In this document: positions 1 through 44,605 of the stretch, one piece after another
Layout of the letters: each line of letters starts with the position of its first letter
Position numbering within the stretch: position 1 is the stretch's first letter
Source of the DNA: Shigella phage DS8
Sequence record: MK759854
Length of the DNA: 44,605 nucleotides
Direction: 5' to 3' (one strand)
Position numbers and translations under genes: made by a program
Notes under the pieces: model-generated
The model's database searches: none
What the model was told of the DNA's origin: nothing
The model's input: only the letters and a program-made list of their open reading frames with translations

Positions 1-128
1 ATTTAAACATGGGTTCAACCAATTCGCCGTCTCGTTCACGCGCAACTGGCAACACTAAAACTGGCGGCAAAACTGGCGCAGTGAAGCCAAACGGCTCTAC
101 CCGCTCACCATCGCGCGGTAAGAAATAA
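1..128. repeat. 128-bp segment identical to window end (44478-44605); terminal duplication / circular-closure overlap
   Basis: Direct comparison: first 128 nt equal last 128 nt. Consistent with a circular or circularly permuted assembly, or a short direct terminal repeat. Confidence 0.9.
9..128 (+). CDS. small basic Gly/Ser/Thr-rich protein (39 aa), hypothetical
   Basis: ATG at 9 preceded by AGGAG across the junction (44473-44477); stop TAA 126-128 overlaps next ATG (TAATG). Same ORF is present at 44486-44605. Confidence 0.3.
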   Translation: MGSTNSPSRSRATGNTKTGGKTGAVKPNGSTRSPSRGKK

Positions 129-568
129 TGTTCGGCGCAGACGTTGCCATCATGATCATGTATGTGCTGGGTTTTGCCTGCACAGGCATGGTTGCGTTTC
201 TGGTGTTCATTCCGGCAATGGTGATGTCTGTGTATCTTGGATGGGTGCTTGTTGATTCATTTCCCGCCGAATATCTGTATTACCTTGCGCAGTCTATGGT
301 CTGGTTGTTTCCGGCTATTGCGCTGCGCAAAAGTACAAAGATGGCGCTCTGCATGCTGACGATGAGCCTTTACGAATGGCTGGTTGCGATAGAGTCATTC
401 GTATGGGAATTTATCACGCCTGTAGAAACGCCGCTTCATGCGCAGTACGCATTTATTATTGTCGGCATCCATCTGTTCATCCTTTCCATCACTTTTAAAT
501 GGGGCGGCGAAATTGGACATTATTCTTGGCGTGGTCGCCATTGTTTTTTCGCTGATTCAAATCTATAA
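128..568 (+). CDS. hydrophobic multi-pass membrane protein, hypothetical
   Basis: 146-aa ORF with several hydrophobic segments; its end overlaps ORFs in two other frames, so boundaries are uncertain. Confidence 0.4.
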   Translation: MFGADVAIMIMYVLGFACTGMVAFLVFIPAMVMSVYLGWVLVDSFPAEYLYYLAQSMVWLFPAIALRKSTKMALCMLTMSLYEWLVAIESFVWEFITPVETPLHAQYAFIIVGIHLFILSITFKWGGEIGHYSWRGRHCFFADSNL

Positions 569-600
569 GTGCTGGAAACATATCATCAGCGAGACACGCA

Positions 601-885
601 ATGAACGGAGCACTAAGGCAAGTCGCAGAGCAGATTATAAGCGGGACGACGGGACAGGTGATTGATAAGGCTGGATATGCTTCTATTGGAACCGGTATCG
701 GCCTGAAAGTTGCAGAGCAAACACCTGTCACGCAATCTTATTTTGAGGCTATGATTCCACACAGCCTGACAGAGTGGGCGGCAGTAGCGTCAATTCTTGG
801 CGCTCTTTCTCTGGTAATAAAGAACCTGTTTGAAATGTGGTGGAAAGTACGGGAGTCAAAGAGAAATGACAGCACCAACACCTGA
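601..885 (+). CDS. hypothetical protein with C-terminal transmembrane segment
   Basis: 94-aa ORF; hydrophobic stretch WAAVASILGALSLVIKNLF followed by a charged tail. Confidence 0.4.
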   Translation: MNGALRQVAEQIISGTTGQVIDKAGYASIGTGIGLKVAEQTPVTQSYFEAMIPHSLTEWAAVASILGALSLVIKNLFEMWWKVRESKRNDSTNT

Positions 886-1258
886 AGAACTGGTCAGTCA
901 GATGGCATCGCGCGGGATGACTATCACCACAACGGATGCGTCTGGCATTCTGTGCCTTGTGGCGTCAATCAGTGAATGCCTTGAACTGAACTATCCAAAT
1001 GATGAATGCCGACAAAATGCGATCATGCTGTGGGCTTCCATCCTGATTAGCGCAAACACCGCTGGTCGCTACGTTACCAGCCAGAGCGCACCATCTGGCG
1101 CATCACAATCATTCGCCTATGGCAGTAAGCCGTGGGTGGCGCTGTACAATCAGATGAAACTACTGGATACAGCCGGATGTACTGGCGATTTGGTGGAAGA
1201 CCCTGACGGAAGCGGCAAGCCGTGGTTTGCGGTTGTGCGTGGGAGTAAATGCAAATGA
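866..1258 (+). CDS. putative head-tail connector/adaptor-type structural protein
   Basis: Internal ATG of ORF 830-1258; placed in the head-tail joining block upstream of the tail genes; assignment is positional only. Confidence 0.35.
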   Translation: MTAPTPEELVSQMASRGMTITTTDASGILCLVASISECLELNYPNDECRQNAIMLWASILISANTAGRYVTSQSAPSGASQSFAYGSKPWVALYNQMKLLDTAGCTGDLVEDPDGSGKPWFAVVRGSKCK

Positions 1259-1596
1259 CTTCACTGGCTCGGTTTTCCTACACACAACCATGCACCATCT
1301 GGCACAAAAGCGGCACTGACAAGTACGGCAAGCCAACTTTTGACGCGCCAGTGAACATCATGTGCGATTATGGTTTCAACGATGATGTATCGACCGATGC
1401 GAAAGGTAATGAGATTGTGCAGAAGAATACATTCTGGACAGAATACACTGGCGCTAAGGTAGGTGATTACATCATGATTGGCACGGCGACAGAAGCTGAC
1501 CCGCTGGCGGCTGGCGCAAATCAGATTCTGAATGTGATTAACTATGGCAATACGTTCAATCGCGCTGAACCGCCTGATTTTGCACTGGTGACATGA
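1249..1596 (+). CDS. putative head closure / head-tail joining protein
   Basis: 115-aa ORF translationally coupled to neighbours; positional assignment. Confidence 0.4.
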   Translation: MQMTSLARFSYTQPCTIWHKSGTDKYGKPTFDAPVNIMCDYGFNDDVSTDAKGNEIVQKNTFWTEYTGAKVGDYIMIGTATEADPLAAGANQILNVINYGNTFNRAEPPDFALVT

Positions 1597-1994
1597 TGGC
1601 AGCAAAACTCAAAGGCATTAACGAAGCCATAGCCAGAACATCTCAGATTGTGGATGAGATAATCGCCACGAAAGCTGTGCGTGCTCTGAAGTCAGCGACA
1701 TACATCATCCGCACCGAATCAGCCACGTTGACGCCGATTGATACATCGACTCTGATTAACAGTCAGTTTGATACTGTGGAAGTTAGCGGAACGAGAATCA
1801 CTGGCAAGGTTGGCTACTCTGCAAAATATGCGCTGTACGTCCACAATGCCAGTGGCAAACTTGCAGGTAAACCGCGCAGCAACGGCAATGGCACGTATTG
1901 GAGCCCGGGAGGTGAACCACAATTCCTGGCCAAAGCAGCGCAACGCACAAAAGACCTGGTTGATGGTGTAATTAAGAAGGAGATGAAGCTGTGA
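1593..1994 (+). CDS. putative tail component (HK97 gp10-like)
   Basis: 133-aa ORF; start overlaps upstream stop; size, position and C-terminal GTYWSPGG-type segment resemble HK97 gp10-family tail components (from memory). Confidence 0.45.
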   Translation: MMAAKLKGINEAIARTSQIVDEIIATKAVRALKSATYIIRTESATLTPIDTSTLINSQFDTVEVSGTRITGKVGYSAKYALYVHNASGKLAGKPRSNGNGTYWSPGGEPQFLAKAAQRTKDLVDGVIKKEMKL

Positions 1995-2365
1995 ATATGC
2001 TTGAACTGGTTGATGCATATCTTCAGGAAGCCGGATTATACGATGGCTGGACTTCGCAGTTGCAGTTCTGGAATGATACCGGAGATGGCAACGAGCAGTT
2101 TATTGTTTTGCAATCCAATGGTGGCACTCAGGTTATGGATGGCCTCGGTGGTGACTTCTATTTCTCGCTGTATGTTGTTGGCAAACATGGACAGTACAAT
2201 GTATCAGATGTTGATGCGAAGGCGCTGGAGATTATCGAATACATCAAGACGCATCCGATTGATTCATGTGTTAACTATATCCAGTTGCAGGCTCCGCTCG
2301 GTAGGCCAATGCTGACGGAAGAAAAGCGACCTGTGCATGAGTTGCTTTTGCGGGTTGTGAAATAA
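1991..2365 (+). CDS. putative tail completion/terminator protein
   Basis: 124-aa ORF; GTG at 1991 with AAGGAG 8 nt upstream (alternative ATG at 1997); last gene before the noncoding region. Confidence 0.4.
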   Translation: MNMLELVDAYLQEAGLYDGWTSQLQFWNDTGDGNEQFIVLQSNGGTQVMDGLGGDFYFSLYVVGKHGQYNVSDVDAKALEIIEYIKTHPIDSCVNYIQLQAPLGRPMLTEEKRPVHELLLRVVK

Positions 2366-2440
2366 ATAAAGCCGCACTTGGCGGCCTTATTGCTGGTTTA
2401 AGTATTGCCAGCGTGCTTTCTTAACATCCAGCCCAGTAAC

Positions 2441-2470
2441 CCATACATACCCCTACATACCCCTACATAT
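2441..2470. repeat. three tandem 10-mers CCMTACATAY
   Basis: CCATACATAC / CCCTACATAC / CCCTACATAT read directly, inside the 840-bp ORF-poor region. Confidence 0.6.
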
Positions 2471-3127
2471 GATTGCGATAATGCTGGATGTTAAGTGTTG
2501 TGGTGGCCGGTGTCGAACTCCGGCGTGACGGGATTTTCAGTTCAAGGCTTGCAGCGACCGCCTTATACACTACCTCGCCATCGGTTGCTTACTTGCGCAT
2601 CGACCTGCGCATTCACCACAACGGTAAGAGCACTGGCTAACCAGGCGCGCCGACTCTTCACGATTATCGACTCAATGCTCTTACCTGTTGTGTGCAGGGT
2701 TTCCACCTGCTCCCATCTGTTTTTAAAGTCACTCAGATATCGTCTGGACTTGTTGTGGAGTGGCGCACCATCTCACTCTTGAATGTTAACCCACTCCCAG
2801 CACCTCAACACACACTACGGTTAAGATTATTGCGCGTGTTGTATGGTCTTGCTGGTCACAACGGGAATAGTACTGATGCGCTCACTTGGTACTCCTTAGC
2901 CGTAACCCACGGGCTTCCGGTACATCAATACTATTTCCTGTTATGTTCCCTGACTTATTAATCACACCTCAGGGACGCAGTGCGCCGAATTTGTTTACAA
3001 GGAATCGGAAGACCTTGCTGACTTACAGGCTATTACGCCGCCATCAGAACAACATCATCGTTTGCATTTATCTTTGTGGTCAGTTTCTAAAAACCCGCAA
3101 AGTCGCTCACGAAAACTATCTGAAATA

Positions 3128-3172
3128 CAATCTACACCACAAAATAATCACTGTCAACACCTGTGATATAAT
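3128..3172 (+). promoter_or_regulatory. putative promoter for major tail gene: motif CAATCTACACCAC plus extended -10 TGATATAAT
   Basis: Conserved motif at 3128-3140; TGATATAAT at 3164-3172; ATG at 3209 with GGAG RBS. Confidence 0.4.
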
Positions 3173-3208
3173 CACCACGTTAGCAGCTAACACAATTCGG
3201 AGATCGAA

Positions 3209-3925
3209 ATGGCTATTTGTGCAAATGATAAAGGCGTTCTTGTCGGTCGCATGACTCGACTATTCCTTGCTGAAGGGTGCGGTGACGCAGTTCCTGATGC
3301 AGAAGACTGGAAGTATTTAGGTTCAACCACAAGCAAAGGTGTTGACTACTCTCCGCAGACTACCACGTCTGAAGCGGATACCGCTGGCGGCTTTGTTTCC
3401 ACTCTCGTTACCAGCTCTGATATGACCATCAGCGCAGAGGTTGAAATCCGCAAGAATGACCCAAGCGATGAGTTTGGCTTCCATCGTCTGGTTGAGATTT
3501 ACGCCACTGAACTGAAAGCGCGTCGCCAGCCTTCCTTGTGGGTGCGTGAAGTAACTGGCGCGACTATCGTTACTGCGTACTGCAACATTACCAGCATCAG
3601 CTACGAAGGCGGCACAAACGACATCGTAACCGGCAGCCTTGAGTTCAAGGTTTACGATTCAGATAGCGTTACCGTCGAAAGCCTTGAGCCTCTGGCATTC
3701 ACTACCGACCTGCAATCAACTGGCAGCACTGGCAGCCCGTTAACTGTTGCTGTTGAGGGTGGTGTTGCTCCTTACACTTACGTATGGCGCAAAGATGGCG
3801 TGGTTGTTGGTGGTGAGTCTGGCGCATCGCTGACAAGTCCTACTGCTGGTGTATATACCGTTACGGTCACGGATTCGTCCACTGACCCGGAAATTATTAT
3901 CAGCACGGCTTGCACCGTATCCTGA
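3209..3925 (+). CDS. major tail protein with C-terminal Ig-like domain
   Basis: 238 aa; GGAG RBS; C-terminal segment (TVAVEGGVAPYTYVWRKDGVV...YTVTVTD) typical of Ig-like domains on siphovirus major tail proteins; lies upstream of chaperone and tape measure. Confidence 0.75.
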   Translation: MAICANDKGVLVGRMTRLFLAEGCGDAVPDAEDWKYLGSTTSKGVDYSPQTTTSEADTAGGFVSTLVTSSDMTISAEVEIRKNDPSDEFGFHRLVEIYATELKARRQPSLWVREVTGATIVTAYCNITSISYEGGTNDIVTGSLEFKVYDSDSVTVESLEPLAFTTDLQSTGSTGSPLTVAVEGGVAPYTYVWRKDGVVVGGESGASLTSPTAGVYTVTVTDSSTDPEIIISTACTVS

Positions 3926-3926
3926 T

Positions 3927-3960
3927 AAAGAAAAAGCCCCGAAAGGGGCTTTATTTTATT
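3927..3960. terminator. bidirectional rho-independent terminator
   Basis: Hairpin AGCCCC-GAAA-GGGGCT (3935-3950) flanked by an A-run upstream and TTATTTTATT downstream. Confidence 0.6.
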
Positions 3961-4150
3961 CTTGTGGTGGATCTGGTAACGGCATCCAGTGAGTAACATC
4001 CTGTCGAATAGGAACAACACCGTATGCGTCATCCCATCGGCCTTCGAAATAATACAGAGTTGATATGTCGCCTCCCTTGAAACATGCGAGAACCTCTTGT
4101 TCTGCATTTTCATCCGGCATCTGCTCACTACACTTAATCCACTGGCTCAT
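3956..4150 (-). CDS. DUF551-like phage protein
   Basis: 64 aa; motif W..C.E.MP...(x)...HWMPLPDPP matches the DUF551 pattern as I recall it; start overlaps upstream stop (ATGA). Confidence 0.55.
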   Translation of the reverse strand: MSQWIKCSEQMPDENAEQEVLACFKGGDISTLYYFEGRWDDAYGVVPIRQDVTHWMPLPDPPQE

Positions 4151-4461
4151 AATTTATCCTCATTCATTTTAAGGAAGACGATCATGGCGGCGCGTAGTGG
4201 GTTTCCATGCTGGCAAATAAACACATCATCACCACGGAACATCATTACTGCACTATTTGTTGCCAACGGACAATCTTGTCCATTATTTTGAATGACGTCA
4301 ATTTCATACTCAACAATAATGGGCCACGCATCAGCTGGGTTTTGGCATGGATTCCACTTGCCAGAATGTATTTCATGCGCAAATGATTTTGAAGTCCAAT
4401 TGCTAGCCTTTGCTACTTCGCAGTTAATTTCAAAATCACTCATGTCTTCATAATTTTTCAT
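4147..4461 (-). CDS. hypothetical protein
   Basis: 104-aa ORF, translationally coupled at both ends. Confidence 0.45.
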   Translation of the reverse strand: MKNYEDMSDFEINCEVAKASNWTSKSFAHEIHSGKWNPCQNPADAWPIIVEYEIDVIQNNGQDCPLATNSAVMMFRGDDVFICQHGNPLRAAMIVFLKMNEDKL

Positions 4462-4601
4462 ATCACCTTATCCTCATCAAAAATCACACCAATTACACGA
4501 AGCAAGTCTTTCGCCATTCTCTCTGCTTCTTCGTAGTCATAACCTGCATCAACATACAGTTCAGTGTAGAAAATCAGATCAGCTTTTGTTTGTTCGTTCA
4601 T
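4458..4601 (-). CDS. small acidic protein (47 aa), hypothetical
   Basis: ORF found by hand below the 60-aa track cutoff: MNEQTKADLIFYTELYVDAGYDYEEAERMAKDLLRVIGVIFDEDKVI; ATGA overlaps on both sides. Confidence 0.3.
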   Translation of the reverse strand: MNEQTKADLIFYTELYVDAGYDYEEAERMAKDLLRVIGVIFDEDKVI

Positions 4602-4804
4602 TTCTTATCGTCGCTCTTAACTAACGCCCAGACGAGTGCTGCAACCCATCCAATAAAGCTCCATCCAACGAGAATATTCAGAACGCAAATTGCCGTAGTG
4701 TTTACATGCTTGCGTTGCAGGGCTACAAAAGATGGTAGAAGGTACACAAATATCACCAAACCAACGAAAAACAACAAAATAACAACATCCATAGCTAACC
4801 TCAA
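4598..4804 (-). CDS. small two-pass membrane protein resembling superinfection-immunity (Imm-like) proteins
   Basis: 68 aa; two hydrophobic helices with pattern ...AICVLNILVGWSFIGWVAALVWAL...; family resemblance is from memory. Confidence 0.5.
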   Translation of the reverse strand: MRLAMDVVILLFFVGLVIFVYLLPSFVALQRKHVNTTAICVLNILVGWSFIGWVAALVWALVKSDDKK

Positions 4805-4824
4805 CTGTTAATAGCTTGTTTATA

Positions 4825-5118
4825 TTACATGCCATTCTTTTCGCACAAAGCAACAGCCACATCACGCAATTGCTCTTTTGTCATATCCTTGCGTGCATAA
4901 ACCATTTCTACGATGGCAAGGCCGATTATTTCTGCTGATTCGTTGTTTTTTGCGGAACCCTTAACTACCACCTCGGCAAGATTCTTGCTGATACCGTTAT
5001 CGCGAACTTCAGCTGTGTTCATGGCGATATCTCCGATGTTTTTGCAAACCTCAGATGTTGCGACAGCAGAGAAAGAAGAAGCTAACAAGACAGACGCGAT
5101 CAACATTTTAATTTTCAT
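4825..5118 (-). CDS. small secreted/periplasmic protein, hypothetical
   Basis: 97 aa; N-terminal signal-peptide-like segment MKIKMLIASVLLASSFSAVA; GAGGTGAG RBS; first gene of the antisense island. Confidence 0.45.
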   Translation of the reverse strand: MKIKMLIASVLLASSFSAVATSEVCKNIGDIAMNTAEVRDNGISKNLAEVVVKGSAKNNESAEIIGLAIVEMVYARKDMTKEQLRDVAVALCEKNGM

Positions 5119-5154
5119 AACTCACCTCATTTATTCATCACTCGTTTCGATGAC

Positions 5155-5206
5155 TTGAATCTACATCACCACCTCACAGGTGTCAACACCACTGAGATGA
5201 TATAAT
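5155..5206 (+). promoter_or_regulatory. putative promoter/operator: motif TTGAATCTACATCACC, palindrome GGTGTCAACACC, extended -10 TGATATAAT
   Basis: Elements read directly at 5155-5170, 5179-5190 and 5198-5206; lies between divergent genes (5118 leftward, 5227 rightward). Confidence 0.4.
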
Positions 5207-5226
5207 CAACATCAGTCAAATTCAGG

Positions 5227-5943
5227 ATGCAAAACATGAGCAATCGCACGCCACTAACAGAAATCGGAGAGATGCGCATCTCGCTTTCTGACAGGAGTTT
5301 TTTCTTTAAACCATCATTCCGCGCCATGAATGAAATTGGCACACCAAAAGAAATCGTTGAGGTGTACGCTAAGCTCAATGGCATTGATTATGTTGCGCCA
5401 TTGCAGCACGTCGAATACCTGCCATTTGGCGCGCAGATGCAGGTTATGAAGACAATCAGCAAGCCAGTGTATGGTCGACATGTGCTGAACGCGGCCTATA
5501 TTGTCATGCAGTCATGTTGTGAGGATGATATTTCTGTGCTGATTGGTGGATGGAAGCCAACACCGCGCGGCGTGCGATATGTTCCCGGCATCATGCCGGT
5601 GAGTGACATTATTATTATTGCGCGCAATCTGATGCAGCATGGCATCATTGGCAAGTCACCGCTCAAGGTTCCTGAGCGTCTGGAAGAGCAGGGCAAGAAA
5701 ACTACAAACGAGTTTCATGCGTCGCAATACATTATTTCAGCACGCACGCATTTCGACATGACGCGCGATGAGGCAGAAAACCTGTCCATGACAGAGTTTC
5801 AGATGATGATTAAGAATAAATACCCAGAGCCGAAAGGGTTAACGAAAGAGGAGCGCGCGGCAGAGTACGATCAGGCTAAAGCAGACCGCGAGCGCATGAA
5901 GGCACTGGCTGAACGCAAAGCGAAAAAAGCGAGGAATACATAA
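5227..5943 (+). CDS. putative tail assembly chaperone
   Basis: 238-aa ORF immediately upstream of and coupled to the tape measure gene (TAATG); positional assignment. Confidence 0.45.
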   Translation: MQNMSNRTPLTEIGEMRISLSDRSFFFKPSFRAMNEIGTPKEIVEVYAKLNGIDYVAPLQHVEYLPFGAQMQVMKTISKPVYGRHVLNAAYIVMQSCCEDDISVLIGGWKPTPRGVRYVPGIMPVSDIIIIARNLMQHGIIGKSPLKVPERLEEQGKKTTNEFHASQYIISARTHFDMTRDEAENLSMTEFQMMIKNKYPEPKGLTKEERAAEYDQAKADRERMKALAERKAKKARNT

Positions 5944-8851
5944 TGGCTGAAGAAGTCGGCGGAATTGTCTATGAAGTCGGGATGGATGTATCCGGGCTTA
6001 AAGCTGGCACAAGTTCAGCGGAATCAGAATTATCAAAATTTGACTCTGCTGTAAGTGGCTCCACGAAGAATTTAAATAAACTTGATGGTCAGGCTGATTC
6101 AACTGGCAAGGCATTCTCCTCCCTTGTCTCCGTGGTTAAAAGCATTGATGCCACACTCAGCAAGATGGCTGCCTCCAGTGATGGTGCAGCAAGCGCTGTC
6201 AAATCAACATCGCAATCTGCCGAGTCAGCCAATCAGGTTATCGACGCGCTAAACCAGCAACTGGCTATGATGCAGCAACAGCAGCAGCAAGCTGCTGTAT
6301 CTACTGGCAGACTGGAAACCTCAATTAATGCCGTCACCTCAGCCATTCGCGAGCTTGGAACATCAACTGGCGGCGCTGGCGCAAGTATATCTGGCACAGA
6401 AAGATTAATTGAAAGCCTCGGAAATCAGGTTGCCATCCTTGAAGAGCAAATGGAAAACGGCGCGAGAAGTGCGGCAATTCTTGCAGCACAACTCAGAGCT
6501 GGAGATGGCGCAACTGACGCACAAAAGGCCAAGATTGCTGAACTGACTGGTCGCCTGTACGACATGAAAAACGGTACGGAGTCGGCTGGCAAATCCACAA
6601 ACGGATTCAGGAACGCACTACAACAGGGTGGTTATCAGGTTCAGGACTTTATTGTTCAGGTTCAGGGTGGGCAGTCTGCGCTTGTTGCATTCAGTCAGCA
6701 GGGTTCGCAACTTGCATCTGTATTTAGTCCGGTAGCTGGCGCAGTGTTGACAATAGCGACAGTTATTGCTGGCTCTCTGATGGCTTCACTGAGTAATGGC
6801 AAGAATGCCATTGACGCCATGAAAGATGCCATTTCTGCAATGGATCAGGTTATCAGCGTTTCAAGCAATGGCGTGGCGGCATACTCAGATAAGTTTGCAG
6901 CACTGGCAAAAGCCAACACAACCGTTGCAACACTGATGCGCCAGCAAGCGCAACTTGAACTTTCAGCGGCGCTCTCAAAGGTATCTAAGGAAGTATCTAA
7001 GGCATCCGGTGAGTTTGTCACGTTTGGCGATCGTCTTTTTGCTTCATTGTCAGGAGCTAATGTCAGCGTTAAATCGTTTAATGATTATCTGTCCATGCTG
7101 AACATCACCACCAATGATTTCGGTGAAGCGATGAAGCAGGCCGCATCGGCTGGACTTGCTGGTCAATCAACGATGAACAGCATGATTGCCACCGTTGGCG
7201 CTCTTGCGAGTAGATTTGACCTGACCGACCAGCAGGCTTTCGAGTTCGCCAAGCAGCTCTCTGAAATCGCTAAAAACCCAAGCAACGAGAAACTAAATGA
7301 ACTGATTGTCACACTGCAAAAAGTTGGTGAGGGACAGTCATCTGGTGCACAAAAGGCAAGGGAGTATGCTGCTCGTTTGCTGGAAATCGCCACCACCACA
7401 ACCGATGCAACCATGAGGCTGAAGGCGCTTAAGGAGATGACTGACTCCTTAACGTCAAGTCAGGATAAGGCGCTACAAACTGCTCGCCAGACATTATTTA
7501 TTGAGAAGCAAACTGGCGATGAAAAGCTAAAAGCTCAGGCGTGGCGTGATGCGGAGGCTCAGGGATTAAAGCAGAATACCGCTGCGTTTCGTGAATATTA
7601 CAATGTCAGACTTGAGACATATCGTCAGCAGGAGAAAAATGCACAAGCGGCAAGGGATGAGCGCAATGCAAACAACCAGCTTAAGACTGAACTAAATCAA
7701 CAGGAAACAATCCAGCAGAAATTAAATAAACTGCGGCAGGAGGCTCTACTTGCTGGTCAGGCAGAATCAACAAAAGAACTCTCCCGCGAACAAGCAATTC
7801 TCAACGCGCAGCAATCGCTTGGTAAAGCAGCCACTCAGGAGCAGATAAAACTGGCTGGCGAGTACGCTGCGAAGATTTGGGACCAGAAGAACGCATTGAA
7901 GGAACAGGCGGAAGCGGAGAAAGAAAAGCAGCGCTTAGAAAAGTCATATCAGGGATTACGCGCCATTGCGTTACCAACGACTGGCATTGACAGTGAATAC
8001 CAGCAGCGCATGGCTGACCTTGACGCGTACGCCGCAGCATATCCGCAGAAAATTACGGAGATTGAGCAGACTCGCGCAGCAATTGAGGCGCAATACCGCC
8101 AGCAGAGAATTGACGCCATGTGGCAGGAGTGGAGTCAGCAAAACGCAGCCACACAAGCGGCGGCGGCGGCGTTTGATGCTTTCGGGCAGACGGCTGGAAA
8201 CGCGTTAACCGGTATCCTTACTGGTTCAATGTCTGTATCAGAGGCATTGCGATCAATTGGTTCAAATATTCTGTCCAGTGTTATCAATGCTTTTGTGCAA
8301 ATGGGTATAGATTGGGCCAAGTCAGCTATCATGGGTGCAGCAGGAATGAGCGCAGCTTCTGCGGCGACGATAGCTCAAGCTGAGGCAATATCAGCGGCAA
8401 TGGCTCCAGCGGCAGCAATGACATCACTGGCAACAGCTGGCACAAACTCAGCCCCTGCTATGGCTGGAATATCTGCAACAGTTGGTTTGGCTAAGACACT
8501 CTCCATTGCTGGCGCGCTGAAAAACGGCGGTCCAGCGCAGGAAGGTTCAATGTACAGGGTGGGCGAGAACAACCTACCTGAGATATTCCAGGCATCAAAT
8601 GGTCATCAGTACATGATACCGGGCGACAGCGGGCGCGTAATTAGCAACAAAGACCTTACAGGCGGTGGCAGTGGCGTTGTGGTTTATAATAACGTGATAA
8701 ATAACAGTTCAGCGCAGGTTAGCAGCAGCGCCAGAGATAATGGGGATGGCAGCGTGACAATTGAGACGATTGTGAGTGATATAGAAAACAACGGCCCCAT
8801 CGGGCAAAGCATCGGTAGGAACTACAACGCCAACAGGAGAGCAACAGAATA

Positions 8852-8852
<1 letters not shown>
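5943..8852 (+). CDS. tail tape measure protein
   Basis: 969 aa, Ala/Gln-rich with coiled-coil character, hydrophobic C-terminal third; canonical position after major tail and chaperone genes. Confidence 0.85.
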
Positions 8853-12653
<3,801 letters not shown>

Positions 12654-12692
12654 TACAATATACATCAAATTCACAAAGGAGCATTTATTATA

Positions 12693-14882
12693 ATGGCTAC
12701 CACCCCAACTAATAAACCAATTCCGTCAGAGGATCCTCGCGACCTCAAGTTTAATGCCGGGAAAATTGACGAGGTAGTGACATCTAACGCGCATTACTAT
12801 ACCGATCGCTTCGGCGTGCGCCGCTGGACTATTGCTGGATTTCAATACACAGCAGAAGAAGCTATCCGTAACTATGGCTACATAACGATGGACAGCTTTG
12901 AAGATGGAGCAACATTGACGCTTCCCAATCAGACCCTGCGTTATGAAGCGAATGGTGAATATTACCGCTGGGACGGGGAATTTCCCAAAATAGTGCCAGC
13001 TGGTTCAACTCCAGATAGCACGGGTGAGGTTAAATTAGGGGCGTGGGTTAGTGTTGGTGATGCCTCCTTGCGTGCTAACATGGCATCAACCCAAAATGAA
13101 GCGCTTGGCGATAATTTGGTTGGTGTAAAACTATCATCTTATGGCGCAATTGCCAGGACACAGCATGATAAAAACGCTGATCTGATGTCTATACAAGATC
13201 TAGGTGCGGAAAGTGGCATTCCTAATCCAGAGGTTGACGACCGGGTTATGGCGGTACTGAATGCAAATGCCGGGTTGTTAATTCCAGCAGGGTTTGTGTA
13301 TGTAACCACCAAACCTCTGCACACCGCAGCATGGAAGTCTTTCAATATCATCTGCCCTAACGGGAAAGCCACTATTAAATCATCTGGTGGATACACGATG
13401 TTCACGCAGGATGGTCCATATCAGTTCCAGTATTGCACTTTTAAAAATATTATTTTCGACGGTTCTGATATTACAAATAGCGCTAACGTTTTCATGGAAG
13501 CTGCTGCCGGTGATCGGGTGGCAATGTTTACCACTCATAACTGTGTATGGCAAGGTTTTCATACTGTATGGAAAGCGTCATGGATTGCTGTTTACCACTA
13601 TAACCCAATTTTCAAAACGGTTAACGACTCCGGTTACATTGTTGATACCCCTGTGGATGACAACAACCCTTTTGCAGCGTTTAATTTAAACTTCATGGAA
13701 AGCCCAATCTTCCTTGATGCTCGCGCCAGAATGTTCTTCCGCATCCTCGGTGGGTTTAACTTCACCATTAACAATCCGTGGTTTGAGAAAAATGAGGTAT
13801 TTGGCGGGGCGTTTTTCTATTTGCGTCAATTCTTTAACTTTAAGATTAACGATGGCTGGTTTGAATACTTTAAAGGTACAAACCTGATTTATCTTAACAG
13901 CGGTGGAACAGAAAATGCTCAATCAGACCATATTATTATAGACGGGTTGCATATCAATAATTCTCGTGAAGATTCTAACTTCAAAGGACTTATTCTTATG
14001 GACCCTCCTGAACACGCAGAGAACTTCACAGACCCTAAATGCGTGTTTAAAAACATAGTTGAGCATAACAGCTCAATGGCAGGTTGGTACTTGATTAAAT
14101 CCGGTGACGATACAAACCGTGCAGAGTCTCTTACAGAAATAAAAAATCTTCGTCTCAAATACGGTCAACCAGCTTGTTCAGACGGAATGACTATTGCAAG
14201 AACACAAGAAGGGGCTAACCCCGATATCATAAATTCAATAAGGAGCTTAAGCACGCAGGGAATTCAATTTCTCCCGAGAAGGTATCAAACAACGAGCTAC
14301 CGCACAAAAAACGGCCTGTGGGAGCAACAGCAAGTAGTTGATAATGATATAAATATAGCGTACTGGAAAATAGGTTATTCAACAGTTCTTGCATGGGGTG
14401 TTGATTATGTTCGCCCTGGTAGACAGAATGCTCAAACATGCGGAACATCAACATACGCGTGGTCTGGTGGTTATACGCAAACTGCTTTCCAAATAACATC
14501 AGACCGCAATGCTAAAATGGATGAGGGTGACATTCCTGATGCTGTCCTCGACGCCTGGGGTGACGTTCAGTATGTATCATATAAATTAAAAGCAAGCGTG
14601 GCAGAAAAAGGCAGTAAAGCCCGAAGACATATTGGGGTCATAGCCCAAGACATCAAAGCGGCATTTGAGGCCCACGGAGTGGACCCATTCGAATATGGCA
14701 TACTATGTTATGACAATACCCCAGCAACAGAAGCTGTTTACGATATTTTAGAAGACGGTACACAGGTACTGCTTCAGGCTGCACAGGAGGCTCACTCCGC
14801 TTACACAGTGCGATACGAAGAAATACTTTGTCTTGAGGCCGCATATATGCGCAGAGAATTATTAAGATTAAAAAACAGTTAA
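12693..14882 (+). CDS. tail spike/fiber protein with C-terminal peptidase S74-type intramolecular chaperone domain
   Basis: 729 aa; AAGGAG RBS; C-terminal ...TSDRNAKMD...HIGVIAQDI... matches the autoproteolytic chaperone domain of endosialidase/L-shaped tail fibers; central region may be a beta-helix (possible depolymerase). Confidence 0.7.
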   Translation: MATTPTNKPIPSEDPRDLKFNAGKIDEVVTSNAHYYTDRFGVRRWTIAGFQYTAEEAIRNYGYITMDSFEDGATLTLPNQTLRYEANGEYYRWDGEFPKIVPAGSTPDSTGEVKLGAWVSVGDASLRANMASTQNEALGDNLVGVKLSSYGAIARTQHDKNADLMSIQDLGAESGIPNPEVDDRVMAVLNANAGLLIPAGFVYVTTKPLHTAAWKSFNIICPNGKATIKSSGGYTMFTQDGPYQFQYCTFKNIIFDGSDITNSANVFMEAAAGDRVAMFTTHNCVWQGFHTVWKASWIAVYHYNPIFKTVNDSGYIVDTPVDDNNPFAAFNLNFMESPIFLDARARMFFRILGGFNFTINNPWFEKNEVFGGAFFYLRQFFNFKINDGWFEYFKGTNLIYLNSGGTENAQSDHIIIDGLHINNSREDSNFKGLILMDPPEHAENFTDPKCVFKNIVEHNSSMAGWYLIKSGDDTNRAESLTEIKNLRLKYGQPACSDGMTIARTQEGANPDIINSIRSLSTQGIQFLPRRYQTTSYRTKNGLWEQQQVVDNDINIAYWKIGYSTVLAWGVDYVRPGRQNAQTCGTSTYAWSGGYTQTAFQITSDRNAKMDEGDIPDAVLDAWGDVQYVSYKLKASVAEKGSKARRHIGVIAQDIKAAFEAHGVDPFEYGILCYDNTPATEAVYDILEDGTQVLLQAAQEAHSAYTVRYEEILCLEAAYMRRELLRLKNS

Positions 14883-14883
14883 A

Positions 14884-14915
14884 TAAAAAACCCCGCTTCG
14901 GCGGGGTTAGTTTTA
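14884..14915. terminator. bidirectional rho-independent terminator between convergent tail-spike and ssb genes
   Basis: Hairpin CCCCGC-TTCG-GCGGGG (14891-14906) with an A-run upstream and T-run downstream. Confidence 0.7.
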
Positions 14916-14918
14916 TCA

Positions 14919-15404
14919 TTAGAAGGGAATATCGTCGTCGAAGTCCATCGGAGGCTCATTGCCTCCTTGTGGGCTTTGTTGTTTTGGTTGCTGCTGTTGC
15001 TGTCGATACTGCTGCTGGCCTGATGGCTGACGTGGTTGCTGACCAGAATCTTCTCGTTTAACTCCAAGCATCTGCATAGCGCCACCCATCTGTGGGATGA
15101 CAATCTCAGTGGTGTACTTGTCCACGCCGTTGCTGTCAGTCCATTTACGGGTACGCAGCTGACCTTCGATATAAACCTGAGAACCTTTGCGAAGATATTC
15201 TCCTGCAACCTCCGCAAGTTTACCGAAGATGACTACGCGATGCCATTCAGTCTGTTCTTTCTTTTCCCCTGTTTGCTTGTCTTTCCACTGCTCAGATGTT
15301 GCAACGGAAAGGTTGGCAATTGCAGAGCCTGATGCTGAATATTTAACTTCAGGATCGTTTCCGAGAGTGCCGACAATAATTACTTTATTTACGCCGCGTG
15401 CCAT
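14919..15404 (-). CDS. ssb: single-stranded DNA-binding protein
   Basis: 161 aa; N-terminal OB-fold pattern ([15 protein letters not shown]...), Gln/Pro-rich linker and canonical acidic tail DDDIPF; AAGGA RBS. Confidence 0.9.
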
Positions 15405-15407
15405 TTA

Positions 15408-16070
15408 TTAAAATCCTTCAATTGGAGTTGATTTATGTTCGGTTTTTGTTTCTTCCTGCTGCTCTGGCTGCTGAGGTTGCGGTTTAGCCAGTTTTGCAGG
15501 GTTGAATGACTCTCCTGATACCATGAATTTTGCCTTCATTTCCTGATACGCACCAACAATAACGCGAGTTGCTGCATCATCACCACGGAACGCCTTGTAT
15601 TCCTCGCCATAGATTGATGTCAATTCTTCCATGGTGGCTGCGTTGCGAATCAATGCAACTGCGTCTTTTGGTGATTTTCTCGCTGCGTTGCCGTCATCAT
15701 CAGCCTGGGCAATGCCAAACATTGCCGCGATGGAATATCTGCGTGCATATGTCATTGCTGATCCGTACCCCTGAGCATCCTTCTTGGCAACTGGCATTGG
15801 CATTACTGATGACATGTACTCGCCAGACTCATGCATTATCGTTGTTTCAAGTTTAAGCACATCCATTGAATCACCATCAATGGCGTTCTGGATGATAATA
15901 AGACCGTTAGCCTCAAGCGCAGGTCGTATTGCATCAAGGAATGACTCAAGGTTTGCGTAATTGCTTTTCAGGTGTGGGTTTTTGGCGTTTTTCTTTGCGC
16001 CGCTACTCATCACCTTGCGAGCCTCAACCAGAGCCTTAATCAGATTTGCTTTCTGTTCCGAGAAAATCAT
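15408..16070 (-). CDS. ERF-family single-strand annealing protein
   Basis: Segment YGSAMTYARRYSIAAMFGIAQADDDG resembles the conserved ERF core (P22 Erf YARKYCLNGLFGIDD, from memory); located between ssb and an exonuclease; ATG 16070 chosen for RBS spacing. Confidence 0.65.
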   Translation of the reverse strand: MIFSEQKANLIKALVEARKVMSSGAKKNAKNPHLKSNYANLESFLDAIRPALEANGLIIIQNAIDGDSMDVLKLETTIMHESGEYMSSVMPMPVAKKDAQGYGSAMTYARRYSIAAMFGIAQADDDGNAARKSPKDAVALIRNAATMEELTSIYGEEYKAFRGDDAATRVIVGAYQEMKAKFMVSGESFNPAKLAKPQPQQPEQQEETKTEHKSTPIEGF

Positions 16071-16087
16071 TTGCATCACCTCACTAA

Positions 16088-17026
16088 TTATAAATTAAAC
16101 TGTTTCTTGAACCACTCAGGTGTTTCCATTTCTATGACAGGATTACCCATTGAGTAACCAGGCCATGAATTGGCTTTTTTGCACGCCTTGTAAATTTCCA
16201 TAGCGCCATGTAACTGAATTCTACCAATGTGCAACTGCTCTTCCGTCAATCGAATCAAAGCAGGAATGAACGGCGATTTCTTTTCCTGCACGAGAAGATT
16301 AACAGAACGTGGCGGATGACCGTATGCCGCAACAAACATATCGTGCTGCATTGCCATTTTCATAAAGTAGCCAAGTCGCGCAGCATGGCGGAAAAACTCA
16401 TCAGGCTTGGCGCTAACTGCTGTCTTGTAGTCAATGATGTCACCACCTTTTGTCAGGCAGTCAAAACGAACCTTTGCTTTTTCTCCGTTAAGTTCACCGA
16501 GAATTGACACTTCAGCATAAGCACCAGCAAGAAGGCTGCTGTAATAGCTGTTTGCGTGGATTACAGCACGCATTTGCTGAATAGCGTCATAATCATTTCC
16601 TTCTAACAGAATGCGACCATTGGCGTTAATTTCAGCAATAAGCCGTTCTTCGTCATAAATCTTCACTGGCTCGCCAGTTGCACGAATGATTTTGATTACA
16701 TCAGCTTTCGACTTACCTGAAAGCCCCTTGATGCCACGCTCTTTCGCCCATGAGTTCATGTCACTAACTGTAACAAGCAAGTCTTCACCAAAATCTTCTT
16801 TGGTTGGCATGCGAGCATATTCAGCATCGAAGCGCTCAGGTTCAAGCAACGCGGTATGGCTGCCAGTTCCGAAGACAAGAGCTTTTGACTGCTCATCTTC
16901 TTCGTCTTTGTAGCGCCATGCTGCTGGGCATCTGTCATATATGTTCCACAGGCCAGAACCATTAATGTGCTCTGTGTCAGAGTGGTATTGCTCATTAGTT
17001 AATTCATTATTGAAATATACTTTCAT
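16088..17026 (-). CDS. PD-(D/E)XK-type recombination exonuclease
   Basis: 312 aa; acidic and lysine residues in FDCLTKGGDIIDYKT fit a PD-(D/E)XK nuclease core; classic pairing with an annealing protein. Confidence 0.6.
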   Translation of the reverse strand: MKVYFNNELTNEQYHSDTEHINGSGLWNIYDRCPAAWRYKDEEDEQSKALVFGTGSHTALLEPERFDAEYARMPTKEDFGEDLLVTVSDMNSWAKERGIKGLSGKSKADVIKIIRATGEPVKIYDEERLIAEINANGRILLEGNDYDAIQQMRAVIHANSYYSSLLAGAYAEVSILGELNGEKAKVRFDCLTKGGDIIDYKTAVSAKPDEFFRHAARLGYFMKMAMQHDMFVAAYGHPPRSVNLLVQEKKSPFIPALIRLTEEQLHIGRIQLHGAMEIYKACKKANSWPGYSMGNPVIEMETPEWFKKQFNL

Positions 17027-17224
17027 TTAATCACCACTGTATTCATATAACGCTTCGACAATTTTTATTGCATCATCAAGCAATGAATAACCATCGCTGA
17101 CAACATAACCACCATCATCAAGTTCGTTTAACTTAACAAGAAGATTGCGTAGCATTTCGCGTTGCCACTCATCATCAAAACTATCAGGAATATCAATATC
17201 CATCTTCATCACCTCACTTGTCAT
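17027..17224 (-). CDS. small acidic protein, hypothetical
   Basis: 65 aa, strongly acidic (many D/E); conserved motif immediately upstream. Confidence 0.4.
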   Translation of the reverse strand: MTSEVMKMDIDIPDSFDDEWQREMLRNLLVKLNELDDGGYVVSDGYSLLDDAIKIVEALYEYSGD

Positions 17225-17230
17225 TGTGTA

Positions 17231-17246
17231 ATTGAATCTACATCAA
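17231..17246. promoter_or_regulatory. conserved motif TTGAATCTACATCAAC within the leftward operon
   Basis: Member of the recurring ATCTAC(A/G)TCA motif family, about 10 nt upstream of the start codon at 17224. Confidence 0.35.
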
Positions 17247-17683
17247 CCCATATCAAAAGGCAAGCCAAAATACGTCAACACTGCAATCTTTATCTGGGCG
17301 AGTCCACACGCCACAGCAGAGAACGCGCCAGCGCTGGCGCTATCGTTGAGAAACGGTATCTGTCCTGGTTGCCATTTGCTAAGCGTTGAATCGTGGCGCT
17401 TCAACTCTATCGTCGCTTTATGCCAATCACCACCAGGAGTCAGGATTATCACATCAGACACCCCTGACCTGACACCTTTCCTTGCGCGCGATGCCAGATG
17501 CTGCACTGAGTTGCTTTTAGTCTCCTGAGATGGATGGAACCACAGCACATCAGGAAACCGATAATCCATCCACCACTTGAACGCTATCAAGTCTGAATCC
17601 TCATGCGGACACTCGCCACGGTAACCATCATCAAAAATTAATACCTTGTCACTCAGCTCATGCTGCTTGAATCGCTTTTTCAC
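17243..17683 (-). CDS. VRR-NUC domain nuclease
   Basis: 146 aa; GTG start with AGGAG RBS 6 nt upstream; segment DVIILTPGGDWHKATIELKRHDSTLSKWQ fits the VRR-NUC pattern; typical partner of phage helicases. Confidence 0.55.
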   Translation of the reverse strand: MKKRFKQHELSDKVLIFDDGYRGECPHEDSDLIAFKWWMDYRFPDVLWFHPSQETKSNSVQHLASRARKGVRSGVSDVIILTPGGDWHKATIELKRHDSTLSKWQPGQIPFLNDSASAGAFSAVACGLAQIKIAVLTYFGLPFDMG

Positions 17684-19604
17684 TATTCTCTCCTGTAAAA
17701 TCTTTTCTGTGGATTATGTCTCGGCCTTTATCGTTAATACGATGTGTGATGCGTTTTGGTGCTTTAATCAACCCAGCATACATCATGAACTGCTTGGCGT
17801 TCTGGCATTTCAGGATTTTCCCCGCCATTGACTTATCATCAAGGTGAGGAAAGATAGCCTTCGCCTTGAACATGTTTTTCATGTGAGTTGCGCCGCCGTA
17901 TGGATAGAAAACCTCATTAGCCCATCCTTCCTTTCCATCACAACGATTAATCCAGTAGCGATACAAAATACCTTCTCCATCCTTCGTTAACTGGACTTTG
18001 AAATCCATAACATCAGCCCACTCATTATCCGTATACGCACGCTCATTCAGTGCCGCATTCGGGTCGCGCAAAACGTGATCGCAATGTCGGCAATAACGAG
18101 CAGTCGGGTCGTTTTTAGTGCCGCAACCATCATCAAAAATCCTGATGCCGTGCTTGTCAAAACCGCAACGGATATAACTGAAAAACTCTTCGCAACGACC
18201 ATCTGGCGACAATGCATCTTTGCCAATGCAGCGGCGCGCATATGGGCTGTTCATTGTTCCGCATTTCGGGCACGGAACTTGTTCACCACTGCGTTTTGAG
18301 CGTTGCGCTTCAGCTTCTTCAAGAATCGGGTCTTCATATAGCTGACCAAGCTCAAACATCGTTCCTGAGAAATCCAGAACCAGATGATCTTCTTTATGAT
18401 ACCCGGCATCAATTTGCTCTTTCTTCAGCAGGCGCATTCCGCGACCAAGAAGCTGGACAAGGAGAGTTAGCGACATTATTTTTCGCAATATTACAGACGT
18501 ATCCCATAGCGGTATGTTTACGCCGGTCGTCAGGCAACCAATTTGGAAAACATATTTAATCTTGCCAGTGTATGCGTCTTTTAATGCCTTGCGTCTGGCT
18601 TTCATGCCCATATCCTCGGTGACGATAGCATAACTTCCTTCGGGTAAATATTTAGCCGCTTCCTGACAGTGTTTTTTACCAGCGCATGTAATAAGCACTC
18701 CGTTCCTGTTTTTAGTCAACTCCATAACCTTGAGCATGATTTTCTGCGTTAGTGTTCCTTGCTCAAGAATTTCTTTCTGCATCTGCTTGAGCTGCTCGGC
18801 AGTAAAATCCTGCGTGCCGTCAACATCTGAACCATGGAAGTTATGCAAGTCATATTTCAAATCATCAACATCATGAAGACCAAAGATTGTTGGCACAACA
18901 AAACCGCGATCTACCATGTACTTTGTATCAATGTTTATTATTTCATTTTTCCAGTACGCACCTTTCATTGATTCAGTACCACGGAATGGGCTACCGGTGA
19001 ATCCAATTGTTATCATTTCATGCCCATATCTTGCCTTGCAGCGCCTGTTAAGTTCAGTAAGTATTACGCCATATTGTGTTGTTGGATTATCACTAATAAT
19101 ATCCTGCCATGGAGCTTGGTGGGACTCATCGATCAGGCAAAATCTTGGGGTAAAATCACTCAATCCACCTTTCTTGACGTCACCATTTGATTCATCTTTT
19201 TTATCAAAAAGTGCGTTAGCGATTGATCCTTCAGTACCGCATATAATAGGGTATGCTGTACTTTTCCTGCCAAGAGATGCGCTATAAAGAGAGTTTTTTA
19301 CACCACACTCCCACATCATTTCAGCATTCTGCTCAGCTATCTCGCCCTGCCTTGAGATTACAAGGCCATCCCACCCCATATCCTGAAATCTACTGCAAAG
19401 CATTGAAATCATCACGGTCTTTCCTGATGAAACAGACGCTGTAACATAGCTTGGTTCAGGTTTCTTGCCAAAATTACGAATAACCTCAGCGCACTTTGCG
19501 TAAACAAGCCATTGGTAATCATACGGCTCTATGGAACCTATTTTTATTGATTGCTTTAATCTATCTATATCAATCTCTGAAATCATTTTGTCTATTTTGT
19601 GCAT
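17658..19604 (-). CDS. superfamily 2 DNA helicase with C-terminal zinc-ribbon region
   Basis: 648 aa; Walker A SSGKT, motif II LIDESHQ, TGSPFR, motif VI LLGRGMRL; C-terminal CPKCG...CRHCDH cysteine clusters. Confidence 0.8.
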   Translation of the reverse strand: MHKIDKMISEIDIDRLKQSIKIGSIEPYDYQWLVYAKCAEVIRNFGKKPEPSYVTASVSSGKTVMISMLCSRFQDMGWDGLVISRQGEIAEQNAEMMWECGVKNSLYSASLGRKSTAYPIICGTEGSIANALFDKKDESNGDVKKGGLSDFTPRFCLIDESHQAPWQDIISDNPTTQYGVILTELNRRCKARYGHEMITIGFTGSPFRGTESMKGAYWKNEIINIDTKYMVDRGFVVPTIFGLHDVDDLKYDLHNFHGSDVDGTQDFTAEQLKQMQKEILEQGTLTQKIMLKVMELTKNRNGVLITCAGKKHCQEAAKYLPEGSYAIVTEDMGMKARRKALKDAYTGKIKYVFQIGCLTTGVNIPLWDTSVILRKIMSLTLLVQLLGRGMRLLKKEQIDAGYHKEDHLVLDFSGTMFELGQLYEDPILEEAEAQRSKRSGEQVPCPKCGTMNSPYARRCIGKDALSPDGRCEEFFSYIRCGFDKHGIRIFDDGCGTKNDPTARYCRHCDHVLRDPNAALNERAYTDNEWADVMDFKVQLTKDGEGILYRYWINRCDGKEGWANEVFYPYGGATHMKNMFKAKAIFPHLDDKSMAGKILKCQNAKQFMMYAGLIKAPKRITHRINDKGRDIIHRKDFTGENSEKAIQAA

Positions 19605-19612
19605 TTCATCAC

Positions 19613-20689
19613 CTATGGCATGTCAGGCCAATAAGAGTTGCTTTTAGATCTGTTCTCACTTGGTGCAAGTAATTGCAAGTTATGCCAGCAGTGAAGACCA
19701 CAAACCAATTTGCTATTTATTGGCACTATGTGATCAACCTGCATACCAAGAACGCCAGCCATCTCATAAACCTTTTCAATTAAAACCCTTTCATGTTCAA
19801 ACCATGATGGTATCGCCCGTCTTTTAAGATACTTATATTTACGCTGATGATATCTAACAACACCCTTGTTTTTCTGTCTCCACTGCTTTGACTTCTCGCT
19901 ATGCTTTTCCTTGTTTTTATCGTAATAACGTTTTGATTTTTCATTTATCTCTGCCTTTTTTAATTTATAAATATTTTTCCTGAACTCAGCCTGACATTTT
20001 TTGCAATCAGGACGTAGTCCATCAAGAGATGATTTATTTTTATTAAAGTTTTCTTCGTTCGCCTCAAGAACAGATTTACACTTAGAGCAAATCTTCAATC
20101 CATTACCAAGGTATCTTGCTCTCTTCCCTTTATTACCAGAGCACTTCTTGCATATGGAACTAAAGCCAAGTTTCATACTTTTATCTGCATAAAAGTATTC
20201 GCTTGTAGCTGGAAGAACGGACCTGCATTTTGAGCACATTTTCTCATTTAAAACTTCAGTTGAAATCCTGAGGTTGCATATCCTGTTGTCAGCGCGATTT
20301 TTGTTTATGTGCTCAATTTTCGCATTCCCAATATTATCTCCATTAACATAAATCCATGCGAGTCTTTGCGCCCAATATTGATTGCCATCTATGCTAATTC
20401 TCAGATAACCACTAACATCAAGACAGCCAGCAATATCTCCTACTTTAACACGAGAACCTGTCTTTATCTTACGCGTGAATATCCAAGTATCTGGGTTGTA
20501 ATCAAGAACCTCCCTTAGCCTCTCCTGTGAAATGTGTGACTTTCTTTTGGTTCCTGCATTTTTTAACCCTGCACTTTCCTGAGCAACATTTTGCTTTTGC
20601 AGTTCCGATAAACTCATTTCCGCAAACCTCGCACTTCTTGACGGTGATAGCCATTTCTTATCCTCTATTGTAACGATTAATTGTTTCAT
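19613..20689 (-). CDS. HNH endonuclease with two HNH-type motifs and internal CxxC repeats
   Basis: IEHINKNRADNRICNLR (HNH_3-like) and C-terminal DHIVPINS...HCWHNLQLLAPSENRSKSN; four K-x-C-x-K-C units between them; N-terminal ~60 aa and true start are uncertain. Confidence 0.65.
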   Translation of the reverse strand: MKQLIVTIEDKKWLSPSRSARFAEMSLSELQKQNVAQESAGLKNAGTKRKSHISQERLREVLDYNPDTWIFTRKIKTGSRVKVGDIAGCLDVSGYLRISIDGNQYWAQRLAWIYVNGDNIGNAKIEHINKNRADNRICNLRISTEVLNEKMCSKCRSVLPATSEYFYADKSMKLGFSSICKKCSGNKGKRARYLGNGLKICSKCKSVLEANEENFNKNKSSLDGLRPDCKKCQAEFRKNIYKLKKAEINEKSKRYYDKNKEKHSEKSKQWRQKNKGVVRYHQRKYKYLKRRAIPSWFEHERVLIEKVYEMAGVLGMQVDHIVPINSKLVCGLHCWHNLQLLAPSENRSKSNSYWPDMP

Positions 20690-20714
20690 TGCAAGTAACG
20701 ATTGATTGTTTCAT
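20670..20714. repeat. 20-bp direct repeat (1 mismatch) duplicating the start codon and first codons of the HNH ORF
   Basis: GTAACGATTAATTGTTTCAT (20670-20689) and GTAACGATTGATTGTTTCAT (20695-20714); each ends in CAT, which is ATG on the minus strand. Confidence 0.55.
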
Positions 20715-20761
20715 ACGAGTAAATTACAATGAATCCACATCATCGTCAACAGGAAGATTTT

Positions 20762-21715
20762 ATGAGATACGACTGGAAGGACATTGAACCAAAAATGCTC
20801 GGCAACTGGCAGGCCGCCATCATGTCTATCGTCAATGTGGATAGCAGGGTTTTCAATGGCAAGCACCAGCCATGCCCAAGCTGTGGCGGAACAGACAGGT
20901 ATCGCTTTGATGACAACTTCGAAACAAAAGGAGACGGTGGAGCAATATGTAATCAGTGCGGTTCCGGCAGCGGCATGAACTGGCTGATGAAACTCTCCGG
21001 AATGAGCTTTCCTGAAGCGCTGGAGGCACTGGGTGGATTCCTGAATATGCACCCGCGCGAAAAACTGGAGGCAATCAGGAAGGAGCTACCGAAGATAAAT
21101 TACAACGATGACTTCATCACTGATCAGGAAGTCGCCGCAATAATGGCTAAAACGACGCGTGTCGCGATGAATGAATGGGCGTTGATAAATGGTATTGGTT
21201 GCGAAGTTAATGTCGCCAGAGGTAAATCTGGAGAGCTTATTGCGGTTGAGATGATGCGCGCTGACGCAATGAAGCCGTGCAACGTGGCATTCATTGGTGT
21301 GGATGGAGATTCATTCAGAACGTTTTTCCGCGCAGGATACAACAAAGACTCAGCCATCAATGGAAAACTCACGCGCGGCGCGATAAGCACAATCGGTGAA
21401 GATAACGGGAAGTTCATTTATCTGGTATCTGATTATGCCGACGCGTGGAAGTGCCATTACTTCACTGGTGCTCATGTATGGTGCTGCTGGTCGCCGGAAA
21501 ACATGTGGGAGGTTGTGCGCTCGGTTAGCGATGGGACGAAGGCGAGATTGCGCTGCATAGTTAATTATAAATTTGACGAACTTTGCGCAGCAGAAAATGC
21601 AGGGCTTCCGGTGATGCTACCCGATGATGCTGACACTATCAGGATGGCAAAGAGAATCAGAAGAAAGATTTATGACGCTGGCGAGTTGATAGAAAAAATG
21701 TCAGTAAGCAGATAA
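20762..21715 (+). CDS. putative DNA primase (zinc-ribbon N-terminus, TOPRIM-like core)
   Basis: CPSCGGTDRYRFDD...GAICNQCG zinc ribbon typical of primase N-termini; ATG 20762 has an AGGAAG RBS (longer ORF begins at 20729); only plus-strand gene within a minus-strand block. Confidence 0.5.
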   Translation: MRYDWKDIEPKMLGNWQAAIMSIVNVDSRVFNGKHQPCPSCGGTDRYRFDDNFETKGDGGAICNQCGSGSGMNWLMKLSGMSFPEALEALGGFLNMHPREKLEAIRKELPKINYNDDFITDQEVAAIMAKTTRVAMNEWALINGIGCEVNVARGKSGELIAVEMMRADAMKPCNVAFIGVDGDSFRTFFRAGYNKDSAINGKLTRGAISTIGEDNGKFIYLVSDYADAWKCHYFTGAHVWCCWSPENMWEVVRSVSDGTKARLRCIVNYKFDELCAAENAGLPVMLPDDADTIRMAKRIRRKIYDAGELIEKMSVSR

Positions 21716-21718
21716 AAG

Positions 21719-21742
21719 AAACCCTCATATGGAGGGTTTTTT
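21719..21742. terminator. bidirectional rho-independent terminator between convergent genes
   Basis: Hairpin AAACCCTC-ATATG-GAGGGTTT followed by a T-run. Confidence 0.65.
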
Positions 21743-21743
21743 G

Positions 21744-22160
21744 TTATTCCTTGAACTCTGGCGCTTCAGTCCAGAAGGCTACATTTCGCAGAGACTTACC
21801 CGTGTGATTGCACCAGTATATTCCTGAGTCATCATACTTGGCAGTAACCTTGACGCGATCAGCATCAATAATAACAACCTCCTGTCCATATTTAGGGTCG
21901 AAAAGGCGCGCATCCTTCCAGTCAGCAATCTCATTAAGGGAAAGAAGAACATATCCGGGAAGATAAGCGCCGACATCAGCAATGTGAACTATGGTTCTCT
22001 CCGTTCTCTCTCCAGTGTAGTCTCCATTCCACTCATAAAGAATAATCGTGTCTCCAACCTTAAAATCACGATCGTTCTTTCTTAGTTCCGCCTTCTTGTG
22101 TCCGGTAACTACAGGCCAGAAGTGTTCAGGTAAGATTTTTAGTTCGTGTGTTTTGCTCAT
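21744..22160 (-). CDS. DUF3850/ASCH-like domain protein
   Basis: N-terminal HELKILPEHFWPVVTGHKKAELRKNDRDFKVGDTIIL matches the DUF3850 (ASCH-like) pattern as I recall it; ATG 22160 with GAGG RBS. Confidence 0.5.
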   Translation of the reverse strand: MSKTHELKILPEHFWPVVTGHKKAELRKNDRDFKVGDTIILYEWNGDYTGERTERTIVHIADVGAYLPGYVLLSLNEIADWKDARLFDPKYGQEVVIIDADRVKVTAKYDDSGIYWCNHTGKSLRNVAFWTEAPEFKE

Positions 22161-22242
22161 TTCAAACATCCTCATAATACCAATATGCAACGCGAATTAT
22201 TTCAACCAAACCATTCAACATCATACCAATCATCTTCTGGAC

Positions 22243-23796
22243 TCATTTCAACCTCGGATTTATGTGAACAGTATTTCCGATAAATACGCAGTAACCATCC
22301 TCTTCAAGTGATGGCAATACACTTGATCTTAGTCGGTCATAAATTTTAGGTATCCCTTTGAATGGCCTAACATTTTTAAGTGAATCATAAAGCCACTTCA
22401 CCGTTACGCTTGTTTTTCCTTTCTGAGCGGCAGAGCGTAGCTTTTCGGCAACAACATCAAACTCAGATCGTTCACCAGCATACCCATTTGATTCCACAGC
22501 GTCAGTGAACGTTTTTGTCAGTGCGTCATAAACGCTGATAGCGCGACTAATTTCATTTTCACCGATAATCTTTGAACGCTTTCCTCCATCGCACCAGTTT
22601 TCAGCAGCGTGAAATATTGCTGCCAGACGGATTATTTGCTTATCAGCTTTACCCATCGCGCCACGAAGAAGAACGTGGTCCCACTTACCGCCGGGAAGGA
22701 AGTTTTTCTCCCACTGATTTCGTAACAGGCCGATCATTCTTGCTGAGTCATTGTGAAGTGTCAGTTTTGTTTTTTCTGCTGACACAACGTTATGTATAAA
22801 TCTTGCATATTCCGACCTCAAGCTGTCTGGCATTGGCTTGCTTACAGGGCAATCATTAACCATGTCCCAGTGTTCGCGATAGCCAAGCATTGATTGCTCT
22901 CGCAACATCAGGAAACGTTCAGAAAGCCCGTTACCCCTGTCGCCAGCAGCAAGAATGGCATCAATACTTTCATCCTGAGCAATCACGCTTATGTTTCCAA
23001 GCACGTAACCAGATGAAACGCCACGACCAACACGAGCAGAACCAATGAATCCTCCATCCCAGCCCTTCAGGATGACTTCGGCGTTTGCCTTTCCACCTTC
23101 TTTTCCGTAAGAAAGGCCAAGGCAGGTGTTAAGAACGCTGGCCTCGTCACTTATCAGATTAAAAAAACCACCTTCATGAATGGCTTGATGCTGAACAGCC
23201 TCCGGCGTTGCGTCCGTCAGTGGATATGTGATCGTATAAAGCTCCTCCAGCTTCTCCTTTTCGCGAGCAATATCGTCTCCGATTAGTGCCTTTGCATTCT
23301 GGTTGCTGGCCTCCTTGTATGCCTTCATCAACTCTTCAATGCGAAGATTTATTTTTATGATCTGCTTTTCCATCTTTTTGGAAAGGTTGTCATACTCAAT
23401 CTTCACCGGATTCATGTGCATTGAGTTGATAGCGGTTTTCCCTGCTGATGGAGGCTGAGAAGTAACCACGTAAAGAGAAACTGGAAGTTCTGAATGGTAA
23501 TACTCAACGCTAAAGTTTCTCGTCATTGCGCTGGCAACGCACCCAAGTAAATGCATGAACGATGTATTTATTGGGAACTGAACGGCACGAGCTGCAGCGA
23601 TTGCATAACGAGACAGCAAATCAGTCCTGTGCTCACTGGTCAGTTCTGTTTCTGAGTACGTTACATCACGCTCCTTACCTTCCTTGATGTCCAGCCACAT
23701 ATTTGAGCTTGGTGTCATGCCATGATGGAAGGCGACGCGAGCCGGAGATACTTTTAACTCCCTTGCTTCGTTGAAGATGTCTTGAGCTGTAATCAT
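22243..23796 (-). CDS. P-loop NTPase, putative replication initiation/helicase-type protein
   Basis: 517 aa; Walker A-like QPPSAGKT and Walker B-like LISDEAS; GAGGT RBS; function inferred from its place in the replication module. Confidence 0.5.
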   Translation of the reverse strand: MITAQDIFNEARELKVSPARVAFHHGMTPSSNMWLDIKEGKERDVTYSETELTSEHRTDLLSRYAIAAARAVQFPINTSFMHLLGCVASAMTRNFSVEYYHSELPVSLYVVTSQPPSAGKTAINSMHMNPVKIEYDNLSKKMEKQIIKINLRIEELMKAYKEASNQNAKALIGDDIAREKEKLEELYTITYPLTDATPEAVQHQAIHEGGFFNLISDEASVLNTCLGLSYGKEGGKANAEVILKGWDGGFIGSARVGRGVSSGYVLGNISVIAQDESIDAILAAGDRGNGLSERFLMLREQSMLGYREHWDMVNDCPVSKPMPDSLRSEYARFIHNVVSAEKTKLTLHNDSARMIGLLRNQWEKNFLPGGKWDHVLLRGAMGKADKQIIRLAAIFHAAENWCDGGKRSKIIGENEISRAISVYDALTKTFTDAVESNGYAGERSEFDVVAEKLRSAAQKGKTSVTVKWLYDSLKNVRPFKGIPKIYDRLRSSVLPSLEEDGYCVFIGNTVHINPRLK

Positions 23797-24069
23797 TTAT
23801 ACCTCGTACTCTGTTTCAAATTTCTCATGAGGATTCTCTGATAACCATTCCTTGGCTCTCAAAACTGCAGCGTTTGCTTCCTCTGCCGTTTCAAACATAC
23901 CAAGCTCATATCTTTTCTTGAGTACCATCACTCTCGCTCTGAATTTTTTCGATGCCTTGTGGTAATCAACACCGTAGTATCCAGTGGTTGATTTTGATGA
24001 TGCAACCCACCCTGCACCACGACCATGTTTGTTTAATTTGCGCTTTAATAATACACCGTGATTGCTCAT
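23797..24069 (-). CDS. AP2-domain DNA-binding protein
   Basis: 90 aa; YYGVDYHKASKKFRARVMVLKKRYELGMFETAEEA fits an AP2 domain; GGGGAG RBS; first gene of the leftward operon next to the control region. Confidence 0.5.
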   Translation of the reverse strand: MSNHGVLLKRKLNKHGRGAGWVASSKSTTGYYGVDYHKASKKFRARVMVLKKRYELGMFETAEEANAAVLRAKEWLSENPHEKFETEYEV

Positions 24070-24165
24070 TTCCGCTCCCCAATCAACTATTTCCCCAAAA
24101 TACTACCACCTACTCCCCAGCATTGCAACACAACAAAAGCGTCAAAAGGGGTAAATTGGGTTAAC

Positions 24166-24188
24166 GTGGGGCAACCAACCTGCCCCAC
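24166..24188. promoter_or_regulatory. 23-bp palindrome GTGGGGCA-N7-TGCCCCAC (candidate operator/origin element)
   Basis: Perfect 8-bp inverted arms read directly. Confidence 0.5.
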
Positions 24189-24396
24189 GAAGTTTTACTC
24201 TAAGTATATGTAATATAATATAATTATTATTATTTGGGTTAATGGGTAATATTATTATTCATATTATAGATAAAAATTAACATAATATTAACAAATGGAT
24301 TATTTGAATATGTTTATAAGGGGATGGGTATGAAATCTGCCCCTTTTTACCCACGAAAAATAAAAACATTCAAATCAATGATTTACGATGAAAAGC

Positions 24397-24419
24397 GTGG
24401 GGCAACCGACCTGCCCCAC
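24397..24419. promoter_or_regulatory. second copy of GTGGGGCA-N7-TGCCCCAC, followed by extra CCCCACG half-sites
   Basis: Identical arms; additional ACCTGCCCCACG (24421-24432) and TTTACCCCACG (24441-24451). Confidence 0.5.
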
Positions 24420-24474
24420 GACCTGCCCCACGGGCAAAAATTTACCCCACGAGCACGTTTTTAACGCATTACTG

Positions 24475-24503
24475 TTGACGTAGAATCATCGTTGATGTAG
24501 ATT
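24475..24503 (+). promoter_or_regulatory. putative sigma70-type early rightward promoter (TTGACG-N17-TAGATT) built on two motif copies
   Basis: TTGACG 24475-24480, 17-nt spacer, TAGATT 24498-24503; RBS GAGGGTGAAGAG and ATG 24534 downstream. Confidence 0.4.
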
Positions 24504-24533
24504 GAACTCATCGAAACAAACGAGGGTGAAGAG

Positions 24534-24719
24534 ATGAAAGAAGAAAGCACGCACAACATCGACCAGATGAAGTTATTCAGCGATATATGCATGGCATTGT
24601 CACAACAGGTTACAAGCCTGCCTGCTGATATGCGCTCAAATGCAATCATTGATGCGGCAAACATGATTTGCGAGGCATATGCGATGACTGAAAATGAATA
24701 TAAGGCTTCGAAGAAATGA
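24534..24719 (+). CDS. hypothetical early protein
   Basis: 61-aa ORF with strong RBS; first rightward early gene. Confidence 0.4.
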   Translation: MKEESTHNIDQMKLFSDICMALSQQVTSLPADMRSNAIIDAANMICEAYAMTENEYKASKK

Positions 24720-24899
24720 CAGGCGCAACATTAGAACTTATCTCCAGTCTGGTTATCGTGGCATTCATCATTATCGCAGTGGCAGTTTCTAAATCAGGGT
24801 ATAAGGAGTAACAAAATGAGAAACTTGCATAACGAACACATCATGCAGTGGTATCGTTGTCGCATTAAGGCAATCATTAACTCTTGTGAGGTTTAACAA

Positions 24900-25082
24900 A
24901 TGGCAAAGACCATCTATCGCCGCGAGAAGCTGGAGTCGGAACTCGGTCGCGTTGGCGCGCAGAACTTTATGAGCAAGCAGGCACGCAATGCAATGGAATC
25001 TATCCGCGTAAATCGCGTTGTGCGCGTGTTTAATGGTGAAGGTAAGCGTAGAGTAATGGATGAGCTGATTATCGTATTCTGA
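24900..25082 (+). CDS. hypothetical early protein
   Basis: 60-aa ORF; GAGG RBS 8 nt upstream. Confidence 0.35.
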   Translation: MAKTIYRREKLESELGRVGAQNFMSKQARNAMESIRVNRVVRVFNGEGKRRVMDELIIVF

Positions 25083-25118
25083 ACTCGATTCAGCGCTCTT
25101 ATTTCTAATGGTGATGAT

Positions 25119-25352
25119 ATGGCAAAAGTAAAAACATACGAGTTCTGGTTTGTGCAGAACAAAATGTATGCCACCAAGACAATCAGGCGAGTCAGCTGGT
25201 GGAATAAGTGGTTAATCCTGTCAGGCTGCATTGTGCTGACAAAATGCAAATTCAAAGCGATTGACATCACCGATGAAGATGCGCTCAAAATCGCAAAGAT
25301 TGAGTTTGAAGAAGATTGTTATTACGAAGAAATTATGGGGGTTAGGGTATGA
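25119..25352 (+). CDS. hypothetical early protein
   Basis: 77-aa ORF; GGTGA RBS; stop overlaps next start. Confidence 0.4.
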   Translation: MAKVKTYEFWFVQNKMYATKTIRRVSWWNKWLILSGCIVLTKCKFKAIDITDEDALKIAKIEFEEDCYYEEIMGVRV

Positions 25353-25792
25353 GTGAAGTTAAGCGTTATGACCTTGTTGGCGATATGGATGGTAATTGCA
25401 ATCTTAACGAGGCCAGAATGGAATTGTCGGCTGATGGTGTTTATGTAAAGCACCGTGACTATGAGGCACTGCAAGCAAAGTGCGCGGCGCTGGCAGCGGA
25501 GAATGCGGCATTTAAGGATATAAACCAATGGTGTAAAACGGATGCGTTCAGCAACATGTATCGTGATTTTAAAAAAGCCGAAGCTGTTGGTTGTTGCAAC
25601 ATTGACTGCATGCATGACGCAATGGTTGTCGCAATCATGCATGCACCTGAAGCGCCATCCACCGATGCTTTCATGGCTGAAGTTCGAGCACAGGTGGTGG
25701 AGATGTTTGCTGACCATCTGTTGTGCCCAGACCTTGATGACACTATCCGTGACTTTGCTGAACAGCTTCGTAAAGGAGGCGAGCAAAAATGA
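25349..25792 (+). CDS. hypothetical early protein (Cys-rich)
   Basis: 147-aa ORF; coupled to both neighbours by ATGA overlaps. Confidence 0.45.
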   Translation: MSEVKRYDLVGDMDGNCNLNEARMELSADGVYVKHRDYEALQAKCAALAAENAAFKDINQWCKTDAFSNMYRDFKKAEAVGCCNIDCMHDAMVVAIMHAPEAPSTDAFMAEVRAQVVEMFADHLLCPDLDDTIRDFAEQLRKGGEQK

Positions 25793-26136
25793 CAATCACA
25801 AAACAACGAGTGGAAGAAATCATATCCCGCATTGAAATGTATGGGCATGGTGCAGTATATACCGCTGAAGAGGTTTATGACCTTGCTGTACTGGCGCTGA
25901 ACTTATCAAATATCGCAAAACTCAAGCGATATGAGCTTGATATGGGTGGCTGTGACTCATGCGGCCAGGATTGTGGTGCCGATATGACTGAAGACCCTGA
26001 AGGCGAATTTGTCATGTTTGACGATGTGGTCAGTATGGTTCAGCTTGATACTACCAACCAGCAATTAGAAAGCCTAAGCAACCACAAGCATCACTTCATC
26101 AACGGCACTTGCGTAGAGTGCCTGAAAAGTGAATAG
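25789..26136 (+). CDS. hypothetical early protein (Cys-cluster CDSCGQDCG ... CVEC)
   Basis: 115-aa ORF; ATGA-coupled start. Confidence 0.45.
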   Translation: MTITKQRVEEIISRIEMYGHGAVYTAEEVYDLAVLALNLSNIAKLKRYELDMGGCDSCGQDCGADMTEDPEGEFVMFDDVVSMVQLDTTNQQLESLSNHKHHFINGTCVECLKSE

Positions 26137-26199
26137 CTACCCGTTCATATTAATTATCAGTGCGCTATATGTGGCGCACGCTTTACTGGAGATATTAAG

Positions 26200-26307
26200 A
26201 TGACCAGATACCAACGACGCCGATACACCACTGGCGCTAAAATATTCCTTGCTGTTTATGTTCTGGCACTGGTAGCAGCTATTGCAGGAGTTGTGCATTA
26301 TGTTTGA
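26200..26307 (+). CDS. small membrane peptide (35 aa), hypothetical
   Basis: Hand-found ORF with GGAG RBS; hydrophobic core IFLAVYVLALVAAIAGVV. Confidence 0.25.
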   Translation: MTRYQRRRYTTGAKIFLAVYVLALVAAIAGVVHYV

Positions 26308-26479
26308 TGACATCAACGCTGCAATGGAATTCATGTGGAAGCGCTACTGGGACTGTATGATGACGTGTCATTACATGATGGTGCAGCTCGACAATCGAAT
26401 TGAGGTTGTGCCGGATAATGGCGTGCATGACATCAAGTGCATGTGTTCTACGAGGGATTATGCTAATGCAAACAACTAA
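26300..26479 (+). CDS. hypothetical protein
   Basis: 59-aa ORF from internal ATG with AGGAG RBS. Confidence 0.3.
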   Translation: MFDDINAAMEFMWKRYWDCMMTCHYMMVQLDNRIEVVPDNGVHDIKCMCSTRDYANANN

Positions 26480-26639
26480 ACAAAAAGTCTGGAATCTCGC
26501 AAAGCAGCACGAATTAGACGACTTCATAGCGAAGGTCGCCAAAACATTTCCTGATGCGCTTGAAGTTGTTCATGTGCAGACGCGAACAGAAAACGCATGG
26601 TGCTATGCTGGCAGGCGTGATAACGATGGTGTACAATAA
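26466..26639 (+). CDS. hypothetical protein
   Basis: 57-aa ORF; GAGGG RBS. Confidence 0.3.
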   Translation: MQTTKQKVWNLAKQHELDDFIAKVAKTFPDALEVVHVQTRTENAWCYAGRRDNDGVQ

Positions 26640-26684
26640 ACACATAACCACCATTGCTTTCACTCATATCATCACCCAACCTTT

Positions 26685-26710
26685 AACCCGCCTTGTGCGG
26701 GTTCTTTTTT
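26685..26710 (+). terminator. rho-independent terminator ending the early operon
   Basis: Hairpin ACCCGC-CTTGT-GCGGGT followed by TTCTTTTTT. Confidence 0.6.
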
Positions 26711-26757
26711 ATCTGTGTTAAACTAACGATATCGAAATACGAAAAGACGAAAACAGA

Positions 26758-27204
26758 ATGGCTAATCCAAACCCTGTCATGAAATTTTCCTCTGAATACC
26801 AGCCTGCTGGTAGAGGATTAAGCTACAGAAACAGGCTTATTGAAGCATTAAAGCGCTGCGGGCTTGGAGAAGAGGAGTTCCTTGACGCATTCATCAGAAC
26901 CTCAATCAAGATGACTGAGGAAAACCAGACTCAAGGCGTACAAATGCTGAAGGAAATATTCCTGCGCATCAGCCCAGTGCAAAAAAGCATGGCACCTCCG
27001 GTTAATTTTAAATACCGCAAAGATGCTACTCCAGTTGAGCAGATAGAGGACGTCATTCAATCTGTCTCCAGTGGTGAGCTTCCAATTGACGTGGCGTCTC
27101 AGGTTGTATCTATGATTAAGGTTGGCCTTGACGTGAAAGAATTAACCGAACTCGCCGCTCGCCTTGAGCGACTGGAAAAATTACTGGAGCAGCGGAATGC
27201 GTGA
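26758..27204 (+). CDS. putative terminase small subunit
   Basis: 148 aa directly upstream of the large terminase; N-terminal MANPNP...PAGRG resembles small-terminase N-termini; C-terminal coiled-coil-like segment. Confidence 0.5.
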   Translation: MANPNPVMKFSSEYQPAGRGLSYRNRLIEALKRCGLGEEEFLDAFIRTSIKMTEENQTQGVQMLKEIFLRISPVQKSMAPPVNFKYRKDATPVEQIEDVIQSVSSGELPIDVASQVVSMIKVGLDVKELTELAARLERLEKLLEQRNA

Positions 27205-27355
27205 TGTTGTTACGTGGTGCTTTGTGGTATCTATCGCTATGAGCATGATTAGCGTCATTATGCCATCTGGAGATTTTGCTGGTAACATATTCGCATTTAT
27301 GTTCTGGGTATCTGGATGCGTTATCGCTTGGGGTCGGATTCACTATGGCTCGTAA
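27197..27355 (+). CDS. small hydrophobic protein overlapping TerS/TerL junction, hypothetical
   Basis: 52-aa ORF; ATG overlaps TerS stop; GGAG RBS; may not be expressed. Confidence 0.25.
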   Translation: MRDVVTWCFVVSIAMSMISVIMPSGDFAGNIFAFMFWVSGCVIAWGRIHYGS

Positions 27356-28769
27356 ACGCCTCTCCGCGCTGGCAATCGAAAAGCTGGAGGCGCAGATTGA
27401 TGATGCAATGACAGATGTCGCTGAGTCTGCCACCTTTGGTATCTGCGACATGCAGAAGAACGTCATTAAGCGGTTAAGGATGACTGCTACTGGCGTTGAT
27501 GATGTGACCAATGCAACCACTCATGCCGACCACCTGATTCCAGCAAAACTGGAGCGCCTGCTTTATCCGAAGCGTTTTAAGTTTGTCTACGGTGGGCGTG
27601 GGTCAGGGAAGACGAGAACGATTATCACTATCCTTACTGAGCGAGCAAGGTTTCGACCTGACCGCTTTGCCTGCTTTCGTGAGATTCAGCAATCCATTGA
27701 AGACTCAAGTTATCAGGAATTGTGCGACGAAATAGCGCGCAAGGGTGAATCGGCAGAGTTTCGCGTTATCAACAACGAGATAACGCACAAGAAGACAAAA
27801 GCGAAGTTTCGCTTCAAGGGGCTGTATCGCAATCAGACAACCGTTAAGGGGTTTGCTGGCATTACCGTCGGTTGGGTAGAGGAAGCGGAGAACGTCAGCC
27901 AGACGAGCTGGGATATTCTGGTTCCCACCATCCGCGCCGCTAATTCCGAGTTGTGGTGCTCATTCAACCCCAATAAGGAAACAGACCCAACATGGAAAAA
28001 CTGGATTGCCCCATATCACTCACAGATGGTTGATGGCATATTCGAAAACGATGAAATTCTGATTATCGAATGTAACTATTCAGACAACCCGTGGTTCTGG
28101 GACACTCCACTGCCGTCCGCTATGGAGCAAATAAAGCGAACTGATTACGACCGTTATCGCTGGATTTGGATGGGAGCATTCAACAAGCGCAGCGACGAGC
28201 AGGTCTTTGGCGGTAAGTGGCACATTGATAACTTTGAGGTTAAGTCTGAATGGCATGGGCCATACTTCGGGATGGACTTCGGGTTTTCCACAGATCCTAC
28301 CGCAATGGTAGAGGTTTACATCGAAGAGTTACCAGGTGGGCGGCGCAACATTTATATTAATCGCGAATACGGAAAGGTCGGGCTTGAGATTACCGATACG
28401 CCAGCCGCAATGGAGCAATCATTCCCTATGGCTAAACGTGCGCGATGGTATGCCGACTGTGCTCGTCCTGAAACCATCAGCCACATCAAGCGTTCTGGCT
28501 TCGATATTCACCCGTGCACGAAATGGCCAGGTAGCGTTGAGGATGGCGTAACGTGGTTGCGCGGCTGCGACAGCATCATCATCCATGAGCGATGCAAGGA
28601 AATGCAGAATGAGGCGGCAATGTACAGCTACAAGGTTGATAAGCTGACAGGGAATGTGCTGACTGATATTGTCGATGCATATAACCATTACTGGGATGCT
28701 GTTCGCTACGCACTCAATGACCACATCGTACAGCGCGGCAGTGGAATGCTAATACGGCGCAGGCGATAA
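27345..28769 (+). CDS. terminase large subunit
   Basis: Walker A KFVYGGRGSGKT, Walker B-like ITVGWVEEAE, C-terminal nuclease-type motifs (MDFGFSTDPTAMV, HYWDAVRYAL); ATG 27345 in frame with a longer TTG-initiated ORF. Confidence 0.9.
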   Translation: MARKRLSALAIEKLEAQIDDAMTDVAESATFGICDMQKNVIKRLRMTATGVDDVTNATTHADHLIPAKLERLLYPKRFKFVYGGRGSGKTRTIITILTERARFRPDRFACFREIQQSIEDSSYQELCDEIARKGESAEFRVINNEITHKKTKAKFRFKGLYRNQTTVKGFAGITVGWVEEAENVSQTSWDILVPTIRAANSELWCSFNPNKETDPTWKNWIAPYHSQMVDGIFENDEILIIECNYSDNPWFWDTPLPSAMEQIKRTDYDRYRWIWMGAFNKRSDEQVFGGKWHIDNFEVKSEWHGPYFGMDFGFSTDPTAMVEVYIEELPGGRRNIYINREYGKVGLEITDTPAAMEQSFPMAKRARWYADCARPETISHIKRSGFDIHPCTKWPGSVEDGVTWLRGCDSIIIHERCKEMQNEAAMYSYKVDKLTGNVLTDIVDAYNHYWDAVRYALNDHIVQRGSGMLIRRRR

Positions 28770-28785
28770 ATCTGCATCACCACAC

Positions 28786-28825
28786 TTGACCAATCTACAC
28801 CGAGCGCATAGTATAATCTACATCA
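28786..28825 (+). promoter_or_regulatory. putative promoter of the TerL-portal island: two motif copies and TATAAT
   Basis: CAATCTACACCG (28791-28802), TATAAT (28812-28817), AATCTACATCA (28815-28825). Confidence 0.4.
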
Positions 28826-28845
28826 GGCTTATCGGAGATGTCACT

Positions 28846-29052
28846 ATGCGCAGCTATGCAGGATTCACACAGGAGGAAAAAGAGCAGGTTTATTCGCTGG
28901 CAAGGGCTGGCGTGCCTGACGAGGTGATTTGCCGTCGGTATGATATCGACGAGGATTTCCTGCTGCGCGTTATTGATGATGTCTTCGTTAACCTGCAAGA
29001 GAAGCGCGGATATAAAGGCATCTGCTGCAAGAATGATTTTTTGAGAGGGTGA
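28846..29052 (+). CDS. hypothetical protein, possible helix-turn-helix
   Basis: 68-aa ORF from ATG 28846 with GGAG RBS; segment LARAGVPDEVICRRYDIDEDFL looks HTH-like. Confidence 0.4.
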   Translation: MRSYAGFTQEEKEQVYSLARAGVPDEVICRRYDIDEDFLLRVIDDVFVNLQEKRGYKGICCKNDFLRG

Positions 29053-29063
29053 TGTTATGAGTA

Positions 29064-29336
29064 TTGAACTATTTAAAAAAAGGTCAGATTATACCAAAGC
29101 GCATCGGTGGATTACATGTTCATCGTAAAGCCCGTCACAGATTGGTATTTGGCTGTGATGTGCTAATTGATGGCAGTAATTGGATTGCCGTGCCAAAGAC
29201 TGGTGAATCAATGGTTATTGCTAAGAAGTTGGGTATTCGCAGAAATAACGGAACTTATCAAAGTGTAGAAGCTGCATTTAAAGACATCCACTTTAATGCC
29301 AACAAGATTGACTATGTTGTCAAAACTTGCCGGTGA
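29064..29336 (+). CDS. hypothetical protein (start unresolved; possible frameshift at A7 run)
   Basis: 90-aa ORF begins at TTG; a well-placed ATG at 29057 (GAGGG RBS) is in another frame and joins this ORF across the A7 run at 29075-29081. Confidence 0.35.
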   Translation: MNYLKKGQIIPKRIGGLHVHRKARHRLVFGCDVLIDGSNWIAVPKTGESMVIAKKLGIRRNNGTYQSVEAAFKDIHFNANKIDYVVKTCR

Positions 29337-29356
29337 TGAAATTAACTGGTGGTGAG

Positions 29357-29770
29357 TTAATCATGTTCAGAAATAAACTAAAGAAAATAATCCGCGACAC
29401 TGCGGATAAGAAATACACCAAAAAGATTGATATATCATTCATTGACGGCACTGGCCTGTACAATCACGCCTGTCACCTGAATGCGGTAAACCGGGCGAGA
29501 GATGGAAGTTCGTGCGCAGTGGTAGAGGTTGTGGTGATTGATGATAAGTCGGTGATTGCGCATTACATCAACATGCAATGTGACGGCACGTACATCGACT
29601 ACACGCTTGGCTGGCACTGGTCTGGTGCTGATTACCGATTTGTGCGCTACGTTCCATTTACCGAATGGGCTGATATTGCGGGCGCGCTAAACAGGCTTAA
29701 ATCAGAACTGTGCAGGCCGGTAGCGAAATGGCAGAAGTTTTTAATGGTAACTGATGGTGAACTTTGTTGA
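29357..29770 (+). CDS. hypothetical protein
   Basis: ATG 29357 with GGTGGTGAG RBS inside the longer ORF 29327-29770. Confidence 0.4.
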   Translation, partial: LIMFRNKLKKIIRDTADKKYTKKIDISFIDGTGLYNHACHLNAVNRARDGSSCAVVEVVVIDDKSVIAHYINMQCDGTYIDYTLGWHWSGADYRFVRYVPFTEWADIAGALNRLKSELCRPVAKWQKFLMVTDGELC

Positions 29771-29776
29771 GGTGAT

Positions 29777-29968
29777 GTGATGATTATTGATGAAACGAAA
29801 AATTGCTATGAACTGCAAGTTAGTCATAGCTTTAGTGATTACCCTATCATGATGCTTACTTCATTCCGTGAAGGTGATGATGTTAACTCTATCGGCATTG
29901 ACAAACACCAAGCCGCGCAGCTAATAGAAGTGCTGCAACGCTGGGTTGATGGCGAGGAGATTGAGTAA
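29777..29968 (+). CDS. hypothetical protein
   Basis: 63-aa ORF; GAGGTGA RBS; TAATG coupling to next gene. Confidence 0.4.
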   Translation: MMIIDETKNCYELQVSHSFSDYPIMMLTSFREGDDVNSIGIDKHQAAQLIEVLQRWVDGEEIE

Positions 29969-30153
29969 TGAGCATTTACTTTATTCACGCTGAAGTTCTT
30001 GATGGCGATAAGGTTGTAACGAAGGCTTGCGCCATTGCGTGCTTCGACAATGCTAATGATGCCTTCGATTGGTTTATGGATAGCCAAGAGGTTGCAAAAT
30101 ATAAGAATAAAGGGCGCGATGTGGTAATAGATAAACTGGAAAAGGTGGAATGA
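29968..30153 (+). CDS. hypothetical protein
   Basis: 61-aa ORF; ATGA coupling to next gene. Confidence 0.4.
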   Translation: MSIYFIHAEVLDGDKVVTKACAIACFDNANDAFDWFMDSQEVAKYKNKGRDVVIDKLEKVE

Positions 30154-30395
30154 TGGCAGCCACAATTCTTGCTCTTGTCGTTACAGTGTTCTTTGTTTAT
30201 ATCCTGATAAGAAATAAGTTTGTCTATATTGAGCGCGGCAGATTTATAAACTACTTTTATGAGGAAGACCCAGAAGGGTATGCAGCAGGAAAGCGATTCC
30301 ATAAGGCGTTACCAAGTTACGACGAGATGCTGTGGAGATTCTGGGTATGGCGTTTATCAAAATTCTATCCAGCGTACAGAAATCGCAACAAGTGA
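30150..30395 (+). CDS. small membrane protein (N-terminal TM), hypothetical
   Basis: 81 aa; hydrophobic segment ATILALVVTVFFVYILI followed by a basic/aromatic tail. Confidence 0.4.
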   Translation: MMAATILALVVTVFFVYILIRNKFVYIERGRFINYFYEEDPEGYAAGKRFHKALPSYDEMLWRFWVWRLSKFYPAYRNRNK

Positions 30396-30439
30396 CCATG
30401 ATATAATCCCCTTAATTGGGGATTTTTTATTGGTGACAT

Positions 30440-31852
30440 ATGTCCAAAATTGATGCATTAAACGCCTACATTCGCGACCGCGTGGCGAACAATAACCGGG
30501 CAATTCAGCAGCAACGGCTTTGCGCTGGCGGGAAGAATCTCGACCAGAAGCACGATCGCCTCTGGACGGAATGCGGATACCCACAGGAAATCACTGCCGA
30601 GATGTTCCGTTATGCCTATGAGCGACATCCAGCAGCCGCTGCTGGCATTAACCGAATTATTAATAAATGCTGGCAGAAATACCCTGAGGTGGTCGAAGAT
30701 GGCGAGGATGATAAGAACTCAACGCCGTGGGAGCTGTCCATCAACGACATGATGAAGCGCGCATACCCATTCATCAAGGAAGCCGACAAGCGCAACGCCA
30801 TCAACCGCTACTCTGCTGTCATCCTGCAAATCCGTGATGGCAAGCAATGGAGTGAGCCGGTAGACATCACCAAAACCCGCCGCATTAAAGATAAATCCAT
30901 CGTTCGCTTTATTCCTGTATGGGAGGAGCAGCTCCGCGTCAGCGCATGGAATAACGATGAAACAAGTGAAGACTACGGCATGCCTGAGATGTACGAATAT
31001 CAGGAAAGCGCCGTTGAGGACTTCGACAGCGATGGCAAGCCTGAACGTTCCGTGCAGATTCACCCTGACCGCATCATCATTCTGGCTGAGGGTAGTTTTG
31101 ACGGCAGCATGTTCAGTGGCATTCCGATGCTGCGCGCTGGCTACAACAGCCTTATCGACATGGCTAAGGTTTCAGGCAGTTCTGCGGAAGGTTTCCTGAA
31201 GAATGCAAGCCGCCAACTGGCAGTTAACTACACGAAGGACAACGTAACGCCAGCAAGCCTCGCCCAGTCGATGGGTGTCGATATCGAAGAGCTAACTGAC
31301 ATCATGAATGAGAACATTGAGGCGCTAAACTCAGGCATCGACGCCGCTATGTTCACAATGGGAGCTGATGCAAAAGTTCTCGCTGTGACGCCAGCCGACC
31401 CGAAACCAACATGGGAAGTGGCTGCCAACCAGTTCGCTGCATCTATGGCGCTTCCGTTCACGGTCATTTTTGGGCAGCAGACCGGACGCCTTGCGAGCGA
31501 TGAGGACAAGATGCAGGAGGCAATGACAGCCAAGCAGCGCCGAGAAACATGGGTTGATTATGTCATCTCAATGTTTGTTGAGCGCATGATTCAGTTCGGT
31601 ATTGTCGATAAAGCACCGGCAAATGGTTACAAGGTTAAGTGGGATGACCTGCTGGCACCATCAGAACTGGATAAGGCGGAGTTGCTGGCTAAACTCGCCA
31701 CTGCGAACAAGTCATTTTTTGATGCTGGTCAATCTGCGTTGCTGACTGTCGATGAGGCTCGCGGCATGGTTGGTATGGAGCCGATTAAACTTGACGAAAG
31801 CTATCGCGAAGACACTCCACCGGAAGATAAAAATGAAGATATTCCGGTTTAA
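30440..31852 (+). CDS. portal protein
   Basis: 470-aa ORF between the large terminase block and a Mu F-like head morphogenesis gene; size and position typical of portals. Confidence 0.7.
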
Positions 31853-32786
31853 CGCAAGGCTGCCGCAACCGCGCATATCACAGAGCCTGACCGACCCGTT
31901 AGGCGCTGCAACCCGCCTGTCGAAGATGGACAAGGTGATAACGCGCAAGTACAAACAACTCAGGACTCGTGCGCTTGAGTTGTTTCGCACTATTCCGAGC
32001 AGTCAGGCTAATGCAGAATCAAGCGGTCTGTATTTCTACGATTTCAGCAGTGCACGTGCTGCTACTTTCATGGATGAGTTACAGGCGCTGATTGACGAGA
32101 TTCTGCTTGAGGGTGATGACTTCGGTCACGGTAAAATGTGGGCTAACGTGTTCATTGGTGATGCGTATCAGGCCGGAACGCAGAAGGCAAACTCAGAACT
32201 ATCAAGCCTGTCTCCGGTGTATACTGAACAGCGACCGATTGCTGCGATACTCTACAGTGAGCCATATCTGAATCGCCTGCAACTTGCGTATACACAAGGA
32301 TTTTCAGACTGGCGAGGGTTGAGTGACTACTCCCGCCAGCAACTGGCATCCGTCATTATGGAAGGCATTGCACGTGGTGCTAATCCTCGTGATGTTGAGG
32401 CTGACATTGTTAAGCGCGTTGATGTTTCTCACAGTTACGCGAAACAGATAGCGCAGACAGAAATCACCGGAACGCTGCGGCAGGCTAACAGGCGAGAGGT
32501 CATTGAGGCGCGAGAGGAGTTGGGTATTGAGACGGTAATGCTGTGGCAGTCGGCATTGTTACCTGGCCGAACGAGATTTACTCACGCGGCGAGACATGGA
32601 CGGTTTTACGCGCCAGAAGAGATTGACACGTTTTATAGCGAGAATGGCAATAAATATAATTGTCACTGCGCCCAGGTGCCAACGCTGCTAATGGATGGTA
32701 AGCCTGTGATTCTTGAGTCATCACAGGAAAGGCTCGATAAGCAGCGTGAAGCATGGCAATCGGCAAACAAAAAGCCCTCTAAGTGA
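31833..32786 (+). CDS. head morphogenesis protein (Mu F / SPP1 gp7-like)
   Basis: ATG 31833 with GGAAG RBS (longer ORF from 31752); central region resembles the Mu F family; follows the portal gene. Confidence 0.65.
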
Positions 32787-32800
32787 GGGCTTTGTTTATC
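32771..32800 (+). terminator. rho-independent terminator overlapping the stop codon
   Basis: Hairpin AAAGCCCTC-TAAGT-GAGGGCTTT followed by GTTTATC. Confidence 0.5.
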
Positions 32801-33140
32801 TGATCAGCATGCACAGAACAAATATTATTATCGCATAGCACAATATCTCTACGACGCTGAATATGGTTTTAATCATCCAGTTTCACACCGGGAATTTTGC
32901 CTGCTGCGATGGCGTCGTAAATGATTTCGTATTCGCTAAATAATTGGTACACTTCGCGCTGCGTCATTATCAACCTCACTTAATATATTCAACAATCTCG
33001 CATTCACGCATCTGCACCAGACCAAATGGCGCAACCACCTTACCGCACGGACGTATTTTGATTTGCTCAAGATTGAACACTCCGCAGCGTCCATTTTCTT
33101 TGAATTTGACCATTACCATGACTTTTATTCCTCACTATCT

Positions 33141-33199
33141 GGTTGATGTAGATACTATGTACCACCGCTCAATCTACGTCAATACCGTTGTGATAAAAT
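33141..33199 (+). promoter_or_regulatory. lysis-cassette promoter: inverted motif pair and extended -10 TGATAAAAT
   Basis: GGTTGATGTAGATA (33141-33154) and CAATCTACGTCAAT (33170-33183) form an inverted pair; TGATAAAAT at 33191-33199; motif-to--10 spacing matches the site at 44426-44455. Confidence 0.45.
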
Positions 33200-33225
33200 C
33201 AATCATTATTTGAACAGGAGGCAGA

Positions 33226-33504
33226 ATGAAACTATCGCAACGCGGCGTGGAGACGCTTGGAATCACCGATGCCGTGGATATATCGCCTTACATCACCACC
33301 GAGACAACGCAGAATCAGTTTGATGCACTAACAAGCCTTGCCGCCGACATCGGCATTGACACGTTCCGCAAGTCAACACTCCTGAAGAAACACAACCTCC
33401 GCTGCTTCTCATGTGCTGTTGCGTATTTCATCGTGTGGGGCGAAAAGACTGGCGACAAAGCAAAACGCAAGGCTGAAAAAGAGGTTTACTGGTATGGCTA
33501 TTAG
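33226..33504 (+). CDS. truncated GH24 (T4/P22-type) lysozyme homolog lacking the catalytic segment
   Basis: 92 aa; C-terminal TQNQFDALTSLAADIG...AVAYFIVWGEKTGD aligns with P22 gp19 (NQNQYDALCSLIFNIG...ADAFLLWKKAGKD, from memory), but about 50 residues carrying the catalytic Glu/Asp/Thr are absent. Confidence 0.5.
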   Translation: MKLSQRGVETLGITDAVDISPYITTETTQNQFDALTSLAADIGIDTFRKSTLLKKHNLRCFSCAVAYFIVWGEKTGDKAKRKAEKEVYWYGY

Positions 33505-33958
33505 CAAAAACATGAAGGCGTTTCTGGATATGCTGGCGTACAGCGAGGGCACGGATAACGGGCGGCAGAAAACCAATAATCATGGCTATGATGTGATTGT
33601 TGGTGGCTCACTGTTTACCGACTATTCCGACCACCCGCGCAAACTGATTAGCCTGCCTAAGCTGGGCATCAAATCCACCGCCGCCGGGCGATATCAGGTG
33701 CTGGCTAAGTTTTATGATGCGTACAAAAAGCAGTTGCGTTTGCCGGACTTCTCCCCAACATCGCAGGACGCTATTGCAATGCAGCTAATCCGTGAATGCA
33801 AGGCCACCGCCGATATTGAAGCTGGTCGCATTGCTGATGCTATTCATAAATGCCGCTCCCGCTGGGCTTCATTGCCGGGTGCTGGTTATGGTCAGCACGA
33901 ACAGAAACTGGATAAGCTGATTCAGGTATATAAAGAGGCTGGCGGAGCTGTGGCATGA
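33494..33958 (+). CDS. endolysin, lambda R-type lytic transglycosylase
   Basis: 154 aa; near-colinear match to lambda R (KAFLDMLAYSEGTDNGRQKTNNHGYDVIVGG...FTDYSDHPRKL...AGRYQ...WASLPGAGYGQHEQK); GAGG RBS. Confidence 0.85.
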   Translation: MAISKNMKAFLDMLAYSEGTDNGRQKTNNHGYDVIVGGSLFTDYSDHPRKLISLPKLGIKSTAAGRYQVLAKFYDAYKKQLRLPDFSPTSQDAIAMQLIRECKATADIEAGRIADAIHKCRSRWASLPGAGYGQHEQKLDKLIQVYKEAGGAVA

Positions 33959-34194
33959 AAAAGCTAAGCAACTGGCTGCTCGGCGCGTGGATTTCATTCT
34001 GCTCGCTGTTGCAGCTATGGCCTGATGCAATGATGCATGTGTGGGTAATGATGCCGGACGACCTGAAAGCAGCGCTGCCGCCAATCGTGGTTAAAGGTGT
34101 GAGCTACTCAATCATGCTGATTGGTATTCTTGGCAAAATGCACGGCATGAGGAAGGAAAACCGGAGACTGCGCAATGATGTCGATTCTCGCTAA
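33955..34194 (+). CDS. small membrane protein, holin candidate
   Basis: 79 aa; two hydrophobic segments and a basic C-terminus; ATGA-coupled to endolysin stop and overlaps Rz start. Confidence 0.4.
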   Translation: MKKLSNWLLGAWISFCSLLQLWPDAMMHVWVMMPDDLKAALPPIVVKGVSYSIMLIGILGKMHGMRKENRRLRNDVDSR

Positions 34195-34669
34195 ATACTG
34201 GCGACCACTGGCAATTATTATAATTGTTGTTATCTGTGCGCTATGGGTTGGCAATGAAGTATCCAGCTACGGCGACCAGCGATACGCAGAAGGCAAGGCT
34301 CAAGCAATCGCAGACCAGAAGGCCGCAGACGAACAAGAGGAGCAACGACGTAATGCAGAACTGCAAAAGATTCAGGCCGACGCACAGCAAAGGATTGACG
34401 CTGCGCGCAATGATGCTGTTAACGCTACTGCTAAGTCTGGCAGGTTGCAGCAACAGCTCGCAAATATCCGCAAGCAGCTCGTCGGATATTCCACCGCTGA
34501 GTCCATTGGCAATCCAGCCGCAGAAACCGGAGTTTTGCTCTCCCAACTGCTCTCAGAATCTGTCGAAAGAAATCGACAGCTGGCAGATTATGCTGACAGG
34601 GCAAGAGAGGCAGGATTAGCGTGCGAGGCGCAGTATAATTCGTTACGCAATAAAAAACCCCTCAACTGA
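34175..34669 (+). CDS. i-spanin (Rz-like)
   Basis: 164 aa; N-terminal TM (LAIIIIVVICALWV) followed by Ala/Gln/Arg-rich coiled-coil; position after endolysin. Confidence 0.7.
   Translation: MMSILAKYWRPLAIIIIVVICALWVGNEVSSYGDQRYAEGKAQAIADQKAADEQEEQRRNAELQKIQADAQQRIDAARNDAVNATAKSGRLQQQLANIRKQLVGYSTAESIGNPAAETGVLLSQLLSESVERNRQLADYADRAREAGLACEAQYNSLRNKKPLN
34410..34619 (+). CDS. o-spanin (Rz1-like lipoprotein) embedded in the +1 frame of Rz
   Basis: 69 aa; signal/lipobox MMLLTLLLSLAGC; Pro-rich mature part (DIPPLSPLAIQPQKPEF). Confidence 0.65.
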   Translation: MMLLTLLLSLAGCSNSSQISASSSSDIPPLSPLAIQPQKPEFCSPNCSQNLSKEIDSWQIMLTGQERQD

Positions 34670-34680
34670 GGGGTTTTGCT
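34652..34680 (+). terminator. rho-independent terminator after the lysis cassette
   Basis: Hairpin CCCCTC-AACT-GAGGGG flanked by an A-run and TTTT. Confidence 0.65.
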
Positions 34681-34803
34681 TGCCAGTCAGCGACTGCGAA
34701 TCGCTGATTGCTGTCCGAAAACATGTACCGAAGCTAACGTTGTCGTTACTTATAGCAAAGTAATAGTAGCAGCAACCTTCCATTGCGTCAACTCCACGAG
34801 CAA

Positions 34804-34835
34804 TAAAAAAAGCCCCATAATGGGGCTTGTGTTTA
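34804..34835. terminator. bidirectional terminator (ends the leftward 35.9-34.9 kb operon)
   Basis: Hairpin AGCCCCA-TAA-TGGGGCT with AAAAAAA upstream (a T-run on the minus strand). Confidence 0.55.
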
Positions 34836-34959
34836 ACTGGTGTGCCCAGAATCTTCTCTCTGCTTCCACATCTGCTTCAGCTGAAAATAAACATACGCCT
34901 CATCACCATCTTTCGCATTGCGCTCCATTTTCTCACACCATGCCGATGGTTTTGATGGC

Positions 34960-35268
34960 TCACTCTGCTGGCAGTGTTGTTGGTTCATCAACAGATTCCT
35001 CGGTCGCTGCTTCAACGATGCGCACCAGTGAGCACTCAAGATTCGGTGCGTTGTAATTACCAGCCAGAAACAGAACACTGCCTGTGCTGATTAATACCTG
35101 TTTTGCGCTTGCCTGTGACAGATTCTGCGCGATGAATTGCGCCGTTTCCGTGCCGATTTTCAGCACTGCGCTGCCGTCACTGTTCAGTGATACCAGTTGT
35201 GCGGATGTGTCAGCAATGTTGGTATAGTTCGCGTTTCGTTGCGCGATGGTAATATCGCAGAATGCCAT
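34960..35268 (-). CDS. hypothetical protein
   Basis: 102-aa ORF with plausible composition. Confidence 0.4.
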   Translation of the reverse strand: MAFCDITIAQRNANYTNIADTSAQLVSLNSDGSAVLKIGTETAQFIAQNLSQASAKQVLISTGSVLFLAGNYNAPNLECSLVRIVEAATEESVDEPTTLPAE

Positions 35269-35699
35269 TATTTATTCTCCAGTTCTTTTGCGCGAATTGC
35301 GCTATCAATGATGTCTTGCAAATCCTGTTCGCGTGATTTGTGTCCGCGATCGCCAGCCTGCAACGCCTTCTTGATCAAGTGCTGCAACGCTGGGTTGGTG
35401 ACATTCCACGCCATGAGCACATCGTACACGTCAACAAAAATACCAGGTTTAATCTCGTGCAGGTATTTGTTATCAGCTTCCGGCGCGCCAATGCAATCGT
35501 TGAGGTCTTTCTCGTCGGTAATTGGCTCGCGGTATGCAATAACAATATCCCCGCAACCCTCAATCACTTCAATGCGACCAGCATAATATTTGCTTAGATA
35601 GAAAATCTCACCAGTCCTTCCTGACTTAACTACAAGATAAGCCGCGTCATGGCCAGCAAAATCATCCTCACAACCCTTCCGATATTCCCACTTTTTCAT
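35268..35699 (-). CDS. conserved phage protein, hypothetical
   Basis: ATG 35699 is ATGA-coupled to the upstream gene; C-terminal FVDVYDVLMAWNVTNPALQHLIKKALQAGDRG looks like a conserved phage family whose name I cannot assign with confidence. Confidence 0.45.
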   Translation of the reverse strand: MKKWEYRKGCEDDFAGHDAAYLVVKSGRTGEIFYLSKYYAGRIEVIEGCGDIVIAYREPITDEKDLNDCIGAPEADNKYLHEIKPGIFVDVYDVLMAWNVTNPALQHLIKKALQAGDRGHKSREQDLQDIIDSAIRAKELENK

Positions 35700-35920
35700 T
35701 TCTCTCTCCACTTAATCATCTCGCGTCGCGGCATAGTGACGCGGTTGTATTCATCAACATTAAAATTGGCCCGAATCAAATCGTACATGTCATTTTTAGG
35801 CATATCAGCCAGCGCCACATAGCAACGGGCAAAGTAGCGAACATCACGGAGTGTCAGCGGCTGCCGCTTCTCCACAATGCTGGTGATAATGTCCATCGGC
35901 TCGCGTCGTGGTCTTGGCAT
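35696..35920 (-). CDS. hypothetical protein
   Basis: 74-aa ORF with AAGGAG RBS 8 nt upstream; first gene of the leftward operon. Confidence 0.45.
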   Translation of the reverse strand: MPRPRREPMDIITSIVEKRQPLTLRDVRYFARCYVALADMPKNDMYDLIRANFNVDEYNRVTMPRREMIKWREK

Positions 35921-35946
35921 ATTTACTACTCCTTTTCGAAATTTAT

Positions 35947-36000
35947 TATTGACGAATCTACGTCACTTAGTCAATACTGTTGGTGTAGAATGATTCTACC
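35947..36000. promoter_or_regulatory. divergent control region: TTGACGAATCTACGTCAC and palindrome GTAGAA-TGA-TTCTAC
   Basis: Motif copies read directly; sits between the leftward (35920) and rightward (36024) operons. Confidence 0.4.
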
Positions 36001-36023
36001 ACAACGGAAAAGGTGATGTGGAA

Positions 36024-36221
36024 ATGCGATACAAAGAAATAGCAGCGAGATATCAGAAAGAAGTTCGCGAGGTTATGGAAATCCTTAACGTTCGCGAAGA
36101 TACCATTAAGTTTGTGGAAACTGCCATGTGTTCACTGGCGCTTGAGGCGGAGGTTGCAGGCCGTGAAAAGGCTGACGAACTTATATCTGCGGTGGTTTAT
36201 AGTTCAACCAGTAACGGTTGA
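36024..36221 (+). CDS. hypothetical protein
   Basis: ATG 36024 with AAGGTGA RBS. Confidence 0.4.
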   Translation: MRYKEIAARYQKEVREVMEILNVREDTIKFVETAMCSLALEAEVAGREKADELISAVVYSSTSNG

Positions 36222-36472
36222 AGATGAAGGTTATCTGTGCGTTGAGCACGTTGTTATTAAATTCTACGGGAGAAATTATAGATGGCGCATGACGAGTTGT
36301 ACGAAGAATCGTTAATCCAGCGACTGAATGAAGTTGAGCGAACTCGAGAATGGCTGGAGTGCGAATTGCGATAGGTGCGCAACCGTCTGCAACGTAAGCG
36401 CAGTCAACAGAAGGATGTTATCGACTGGTCTGGTGATACGCCTAAATTTAACAACATTGGAGAATGGTTGAA

Positions 36473-36694
36473 ATGAGAAAGTTCAGCACGTTAGTTGACT
36501 TGATTTTCGCTGACATCAGCGAGTCCAACGCCAGAAACAAGAAGTCAAAAAATCAGCGGCAGGATATTACGTTTCGCACACTGCTTAAAAAATCAATGCG
36601 CAGCAAAAAGGAATGGAGATACAGGCGCGACCGAGTGCTGATAAGACTGTGCAAGTTAAACATGAATAAGATACTTAAGGATATGACAAAATGA
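36473..36694 (+). CDS. small basic protein, hypothetical
   Basis: ATG 36473 with GGAG RBS; Lys/Arg-rich. Confidence 0.4.
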   Translation: MRKFSTLVDLIFADISESNARNKKSKNQRQDITFRTLLKKSMRSKKEWRYRRDRVLIRLCKLNMNKILKDMTK

Positions 36695-36936
36695 GCGCAC
36701 CACATATGCCGATGATGAATGACGATGGGTTGCTGGAGTGTGATAATTGCGGCAGCCACGAAGTTAAATTATATAACGATGATGGTATGTATTTCGCCAT
36801 GTGTGAGTGCGGATGCTCAAGTGATGTCCACGTAACGAAGTTGGCTGCGGCCACCCAATGGAACACAAGAGGTGGACACCTCTACGCCGCTGATGACTTC
36901 AATCAGGCGGCAGAGGAGCGTGATTATGGACTATAA
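36691..36936 (+). CDS. zinc-ribbon protein resembling Lar-family restriction alleviation proteins
   Basis: 81 aa; CDNCG ... CECGC cysteine pairs followed by AAATQWNTRG, reminiscent of the Lar-family C-terminal A..WN.R signature (from memory). Confidence 0.4.
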   Translation: MSAPHMPMMNDDGLLECDNCGSHEVKLYNDDGMYFAMCECGCSSDVHVTKLAAATQWNTRGGHLYAADDFNQAAEERDYGL

Positions 36937-37414
36937 ATCACAAATCATGCGCGTGATTGTCAATCACCCTGGCGCAACGCGAGCATACATTGAAAAGCAT
37001 TGCGGCGGAAAGCATTCAAGCACCACAACACATCGCCTACATGAGATGCTGGCACTTGGATTCATTCGGCGCGAGAAGTCAGTGATTCGTGGCGGCAAAT
37101 GGCAGTATAAATATTTCATCTCTGATGATGCAGCCGGTATTGATGATGCGATTAAGTGCCATTTGCTTGATAACTCTGGTGCAGAAGTGAAAGAAATCAG
37201 CGCCGCCACTGGCATTGATTATCGCATCGTGAAAAGCCGCATTCGCATCATGTTTCATAACGGAGATGTAACGCGAAGCTATGACCATCATAAGAAGCTG
37301 TGGCGTTACTCATGGCAGGAGCATGAGGTTAACGTCGGCAATCTGTTTAATTCACTTCTTCGCAATGCAAGGGGTCGTCATGGGAAAAGCCAAGCGCAAG
37401 AAGCAAGAGTATGA
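36926..37414 (+). CDS. putative DNA-binding protein (winged-helix-like repeats)
   Basis: ATG 36926 with GAGGAG RBS; two segments with HTH-like character. Confidence 0.4.
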   Translation: MDYKSQIMRVIVNHPGATRAYIEKHCGGKHSSTTTHRLHEMLALGFIRREKSVIRGGKWQYKYFISDDAAGIDDAIKCHLLDNSGAEVKEISAATGIDYRIVKSRIRIMFHNGDVTRSYDHHKKLWRYSWQEHEVNVGNLFNSLLRNARGRHGKSQAQEARV

Positions 37415-37556
37415 GCCGCTGCCGCCATGCGAAATGTCAGGAATGCCGCAGCATGAGGATGTAATCCTCACCGAGGCGGAGTGGCGAAAAGTGGCAAGGG
37501 TGCAAATCATGTTCCGCAAACTTGCTGAGGATGTACTAAATGAGATGGGCTATTAA
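37380..37556 (+). CDS. hypothetical protein
   Basis: ATG 37380 with AAGGGG RBS. Confidence 0.35.
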   Translation: MGKAKRKKQEYEPLPPCEMSGMPQHEDVILTEAEWRKVARVQIMFRKLAEDVLNEMGY

Positions 37557-37773
37557 GCATAAATCAGGAAGAACTCTGTTTGTGACATCAGATGAGTTTA
37601 TTGCCAATAACCGTAAAAAGATGGGGTGGACAGTGGAGGAAATTGAATGTGACCACGAGTGGGTTAGTAGCGGTGGATGGCCTTACATTCATTATACTTG
37701 CATGTGGTGTGACGAGTATGGATGGTCTGTAAATCTAGAAGGCGATGATGAGGACTTAGAGAATGACGAGTAG
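37540..37773 (+). CDS. hypothetical protein (Cys/His-containing, acidic C-terminus)
   Basis: 77-aa ORF. Confidence 0.4.
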   Translation: MRWAIKHKSGRTLFVTSDEFIANNRKKMGWTVEEIECDHEWVSSGGWPYIHYTCMWCDEYGWSVNLEGDDEDLENDE

Positions 37774-38035
37774 AGAGAAGTTTGAAGAATGGGTTAAGGA
37801 AGAAACAGGATTTGATTTGTGGCGCACGGAATATCCAATGACTGAATGGGATAACCAGCAGTACAAATGTCATCAAACAAACCTTGCATGGATGGCATGG
37901 CAGGCATCGCGCGCAGCAATTGAGATTGAATTGCCAGGTTCATTCCGTGAGTCTTATCTAAGTTCAAATATGGTCACTGATGAGCAGGAAACAATTGAAC
38001 TCATCGAATCGCAAGGCTTAAAGGTGAAAAAATGA
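37763..38035 (+). CDS. hypothetical protein
   Basis: 90-aa ORF. Confidence 0.4.
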   Translation: MTSREKFEEWVKEETGFDLWRTEYPMTEWDNQQYKCHQTNLAWMAWQASRAAIEIELPGSFRESYLSSNMVTDEQETIELIESQGLKVKK

Positions 38036-38358
38036 TTATCCCATTAAACGACATCATGAAAGCAGGCATCATTCAACTTGAAGATTATGACATGCAGCTG
38101 GCGTTTGAAATCGAAACTGTCGAGCGTCAACTGCAATATGCAGATAAGAAGAATGATCGTATCTGGCATGAGAAAGCACTTAAGGCACGCGACCACATGA
38201 AGCGAACGCGCGCACTCATTAAAACTCGACTTGATAAGCTGTATTTTGGTGAAGAACGCATGTTACATGGCGCTGTACTGGCGCAAATCCGCAAGGAAAT
38301 GCCGATTGGCAAGTTCATGTCATACGTTCACCGGGCGAAACAGGAGGCAGGGTTATGA
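38032..38358 (+). CDS. hypothetical protein
   Basis: 108-aa ORF; ATGA-coupled. Confidence 0.4.
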   Translation: MIIPLNDIMKAGIIQLEDYDMQLAFEIETVERQLQYADKKNDRIWHEKALKARDHMKRTRALIKTRLDKLYFGEERMLHGAVLAQIRKEMPIGKFMSYVHRAKQEAGL

Positions 38359-38556
38359 TTCCATTGCTGTGGATATTATCAGCCTACGCATTCGCAAGGG
38401 TATTTGAGGCTGACACTCTGTACCAGATGATTTGCTATGGTGCTCTGTTCTGCCTGTCAGGTGCTGCACTTGCATTTATGGATGATGTGATTTCAGACTA
38501 ACACCGTATATCTTTTGTTCATCATGGGCTGCTATCATTTAATCAGGAGGTAGCCC

Positions 38557-38676
38557 ATGAACATAATCCCTATCACTTACTTTCTCACGCTATACGCACT
38601 CACCAATTCGCCATTGTTTGCACTGGCTACCGCCTCATGGTGCTATATCTCCCTGTGTTATAATTCGACCACAAAC
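38557..38676 (+). CDS. small hydrophobic peptide (39 aa), hypothetical
   Basis: Hand-found ORF with strong AGGAGG RBS. Confidence 0.25.
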
Positions 38677-38695
38677 TAACCGTGGAGAGTTAACC

Positions 38696-40575
<1,880 letters not shown>

Positions 40576-40577
40576 TA

Positions 40578-41648
40578 ATGGAAAAGATTATTTTTACCAA
40601 AGACTTGGTAGCCAACTCCGCAGTAGTGGCTGACCAGTGGAAACATCTCACCATCGACCGTAAAGTGTTCTGCAATGCAGAAGCTGAACTGGCGAAAACC
40701 TATGGCGTTAACGCTACCGCACTGGTAACGAAAGATTACTGGCGCGACGTGGACAACGTCACCACCCGTGTTTTCCGCAATGAGGCTGGTCAGGACATGA
40801 TGGCTGACCTGATGGGTATCGCGGCAAACATCAATATCGGTAAAACTGTGGCAATCAGCCGCATTGCTTCTGATGCTGGTAAGGTTGTGCGCACCCTGTC
40901 TGGTCAGGAACCGGAAGATTTGGATAAAACTCGCTACGATTACACTGGCGATGTGATTCCAATCTTCAAAACTGGCTACAGCCGCGAATGGCGCGAGCTG
41001 CTGGGTATGCAGTCTGAAGGTTTTGACCCACTGCTGGACGATCAGGCTAACGTCACCTTTAACCTGCGTTCCGACATGGCGCAGTATCTGCTGACTGGCG
41101 ACCAGACTCTGAACGTGAACGGCGTTTACACTGGCTACGGTATCACCAACCACCCGAACACTGTTCAGGTTAACCTGAACGTTTCCGGTGGCCTGAATAT
41201 CGACCTGCAAACCGCAACGCCAGATGAAATCGTGAAATTCTTCAATCAGGATTTCCAGGCTATTCTGGATGCGCAGAACGTATTTGAGCAGGTGACTCTG
41301 TGGGTTTCCCCGGCAGTGCGTCGCAGCTTCATGCGTCCGTATTCTGATGCGGCAGGCTTCAAAGGTGGCACGGTTGAGCAGTACATCACGCAGTTCGGCA
41401 ATGGTCGTATTGGTAAGATTGGCACCAACTTCCTTCTGACTGGCAACCATTTCGTTGGCTATGTTCGCAACGACATGTACATCCGTCCGCGTGTTGCTCA
41501 ACCTGTTTCCACCTATGCGGCTGCCCGCGACAACCCGCACGATAACTTTAACTTTATGGTGTGGTCAGCTTTCGGTTTGCAAATTCGTAAGGATTTCACC
41601 GGTAAGTCCAAAGTGTTTAACGGCTACGGCACGCAAACTCCGCTGTAA
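40578..41648 (+). CDS. major capsid protein
   Basis: 356 aa; GGAG RBS; size and position (after scaffold and decoration-like genes, followed by terminator) fit a lambda E-like capsid protein. Confidence 0.7.
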   Translation: MEKIIFTKDLVANSAVVADQWKHLTIDRKVFCNAEAELAKTYGVNATALVTKDYWRDVDNVTTRVFRNEAGQDMMADLMGIAANINIGKTVAISRIASDAGKVVRTLSGQEPEDLDKTRYDYTGDVIPIFKTGYSREWRELLGMQSEGFDPLLDDQANVTFNLRSDMAQYLLTGDQTLNVNGVYTGYGITNHPNTVQVNLNVSGGLNIDLQTATPDEIVKFFNQDFQAILDAQNVFEQVTLWVSPAVRRSFMRPYSDAAGFKGGTVEQYITQFGNGRIGKIGTNFLLTGNHFVGYVRNDMYIRPRVAQPVSTYAAARDNPHDNFNFMVWSAFGLQIRKDFTGKSKVFNGYGTQTPL

Positions 41649-41651
41649 TAA

Positions 41652-41675
41652 AAGGGGGCTTCGGCCCCTTTGTGA
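41652..41675 (+). terminator. putative terminator after the capsid gene
   Basis: Hairpin GGGGGC-TTCG-GCCCC followed by a short T-run. Confidence 0.45.
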
Positions 41676-41689
41676 ATTTGAGGTGAATA

Positions 41690-41887
41690 ATGGCTAAGTA
41701 CGAAGTGATCGCACGAGGAATCTTTGTTAAAGAGAAAGGCAAGATTCGTGAGTTGCAGCTTGGCGAGGTGATTACCGAACCAGACGAGCATCTGCTGCCA
41801 AAACTGCGCATCATGCCAGAACTGGAAAAGTCTTTCGAAGTCGCAACCCCGCAAGAAAAGACGACAAAGAAAAAGAAAGCAGAGTAA
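41690..41887 (+). CDS. hypothetical protein (Lys-rich C-terminus)
   Basis: 65-aa ORF with GAGGTGA RBS. Confidence 0.4.
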   Translation: MAKYEVIARGIFVKEKGKIRELQLGEVITEPDEHLLPKLRIMPELEKSFEVATPQEKTTKKKKAE

Positions 41888-41915
41888 ACAAAACCCGCAT
41901 TATGCGGGTTTTTAT
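41886..41915. terminator. bidirectional rho-independent terminator between convergent operons
   Basis: Hairpin AAACCCGCA-TTA-TGCGGGTTT with a T-run. Confidence 0.65.
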
Positions 41916-41917
41916 TG

Positions 41918-42454
41918 CTACAGACGCATCGGCATAACAACAATCTTCGCAGTCTCGCCAGATGGCGCATTAAGGCAGCAAACGGCGGCATTTGTATTCC
42001 CATTCAATTCAAACTTAACGCCACAGAATTTAGGATTAAACAGCTTCGACACTTTCTCGATATCCACGAGATAACCAGCATTGAAGCCAATTTCCTCTGC
42101 TGCTTTAGTTTCCTTTGGTATCGCGCGGTCAATATCAGGGAATATACCATCAATCTCTTCGCAGATACCAGAACCAACCATCGCGCCAGTTTCATCATGA
42201 TACGTTGCAATTTTCGACTTTGTATCAATGATGGCGTACTCATAACGTTTTGTTGGAGATTTACCAATCTTGATAATCACATTTTCTGTCAGCTTATTGT
42301 CATGACTGCAGCCAATGAATGCGCGATGACCATCAGTTGAGGCAATGCGACCATCAGGCATGAAGCAGATGCCGTTCAGGTAGTAGCGCACATCATTACG
42401 CGCCTTAAATATTAATGCCGACTCAAGTAATAATTTGCTGATTTTTAGTTTCAT
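41918..42454 (-). CDS. truncated beta sliding clamp (DnaN) homolog: domain II plus C-terminal part of domain III
   Basis: 178 aa; colinear with E. coli DnaN from about residue 140 as I recall it: DVRYYLNG, TDGHRA, DG.FPD, EIGFN..Y.LD and the exact C-terminus VVMPMRL; no domain I. Confidence 0.6.
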   Translation of the reverse strand: MKLKISKLLLESALIFKARNDVRYYLNGICFMPDGRIASTDGHRAFIGCSHDNKLTENVIIKIGKSPTKRYEYAIIDTKSKIATYHDETGAMVGSGICEEIDGIFPDIDRAIPKETKAAEEIGFNAGYLVDIEKVSKLFNPKFCGVKFELNGNTNAAVCCLNAPSGETAKIVVMPMRL

Positions 42455-42624
42455 CACTTCACCTTAATCATGTGTTGTTTTGCAACCTTCAGGCATTCTT
42501 CAAAAATGCCACCCTTCTTTGCGCTCTGATTGCGCTTGTAATACTGGATTGCCACATCAATTGCCATCTGGTCGATATCTGGCAGCTTAGCGCGCAGTTG
42601 CTTGACGAGAAAATCATAAACGTT
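42454..42624 (-). CDS. small protein (56 aa), hypothetical
   Basis: Hand-found ORF, GTG start with GGAG RBS 6 nt upstream; TGATG-coupled to the DnaN-like gene. Confidence 0.3.
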   Translation of the reverse strand, partial: NVYDFLVKQLRAKLPDIDQMAIDVAIQYYKRNQSAKKGGIFEECLKVAKQHMIKVK

Positions 42625-43105
42625 CACTTTTTACTCCGTGATTCTCGTGATATCCAGTTGAAGTTTCAGCTTTTTCTCTGGCTGATATTGCATCTTCTTT
42701 ATTGGCAAAAAAACCAATATGCATCTTTGATACATAAGCCCTCCATAACCCACTCTTCCTGTCAAAGCTAACGCCAGTTCTTCCTGATTTGTTATTTTTC
42801 TGCCTGCTGAGATTTCTGTGGTTCTCTATATGGCTCACCAGCCTTAAGTTTTCAATGCGGTTATCATCACGAATATGGTTAATGTGATCAATTTGCATCC
42901 CGTCAGGGATTGGTCCATTAAACATCTCCCATATAATTCTGTGAGCCAAGAACTTTTTGTAATCAACGCATATGATTACATATCCTGTATTTGCAATTGT
43001 CCCAGCTAAAGAGCCACTTAGCATTTTTCTTTTTTGGTGCTTCCACCTAAGCGCCCCATTATCATAATGAAAAATATCACCCCAATTTATTTTAGTTGTG
43101 TTCAT
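42614..43105 (-). CDS. HNH homing endonuclease with AP2 DNA-binding domain
   Basis: IDHINHIRDDNRIENLRLVSHIENHRN (HNH) followed by GVSFDRKSGLWRAYVSKMHIGFFANKEDAISAREKA (AP2-like); ATG 43105 with GGAG RBS. Confidence 0.7.
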   Translation of the reverse strand: MNTTKINWGDIFHYDNGALRWKHQKRKMLSGSLAGTIANTGYVIICVDYKKFLAHRIIWEMFNGPIPDGMQIDHINHIRDDNRIENLRLVSHIENHRNLSRQKNNKSGRTGVSFDRKSGLWRAYVSKMHIGFFANKEDAISAREKAETSTGYHENHGVKSERL

Positions 43106-43914
43106 CACATCTTCTCCAGAATTGCCATAACCTCGTGAATATCAGCAACAGGAATCTGGATAAATTCCTCATCCTCAGCCACCACATGGCCAGCAGGTAG
43201 AATCACGTGGTCTGCTGGCTTCAGTAACTCAATCAGGCGGTCCACTGGCTTAATCTTTTTCGACTTCAGCACCTTTGCTGTGACCTTTTCTTTGCCTTGC
43301 GCCTTCGCTTCTTCTACTGCCTCGTCGATAACTTTAACCGCATCATCGCCATGCTCACGCGTTACCGCTACGGCATTTGCATAGCTGATTTGCCCTGCAC
43401 TGATGCGCGCTTTTACTTCTGCTGGCACATCACCAAGCGACAGATGCATTTGCACGTCAGATACTGAACGACCTACCTTTTTGGCGATTTCTTCATTCGT
43501 CCAGCCAAAGCCTTTCAGTCTCGTGTAAGCCTTTGCACGCTCAAACGGGTCGAGCTGCTTACCCTGGCTGGATGACACCATGAAGGCGATTTTGTCTGCT
43601 TCGTCTCCAGTGAAGTCCTTACACTCAATGCGAACGATTGGTGCGCCGCGCTCAATGGCACGCAGTGCACCGAGATAGCGATGCTGACCATCAAGAATGC
43701 GGATTCCCTTCTCGTCTGGAATAACTGTTAATGCTGGCAATGGCTGACCTGATTCCCAGCACTGCGCGAAATATTCAACGTGCTGCTCGTCTGCTTCGCG
43801 GATGTTGTATCCCGGCTCCAGATAGATTTGCTCAACTGGCACTAGATAGGTTTTGTTAACAGCGATACCGTTGCGCGTTTCTTTGTCTGAATAGATTTTG
43901 CTGAGTGTTTTCAT
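43105..43914 (-). CDS. ParB-like nuclease-domain (ParB/Srx fold) protein
   Basis: IRILDGQHRYLGALRAI matches the ParB N-terminal domain core; ATG 43914 (alternative GTG 43926). Confidence 0.6.
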   Translation of the reverse strand: MKTLSKIYSDKETRNGIAVNKTYLVPVEQIYLEPGYNIREADEQHVEYFAQCWESGQPLPALTVIPDEKGIRILDGQHRYLGALRAIERGAPIVRIECKDFTGDEADKIAFMVSSSQGKQLDPFERAKAYTRLKGFGWTNEEIAKKVGRSVSDVQMHLSLGDVPAEVKARISAGQISYANAVAVTREHGDDAVKVIDEAVEEAKAQGKEKVTAKVLKSKKIKPVDRLIELLKPADHVILPAGHVVAEDEEFIQIPVADIHEVMAILEKM

Positions 43915-43915
43915 A

Positions 43916-44107
43916 TTATTCACCACTTTCTTCTAATAAAAGTTCATAGTTTGCAATGTACGCATTAGCCAGATGATATATTTGCTCTGCGGCACAACGC
44001 TCTGGCACGCTAAAGTCATCAATAGAACCAGCATTGCTGAGTGCATCAACACAATTTCGGAAATCATCCATAGTATTTCGAAACATACAGTAGGACATGT
44101 TTGCCAT
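43916..44107 (-). CDS. small acidic protein, hypothetical
   Basis: 63-aa ORF with GAGGAG RBS. Confidence 0.4.
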   Translation of the reverse strand: MANMSYCMFRNTMDDFRNCVDALSNAGSIDDFSVPERCAAEQIYHLANAYIANYELLLEESGE

Positions 44108-44109
44108 GA

Positions 44110-44370
44110 TTACTCCTCATCACCCTGAAAAATGCCGCCAAACTCTTCTACCAGCTCATCAATACATTGGTCCGCCTCAGCGCAATTACCAGCAGCACAA
44201 AGCAGAATATCAGCCGCCTCATCATCAGGAATGTTGATTGCCGAGAAGAACTCAACAATGCACATTTTCACAACCTGATATTCACCTTCTGTCTGGCATG
44301 ATGCGAAACTGCAAGCGACCGCATCAATCAGCTTGGCTTTGTCATCACTTGGGTTATCAATATCAAACAT
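44110..44370 (-). CDS. small highly acidic protein, hypothetical
   Basis: 86 aa, strongly Asp/Glu-rich; GAGGTGA RBS; first gene of the leftward operon. Confidence 0.4.
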   Translation of the reverse strand: MFDIDNPSDDKAKLIDAVACSFASCQTEGEYQVVKMCIVEFFSAINIPDDEAADILLCAAGNCAEADQCIDELVEEFGGIFQGDEE

Positions 44371-44397
44371 TTCATCACCTCTAACATTTATTGTTGT

Positions 44398-44455
44398 TTC
44401 TACGTCATCACTATAAACACACCATCAATCTACGTCAACAGGAATATGCTAAAAT
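44398..44455. promoter_or_regulatory. divergent promoter region: two motif copies and extended -10 TGCTAAAAT
   Basis: TTCTACGTCATC (44398-44409), CAATCTACGTCAACA (44426-44440), TGCTAAAAT (44447-44455); same motif-to--10 spacing as the lysis promoter. Confidence 0.4.
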
Positions 44456-44477
44456 CATGCTAATTAAACAACAGGAG

Positions 44478-44605
44478 ATTTAAACATGGGTTCAACCAAT
44501 TCGCCGTCTCGTTCACGCGCAACTGGCAACACTAAAACTGGCGGCAAAACTGGCGCAGTGAAGCCAAACGGCTCTACCCGCTCACCATCGCGCGGTAAGA
44601 AATAA
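44478..44605. repeat. second copy of the 128-bp terminal duplication (identical to 1-128)
   Basis: Exact identity with window start; contains the small ORF 44486-44605. Confidence 0.9.

Follow-up and report, generated by a model that had tools for sequence, protein, structure and literature searches.

A truncated GH24 lysozyme gene under purifying selection, with a probable accessory role in lysis, opens the lysis cassette of Skate/Vi II-E1-like siphoviruses

The window analysed here, the whole 44,605-nucleotide stretch from Shigella phage DS8 (MK759854), is the nearly complete genome of a Skate/Vi II-E1-like enterobacterial siphovirus. A head-morphogenesis gene and two small leftward open reading frames (ORFs) are followed by a rightward lysis cassette, in which a truncated GH24 gene comes first, then an R-type endolysin, a DUF7940 holin candidate, and a DUF2514 spanin, each stop codon overlapping the next start. 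The features of the cassette are:

33191-33199, plus strand: putative extended -10 promoter element TGATAAAAT, proposed from its conservation in relatives
33213-33218, plus strand: Shine-Dalgarno sequence AGGAGG of the truncated GH24 gene, read off the sequence and invariant in relatives
33226-33504, plus strand: truncated GH24 gene for a probable non-catalytic half-lysozyme (N-terminal stub plus C-lobe), from Pfam, AlphaFold2 (AF2), Foldseek, and dN/dS
33479-33484, plus strand: AAGAGG, a Shine-Dalgarno-like site for the R-type gene that lies within the 3' end of the truncated GH24 ORF, 9 nt before the ATG at 33494, read off the sequence
33494-33958, plus strand: lambda R-type (GH104) lytic transglycosylase, intact, 154 aa, from homology to lambda lysozyme with SEGTDNG kept
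33955-34194, plus strand: class II holin candidate (DUF7940; Pfam PF25612, E=1.2e-9; phrog_13249 'holin'), its start overlapping the R stop (ATGA)
34175-34669, plus strand: Rz-like i-spanin (DUF2514; Pfam PF10721, E=1.2e-30)
about 34353-34619, plus strand: embedded o-spanin in the +1 frame inside the i-spanin gene, with lipobox LAGC (the translation has LLLSLAGCS)
34658-34677, plus strand: hairpin CCCCTC-AACT-GAGGGG followed by TTTT, the likely cassette terminator, read off the sequence

The sequence-only reading of this DNA had described the first gene as an open frame with a promoter and a ribosome-binding site. The ORF is indeed intact and AGGAGG precedes it; the promoter fared less well, as a sigma-70 consensus scan upstream of the cassette found none on the plus strand. 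The candidate is the extended -10-like element TGaTA[A/G]AAT at 33191-33199, which is at least 90% conserved in 35 relatives (consensus TGATAGAAT) and was missed by the scan because it has no -35 match. At the far end of the cassette, the swi2 record annotates an equivalent 267-nt Rz1 that matches the embedded o-spanin, and the hairpin at 34658-34677 was not reported by the terminator scan.

The surroundings of the cassette vary among relatives. Between the head-morphogenesis gene and the cassette (32787-33225) lies a variable island of small leftward ORFs, two in the window, four in Bas78 (L002 1487-2929), and four in HC8A (L003 661-2296), with a divergent promoter-like site on the minus strand at 33182-33154. 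Relatives also differ in the later part of the cassette (L001 2875-3081; records LPST10 and Bas80): some have an extra small ORF between holin and spanin, and their spanin starts about 140-190 nt later; others have an annotated HNH homing endonuclease gene in the part of their sequence that aligns with the cassette.

The second gene starts at the ATG at 33494, overlapping the end of the truncated ORF by 11 nt, and the earlier identification of an intact lambda R-like transglycosylase at this overlap is borne out. Its 154-aa product matches lambda lysozyme (3d3d/1am7) at E=4.5e-62 over residues 3-153, is 67% identical to lambda R, and keeps SEGTDNG, the catalytic-Glu motif (the Glu19 motif of lambda R), which makes it a member of the R type; its dN/dS is 0.034. 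Judged by its sequence, this protein is the actual working endolysin of the phage.

The first gene has an ATG start and a length of 279 nt, and codes for 92 aa. The protein matches Pfam PF00959 (Phage_lysozyme) with E=7.5e-10, above the gathering score. The match is partial, with residues 19-78 falling on profile positions 55-114 of 125, and all PDB sequence matches lie within the C-terminal halves of GH24 enzymes. In alignments with full-length GH24 proteins, the GH24 N-terminus is represented by residues 1-7 (or up to about 18) and the C-terminal lobe by residues 24-92, minus five more residues removed by a second deletion; the EG, Y-x-D, and T-x-G-x-G catalytic motifs are among the roughly 49 residues that are gone. 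Residues 13-18 (ITDAVD) may derive from the end of the inter-lobe helix instead of the GH24 N-terminus. The earlier claim that the cassette opens with a GH24 lysozyme deprived of its catalytic segment is thus confirmed, and the GH24 alignment proposed with it places the gap over all three motifs, the catalytic Glu, Asp, and Thr being absent; what it called retained N- and C-terminal thirds is better described as a short N-terminal stub and a whole C-lobe.

A joint alignment of 52 truncated and 110 canonical GH24 sequences extends this picture to single columns. The catalytic Glu column, which sits at an ambiguous gap edge between the two sets, is E in 98% of the 110 canonical sequences and D or N in the 52 truncated ones. 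The [YF]-N motif of the C-lobe, whose Asn is 100% invariant in canonical enzymes, reads [TA]-[DSA] in the truncated set. The truncated family has invariants of its own, namely H56, C60, and C63 and the tail Y88-x-Y90-G91-Y92. The 92-aa protein therefore has the profile match of a GH24 enzyme and lacks the catalytic Glu and Asp/Thr; its AF2 model is a single helical domain instead of a two-lobed fold with a cleft between the lobes. With neither the N-lobe nor the catalytic Glu/Asp/Thr in its sequence, it cannot be a canonical muramidase, and its sequence argues against muralytic activity. Nor does it look like a holin or antiholin, which carry at least one transmembrane domain: its longest hydrophobic stretch (AVAYFIVW; about 13 residues, judged by eye) is too short for one, and the AF2 model is globular and helical.

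The fold predicted by AF2 from a 31-sequence alignment is a six-helix domain (pLDDT 89.6, pTM 0.82). In Foldseek, the model superposes on phage 21 R21 with an rmsd of 1.1 A over 74 residues and on the FAHEc1 endolysin 7m5i with a TMq of 0.82, the N-terminal helix included. Alignments of the model to GH24 structures are confined to their C-lobe and N-terminal helix, with rmsds of 1-2 A on GH24 C-lobes, and the predicted fold is that of the helical C-lobe in T4/P22-type lysozymes. Folding studies of T4 lysozyme place the N-terminal helix in the C-terminal folding subdomain, so the deletion would leave a roughly autonomous folding unit.

The gene belongs to a deep family. About 25 further truncated proteins, of 90-98 aa and 41-63% identity and encoded on 45-48 kb phage contigs, were recovered when 1.8 billion representatives were searched exhaustively and a profile search was then added. 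The truncated homologues P0053, P0054, and P0203-P0223 share the invariant H56/C60/C63 (HN..C[FY].CA) and an ERE[IV]Y-x-YGY tail, and 28 alignment columns are invariant in the family across 39-95% identity. Their contexts are syntenic, running from portal, Mu-F head protein, and small leftward genes through the truncated GH24 gene to an endolysin, DUF7940, and a spanin. The endolysin is of the R type in L087, L092, L093, and L081, and a GH108 + PG_binding_3 protein in L088, L089, and L094; no lineage has lost the overlap with the endolysin start, which measures 11-14 nt where R follows and 4 nt where GH108 does. The GH108 lineage keeps a YYYGY tail though no endolysin start codon lies within it, so the tail is constrained at the protein level. 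More than 100 sequenced Skate/Vi II-E1-group siphoviruses of Salmonella, E. coli, and Klebsiella have the truncated gene. In IMG/VR, it lies directly upstream in 33 of 33 loci whose R is at least 86% identical and in 0 of 15 loci whose R is at most 69% identical. At the loci examined, the truncated protein was never found without a complete adjoining endolysin, and its gene was always first in the lysis cassette.

Several observations stand beside this survey. The invariant His-x3-Cys-x2-Cys (C60-x-x-C63 at 33405-33413) lies at the start of a predicted helix and is common to the truncated family and the full-length GH24s of HC8A (L003) and VLCpiS13d (L004); other GH24s have D/N and G/A there instead. 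The cluster could bind a metal or act in redox chemistry. Two unrelated contigs (L096 120-425, P0061; L097 2501-2833, P0143) code for GH24-like proteins of 101-110 aa in which the N-lobe also seems to be without its beta-sheet part, with no second endolysin adjoining, and these may be independent cases of lobe loss; most other GH24 matches of 90-110 aa look like N-terminally cut gene calls. A record labelled 'Acinetobacter phage vB_AbaM_AB4P2' (OR544125.1) is about 91% identical over the matched parts of a 25-kb query (69% covered) and a 1.9-kb query; its host and morphotype label is unexpected for a Salmonella/E. coli siphovirus, and it is possibly a mislabel or contaminant.

Sister phages indicate where the truncated gene came from. 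In Escherichia phage HC8A, identity to the window is about 90% as far as 33246 (codon 7 of the ORF) and once more beyond the holin ATG at 33955; the interval holds a single GH24 of 146 aa, its catalytic motifs intact, and contains no R. Klebsiella phage VLCpiS13d has the same single-GH24 arrangement. These full-length enzymes share the HN..C[FY].CA signature with the truncated family, and therefore the truncated protein descends from the phage group's own GH24. The historical part of the earlier reading, in which a GH24 was the former endolysin of this slot, is accordingly upheld by close relatives such as HC8A.

Two short metagenomic contigs may represent evolutionary intermediates. On L091 (95-538, P0225), a 147-aa full-length relative with the family tail has Glu replaced by Tyr, the adjacent Gly by Pro, and Thr by Arg, and a GH108 gene is next. 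On L090 (332-763, P0224), a full-length GH24 with the family tail, active as far as its residues tell, is followed by R; L090 is a 1.1-kb contig and could be an assembly chimera. The order of events that we consider likely is the gain of a second endolysin, then the loss of catalysis, then the loss of the N-lobe. The ancestral phage would have had a single GH24 endolysin, as HC8A still does, and would have gained a second endolysin downstream of it; the GH24 copy would next have lost catalysis, passing through a full-length form with substituted catalytic residues, and later its N-lobe, while the C-lobe would have been retained throughout for some other job.

Selection was measured on 35 copies of the truncated gene, comprising the window, 32 IMG/VR loci, and two GenBank relatives. 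All 35 are intact at 279 nt, with the same 11-nt overlap with R and no indel or stop. The pooled Nei-Gojobori dN/dS is 0.119 (codon bootstrap 0.068-0.182), dS being about 0.36; read in its other two frames, this DNA yields omega values of 1.45 and 2.33, and variable sites number 27/17/70 at the three codon positions. In core codons 24-62, omega is 0.065, and in R it is 0.034. The truncated gene is under purifying selection at the protein level; the neutral evolution and accumulating indels or stops of a pseudogene were not found in it.

Two alternative accounts of the open frame were considered and rejected. Compensated frameshifts in P0029 and P0033, which might have meant that conservation goes no further than keeping the ORF open, are artefacts, as the homopolymer indels also break R: their source contigs from a related phage (L037 and L038; ENA ERZ1948697 and ERZ1948695) are error-rich long-read assemblies full of homopolymer indels, on which gene calls give frameshifted 92-aa proteins and broken endolysin genes. 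A programmed +1 frameshift fusing the truncated GH24 to R fails because the R frame upstream of its ATG is not kept open everywhere; 34 of the 38 loci have 36 open codons there, L011 and L017 just 7 and 10.

Pairwise distances of the truncated protein show no positive correlation with those of R (rho -0.01) or of the holin (rho -0.27). The one thing these distances tell is that the alleles of the holin are exchanged independently. Nearly identical truncated proteins adjoin holins that differ by up to 48%, which argues against a tightly co-evolving holin partner.

Engineered phages bear on whether the protein is needed. All 70 GenBank records of the seszw CRISPR genome-reduction study keep the region, and genes presumed essential by homology were left untargeted in that study (PMC9825161). 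One of its phages, seszw_30L (L095, MZ375299.1, 851-1582, equivalent to 33226-33958 of the window), has a 1-nt deletion at nt 169, after His56. The last 36 residues are replaced, and the resulting 243-aa product, which GenBank annotates as a single 'lysin', joins residues 1-56 through a 33-residue out-of-frame linker to the complete R-type endolysin. Since seszw_30L was isolated as a viable large-plaque phage despite the frameshift, the intact truncated protein is not essential in the laboratory.

The analysis thus shows a product that is translated, selected, non-catalytic, foldable by prediction, dispensable in culture, and always coupled to a complete endolysin. On balance, we think it somewhat probable that 33226-33504 is a functional gene for a non-catalytic, GH24-derived half-lysozyme, neither endolysin nor pseudogene, whose product is expressed along with the endolysin and assists lysis as an accessory protein. 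The suggestion that the remnant had been repurposed gains support to the extent that the protein is under selection and is predicted to fold.

How such an accessory factor might work can be outlined with moderate-to-low confidence. The half-lysozyme would be co-produced with the endolysin from the strong ribosome-binding site of the cassette, would accumulate as a soluble cytoplasmic protein, and would reach the periplasm through the holin lesion, where it would tune lysis and not be required for it. It may act by binding peptidoglycan through the surviving half of the substrate groove and the aromatic C-terminal tail, or by binding a lysis partner. Should the lost [YF]-N motif be one that lines the substrate groove, its absence would speak against glycan binding having been retained. 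A specific endolysin chaperone is argued against because two unrelated endolysin folds follow the truncated gene.

A more specific proposal is that the half-lysozyme is a portable non-catalytic regulator, in which His-x3-Cys-x2-Cys would serve as a redox or metal switch in the oxidising periplasm, timing or potentiating the coupled GH104 or GH108 endolysin. We regard this version as rather unlikely.

Somewhat less likely again is a role in translation alone, with the ORF kept open as a leader that couples ribosomes started at AGGAGG to the endolysin and then to the holin and spanin, and with a peptide that has no function. The stop/start overlaps that chain all four cassette genes would suit such a leader, as would the endolysin-start overlap preserved with both R and GH108, and the sole viable disrupted mutant, seszw_30L, still feeds ribosomes into R as a fusion. 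Against this, the amino-acid constraint is strong in codons 24-62, well away from the overlap, and 28 columns stay invariant in a protein whose fold is confidently predicted. R also has its own AAGAGG site, and at such divergence a leader should have shrunk or drifted, yet the N-lobe alone was lost.

That the protein is a second lysin as annotated, still lytic or antibacterial through alternative catalytic residues or a non-enzymatic membrane effect, is very unlikely. The whole N-lobe, which in GH24 enzymes is one wall of the substrate cleft, is absent together with the catalytic Glu/Asp/Thr, the [YF]-N motif is lost, and a complete endolysin always adjoins the gene. The Skate genome announcement counts the transglycosylase alone as endolysin. 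PHROGs, however, already clusters the truncated proteins as phrog_10457 under the label 'endolysin', and GenBank records say 'lysozyme' or 'endolysin'. The swi2 paper adds an assay of a 92-aa homologue, 'lysin2' (279 nt), which shares 90% identity with the window protein: E. coli titres reportedly fell by about 1 log both when it was expressed inside cells and when it was added outside (PMC8185280). That protein was made as a trigger-factor fusion with a 52-kDa tag; the R-type lysin1, a true transglycosylase, gave the same 1-log effect, EDTA made no difference, P values were 0.01-0.05, and the design included neither a peptidoglycan assay nor a mutant control (PMC8185280). The killing result, which at face value suggests that the truncated protein is still lytic, is weak evidence for this, and the work shows that the trigger-factor fusion is soluble.

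Least credible is a decaying pseudogene, the neutral leftover of a recent endolysin replacement still open by chance, to which the 'endolysin replacement in progress' of the sequence-only reading would correspond: close sister phages do have an intact GH24 in the slot, the deletion had a one-in-three chance of being in frame, and a frameshift mutant is viable, but the selection analysis (omega 0.12 at a dS of about 0.36, with all 35 copies intact) effectively refutes it, the architecture persists to about 40% identity (41% within the family) before two unrelated endolysin families and across the swap between them, and the apparent frameshifted natural variants are the assembly errors described above.

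Comparison with known systems places the half-lysozyme more exactly. With the GH24 lysozymes T4 E, P22 gp19, and phage 21 R21, the truncated family shares C-lobe homology and the TQNQFDAL, STLLKK-N, F..W, and R..E motifs; it differs in lacking the N-lobe, the catalytic Glu/Asp/Thr, and [YF]-N, and in having gained H-x3-C-x2-C and the Y-x-Y-G-Y tail. The sister GH24 endolysins of HC8A and of Klebsiella phages VLCpiS13d, MK54, and KpV2811 share with the truncated gene its slot, its flanking holin and spanin, its first seven codons, and HN..C[FY].CA; over the common C-lobe they are 47-52% identical to the truncated protein. Unlike it, they are 146 aa long with intact catalytic residues, lack the aromatic tail, and have no second endolysin downstream.

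We class the half-lysozyme under the known idea of a dead enzyme relative retained beside an active one. SpmX of Caulobacter and Asticcacaulis, which is among the structural and NCBIfam matches of the truncated protein, is alike in that a phage-type GH24 domain is kept for a non-lytic role, that of a localisation factor. SpmX keeps the whole two-lobed GH24 domain inside a large membrane protein, whereas the phage protein is the C-lobe alone, a free 92-aa protein in a lysis cassette. The EnvC/NlpD dLytM domains are degenerate hydrolase domains that activate amidases as factors of the bacterial divisome, and PlyCB and the CBD-only products of CTP1L/CD27L are separately expressed non-catalytic endolysin subunits of Gram-positive phages; their likeness to the half-lysozyme, a dead or non-catalytic protein kept beside an active enzyme, would be one of analogy, with no homology. 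Gp1 of mycobacteriophage Ms6 is encoded by a small chaperone gene just upstream of lysA and overlapping it, and binds one specific endolysin. The half-lysozyme resembles it as a small soluble protein whose gene overlaps, stop to start, a downstream endolysin gene; the two are unrelated in sequence, and the half-lysozyme precedes two unrelated endolysin folds.

A conserved pseudo-lysozyme of this kind, stripped of its catalytic segment, was not found described in our searches of the literature. The finding bears on the annotation and biology of these phages in four ways:

(i) Records wrongly label the half-lysozyme as a second endolysin and one paper promotes it as a second lysin, while its carriers include phages proposed for therapy and biocontrol.

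(ii) The question is directly testable, since the BASEL phages Bas77-80 and seszw are amenable to genetic manipulation.

(iii) The repurposing of a dead enzyme can be followed through a natural series made up of the intact GH24, the catalytically dead full-length form, and the lobe-deleted form.

(iv) Conservation of the half-lysozyme by selection and its survival of an endolysin exchange point to an undescribed accessory function in Gram-negative phage lysis.

Follow-up and report, generated by a model that had tools for sequence, protein, structure and literature searches.

A probable recent amber mutation in a conserved small gene of the early operon of Shigella phage DS8

PHROG 15697 is a family of small phage proteins for which no function is annotated, and whose members include Bas80_0026 (XPK40549.1), SeSz-2 gp48 (YP_010053652.1) and phage C1 gp37 (YP_010054312.1). 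A gene of Shigella phage DS8 (sequence record MK759854) shares the operon position, ribosome-binding site, length and ATGA overlap of these members, and its protein is 92-98% identical to theirs once codon 31 is taken as Glu. Unlike them, the DS8 allele has TAG in place of GAG or GAA at codon 31, so only the first 30 residues are encoded.

The whole stretch of DNA analysed here, 44,605 nt in length and called the window below, is a complete small siphovirus genome of the Skatevirus/Deseoctovirus cluster, to which Salmonella phage SeSz-2 (Skatevirus), Escherichia phage C1 (Deseoctovirus), Vi II-E1 and the BASEL phages Bas77-81 also belong; the BASEL paper assigns the whole cluster to Skatevirus (PMC11990801). 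Bases 1-128 of the window are an exact repeat of bases 44478-44605. This end repeat is an assembler circularisation overlap, the genome being complete and circular or permuted, with ~44,477 unique bases. The nearest relatives are ~90% identical genome-wide and the best phage record is ~92% identical locally, while the contigs coding for the most similar proteins reach a DNA identity of only 87-91%. No relative more than 92% identical was present in any collection searched, and the immediate ancestor is not among the sampled genomes. E. coli chromosomes searched with the window gave no match.

The interrupted gene, its family and its operon

As read from the sequence and the ORF list, an ATG at 36282, located 9 nt after a GGGAG Shine-Dalgarno sequence that is identical throughout a 5-genome alignment, opens a run of 30 sense codons, MAHDELYEESLIQRLNEVERTREWLECELR, which ends at the TAG. 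Past this stop the same frame holds 33 sense codons, VRNRLQRKRSQQKDVIDWSGDTPKFNNIGEWLK, and closes at a TGA (36474-36476) that shares the four letters ATGA with the ATG of the next gene (36473-36475). The first-pass annotation had described a 30-codon ORF preceded by a ribosome-binding site and ending at the TAG, which is borne out by the sequence. It had added that the frame stayed open for 34 more codons, possibly as part of an interrupted 65-aa gene: the frame is indeed open as far as the next gene start and the gene is indeed interrupted, but 33 of these codons are sense codons, the 34th being the TGA, and the restored gene encodes 64 aa (Table 1).

Table 1. Features of the operon around the interrupted small gene (positions are those of the window)
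Feature	Position	Strand	Basis
65-aa gene (phrog_37091), first of the rightward early operon; control gene	36024..36221	+	ORF list, PHROG match
Shine-Dalgarno GGGAG	36268..36272	+	sequence; invariant in 5-genome alignment
Codons 1-30 of the 64-aa gene (PHROG 15697), N-terminal part of a predicted long alpha-helix	36282..36371	+	ORF list, relatives' CDS, profile, model
Amber TAG, codon 31, apparently from GAG via G-to-T at 36372	36372..36374	+	GAG/GAA in every relative first examined
Codons 32-64 and TGA, downstream of the amber, intact; basic patch RNRLQRKR, tail DVIDWSGDxPKFNNxGEW	36375..36476	+	same frame; dN/dS 0.045 (codons 32-63), window vs relatives
DUF7301 gene, 73 aa, ATG overlapping the small gene's TGA	36473..36694	+	Pfam PF23975 E = 2.2e-23; phrog_1785
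Lar-like restriction alleviation gene	36691..36936	+	phrog_599 E = 2.6e-10; Lar-like annotation in relatives

A frame that stays open past a stop is, taken by itself, commonplace in the window, where stop-to-stop intervals with at least 33 open codons make up 18% of all such intervals. The pattern is meaningful because every relative first examined has a single uninterrupted gene to which both flanks of the TAG align gap-free. Each annotated relative inspected has a 195-nt CDS at exactly the same position, which shares the ribosome-binding site and the ATGA overlap; codons 1-30 align one to one with that CDS in phages Bas80, LPST49, SeSz-2, ASO78B and C1, and the 5-genome DNA alignment has no gaps and shows GAG or GAA opposite the window's TAG. 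The related loci first examined, 40 in number and drawn from GenBank, IMG/VR and Logan, all contain an uninterrupted ORF of 64-65 codons with GAG or GAA at codon 31. When this codon was read as Glu, a protein search recovered 90 clusters, nearly all of 64-65 aa and with E-values down to 1e-34. Glu31 is found in all 90 clusters reaching that position, as an invariant alignment column, and falls within the most conserved motif of the family, REWLEcELREVRNR. Read in the same way, the protein matches phrog_15697 over its full length (E = 1.5e-42, residues 1-64 on profile positions 1-64 of 64).

A Pfam search of the small protein returned sub-threshold coiled-coil noise and no Pfam family. An AlphaFold model computed for a 97%-identical relative, with the family alignment as input, shows one long helix of high confidence (residues 2-42) followed by a less confident tail, and a predicted architecture of a single helix plus tail is too simple for a meaningful fold search. 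The synteny of the window gene is that of the family, after the 65-aa phrog_37091 gene and before the DUF7301 and/or Lar-like genes, with a 4-nt stop/start overlap. What the window copy lacks is the family's uninterrupted ORF of 64-65 codons, owing to the TAG at codon 31, and it would thus be a nonsense allele or pseudogene of PHROG 15697. Elsewhere in the family, one member (P0041) has an in-frame 5-aa duplication of REWLE, another (P0077) an in-frame 5-aa deletion near CELRE, and a third (P0006) extends to 71 aa through a stop-loss into the region of the next gene.

The operon is headed by a divergent promoter region (~35920-36020) with divergent sigma-70-like promoters at 35922-35978, and its order is phrog_37091 (65 aa), the 64-aa gene, DUF7301 (73 aa), the Lar-like gene and a MarR/Ren-like gene. 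The Pfam model Lar_restr_allev scored 28.0 bits on the Lar-like product, just below its cutoff of 28.6 bits. The 4-nt overlap with DUF7301 is annotated likewise in relatives, and such an ATGA arrangement implies that translation of the two genes is probably coupled. Other anti-defence-type genes lie nearby in relatives, for example a Tad2-like gene in L037, and the operon region looks accessory, with a host-takeover context. An apparent loss of the DUF7301 gene from L037 was rejected, the gene being intact there and merely uncalled. At L039:344-783 the DUF7301 gene is absent and the stop of the small gene overlaps the Lar-like start (541 vs 538); the stop/start coupling of the small gene is to whatever gene lies after it.

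Direction, age and likely effect of the change

Two bases only are private to the window within the gene, a synonymous third-position change at 36341 and the G-to-T change at 36372, and the change is therefore very recent. By the Nei-Gojobori method, both halves of the gene are under purifying selection: dN/dS among relatives was 0.086 (codons 1-30) and 0.045 (codons 32-63), and the comparison of the window with its relatives gave 0.054 and 0.045, respectively. No relaxation of constraint was seen in the downstream half of the window gene, which carries no private non-synonymous change. Exact and degenerate patterns across the TAG site retrieved nothing from IMG/VR, JGI metagenomes or GTDB genomes, and TAG at codon 31 was not found by a degenerate pattern search of IMG/VR. 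The TAG thus appears to be a derived, private and very recent state, or else not to be real.

Among the options left by the first-pass annotation, an amber mutation is supported by the GAG or GAA (Glu) codon in 40/40 related loci first examined and by Glu31 in the 90 clusters. Homologues ending at the same position, which it had named as the sign of a native stop, were not seen, relatives carrying Glu at codon 31; a native short gene was rejected on the same ground, since all relatives first examined continue through this codon with Glu. Its remaining suggestion of a coincidental open frame, an arrangement with a chance rate of 18%, was ruled out by homology and by purifying selection on the downstream half, where a dN/dS of 0.045 marks real coding sequence.

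Taken together, we consider it probable that the TAG is a recent, lineage-private nonsense mutation, GAG to TAG, that is tolerated in an accessory gene. Translation would end after 30 residues, cutting the helix short, and the truncated product would lack the end of the ELREVRNR core, the basic patch RNRLQRKR and the nearly invariant DVIDWSGDxPKFNNxGEW tail; most likely, the gene is knocked out. Because the natural stop of the small gene overlaps the DUF7301 start within ATGA, termination 99 nt early may in addition lower the coupled translation of the DUF7301 gene. This gene has its own GGAG 10 nt upstream, so any polar effect may be partial. As the region looks accessory, a knock-out should be tolerable, and the phage would seem to tolerate this one, in an early operon that also holds the Lar-like and MarR/Ren-like genes; the small gene may then be dispensable. 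Strong purifying selection across the family argues against this and for a gene that matters in nature, in which case the knock-out should not last, or should be limited to propagation in the laboratory or over a short term.

A tblastn search of the window with all annotated phage C1 proteins revealed no other internal stop in a conserved gene; the sole other alignment with an internal stop was partial (73% identity) and lay at a mosaic boundary (42457-42657), not in the body of a conserved gene. At that place, a 57-aa ORF (42454-42627, minus strand) has a stop just upstream of its GTG and matches phage C1 gp24 ('methyltransferase', 112 aa) with 73% identity over the C-terminal two thirds only. 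Directly upstream of it lies a 164-aa ORF (42614-43108, minus strand) with an HNH-like motif, HINHIRDDNRIENLRLVSHIENH, and the interval 42454-43108 looks like a homing-endonuclease insertion or a mosaic junction through which the neighbouring gene has lost or exchanged its N-terminus. Phage C1 gp33 (134 aa) has a homologue in the window that aligns as two pieces, 37540-37647 (86%) and 37760-38032 (67%), ~110 nt apart, which suggests a mosaic replacement or insertion relative to C1 within this gene (37540-38032).

A few short family members represent independent point disruptions, with the downstream part intact in each. They comprise TGG to TAG at the invariant W49 (L044:1001-1195), CAA/CAG to TAG at Q37 (L045:707-901, contig coverage 1.48x), a -1 frameshift in an A-run at codons 44-45 present on three contigs, including a 47.5-kb scaffold (L041:1001-1195), and an additional G (+1) at codon 51 in L042:1001-1196 and in an identical stretch of L043, from two sequencing runs. 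A further short member (L046) has a recombinant or chimeric junction. The disruptions in L041-L045 show that alleles of this kind do occur and can be recovered from genomes that are normal in other respects. The upstream 65-aa control gene has truncated or frameshifted variants in 3-6 of 21 clusters, P0105, P0109 and P0110 being frameshifted or fused and P0106-P0108 N-terminally shortened. In public assemblies, these small genes are thus disrupted sporadically as a matter of background, and a raised knock-out rate as a signal of selection was rejected, given the similar variants of the control gene.

Alternative accounts of the stop

The T at 36372 could be a wrong consensus base, a sequencing or assembly error over a true GAG at codon 31; we regard this as unlikely, though still as an account to be taken seriously. 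The change has the look of an error, being a lone substitution at an invariant residue of a strongly constrained gene with an intact downstream half, and G-to-T is a known class of oxidative-damage artefact. The rest of the genome is free of frameshifts and internal stops in any conserved gene, which speaks for an assembly of good quality, and consensus substitution errors are rare in a complete, presumably well-covered phage genome; on the other hand, the 128-bp terminal overlap of the window is typical of unpolished assembler output. The disrupted alleles of relatives bear on both sides of the question: the analogous amber of L045 comes from the 1.48x contig, which makes it probable that some alleles of this kind in public assemblies are errors, whereas real disrupted alleles are found on long contigs and in more than one sample (three contigs for L041, two runs for L042/L043).

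The amber could also be real and phenotypically suppressed, a host with a suppressor tRNA, e.g. supE/glnV44 (Gln) or supF, allowing a near-normal 64-aa protein (E31Q or E31Y) to be made and leaving the allele nearly neutral. The supE44 allele is present in many E. coli K-12 laboratory hosts. Isolation of close relatives on E. coli K-12 derivatives (PMC11990801) is consistent with this account, as is the fully intact downstream half, although the latter is expected equally of any very recent mutation. The phage itself encodes no suppressor tRNA and E31 is invariant, so even E31Q might not be neutral, and we judge suppression to be improbable.

It is more doubtful still that the small protein is a trigger sensed by host defence, or is costly in some hosts, and that the repeated knock-outs (E31amber, L044, L045, L041 and L042/L043) are escape mutations: no specific support for this was found, and a control gene of similar size is comparably disrupted.

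A functional arrangement, either programmed UAG readthrough, with both 30-aa and 64-aa products being made, or termination at UAG and a restart at GUG 36375 that would yield a separate 33-aa C-terminal peptide, is very improbable. The frame is open as far as the next gene, and a GTG, a possible restart codon, directly follows the TAG; yet the stop occurs in 0/40 loci first examined and in 0/90 protein clusters. The GTG or GTA at codon 32 of relatives is simply a conserved Val32, and the GGAG nearest to the GTG lies 15 nt upstream, too far for a normal Shine-Dalgarno sequence. For readthrough, which the first-pass annotation had listed as an option, no support was obtained: the stop is not conserved, the minimum free energy of the RNA around and after it (36360-36480, 121 nt) was no better than that of shuffled sequences (z = -0.05), and an Rfam search found no family anywhere in the window, so a recoding RNA element was rejected for want of any match or unusual fold. 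The only private changes in the gene are the stop itself and one synonymous base, which leaves no room for a readthrough signal to have evolved alongside the stop. In E. coli, UAG followed by G is a fairly efficient terminator according to the literature on tetranucleotide stop signals, and the UAG precedes a G here.

That TAG is read as sense throughout the phage hardly deserves credence, since nothing beyond this single in-frame TAG, confined to one conserved gene, speaks for it, relatives are annotated with the standard code 11, and TAG terminates three of 60 homology-anchored genes (TGA 33, TAA 24) at the positions expected from relatives. No tRNA or tmRNA gene was found in the window, and hence no suppressor tRNA gene in the phage. 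The traits of TAG-reassigned phages, namely many in-frame TAGs, TAG-avoiding termini and a suppressor tRNA, are not those of the window, and both code reassignment and a phage-encoded suppressor were rejected in view of the missing tRNA, the normal TAG terminators and the absence of any other interrupted conserved gene.

Significance and comparison with known stop-codon systems

With a recent nonsense mutation as the preferred reading, the locus should be labelled in annotation as a disrupted (amber) allele of the PHROG 15697 gene, and neither as a 30-aa gene nor as a recoding event. If reads confirm the mutation, it would be a weak indication, from a natural case, that the phage can propagate without PHROG 15697. 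The amber, together with the few disrupted alleles in relatives, offers a modest lead for the study of accessory early genes in the Skatevirus cluster. The change itself is a single-base nonsense event of an ordinary kind and matters little.

In programmed readthrough, as for the A1 coat extension of Q-beta, an in-frame stop is likewise followed by an open protein-coding extension. There, relatives share the stop, and the principal functional protein is the short product; the stop in the window, by contrast, occurs in a single genome and breaks an invariant motif in mid-helix. The classical amber mutants of lambda and T4 ('am') likewise arise from a one-base change of a sense codon to UAG, with the downstream coding sequence intact, and a host with a suppressor tRNA would restore expression. 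Those alleles are conditional-lethals in essential genes, selected on suppressor hosts, whereas the one in the window affects a small accessory gene and is spontaneous or an artefact.

Follow-up and report, generated by a model that had tools for sequence, protein, structure and literature searches.

The open reading frame of 81 codons at positions 36691-36936 of Shigella phage DS8 (MK759854; the entire stretch of 44,605 nt is referred to as the window) is a real gene and more than a chance ORF, and it is under purifying selection in its frame. Judged by its sequence, the encoded protein genuinely belongs to the Lar zinc-ribbon superfamily, as part of a divergent subfamily. The protein has conserved ends that frame a hypervariable core, a pattern of which no description was found in the literature searched. 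An anti-restriction role is a reasonable proposal by analogy with one distant characterised relative. The gene and its surroundings are as follows.

36691-36936, + strand, stop codon included: coding sequence of the Lar-family zinc-ribbon protein, 81 aa (ORF list, profile matches, hhalign, purifying selection)
36677-36681, + strand: Shine-Dalgarno-like AAGGA, read directly from the sequence, 9 nt 5' of the ATG
36473-36694, + strand: upstream gene, DUF7301, phrog_1785, of which the stop overlaps the start of the Lar-like gene
36926-37414, + strand: downstream gene, MarR-like winged-helix protein, phrog_1687 (E 2e-57)
35921-36017, no strand assigned: divergent intergenic region, each strand of which carries promoter-like hexamer pairs (consensus matches only)

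The coding sequence runs from ATG to TAA, exactly as the initial annotation had placed it, and specifies the protein MSAPHMPMMNDDGLLECDNCGSHEVKLYNDDGMYFAMCECGCSSDVHVTKLAAATQWNTRGGHLYAADDFNQAAEERDYGL. Its ATG shares bases with the stop codon of the upstream gene (ATGA), and its own stop and the downstream ATG at 36926 overlap, by 11 nt; the same layout is annotated in phage Bas80. Among the six-frame ORFs of the window, it is the only one matching the cysteine-knuckle/WNxR pattern, and it was the sole significant hit of an HMM of short Lar-family proteins (E 1.8e-16; next ORF, E 0.035). The motif scan and the HMM search revealed no second Lar-like gene in the window. Such a gene was looked for because two Lar-like genes were reported for a relative, Salmonella phage vB_StyS_KFSST1, one of them syntenic with that of the window and the other, of about 62 aa, located elsewhere and having no counterpart in the window (PMC12965234).

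The resemblance to Lar that had been proposed from the letters of the sequence was upheld by a profile match and by homology to the founding member, the score being slightly too low for formal acceptance: Pfam PF14354 (Lar_restr_allev) matched with 28.0 bits (E 2.6e-6) over profile positions 3-57 of 58, which is 0.6 bits under the gathering score of 28.6 bits. PHROG 599 ('Lar-like') was matched at E 2.6e-10. NCBIfam TIGR03655 (anti_R_Lar) gave 24.7 bits (E 2.1e-5), below its 39.6-bit cut-off, and the protein is therefore not to be filed in that narrower subfamily. BLASTP against the founding member, Rac Lar/RalR of E. coli K-12 (b1348, 64 aa), yielded 31 % identity over 54 aa (E 3e-5) with the knuckle cysteines and WNxR aligned, and hhalign of a profile of 32 subfamily members against RalR gave a probability of 97.7 % (E 2.4e-12). 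PF14354 was matched by all 32 subfamily members at E ≤ 0.01 (best E 2.3e-13), and a precomputed PF14354 hit was available for 30 of the 31 database homologues. Over the 50-residue zinc ribbon, identity to this sole characterised member is 27-31 %. The Lar family counts 6697 or more cluster representatives, and many of these have ribbons in tandem (two to five per protein). Long Lar-containing proteins showed no informative fusions, only repeated Lar ribbons and generic zinc-ribbon overlaps, and literature searches yielded neither a functional study of a Lar-family protein besides RalR nor one of a Lar mechanism.

The protein had also been described as having two cysteine pairs followed by AAATQWNTR. 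The latter stretch is present as residues 52-60 and the first pair is a CxxC (C17/C20), but the second is a CxCxC (C38/C40/C42) and not a CxxC. This second knuckle, C38-E-C40-G-C42, offers three candidate ligands and is one residue short with respect to the CxxC present in most relatives, one residue having been lost in this allele class. The zinc ribbon, for which metal binding is a prediction, is followed by a helix ending in WNxR, as in other members of the family. In the AlphaFold2 model, residues 11-60 have a pLDDT > 88, with two strands (25-30, 33-38) preceding a helix (50-58); a C-terminal helix at 67-78 has a pLDDT < 50. The top match among predicted viral structures was a 'Restriction alleviation protein' (probability 1.00, target TM 0.77, E only 0.012). 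A sequence search of the PDB returned nothing below E 0.1, and Foldseek against the PDB gave generic zinc-ribbon, ribosomal and initiation-factor matches, none at E ≤ 0.001.

The window is that of a Skatevirus-like siphovirus. It has about 90 % nucleotide identity to siphoviruses of 45-48 kb from Salmonella, E. coli and Klebsiella, such as Escherichia phages C1 and S192, Salmonella phage Vi II-E1 and the BASEL phages Bas77-81, the last of which were placed in or near Skatevirus by their authors (PMC11990801). Among the orthologues, Bas80_0028 of Escherichia phage ChristineMuster is the closest (93.8 % protein identity). As this protein and its orthologues in Akira, STGO-35-1, IME207 and other phages already carry the label 'Lar-like restriction alleviation protein' in GenBank, the identification is not new; one record has 'primase zinc-binding domain' instead, and many list a hypothetical protein. 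The Skatevirus-like orthologues (PHROG 599; Bas80 and the Salmonella phages Akira, STGO-35-1 and IME207) have the same position, length and conserved ends. Orthologues of the same allele class are 84-94 % identical, whereas the core cassettes of other clade members look unrelated (40-62 % identity overall). The copy in the window has CDNC at the first knuckle where the Skatevirus-like orthologues have CPFC, and A66 where they have T. The Lar-like gene was found in 200 phage records, against about 205 for the DUF2213 head protein (60 % identity or more), and is thus close to core in this clade, of which it occurs in about 90 %; the downstream MarR-like gene was found in 154 records. Accessory content varies among these close relatives (Bas80 coordinates compared: 17608-18405, 27203-28078 and 22064-22137). 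The DNA methyltransferase (Bas80_0043) and endonuclease (Bas80_0063) of Bas80 have no homologue in the window, and Bas80 has a tRNA-Met, whereas a tRNA scan of the whole window gave nothing.

A codon alignment was made of 55 distinct genes from 57 syntenic loci in viral contigs (17-51 kb, nearly all 45-50 kb). It divides the protein into the following parts.

36709-36750, + strand: conserved N-terminal segment, residues 7-20, P-M-M-N-D-x-G-L-L-E-C-x-x-C (entropy, pS/pN)
36751-36858, + strand: hypervariable zinc-ribbon core, residues 21-56 (entropy, allele classes, identity trough)
36802-36816, + strand: second knuckle C38/C40/C42, inside the hypervariable core
36859-36870, + strand: WNTR motif, residues 57-60, the Lar-family hallmark WNxR, aligning to WNKR of RalR
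36871-36933, + strand: subfamily-specific acidic C-terminal tail, residues 61-81, GGHLYAADDFNQAAEERDYGL, conserved and outside the Pfam domain

Column entropy in residues 7-20 is about 0-1.7 bits, and at most 1.1 everywhere except at residue 12; pS is 0.70 and pN 0.11 over the 55 distinct genes. In the core, which consists of a beta-hairpin, the second knuckle, a loop and the start of the helix, entropy reaches 2-3.3 bits at most positions. W57, N58 and R60 are invariant in all 55 sequences, as are G62, L64, Y65, D69, E76, R77 and L81 in the tail, for which a dN/dS of about 0.2 was obtained (pS 0.43, pN 0.13). The near-invariant stretches are thus PMMNDxGLLECPFC (7-20) and WNTRnGHLYTADDFNQAAEERDYGL (57-81), and an ending resembling 'WNTRnG+L+T...EE.D' is present in a few other short family members. 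Overlap with the downstream gene does not explain the conservation of the tail, since only the last 11 nt are shared and the synonymous sites of the tail have diverged.

Nucleotide identity across the loci drops to 0.38 at 36771-36800, as compared to 0.80-0.82 at the gene ends and 0.6-0.85 in the flanking 700 nt, so that the trough is confined to the core. At 60 % identity, 20 allele classes of the core can be told apart. N-terminal type and tail type are in strict linkage, which gives two backbone lineages, 'HMP/FNQ' and 'MKP/YKQ'; as three of the core classes were found in both lineages, cores have been exchanged between them. Within classes, pooled dN/dS is lowest in the N-terminus (0.07), intermediate in the tail (0.16) and highest in the core (0.24), and the core of the window's own allele class has a dN/dS of 0.07 at a pS of 0.51. 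Positive selection on the core was considered and rejected: within-class dN/dS ranges from 0.07 to 0.43, with no evidence of values above 1. Between classes, synonymous divergence has reached saturation (pS 0.75). Read from these sequences, the diversity of the core is that of old, discrete and individually constrained alleles combined with exchange, a pattern that a protein engaged in conflict with a varying target in the host would be expected to show.

The gene had further been assigned to an early rightward operon. The rightward operon agrees with the map: same-strand genes with overlapping or closely spaced ends extend from 36018 to about 38500, downstream of the divergent region 35921-36017, which is a candidate start of this small-gene cluster. 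'Early' is a guess, as a promoter/terminator scan of the region gave counts no higher than those in shuffled sequence and such a scan cannot establish the timing of expression. No terminator was recognisable between the cluster and the same-strand head genes; the cluster runs on into the DUF2213 head gene at about 38.7 kb, beyond which synteny with Bas80 places the genes for head decoration and capsid. In the 57 related loci, the Lar-like and MarR-like genes are nearly always there, unlike the DUF7301 gene at 36473-36694, which aligns in about half of them (occupancy about 0.5). The other neighbours are small proteins of no assigned function. None of the neighbouring genes could be linked to restriction-modification, and PADLOC gave no match.

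Some other observations were made in and around the cluster. Residues 63-135 of the MarR-like protein have a weaker match to a 'Ren-like exclusion protein' (phrog_142, E 6e-7). Two positions upstream of the Lar-like gene, at 36282-36476 (+ strand), the homologue of Bas80_0026 (64 aa, 92 % identical) has an in-frame stop at 36372-36374 (E31 in Bas80) that leaves pieces of 30 and 33 codons and may be a genuine nonsense mutation or a sequencing error. At 37540-38035 (+ strand), two adjacent ORFs of 77 and 90 aa overlap by 11 nt; the first matches profile positions 1-34 of phrog_343 and the second positions 37-125. Bas80 has a single 134-aa gene at that place, of which only the first 36 residues match the window; the region looks like a split or mosaic gene. 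Just past the cluster, 38696-40108 (+ strand) encodes a protein of 470 aa (phrog_760, weak DUF2213 match); most relatives list it as hypothetical, and one as 'prohead core protein serine protease'. With 98.7 % identity in Bas77 and Bas81, it is far better conserved than the small genes preceding it.

Plating data are available for several carriers of the gene. The BASEL phages with orthologues were described as 'markedly sensitive to RM systems' (PMC11990801). According to the raw data of that study, Bas80, with one EcoKI site, had an efficiency of plating (EOP) on EcoKI of 0.2, 0.083 and 0.042, and with three EcoCFT_I sites an EOP of 1.3e-3, 2.2e-4 and 6.4e-4 on that system; Bas78 and Bas79, with one EcoKI site each, gave about 0.02-0.1, the range for Bas77-80 (one site) being 0.02-0.2, and Bas81, with two sites, gave 6e-4 to 1.8e-3 (PMC11990801). 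On EcoCFT_I, the carriers had an EOP of 1.4e-4 to 1.5e-2, and of about 1e-3 or lower in the case of Bas77-80 (PMC11990801). EcoKI restriction of the carriers thus rises with the number of sites, there is no sign of strong protection, and the plating data limit the size of any Lar-like protective effect. Lambda ral+ is reportedly also strongly restricted by EcoKI, Ral and Lar being said to alleviate restriction only partially (Loenen and Murray 1986; King and Murray 1995); the plating data, therefore, do not refute a partial effect of the Ral/Lar type.

The window has a single EcoKI site (AACN6GTGC), at 10037-10049, where 7.2 ± 2.7 were expected from dinucleotide-preserving shuffles. EcoBI sites were not depleted (16 vs 10.7 ± 3.3 expected), and Bas77-81 have one or two EcoKI sites. 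This suggests, from site counts, that avoidance specific to the EcoKI sequence, rather than an inhibitor, limits the damage done by EcoKI-like enzymes.

Lar was reportedly defined genetically by King and Murray in 1995, as a function by which EcoKI restriction is alleviated and modification enhanced. Rac Lar and RalR are one protein, which is now annotated as 'endodeoxyribonuclease toxin'. Later work described it as the toxin in a type I toxin-antitoxin pair, with a DNase activity that is non-specific and depends on Mg2+/Ca2+, and reported SOS filamentation (Guo et al. 2014; PMC4041452). The Lar-like protein and RalR are both small, single-domain proteins encoded by phage DNA, and in the zinc-ribbon family to which they belong the CxxC, the second cysteine knuckle, the helix and WNxR of the two align. 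The Lar-like protein differs from RalR in its conserved acidic tail of 21 residues and its extended N-terminus, both absent from RalR, in the CxCxC of its second knuckle and in its score under the TIGR03655 cut-off. The genetic contexts also differ: the Lar-like gene lies between the DUF7301 and MarR-like genes of a virulent-type siphovirus, whereas ralR is located beside recET in a lambdoid prophage.

Ral of phage lambda, which partially alleviates restriction by the EcoKI family (type IA) and stimulates de novo methylation, is likewise a small phage protein, and the phenotype proposed for the Lar-like protein would, by analogy, be that of Ral. The two are unrelated in sequence, Ral not being a Lar-type zinc ribbon, and the Ral family (lambda, P22, phi21) was absent among the Pfam matches at E up to 10 and among the PHROG matches. 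Ocr of T7 and ArdA, both large DNA mimics of acidic character, block the enzyme nearly completely. As is proposed for the Lar-like protein, they are a counter-measure to type I restriction-modification carried by a phage or mobile element, and the tail of the Lar-like protein is also acidic; it differs from them in being a zinc ribbon with a short tail and in that its carriers remain restricted. Guo et al. also treat Ral and RalR as unrelated (PMC4041452).

A partial, Ral/Lar-like action on a type IA restriction-modification enzyme of the EcoKI kind is possible and falls only somewhat short of probable; it is proposed by analogy. The small zinc-ribbon protein would be cytoplasmic and be translated together with its neighbours from the rightward small-gene cluster. 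Like Lar, it would act on the type I restriction-modification enzyme of the host, partly lowering restriction and raising de novo methylation, by which more of the escaping genomes and of their progeny would become modified; an outright block of the enzyme as by Ocr would not be expected. The conserved surface, formed by the N-terminal PMMNDxGLLECPFCG, WNTR and the acidic tail GHLYTADDFNQAAEERDYGL, may carry the common activity or bind a common partner, and the swappable hypervariable core may set which variant of the host enzyme is recognised. A more specific version, in which the Lar-type ribbon is a modular specificity determinant with a constant 'effector' surface and an exchangeable core of at least 20 allele classes, is unlikely, albeit worth consideration; each core class would then recognise its own variant of a defence enzyme, be it type I restriction-modification or another polymorphic system.

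Other explanations have to be set against such a partial action on restriction. That the ORF arose by chance or is a decaying remnant without function is hardly credible, even if it has only 81 codons, the second knuckle is atypical in this allele and a small gene nearby (36282-36476) is interrupted by a stop; it is effectively refuted by the conservation data, that is, by strong purifying selection and synteny in 57 viral contigs and 200 phage records, and the Shine-Dalgarno site, the overlapping start and stop codons and the confident fold prediction also argue against it. The double identity of Rac Lar raises the question whether the protein is a small Mg2+/Ca2+-dependent DNase like RalR, with alleviation as an indirect result of damage-triggered, ClpXP-dependent degradation of HsdR. 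Passages in two papers do describe ClpXP-dependent alleviation of EcoKI induced by DNA damage (PMC4231737, PMC11109961), and the reported DNase activity and SOS filamentation of RalR, together with the inactivity of its K52Q variant, would fit such a route (PMC4041452). Changes that reduce RalR toxicity were found at positions 14, 37, 39, 49, 51 and 52 (PMC4041452); the residues there, C14, T37, Y39, R49, N51 and K52, align to S22, V46, V48, Q56, N58 and T59 of the Lar-like protein, in which only N51 is kept, as the invariant N58. R49 thus aligns to a variable Q, C14 to S, and the essential K52 to a T that is found in 54 of the 55 subfamily sequences. As most of these residues are changed, a DNase like RalR is not favoured. 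Moreover, a non-specific DNase would not spare the unmodified DNA of the phage itself, Pfam and Foldseek revealed neither a nuclease fold nor a nuclease motif, and an Rfam scan of the whole window gave no family at gathering score and hence no recognisable RalA-like antisense RNA. This explanation is quite improbable.

A weightier objection is that the 'Lar-like' label has been over-propagated and that the ribbon is a scaffold for a host or phage target unconnected with type I restriction, which could be the co-translated MarR-like regulator, a DNA-transaction protein or a further defence system. Although doubtful, this is a serious possibility and nearly as likely as the partial action on restriction. 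The carriers are sensitive to both type I systems tested and also to type II and III systems; the family is large and architecturally diverse (6697 representatives), with one member characterised; the most conserved part of the subfamily is the tail at 61-81, which RalR lacks and which does not belong to the Lar domain; the near-core status of the gene in the clade is unusual for an accessory anti-restriction moron; and the TIGR03655 cut-off was failed. The homology to Lar/RalR is, however, statistically solid and includes the WNxR motif, which is important for RalR activity, while PADLOC, the PDB sequence search and Foldseek against the PDB offered no alternative function (none significant). 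The discrete, exchanged and specificity-like alleles also fit an anti-defence role.

In conclusion, the value of the finding for annotation is small, the label being already public, and caution about the label is the useful result. It rests on one prototype, studied in 1995 and later re-described as a DNase toxin. As type I systems still restrict the carriers 5- to 5000-fold, the name should not be equated with evasion of type I restriction by the phage, a caution that is relevant to the choice of therapeutic or biocontrol phages. All that is added to the existing label is the arrangement of conserved ends around a hypervariable, exchangeable core. If the idea of allele classes is true, the clade would be a tractable panel for determining what Lar-type ribbons bind and how their specificity is encoded, and would provide a natural allelic series for the mapping of Lar target recognition. 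Among its members are the culturable E. coli K-12 phages Bas77-81, which would be a sensible system in which to test Lar-type ribbons.

Follow-up and report, generated by a model that had tools for sequence, protein, structure and literature searches.

A half-size beta sliding clamp homolog in Shigella phage DS8 carrying the residues of the clamp-binding-motif pocket

The locus and its gene neighbourhood

The window analysed here is the whole 44,605-nucleotide stretch of DNA from Shigella phage DS8 (record MK759854). It contains a leftward operon that includes a gene for a 178-aa protein related to the bacterial beta sliding clamp, DnaN. This protein is called the half-clamp below. The features of the region are listed by their positions in the window.

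41890..41912, no strand: GC-rich hairpin with T/A runs on either side
41918..42454, minus strand: half-clamp CDS, 178-aa half-size beta-clamp homolog, domain II plus part of domain III
42454..42627, minus strand: 57-aa ORF, PHROG 4439, no assigned function
42460..42465, minus strand: Shine-Dalgarno AAGGTG, 5 nt 5' of the half-clamp ATG
42614..43108, minus strand: HNH homing endonuclease, PF13392
43105..43926, minus strand: ParB/KorB-like DNA-binding protein, PF17762 and PF08535, PHROG 1033
43916..44107, minus strand: 63-aa ORF of the half-clamp leftward operon, PHROG 8760, no assigned function
44110..44370, minus strand: 86-aa first gene of the leftward operon, PHROG 14587, labelled 'anti-restriction protein'
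44410..44438, minus strand: sigma-70-like promoter candidate, TTGACG-17-TATAGT, 10/12 consensus matches (consensus match only)

A preliminary description of this DNA had placed the open reading frame at 41918-42454. These coordinates are exact, and the gene lies on the minus strand, which that description left unstated. The start codon ATG occupies 42454-42452 and the stop codon TAG 41920-41918. The position of the Shine-Dalgarno sequence supports this ATG as the start rather than the GTG at 42457. The stop codon of the 57-aa ORF overlaps the half-clamp ATG (TGATG), and this junction is kept in about 40 related loci, as are the ribosome-binding site and the stop/start coupling. The promoter candidate is situated 5' of the leftward operon. 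The hairpin is likely a bidirectional terminator that closes both the half-clamp operon and the convergent capsid operon.

The 57-aa ORF is found directly 5' of the half-clamp gene in nearly all Skatevirus-like relatives, and it shares 86% identity with the C-terminal tail of a methyltransferase ORF of phage C1. In this phage lineage, the ParB-like gene constantly accompanies the 57-aa ORF and the half-clamp. Between the ParB-like gene and the 57-aa ORF, the HNH gene forms a variable insert that most relatives lack. No DNA polymerase gene is present in the 44,605-nt window, and no clamp-loader gene in the closest annotated relative.

In other phages, the half-clamp family is placed in early or replication operons, at times beside DNA methyltransferase genes. 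In lambdoid prophages the half-clamp gene comes after cI/cro/cII and is followed by genes for an O-like initiator and a DnaB-like helicase. In other phages it adjoins an SSB gene. In several lytic groups it is a lone gene in opposite orientation with its own terminators, located within the head module. Kagunavirus phages with a Pol A gene of their own also carry the family; this polymerase has no clamp-binding motif.

Homology to DnaN and domain map

By these sequence comparisons, the half-clamp is a genuine, diverged DnaN homolog, with homology far above chance. A single-sequence phmmer search with the phage protein against PDB clamps returned E values of 7e-13 to 1e-10, and a half-clamp family profile matched solved clamps at E 7e-26. 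With hhalign, the match to E. coli DnaN had a probability of 99.4%, aligning residues 8-117 with E. coli residues 137-253 and residues 118-178 with 313-366. The homology claimed in the preliminary description is thus upheld, and all motifs quoted there were found: DVRYYLNG, TDGHR, DG.FPD and EIGFN..Y are present, and VVMPMRL is the exact C-terminus, identical to that of E. coli. The DnaN domain models that it had named as a check, PF02767 and PF02768, do match, but at 15 bits, under the gathering cut-off of 27. A Pfam scan at E<=10 returned these two DnaN domains and no RusA model. The sole return of an NCBIfam scan was TIGR00663 dnaN (E 3.6e-7, 29 bits against a cut-off of 137.65). Identity to E. 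coli DnaN is about 30%.

The alignment gives the following map in half-clamp residues.

Residues 1-117: DnaN domain II
Residues 102-113: inter-domain connector with the equivalents of P242 and R246
Residues 118-178: pocket-forming half of DnaN domain III

E. coli DnaN domain I and residues 254-312 have no counterpart in the hhalign alignment, which agrees with the earlier view that domain I and half of domain III are missing. The half-clamp is therefore 1.5 domains in 178 aa, whereas DnaN has three domains in 366 aa. Since a clamp domain consists of two repeated halves, the last 60 residues can also be aligned with the first half of domain III. That this segment is the second half is clear from its pocket motifs and from the exact match at the C-terminus.

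Family, annotation and selection

The protein of the window is an ordinary member of a short 'Pol III beta' phage family. In this family, 151 clusters (50% identity) reach E<1e-10, and nearly all of these are 170-210 aa long. A tblastn search found half-clamp relatives in 262 phage records, with at least 80% of the protein covered in 255 of them. The hosts of these phages include Enterobacteria, Vibrio, Burkholderia, Pseudomonas and others, and the members include Bcep781 gp15 and proteins of Pantoea LIET2, Kagunavirus, Dhillonvirus and Hafnia yong1. In the BASEL collection, whose phages are publicly available, Bas80 and Bas81 were matched; Bas77-81 are Skatevirus isolates. An apparent relative of 3420 aa (P0204), with 14 matched stretches, was discarded as spurious. 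Its score is a sum of weak matches to the single repeats of a repeat protein.

The GenBank label 'DNA polymerase III beta subunit (fragment)' has been in use since Bcep781 gp15, so the raw homology to DnaN is not new. PHROG 3007 matches half-clamp residues 1-178 of a 190-position profile at E 2.4e-61. It is labelled 'RusA-like Holliday junction resolvase', and this label has been propagated in RefSeq phage genomes. On the sequence evidence above, the label is a mis-annotation. No functional study of the family was found in a literature search, and the passages searched in the survey of viral clamp homologs by Kazlauskas and Venclovas (2011) do not describe this short family in 40-50 kb phages. 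PADLOC models at E<=0.01 gave no defence or anti-defence match to the half-clamp.

The gene is under strong purifying selection. The dN/dS ratio is 0.11 among 42 orthologs, and all 46 orthologs compared have 178 codons. A blastn search of 5,426 complete E. coli genomes found no nucleotide match, even with the word size set to 11. Recent capture from the host, or a chimera, is rejected on these two grounds. Together with the low protein identity to DnaN, they confirm the earlier statement that the gene is too diverged for a recent pickup.

These data also bear on whether the half-clamp is a decaying, functionless remnant of a captured dnaN. The protein does look like a fragment and was called one in early annotation (Bcep781 gp15). 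However, the selection and the constant length are joined by hundreds of diverged members of the same architecture in unrelated phages, by the preserved ribosome-binding site and translational coupling, and by a confident fold prediction. The selection and distribution data effectively refute decay.

The clamp-binding pocket

Clamp-binding motifs are QLxLF-type peptides found in Pol III alpha, epsilon and delta, Pol I, II, IV and V, ligase, Hda, and MutS and MutL. According to the alignment, domain II, the second half of domain III and the connector between them build a complete cleft for such motifs. The pocket residues were taken from a published list (PMC11139829), and 17 of them could be anchored to the half-clamp. 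Fifteen are identical to E. coli, in line with the retention of cleft residues noted earlier; the exceptions are L177, which is A45 in the phage protein, and V247, which is A111.

The pocket residues are also the columns of highest conservation in the half-clamp family. In an 89-member alignment, the near-invariant columns mostly belong to the pocket (R23, L26, G42, H43, P106, Y128, M174 and P175), and the half-clamp has no other near-invariant surface. Subsite I positions R176, L177 and V247 differ between family members. Judged by this pattern of conservation, the half-clamp probably acts through a beta-type pocket that takes up clamp-binding motifs.

A partner was sought among phage proteins. 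Scans for clamp-binding motifs revealed no convincing or conserved motif in any ORF of the window, in Kagunavirus Pol A, helicases and SSB, or in the neighbouring methyltransferases, Nmad5 and O-like proteins. The sequence QAEMMF in the Dam protein of Lumpael was rejected as a motif since its relative has KQDMLD at that place. C-terminal Q-x-x-M-x-F tails of CII were also rejected, as they occur in some lambdoid neighbours only; these tails are presumably a known protease tag. With no motif found in the phage's own proteins, the partner of the half-clamp is probably a host protein.

Loss of ring elements and predicted structure

The canonical interface of the beta ring is formed by I78 and F106 packing on I272 and L273 (PMC11139829). 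I78 and F106 belong to domain I and I272 and L273 to the first half of domain III, and all four fall in segments absent from the half-clamp. As both sides of the interface are in the missing parts, no normal ring is possible, as the preliminary description had also concluded. The loss of domain I, of the ring-closing half of domain III and of one channel helix rules out a conventional, loader-dependent ring.

The AlphaFold2 model of the monomer has a pLDDT of 97 and a pTM of 0.91, and its top matches among solved structures are beta clamps. In BFVD, many phage proteins of like size and fold were found, with TM-scores up to 0.89. The model has two long helices, at residues 7-16 and 126-139, where three were expected; residues 64-72 form a loop, and the missing inner helix is that of the second half of domain II. 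A continuous layer of inner helices, two per domain, is not found in the model.

A linked two-copy construct was modelled with a pTM of 0.80, using AlphaFold2 monomer weights, an artificial tandem fusion and a 32-sequence alignment. In this model, both copies have strands 121-125 and 145-149, of which the monomer shows at most vestiges. The prediction suggests that the orphan half-domain may be completed by a second copy, which would give a two-fold symmetric open dimer with two pockets. Foldseek comparison of the linked dimer with the PDB gave a TM of 0.33 and an rmsd of 21 A; these values carry no information on the geometry, because a two-fold dimer is not colinear with beta. Unlike in beta, the two pockets of such a dimer would face opposite sides, and simultaneous binding of alpha and epsilon as on beta would thus not be reproduced.

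Charge and DNA contact

The family has a median pI of 8.3, compared with 5.8 for the equivalent E. coli fragment. The shift is modest: net charge moves from -3 to +2, and 29% of members have a pI <7. Lysine or arginine is present in at least 50% of family members at positions 11, 19, 70, 134, 137, 142 and 147, and the retained inner helices carry conserved basic residues. The DNA-contact loop, E. coli residues 148-152, is kept as RNDVR. The preliminary description had anticipated neither this basic shift nor the lost inner helix nor the predicted self-dimer. According to PMC3201878, viral clamp homologs that have no loader and an increased positive charge act like non-ring factors that bind DNA directly.

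Possible functions of the half-clamp

Most likely, the half-clamp is a non-ring module that docks the clamp-binding motifs of host proteins. The acidic-to-basic shift, the DNA-contact loop, the basic inner helices and the location in early operons tentatively favour a DNA-bound platform as the form of such a module. The half-clamp would be made from early or replication operons, as the gene context suggests, and would sit on phage DNA without a clamp loader. It would then offer beta-type docking sites to host clamp-binding proteins, which may thereby be brought to the phage genome early in infection. As a whole, a pocket-bearing, non-ring half-clamp acting as a DNA-bound platform is our provisional best explanation. 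Recruitment of the replicative polymerase cannot be its universal role, since some carriers of the family have a Pol A of their own in which no clamp-binding motif is present. The preliminary description had proposed an adaptor to the host replisome because the phage has no polymerase gene; the window indeed has none, but the argument does not carry over to Kagunavirus.

The platform may take a more specific form. Protomers of 1.5 domains could complete each other over a two-fold axis, as an open dimer or as a closed, D2-symmetric, 12-unit tetramer. Such an assembly would be on DNA without a loader, carry beta-type pockets on both faces, and serve many phages as a private docking hub that captures host Pol III, Okazaki-maturation or mismatch-repair proteins. 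This detailed version is rather unlikely to be right in full. If true, such a dimer or tetramer would be a type of oligomer of which the clamp fold has no known example. A related idea is a real ring of D2 symmetry, built from four protomers, which would surround DNA and serve host Pol III as a processivity clamp. Four times three gives 12 beta-alpha-beta-beta-beta units, as in the beta dimer or the PCNA trimer, and the predicted two-fold pairing of half-domains would yield half of such a ring. However, the second half of domain II has no helix, which would leave gaps in the channel lining, and the required contact between domain II edges is unsupported by any prediction. Equivalent faces are hard to square with loading by the host clamp loader, and clamp-loader genes are lacking. 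A real ring is therefore quite improbable. Even less probable is a poison subunit that breaks the host ring by forming mixed oligomers with host beta, as the preliminary description had considered. The half-clamp is homologous to the host protein, and dominant-negative fragments are a common viral strategy; still, neither side of the canonical interface is present, and the complete domain III of the host offers the orphan half-domain no partner. The host beta dimer is moreover extremely stable, with a picomolar Kd (PMC11139829), which also stands against poisoning.

A pure decoy is possible, though we favour it less than the DNA-bound platform. A soluble half-clamp would present a free beta pocket and titrate host clamp-binding proteins off the host clamp, with no need to bind DNA. 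Hda, MutS/MutL, translesion polymerases or the delta wrench are candidate targets, and host replication control or repair would be re-programmed in the phage's favour. Since the pocket is the only near-invariant surface throughout the family, a pure decoy fits the conservation at least as well as a platform does. It also accords with the presence of the gene in phages with and without their own polymerase. A lone, reversed gene with its own terminators in the head module resembles an accessory gene for host takeover, and in DS8 the operon is shared with the gene labelled anti-restriction; DNA methyltransferase genes often adjoin the half-clamp gene as well. Variation at the three subsite I positions could confer selectivity. 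The affinity of delta for monomeric beta is about 50-fold higher than for the ring (PMC11139829), and a non-ring pocket could consequently be a strong competitor. On the other hand, a general decoy would draw on Pol III alpha and epsilon as well, which polymerase-less carriers such as DS8 and the lambdoid prophages need to replicate themselves. It would require high expression to beat the host clamp, and it leaves the basic shift, the kept DNA-contact loop and the basic inner-helix residues unexplained.

The neighbouring genes raise a further alternative, namely that the half-clamp is an accessory of a DNA-modification or partition module together with the ParB-like protein, methyltransferases or both. 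It might, for example, retain a methyltransferase or a ParB complex on phage DNA just after replication. Essentially every one of about 50 Skatevirus-like loci has the half-clamp gene in one contiguous block with the 57-aa ORF and the ParB-like gene, with stop/start coupling, and methyltransferases from three unrelated Pfam families (Dam PF05869, C5 PF00145, N6_N4 PF01555) or Nmad5 directly adjoin the gene in about 6 of about 13 lineages examined. Yet no association with methyltransferases exists in Kagunavirus, yong1-type lambdoids, L178, L180 or L172. In the lineage of DS8 the methyltransferase is a variable insert that is absent from the window. The neighbouring methyltransferases have no conserved clamp-binding motif, and such genes are plentiful in early phage regions anyway. 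An accessory role of this kind is improbable, if less so than a real ring.

Comparison with known systems

The half-clamp shares with E. coli DnaN a colinear domain II and second half of domain III, the pocket and the C-terminus. DnaN is acidic, forms a ring and is served by a loader, whereas the half-clamp is basic, has 1.5 domains and one inner helix fewer, and is encoded by a phage without a loader. A precedent for the real-ring reading is beta*, which Skaliter, Paz-Elizur and Livneh are said to have described in 1996 as an internal dnaN product of E. coli consisting of domains II-III. It reportedly acts as a clamp with an altered oligomeric state. Beta* begins near residue 135, where the half-clamp also begins, and it is reported to be functional without domain I. 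However, beta* has domain III in full and is able to restore a ring of six domains, while the half-clamp lacks half of that domain and one helix. Unlike beta*, the half-clamp is an independent, long-diverged gene family.

The herpesvirus processivity factors UL42 (a monomer) and UL44 (a C-shaped head-to-head dimer) have a clamp fold with no closed ring and no loader, a basic DNA-binding face, and docking of a polymerase peptide. The half-clamp resembles them in its clamp fold and lack of ring elements, and may resemble them in binding DNA; the predicted two-fold dimer would be analogous to UL44. In contrast, UL42 and UL44 are PCNA-like, have two full domains, serve the virus's own polymerase and show no detectable sequence relationship to the half-clamp.

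Phage P1, like DS8, has no polymerase of its own, yet encodes a homolog of an accessory subunit of the host Pol III holoenzyme. PMC7556043 cites Chikova and Schaaper (2005) for the finding that this protein, Hot, a homolog of Pol III theta, can replace the host subunit. Hot is a full-length functional replacement, whereas the half-clamp is a re-engineered fragment unable to replace beta.

The pocket of the beta clamp is the central hub at which the proteins of bacterial replication and repair dock; it is also a target for antibiotics. Peptides of staphylococcal phages bind DnaN, and gp8 of phage N4 binds delta. These proteins target the same hub in host takeover, the clamp pocket and its ligands, and DS8 would be their mirror image, providing a pocket for host ligands where those phages provide a ligand for the pocket of the host. 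The half-clamp family discards the ring yet keeps the docking hub, and it has spread across hundreds of phages. If the pocket is functional, the family would give phages a means, not described so far, of capturing or diverting host clamp-binding proteins, the reverse of blocking the host pocket with peptides. A functional half-clamp would also provide structural and inhibitor studies with a minimal pocket module of natural origin. Its identity as a clamp homolog would correct the resolvase label carried by RefSeq phage genomes.

The clamp gene and its operon

The half-clamp, the 178-residue DnaN-like protein of the window, is encoded by a real ORF at 41918-42454, as first described, and the ORF lies on the minus strand. 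It runs for 178 codons from an ATG at 42454-42452 to a TAG stop at 41920-41918. An alternative GTG start is possible one codon 5' of this ATG. The ATG is taken as the start because AAGGTG lies 5 nt ahead of it, the stop codon of an upstream 57-aa ORF overlaps it (TGATG), and about 40 related loci share this junction. A leftward operon, antisense between the capsid and head-tail genes, ends with this gene.

Features of the leftward operon (coordinates, strand, feature)
44438-44410, minus, candidate sigma-70-like promoter heading the operon
44110-44370, minus, 86-aa gene, first in the operon; PHROG 14587 'anti-restriction protein' (E 6e-45), no match in Pfam or PADLOC
second gene of the operon, minus, 63-aa gene
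43105-43926, minus, ParB/KorB-like gene, third in the operon
42614-43108, minus, HNH homing endonuclease gene, between the ParB-like gene and the 57-aa ORF
42454-42627, minus, 57-aa ORF (PHROG 4439), directly upstream of the half-clamp
41918-42454, minus, half-clamp CDS, last in the operon
41890-41912, likely hairpin terminator common to this operon and the convergent rightward capsid operon

The terminator hairpin has a perfect 10-bp stem (AAAACCCGCA/TGCGGGTTTT) with A and T runs on either side. Residues 159-164 of the ParB-like protein (QMHLSL) fit the Pol IV-type hexameric clamp-binding pattern; they lie inside a predicted HTH domain and so are probably buried. The 57-aa ORF shares 86% identity with the C-terminal 57 residues of the 'methyltransferase' ORF25 of phage C1, the first 51 residues of which match the end of PF01555.

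A shortened homolog of DnaN

The homology to DnaN proposed in the preliminary description is upheld by several comparisons. The single sequence matches solved beta clamps at E 7e-13 to 1e-10, and a profile from 89 diverse family members does so at E 7e-26. The hhalign comparison with E. coli DnaN gives 99.4% probability, and TIGR00663 (dnaN) matches at E 3.6e-7. Two Pfam DnaN domain models also match, but with scores under their gathering cut-offs, and the half-clamp, judged by its sequence, is therefore a DnaN homolog that is not DnaN by curated criteria.

In the hhalign map, residues 8-117 correspond to E. coli residues 137-253 (domain II and the connector) and residues 118-178 to E. coli 313-366, reaching the exact C-terminus. 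Domain I and E. coli residues 254-312 have no counterpart, which agrees with the earlier view that domain I and about half of domain III are missing. HMMER can also place the last 60 residues on E. coli 255-305, since a clamp domain holds an ancient internal repeat, one copy in each half. The motifs EIGFN..Y and VVMPMRL-COOH mark the tail as the second half of domain III.

Docking pocket and ring interface

The residues of the pocket, where the clamp-binding motifs of polymerases and repair proteins dock, were taken from a 2024 review (PMC11139829) and transferred to the half-clamp through common motifs. Fifteen are identical to E. coli, in accord with the cleft residues initially reported as retained: R152, L155, T172, G174, H175, R176, P242, R246, N320, Y323, V360, M362, P363, M364 and R365. 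L177 and V247 are replaced by alanine, and V344 was not placed in the mapping. The near-invariant columns of the 89-member alignment are mostly pocket residues (R23, L26, G42, H43, P106, Y128, M174 and P175), and selection in the family is thus focused on this docking cleft.

The beta ring closes by packing of I78 and F106 of domain I against I272 and L273 of domain III (PMC11139829). All four residues lie within the segments missing from the half-clamp, and the protein could not form a normal ring by itself, as had been supposed. The E. coli pocket residues span 152-177, 242-247 and 320-365, and the domain III ring interface is at 272-273. Because pocket and interface fall in different segments of the residue lists, the internal deletion would remove the ring-contact half of domain III and spare the pocket half. 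An intact-looking, strongly conserved beta-type pocket is thereby found on a protein unable to form the beta ring. Three defining features of DnaN (three domains, the ring interface and a full helix layer) are absent, and the half-clamp is consequently classed not as a DnaN but as a clamp-fold variant of new architecture.

Predicted fold and oligomeric state

AlphaFold2 predicts a confident monomer (pLDDT 97, pTM 0.91) with three beta-alpha-beta-beta-beta-type units, the middle one without its helix and with a loop at residues 64-72. The solved structures that match it best are beta clamps (TM 0.61-0.67 on the query), as expected from the proposed DnaN fold, and the predicted viral structures include many phage proteins of its size that resemble it (TM up to 0.89).

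A half-domain is expected to leave its core exposed. Two copies were joined by a 30-residue Gly-Ser linker and modeled with AlphaFold2, using an alignment of 31 homologs concatenated likewise, keeping the pairing. This model reached a pTM of 0.80, to be read against about 0.45-0.5 for randomly placed bodies and a ceiling of about 0.92 with a disordered linker. Residues 121-125 and 145-149 of the orphan half-domain, isolated bridges in the monomer model, are regular strands in both linked copies, which is to be expected where each half-domain fills out its partner around a two-fold axis. In beta, the counterpart of the first of these strands is slotted into the sheet formed by the domain's other half. 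The artificial fusion model thus predicts mutual completion across a two-fold axis, an arrangement that recalls the C-shaped UL44 of herpesviruses; it is non-colinear, and Foldseek comparison is blind to it. Two such dimers might close a 12-unit ring, although the lack of one helix speaks against a regular channel. The 57-aa protein, rather than a second half-clamp copy, could also cap the orphan half-domain.

Family extent and genomic context

A full search of 1.84 billion representatives returned 151 clusters at E<1e-10, nearly all of 170-210 aa, with full-length DnaN proteins ranking below the short-family clusters. A metagenomic protein of 3420 aa (P0204) was rejected as a relative; it is built from 14 nearly identical repeats, each about 242 aa long, and its E-value of 1.7e-13 against the query arises by summing weak matches to the individual repeats. 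By tblastn, the family occurs in 262 phage records, with hosts that include Salmonella, Escherichia, Klebsiella, Vibrio, Proteus, Burkholderia, Pseudomonas, Shewanella and Xanthomonas. All 46 orthologs from related phages are exactly 178 codons long, and the median dN/dS is 0.11 (42 orthologs with a usable estimate). These selection data exclude a dead remnant. Recent host capture, for which the gene had seemed too diverged, is ruled out because none of 5,426 complete E. coli genomes matches the gene at the nucleotide level.

The window is a complete contig in IMG/VR. Salmonella phage BS5, a Skatevirus-type siphovirus, is 92.5% identical to it across the half-clamp region and encodes a helicase, primases, SSB, Erf and an exonuclease; DNA polymerase and clamp loader genes are both absent from BS5. 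A phage Pol A query found no match within the window. The claim that the phage has no DNA polymerase gene thus stands for the window and BS5. It fails as a family trait, because Kagunavirus encodes its own Pol A and the family is not limited to polymerase-less phages.

The ParB-like gene, the 57-aa ORF and the half-clamp always occur together in about 50 Skatevirus-like loci, and in nearly all of these relatives the stop codon of the 57-aa ORF overlaps the start of the half-clamp gene immediately downstream. An insertion hotspot separates the ParB-like gene from the 57-aa ORF. It is occupied by an HNH gene in the window and BS5, by an N6_N4 methyltransferase in C1 and a small number of other phages, and by longer unidentified inserts in some; in most related phages it is empty. 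Dhillonvirus, Kagunavirus and the Burkholderia myovirus Bcep781 carry a lone half-clamp gene, oppositely oriented, at the same place in the head module. This antisense slot between head-morphogenesis/portal and scaffold/capsid genes, shared with Skatevirus, suggests an old association with the head module.

Half-clamp loci of two kinds (positions within each locus)
Antisense half-clamps in head modules: L001 6938-7474; L002 4998-5510; L003 4962-5483; L089 4001-4582
Methyltransferase or Nmad5 neighbors: L004 5631-6296; L005 2771-3649; L171 2283-3989; L091 3343-3984; L176 2725-3453; L174 3347-4227; L002 5592-6356

A DNA methyltransferase or Nmad5 protein is the immediate neighbor in about 6 of about 13 lineages examined. 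The methyltransferases belong to three unrelated Pfam families (Dam PF05869, C5 PF00145 and N6_N4 PF01555) on unrelated phage backbones, and no conserved clamp-binding motif was found in any of these neighbors.

Hafnia yong1-type lambdoid prophages carry the half-clamp in their early rightward operon, flanked by cII on one side and by O-like and DnaB-like replication genes on the other. Other temperate elements have it first after cro or adjoining SSB. Some CII-like proteins immediately upstream (in L057, L065, L067, L077, L079 and L081; also L088 3684-3983) end in Q[IVF]x[MI]xF-COOH, for example DDSQVTMNF, which is similar to hexameric clamp-binding motifs such as the one at the C-terminus of Pol III alpha. 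The remaining CII neighbors have no such tail. Lambda CII ends similarly, and its tail is known as a protease tag; the likeness may be coincidence.

Possible functions

The half-clamp probably acts by binding clamp-binding motifs. Its ligand is probably a host protein, because no convincing motif was found in the phage proteins scanned. We lean tentatively towards a DNA-associated docking platform, independent of a clamp loader, over a soluble decoy. The family has shifted from acidic to basic (median pI 8.3 versus 5.8 for the equivalent E. coli fragment), and the DNA-contact loop (E. coli 148-152) is kept in a more basic form. Conserved K/R residues occur on both retained inner helices and on the loop replacing the lost helix. 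The presence of the gene in replication modules also favors a platform, as does the likeness of the predicted dimer to UL44. In a survey of viral clamp homologs, those that lack a loader and have gained positive charge are linked with direct DNA binding (PMC3201878).

A decoy that titrates selected host clamp-binding proteins is only slightly less likely. It would account for the pocket being the sole near-invariant part, and the gene behaves as a host-takeover accessory gene with anti-restriction and methylation genes among its neighbors. The affinity of delta for a non-ring pocket can far exceed that for the ring (PMC11139829). However, replication of the phage itself depends on the host and would be starved by a general decoy. 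Poisoning of host beta dimers, also raised in the preliminary description, is unlikely because neither half of the beta interface is present. The nearest functional analogues include non-ring viral processivity factors and E. coli beta*. P1 Hot is a precedent for phage-encoded copies of Pol III accessory subunits.

Existing names

Our literature search found no functional or structural study of the family. The half-clamp is an interesting and directly testable lead, and the mechanism given here is a proposal. What appears to be new is the recognition of a fixed 1.5-domain design, the exact preservation of the docking pocket with exact deletion of the ring contacts, the predicted half-domain dimer, the shift to basic charge, and the recurrent early, replication and methylation contexts. 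The DnaN homology itself is already known from annotations: in original GenBank records the family goes by 'DNA polymerase III beta subunit', with 'DNA Pol III b subunit fragment' given for gp15 of Bcep781. RefSeq and the phage profile family PHROG 3007 use 'RusA-like Holliday junction resolvase', a label with no support from Pfam or NCBIfam that has spread to many RefSeq phage genomes (for example NC_054646.1 6938-7474).

Follow-up and report, generated by a model that had tools for sequence, protein, structure and literature searches.

What is a leftward operon of six small genes doing among the head genes of a virulent siphovirus? The window analysed here, the whole 44,605-nucleotide sequence of Shigella phage DS8 (MK759854), represents a complete genome, terminally redundant by 128 bp, whose closest relative is Skatevirus BS5, and the operon forms an antisense island in it, flanked by the major capsid gene on one side and the head-tail genes on the other. 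The surrounding head genes are those of a Skatevirus-type siphovirus of Salmonella and E. coli. An earlier reading made from the letters alone (the sequence-only reading) had seen here six translationally coupled genes whose combination suggested a host-takeover or anti-defence module directed at host DNA or the replisome.

A probable antisense transcription unit

The ORF list of the window contains all six minus-strand genes at the positions given by the sequence-only reading, and these genes are framed by a promoter and a terminator:

44410-44438, minus strand: sigma-70-type promoter TTGACG-17-TATAGT (consensus scan, 10/12 matches); -35 TTGACG at 44433-44438, 17-nt spacer, -10 TATAGT at 44410-44415
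44399-44437, minus strand: TGACGTAGA, two exact direct copies 30 nt apart
44110-44370, minus strand: ORF1, 86 aa, pI 4.05, 21 acidic and 3 basic residues, 6 Cys
43916-44107, minus strand: ORF2, 63 aa, acidic, pI 4.15, variable accessory gene
43105-43914, minus strand: ORF3, 269 aa from an ATG, alternative GTG start possible at 43926; ParB/KorB-type protein
42614-43108, minus strand: ORF4, 164 aa, HNH_3 homing-type endonuclease
42454-42627, minus strand: ORF5, 57 aa, basic, pI 9.6, phrog_4439
41918-42457, minus strand: ORF6, 179 aa, beta-clamp derivative, pI 8.2
41890-41912, minus strand: intrinsic terminator, AAAACCCGCATAATGCGGGTTTT followed by a T-run, 10-bp stem
about 24468 (plus strand), 33190, 5190 and 3160 (minus strand): sister promoters aligned with the operon promoter

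Read from the sequence, the gene junctions are TAA-tc-ATG (ORF1/ORF2), TAA-t-ATG (ORF2/ORF3), a TGATG overlap (ORF3/ORF4), a 14-nt overlap in which ORF5 starts at a GTG with GGAG upstream (ORF4/ORF5) and a second TGATG overlap (ORF5/ORF6), and because they are so tight, or overlap outright, translational coupling across all six genes is plausible. Homologues of every one of the six ORFs occur in related phages and PHROG families, and the pairwise dN/dS values of 0.003-0.28 across the six indicate that all of them are under purifying selection.

By promoter alignment, the operon promoter is one of at least five related promoters in the genome, a family that also serves other leftward or early units, including a second antisense island in the tail genes. 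One copy of TGACGTAGA lies over the -35 element (44429-44437) and the other just downstream of the -10 element (44399-44407); the window holds five exact copies and 13 with up to one mismatch (6.7 expected), and the motif is also part of the -35 or the -10 element in the sister promoters. The pair at the operon promoter could be an operator. At the other end, the terminator is strong, bidirectional and common to the operon and the convergent plus-strand gene at 41690-41887. These findings support a single co-directional unit with a host-type promoter and terminator, and thus bear out the promoter-to-terminator arrangement of six coupled genes, two of them encoding small and strongly acidic proteins, that had been proposed from the letters. 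We infer that host RNA polymerase would transcribe the operon from its own sigma-70 promoter, antisense to the head genes, as far as the bidirectional terminator and, judging from the type of promoter, early in infection.

The island thus has its own promoter and terminator, co-directional coupled genes and a position inside a late operon. Akin to the morons of lambdoid and other siphoviruses, it is a promoter-to-terminator unit within a late structural operon and is partly dispensable; it differs from them in comprising six genes, in its antisense orientation, in belonging to a virulent phage and in having two members that are apparently never lost.

Exchangeable cargo and a stable core

Comparison with related phages reveals a real accessory unit of six genes and mosaic make-up, with exchangeable cargo (ORF2 and the HNH gene) set into a conserved core of ORF3, ORF5 and ORF6. 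ORF4 matches Pfam HNH_3 (80 bits, E 1e-22), PHROG 99 and the homing-endonuclease models of PADLOC. It had been called an HNH-AP2 endonuclease; the HNH part of that description stands, while the AP2 score (12.4 bits against a cut-off of 33.3) falls below threshold. The cassette (42631-43101) is absent from Seszw_1, where a 79 bp spacer fills the slot, and in Bas77 the slot is occupied by a C5 DNA methyltransferase, as the methyltransferase annotations of Bas79 and Bas80 suggest for these phages too. Relatives with rows of 81% coverage in the similarity search are in line with presence and absence of the cassette. The GC content of ORF4 is 0.38 (genome, 0.465), and relative to BS5 it has a dS of 0.09 where the neighbouring genes have 0.32-0.47. 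Since it is replaced in Bas77 and seszw, is low in GC and has a low dS relative to its neighbours, ORF4 is, judged from these comparisons, a mobile homing-endonuclease cassette at the junction of ParB and ORF5, and its presence gives ORF5 a new GTG start and a new N-terminus. It resembles the free-standing HNH_3 (often HNH-AP2) homing endonucleases of phages in its domain, its intergenic and polymorphic insertion, its low GC and its low divergence, and nothing in it is unusual for that class; its AP2 domain is only weakly detectable. This genome has another HNH_3 ORF, distantly related, at a different place, and Seszw_1 carries elsewhere an HNH-type gene of similar size annotated as ‘AP2 domain protein’.

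ORF2 is likewise missing from seszw (indel at 43915-44097 relative to Seszw_1), is fused to ORF1 in one metagenomic relative (protein P0275) and shows a dN/dS of 0.23-0.28. With the HNH gene a mobile cassette and ORF2 missing in seszw, the notion that the six genes form one functional combination is not borne out. In the Skatevirus and Roufvirus loci examined, ORF5, which has 57 rather than the 56 residues first counted, directly precedes ORF6 and is coupled to it.

The published genome-reduced mutants of seszw bear on which members the phage can do without. Among 72 seszw-type records, ORF6 is kept in 47, ParB (at 99% identity or more) in 70 and ORF1 in 70. Gene 17 (ORF5) is deleted in seszw_200L and seszw_290S, the latter lacking genes 16 and 17, so that ORF5 and ORF6 have both been lost in viable phages. 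By contrast, ParB and ORF1 were never lost in about 68 genome-reduced mutants, from a deletion screen that may not have targeted them; the only ParB lesion is an in-frame deletion of 15 aa. Deletions without phenotype had been named beforehand as an outcome that would count against the proposed module, and for ORF5 and ORF6 the viable mutants go part of the way to that outcome.

ORF1, ORF2 and the ParB/KorB-type protein

The orphan ParB and ORF1 are the most constrained members of the operon. In ORF3 a ParB N-domain is followed by an HTH_ParB/KorB domain, and about 70 aa make up the C-terminal region. Pfam detects HTH_ParB (2e-11, 44.3 bits, cut-off 22.6) and KorB (7e-6, 26.3 bits, cut-off 22.3), and among solved structures the protein matches Spo0J (1vz0, 6e-13) as well as ParB, Noc and KorB. 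Of the ParB/Srx fold assigned by the sequence-only reading, the HTH_ParB/KorB part is thus confirmed by Pfam, whereas the N-domain is recognised only through alignment to the solved ParB structures 1vz0 and 7bnk. Every NCBIfam score is below its cut-off (TIGR00180, 39 bits against 58.45). The dN/dS is 0.003-0.02, the lowest in the operon, and ORF3 differs from its counterpart in Seszw_1 by 67 synonymous changes and a single non-synonymous one.

ORF3 shares its three-part architecture with the CTP-dependent switches ParB, KorB and Noc, and this architecture is canonical for DNA-binding proteins of that kind, leaving the suggestion of a ParB-like nuclease without support. It departs from these proteins in being encoded by a virulent phage and in its nucleotide-binding motifs: DGQHR at residue 75 replaces GERR, neither GERR nor ENLQR is present, and the aligned CTP-motif positions read DGQHRYLG (Box II, GERRxR) and SSSQGKQL (Box III, ENLQR), so that Box II keeps the second Arg only and both boxes are degenerate. 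It also departs from them in lacking a ParA partner, since there is no ParA-binding motif LG[KR]GL in ORF3, no ParA-type Walker A motif KGGxGK[ST] in the six-frame translation of the window and no ParA among the annotations of Bas77. In our interpretation ORF3 would be an NTP switch of the ParB/KorB kind with sequence-specific DNA binding and, because it works without ParA, a regulator or organiser of phage DNA more likely than a partition protein or a nuclease.

A binding site is harder to name. The genome has no conserved multi-copy palindrome as a parS candidate. Two single perfect 16-bp palindromes (39841 and 41164) are kept in Bas77, with about 0.7 expected by chance, and at the position of the iterons (24165-24451) Bas77 has different repeats although its ParB is nearly identical.

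These data bear on an account in which ORF3, together with ORF1, is the functional centre of the operon, a KorB-like NTP-gated silencer or organiser with ORF5 and ORF6 as passengers. The extreme purifying selection on ParB, the retention of ParB and ORF1 in the seszw mutants, the KorB and HTH_ParB matches and the two TGACGTAGA copies that bracket the operon's own promoter all speak for it; the degenerate Box II and Box III, the iterons not conserved in Bas77, the missing parS candidate and a deletion screen that may have left ParB and ORF1 untargeted speak against it, and we consider it unlikely, if far from negligible. Such a protein might control an early-to-late switch or a replication or packaging compartment, an idea compatible with our main explanation with the emphasis shifted. 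To the phage, the orphan ParB and ORF1 probably matter more than the clamp fragment does.

ORF1 itself is a lineage-specific, strongly constrained acidic protein: its family is confined to this phage lineage, with only 14 clusters in 5.8 billion proteins, and its dN/dS is 0.03-0.06. For neither ORF1 nor ORF2 was a PDB match found by sequence or profile at E<=1, and neither shows homology to Ocr, ArdA, Arn or any other solved protein. The earlier guess that the acidic proteins are DNA mimics is therefore unsupported, and the label ‘anti-restriction protein’ that PHROG 14587 attaches to the ORF1 family is unsubstantiated.

That label, and the small size and strong acidity of ORF1 and ORF2, would nonetheless fit an anti-defence or anti-restriction module in which the acidic proteins mimic DNA and the ParB protein is a nuclease or a DNA-modification helper protecting phage DNA. 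In phages, proteins of the ParB fold frequently come fused with or linked to DNA methyltransferases, and they can switch on enzymes that modify DNA (PMC12704722, PMC13229309); Bas77 has a C5-methyltransferase in the slot beside ParB, as the annotations suggest for Bas79 and Bas80; and genes near the mini-clamp (the ORF6 homologue) in other phages include Nmad5 and Dcm-type methyltransferases. Like the phage partners of DNA-modifying enzymes (5mYOX-associated ParB, ParB-methyltransferase fusions, DndB/DGQHR), ORF3 is an orphan of the DGQHR type. Those proteins, however, lack an HTH or are fused to the enzyme, whereas ORF3 keeps a full HTH DNA-binding domain; against the DndB-like model TIGR03187 it scores 16.1 bits (cut-off 58.85), with the motif alone in common, and, in contrast to the sister phages, no modification enzyme is present in the operon of this window. 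PADLOC yields only the homing-endonuclease models for the HNH gene and one marginal DUF499 match for ORF5. Skatevirus isolates Bas77-81, which have homologues of ORF1 and ParB, are reported to be markedly sensitive to restriction-modification (PMC11990801), which counts indirectly against a relief of restriction. The anti-defence half of the original proposal is thus unsupported, and we regard such a module as rather improbable.

A proposed free-standing clamp pocket

The replisome half fared better, and it turns on ORF6. The designation of this protein as a DnaN fragment is upheld by its beta-clamp homology and predicted fold. On the evidence of alignment and model, ORF6 is DnaN domain II joined to the C-terminal half of domain III. 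In E. coli numbering of beta, its alignment runs over residues 136-303 and 315-366, with the C-terminal VVMPMRL identical, and it covers about 129-254 plus 313-366 of E. coli-numbered DnaN, with about 39% identity over the aligned parts. It scores 185.5 against a construct of domain II plus III-b and 127 against II plus III-a. The monomer was modelled confidently as a closed unit.

Set against bacterial DnaN (PF02767/PF02768, TIGR00663), ORF6 has 179 rather than 366 aa, is basic rather than acidic and is a phage accessory gene without a clamp loader. Instead of three similar domains in about 366 aa it lacks domain I and the first half of domain III (dimer interface, delta-contact loop), as well as the second, channel-lining helix of domain II, which is absent from both model and alignment. 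Both parts of the head-to-tail dimer interface that gives a closed ring are missing from the alignment. Its scores lie far below the family cut-offs (TIGR00663, 29.5 bits against 137.65; Pfam DNA_pol3_beta_2 and _3, 14.9 and 15.3 against 27).

The family is large. ORF6 matches phrog_3007 at 2.4e-61 over residues 2-179; at E<=1e-10 the searches returned 155 representative clusters, of which about 130 are full-length (160-220 aa), and at E<=1e-5 they gave 3951 proteins; the family spans many phage genera, its boundaries are uniform, and BFVD holds matching models of about 180-210 aa from many phages (TM 0.8-0.89). The median pI is 8.2, compared with 5.25 for E. coli beta, and a basic pI is a criterion of Kazlauskas and Venclovas for ring-less, loader-independent clamp homologues (PMC3201878). 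By tblastn and annotation, the short phage polIII-beta homologues of these authors are the same family, being like ORF6 short, basic and without clamp loaders. They were reported to span ‘the second and third domains’, with no function assigned (PMC3201878), and the annotations of members read ‘DNA Pol III b subunit fragment’ for Bcep43 gp15 and ‘possible moron’ for SO-1 gp07. The literature searched holds no characterised function for the family. The ‘RusA-like resolvase’ label of PHROG 3007 conflicts with fold and sequence.

We show here that the boundary can be drawn more finely, at domain II plus one half of domain III, and that the retained part is exactly the peptide-binding pocket. Among the 18 residues listed for the clamp-binding-motif pocket in a review (PMC11139829), 15 are identical between ORF6 and beta, compared with 47/139 elsewhere (p = 7e-5); the three that differ are L177A, V247A and V344T. 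In a set of 131 family members sharing at most about 50% identity, conservation reaches 90% or more only at D22, R24, Y26, L27, G29, T41, G43, H44, P107, Y129, M175 and P176, corresponding to beta D150, R152, Y154, L155, G157, T172, G174, H175, P242, Y323, M362 and P363, so that the near-invariant residues map to the clamp pocket. By residue identity and model, then, ORF6 keeps the hydrophobic two-subsite pocket for clamp-binding motifs, and action on the replisome is plausible; part of this signal may reflect constraints of the fold, the same motifs being the most conserved in DnaN generally.

Could ORF6 be a true processivity clamp, several copies of which (e.g. four times 1.5 domains) ring the DNA, and the operon a replication module? 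The beta-clamp fold and the polymerase-docking pocket are kept, and Erwinia phage Gungnir39 and Vibrio phage 1.115.A have the homologue amid replication genes (primase, helicase, ERF). The replication genes of this phage (SSB, ERF, PDDEXK, VRR-NUC, SNF2 helicase, primase, DUF3987) yielded no DNA polymerase, and none is annotated in Bas77; the ring would serve host Pol III or another polymerase on phage DNA. However, the dimer interface and one channel-lining helix are missing, no clamp-loader gene is present, the basic pI is typical of non-ring homologues and the monomer is confidently predicted as a closed unit. In the Dhillonvirus, Kagunavirus, Naesvirus and Gorganvirus phages examined, moreover, the homologue is an isolated antisense gene in structural modules, and in seszw the gene is deletable; because it is dispensable for plaque formation there, ORF6 is not a core part of the replisome. 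We judge a true clamp quite improbable. Nor can compensation for a missing polymerase be the family-wide role, because homologues also occur in phages with their own family-A DNA polymerase (Kagunavirus fBC-Eco01, Dhillonvirus SO-1). The ring-less viral processivity factors UL42, UL44, BMRF1 and PF-8 each contain two full domains and are established partners of the polymerase of their own virus, in contrast to the 1.5 domains of ORF6 and a phage in which no polymerase was found.

Decay of a captured host dnaN fragment without function of its own would account for the identity to E. coli DnaN and for the deletability in the laboratory, but it is hardly credible for a large and old family with uniform boundaries, a near-invariant pocket, a dN/dS of about 0.10, a confident fold prediction and matching predicted structures in many phages.

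We favour instead a moron-like mosaic operon transcribed by host RNA polymerase, with ORF6 a ring-less copy of the clamp pocket and ORF3 a ParA-less DNA binder, and give this explanation as a whole an even chance. ORF6 would be a free-standing copy of the beta-clamp docking pocket, basic, with the dimer interface lost and no sliding ring. Its most likely ligands, as residue conservation and the monomer model suggest, are clamp-binding motifs (Q-phi-x-L-F type) in proteins of the host replisome or of repair, or in phage proteins. It would either serve as a tether to phage DNA that needs no loader or compete with the host clamp, and in both modes the Pol III-family traffic of the host would be shifted toward this phage, in which no polymerase gene was found. 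More tentatively, and with rather more doubt than confidence, the ORF6 family may represent a new class of host-takeover factor, a stand-alone pocket replica that captures motif-bearing proteins (Pol III alpha/delta, Hda, translesion polymerases, MutS/L, possibly RecBCD) and either re-routes them onto phage DNA without a clamp loader or withholds them from the host clamp.

Known phage factors that target the clamp or its binding-motif network during infection, Twort Gp168 (PDB 7EVP) and Mu C (PMC12867686), are small ligands with which phages attack the host clamp or borrow it; with ORF6 the strategy would be reversed, the phage encoding a copy of the receptor site. If true, this would account for a widespread gene whose annotation is routinely wrong (‘DNA polymerase III beta subunit’, ‘DNA polymerase’ or, in PHROG 3007, ‘RusA-like Holliday junction resolvase’). 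ORF6 would then also be a minimal monomeric scaffold of the clamp pocket that could serve binding studies. The clamp pocket is an antibiotic target. No canonical clamp-binding motif was found in the large replication proteins of this phage; a possible partner of ORF6 could be a small early protein with an N-terminal QMKLF motif, encoded at 24534-24719.

Organization and mosaic make-up of the operon

The leftward operon of phage DS8 runs from the promoter-proximal ORF1 to the terminator-proximal ORF6, with the following genes and signals:

Genes and signals of the operon
44438..44410, minus strand: promoter, TTGACG-17-TATAGT
44110-44370, minus strand: ORF1, acidic small protein, 86 aa
43916-44107, minus strand: ORF2, acidic small protein, 63 aa
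43105-43914, minus strand: ORF3, ParB/KorB-type protein ('ParB'), 269 aa counted from ATG
42614-43108, minus strand: ORF4, HNH_3 gene, 164 aa
42454-42627, minus strand: ORF5, 57 aa
41918-42457, minus strand: ORF6, 'mini-clamp', a DnaN (beta sliding clamp) derivative, 179 aa
41912..41890: terminator with a 10-bp stem, common to the operon and the convergent plus-strand gene 41690-41887

Successive genes meet at TAAtcATG, TAAtATG, TGATG, a 14-nt overlap and TGATG, that is, with a 1-2-nt gap or an overlap at every junction. The sequence-only reading had described six minus-strand ORFs between a promoter and a terminator, and they are present as described: all six have homologues and PHROG families, and all six are under purifying selection in comparison with sister phages (dN/dS 0.003-0.28). 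Promoter- and terminator-like matches inside the operon were discarded, their frequency not exceeding that in shuffled sequence, and Rfam and tRNA scans gave no matches.

The operon promoter is one of at least five related sigma-70-type promoters (at ~44438, minus strand; 24468, plus; 33190, minus; 5190, minus; and 3160, minus) that have TGATTTTA..GTGTTGAC..TG[AG]TGTAGATT in common, and its sisters drive the remaining leftward and early units, including antisense islands inside tail genes. Two exact copies of TGACGTAGA lie in the operon promoter region, one over the -35 element and one just past the -10 element; because the promoter family has the same elements, the 'motif' at this promoter is largely an extended -35 and -10. 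Transcription of the operon by host RNA polymerase is plausible, and we infer that its expression is early. In the promoter family TGAYGTAGA recurs at -35 and at -10/+1, which might reflect a common regulator.

Positions 1-128 are repeated exactly at 44478-44605 (a 128-bp terminal repeat, with 44,477 unique bp), and the window is a complete genome, circularly closed or terminally redundant, of a virulent siphovirus of Skatevirus type that infects Salmonella and E. coli. The operon locus, 91.7% identical to that of Salmonella phage BS5, forms an antisense island amid the structural genes, flanked on one side by the major capsid gene (40578-41648) and a small ORF, and on the other by lipoprotein, membrane-protein and head-tail genes that run on at the window start.

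The six genes had been taken for one functional combination, a view that the relatives do not bear out: the operon is a mosaic in which the HNH gene and ORF2 can be absent or replaced. Seszw_1 has 79 bp in place of 42631-43101 (HNH gene) and lacks 43915-44097 (ORF2), while the HNH slot of Bas77 holds a C5 cytosine methyltransferase of 264 aa (L003 17676-18473), and a DNA methyltransferase likewise figures among the annotated features under the ParB matches of Bas79 and Bas80. Klebsiella Roufvirus-type phages have a different first gene and additional small genes, and keep ParB, the ORF5 homologue and ORF6. The HNH gene itself differs in GC content (0.38 vs 0.465 for the genome) and in dS to BS5 (0.09 vs 0.32-0.47 in neighbouring genes), the low dS being characteristic of a homing endonuclease that has spread recently; its insertion swapped out the first codons of ORF5, for which it supplies a GGAG-GTG start. 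We propose that the unit is an accessory operon transcribed by the host, with the HNH gene as selfish cargo. Inside the replication module lies a second HNH_3 ORF, a distant relative of ORF4 (19613-20689, minus strand, 358 aa; 37% identity over 71 aa), which brings the homing-type endonucleases of the genome to at least two.

ORF6 and the docking pocket of the beta clamp

That ORF6 is a fragment of DnaN, as had been read from the sequence, is upheld by phmmer comparison with PDB sequences, in which beta sliding clamps were the only matches (best E-value 7e-13), and by the AF2 fold. The model built on a diverse 131-sequence alignment reached a pLDDT of 97.0 and a pTM of 0.91 (an earlier alignment of 80 sequences at >=69% identity gave a pLDDT of 63.6, with a poor half-domain). 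Foldseek on this model was consistent with a beta-clamp fold, BFVD holds many phage models of ~180-210 aa with TM 0.8-0.89, and a profile search for deeper homologues mostly recovered the same clade. Residues 8-171 of ORF6 correspond to beta 136-303 and residues 121-179 to beta 315-366, with the identical end VVMPMRL. ORF6 was further aligned to an E. coli DnaN sequence whose length and numbering agree with the PDB alignment. The best fit joined domain II to the C-terminal half of domain III (score 185.5, 39.5% identity), as compared with a score of 127 for domain II and the N-terminal half of domain III.

The pocket residues of the clamp comprise a first group (R152, L155, T172, G174, H175, R176, L177, P242, R246, V247, V360, M362) and a second (N320, Y323, V344, P363, M364, R365) (PMC11139829). 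ORF6 is identical at 15 of these 18 positions vs 47 of the 139 other aligned positions (Fisher p = 7e-5). The same trend holds across the family, for which an exhaustive search at E<=1e-10 gave 155 representative clusters, ~130 of them full-length (160-220 aa), true DnaNs entering only from E ~1e-11. The alignment of 131 sequences has no invariant column and only 12 positions conserved at >=90%, nine of which are pocket residues (ORF6 = E. coli beta: R24=R152, L27=L155, T41=T172, G43=G174, H44=H175, P107=P242, Y129=Y323, M175=M362, P176=P363); the other three (D22=D150, Y26=Y154, G29=G157) lie in the same 150-157 loop.

Missing from ORF6 are domain I, the first half of domain III, which bears the dimer interface (exemplified by the R103C/I305C cross-link pair, PDB 3PWE), and the second helix of domain II, strands 60-64 and 74-78 being joined without a helix. 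Since the pocket is kept and domain I, half of domain III and one helix are lost, ORF6 represents exactly the docking pocket, without the parts of a closed ring. This anatomy and the family-wide conservation pattern both seem to be new. An unlikely rival reading, in which ORF6 is a true oligomeric clamp, has the beta-clamp fold on its side and the loss of the dimer interface against it; another, less likely still, in which ORF6 is a decaying fragment, can appeal to the identity with E. coli DnaN and to the deletion of the gene in laboratory mutants, and has to accommodate both the purifying selection on the gene and the concentration of conserved positions in the pocket. We favour the reading that ORF6 would be a ring-less module binding clamp-binding motifs, and consider it somewhat likelier than not that its modelled pocket binds them.

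Relatives and possible partners of ORF6

A tblastn search placed the ORF6 family in 291 phage records spanning many genera, in settings such as these:

Loci of ORF6 homologues in other phages
SO-1 (Dhillonvirus): single antisense gene within the head module, annotated 'possible moron'
WF5505 (Dhillonvirus): antisense, head module, preceded by an Nmad5 protein (L011 2676-3440)
fBC-Eco01 (Kagunavirus): single antisense gene within the head module
Bcep43 (Naesvirus): single antisense gene within the head module, annotated 'DNA Pol III b subunit fragment'
PM-CJR (Gorganvirus): antisense island among tail genes, together with an ASCH protein (L015 2992-3489)
Erwinia phage Gungnir39: among replication genes, adjoining a cytosine methyltransferase (L013 4081-5196) and a helicase
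Vibrio phage 1.115.A: among replication genes

The recurrent antisense placement inside structural modules seems not to have been noted before. Among the loci examined, ParB lies beside the ORF6 homologue only in Skatevirus and Roufvirus phages. Across unrelated phages, genes beside the mini-clamp homologue recurrently have ties to DNA or RNA modification (Nmad5, Dcm-type cytosine methyltransferases, the ASCH protein), which suggests that the clamp-pocket module and modification enzymes may be functionally connected.

The family label in PHROG 3007, 'RusA-like Holliday junction resolvase', has been copied by RefSeq (NC_054646, NC_031918, NC_054637 and others), and homologues elsewhere are annotated 'DNA polymerase'. 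A RusA-like identity is contradicted by sequence and fold, which are those of a beta-clamp derivative, and we regard this label as a propagated mis-annotation. Our literature search found no functional study of the family. The operon does not constitute a novel type of system: its genes carry annotations in many genomes, and notice of short polIII-beta homologues goes back to 2006 and 2011.

For replication, the window encodes an SSB, ERF, a PDDEXK exonuclease, a VRR-NUC protein, a SNF2-type helicase, a primase and a DUF3987 helicase; no candidate ORF for a DNA polymerase remains in the window and none is annotated in Bas77, and DS8 presumably uses host Pol III. We rejected, as a family-wide rule, the idea that the mini-clamp stands in where a polymerase is missing: a family-A polymerase and a mini-clamp occur together in Kagunavirus and Dhillonvirus, and likewise in Burkholderia phage AH2. 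Substitution for an absent processivity system is not enough to account for the role of the family.

Two ways of using the pocket can be envisaged. As an adaptor, ORF6 would be a loader-independent tether, its basic surface on DNA and its pocket holding a polymerase or another partner; as a decoy, it would compete with the host clamp. The pI of ORF6 is 8.2 (family median 8.2, with 66% above 7); that of E. coli beta is 5.25, and that of the beta segment equivalent to ORF6 is 5.6. Loader-less, high-pI clamp homologues have been proposed to bind DNA directly (Kazlauskas and Venclovas, PMC3201878). We hold the adaptor reading only tentatively, and consider the decoy unlikely.

A clamp-binding motif was also noted elsewhere in the genome. 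The acidic 61-aa protein encoded at 24534-24719 (plus strand), by the first gene past the sister promoter at ~24468, starts MKEESTHNIDQMKLFSD and carries near its N-terminus QMKLF, a pentameric clamp-binding motif of canonical form. Bas77_0084 retains it (QMKLF), as does gp54 of Salmonella phage Lumpael (QMALF, 54% identity); N15 gp42, whose gene adjoins that of a DnaQ-like exonuclease, has QIALV. Judged by its motif, this protein is a candidate for binding the host beta clamp or ORF6. Regex matches in three other places, namely the HTH recognition helix of ParB (QMHLSL), the major capsid protein and the tape-measure protein, were rejected as chance-level, ~1.5 matches being expected on our own estimate. 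The 'GGIF' common to ORF1 and ORF5 is not conserved (GKIF in the Klebsiella phage).

ORF3, dispensability and the acidic proteins

Using iterative Cas9 editing, Yuan et al. (PMC9825161) obtained genome-reduced mutants of the Skatevirus seszw and deposited their genomes; by their criterion, a gene deleted in an isolated mutant is non-essential. The operon locus of seszw is 89-90% identical to that of the window, and we read gene losses off the mutant genomes that the authors had deposited, 72 seszw-type records matching the locus at >=99% identity. ParB at >=99% identity and the ORF1 homologue were each found in 70 of the 72 records (phage Skate ParB, 98.8%), and the mini-clamp gene in only 47. 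Genes 16 (mini-clamp) and 17 (ORF5 homologue) are entirely gone from seszw_290S (36.0 kb), and gene 17 from seszw_200L (MZ375333). As their homologues were deleted in isolated mutants, ORF5 and ORF6 are dispensable for laboratory plaque formation. Genes 18 (ParB) and 19 (ORF1 homologue), which may or may not have been among the targets of the screen, were never lost in the deposited mutants, and their retention agrees with the pattern of selection (dN/dS 0.003-0.02 for ParB, 0.03-0.06 for ORF1, ~0.10 for ORF6 and 0.23-0.28 for ORF2). In seszw_200L, ParB (L005 1578-2342) has an in-frame 15-aa deletion, LGDVPAEVKARISAG, just past the HTH recognition helix and equivalent to ORF3 residues 160-174, which hints that ParB was hit by Cas9 and only in-frame survivors were recovered. 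The connection of the operon genes to these published deletion data seems to be new.

ORF3 matches HTH_ParB (2e-11) and KorB (7e-6) in Pfam, and ~residues 25-225 align with PDB structures of Spo0J, ParB, Noc and KorB, the N-terminal ParB fold included. Box II reads DGQHRYLG vs GERRxRA and Box III SSSQGKQL vs ENLQRxDL, with only one of the key arginines kept, and NCBIfam scores (Noc, parB_part, DGQHR) were all far under cut-off. We found neither a ParA-binding motif in ORF3 nor a ParA-type Walker A in the genome, and ORF3 is therefore an orphan ParB/KorB-like DNA-binding protein rather than part of a partition system. Nothing in its sequence points to the nuclease activity previously ascribed to it. 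According to recent work, the ParB fold binds CTP, ATP or GTP, and phage versions frequently go together with DNA methyltransferases or switch on enzymes that modify DNA (PMC12704722, PMC13229309). The methyltransferase cargo adjoining ParB in Bas77 fits such ties; in contrast to the modification-tied phage ParBs, however, ORF3 keeps its HTH, and the window is without such an enzyme. We suggest that ORF3 would act as a regulatory or organising DNA-binding switch that counts more for the phage than ORF6. A less likely rival reading makes the whole operon a ParB-centred regulator: it accords with the retention of ParB in the mutants, and has against it the degenerate Box II and Box III and the failure of the palindrome search to find a conserved multi-copy site.

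Turning to the small proteins, ORF1 is very acidic, with six Cys, and its 14 clusters of relatives all fall within this phage group. It had no match in Pfam, NCBIfam or PADLOC, nor in the PDB by sequence or profile; ORF2 had none in NCBIfam or PADLOC, and searches with ORF2 and ORF5 were equally uninformative. The unlikely rival reading of the operon as an anti-defence module, advanced earlier, can draw on the PHROG label of ORF1, 'anti-restriction protein', for which we see no basis; against it stands the marked sensitivity to restriction-modification systems that the BASEL paper (PMC11990801) reports for carriers of these genes, Skatevirus isolates Bas77-81. In the metagenomic protein P0275 (122 aa), an ORF1 homologue without its C-terminal tail is fused to the C-terminal two-thirds of an ORF2 homologue. 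The fusion may have arisen as an artefact of deletion, or it may hint at joint action of the two acidic proteins.

Candidate sites for ORF3 were sought among repeats and palindromes:

24100-24460: non-coding region of ~440 bp between divergent early operons, with an AT-rich core flanked by two 26-bp palindromes, CGTGGGGCAACC[A/G]ACCTGCCCCACG, and additional half-sites
39841-39856: perfect 16-bp palindrome GTTGACAGCTGTCAAC
41164-41179: perfect 16-bp palindrome TTCAGGTTAACCTGAA

The first region is probably an origin or binding hub. Its palindromic iterons (24165-24451), whose pattern is absent from all retrieved loci and from IMG/VR, were rejected as parS of ORF3: the Bas77 repeats at the corresponding position differ (TTTACCGG) although ParB is almost identical, so that these sites probably co-vary with a protein other than ParB. 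A genome-wide palindrome search gave no multi-copy candidates, the others being single-copy. The two 16-bp palindromes lie in head genes less than 2.5 kb from the operon and are both kept in Bas77; as ~0.7 conserved palindromes are expected by chance, they are weak candidates for protein-binding sites.
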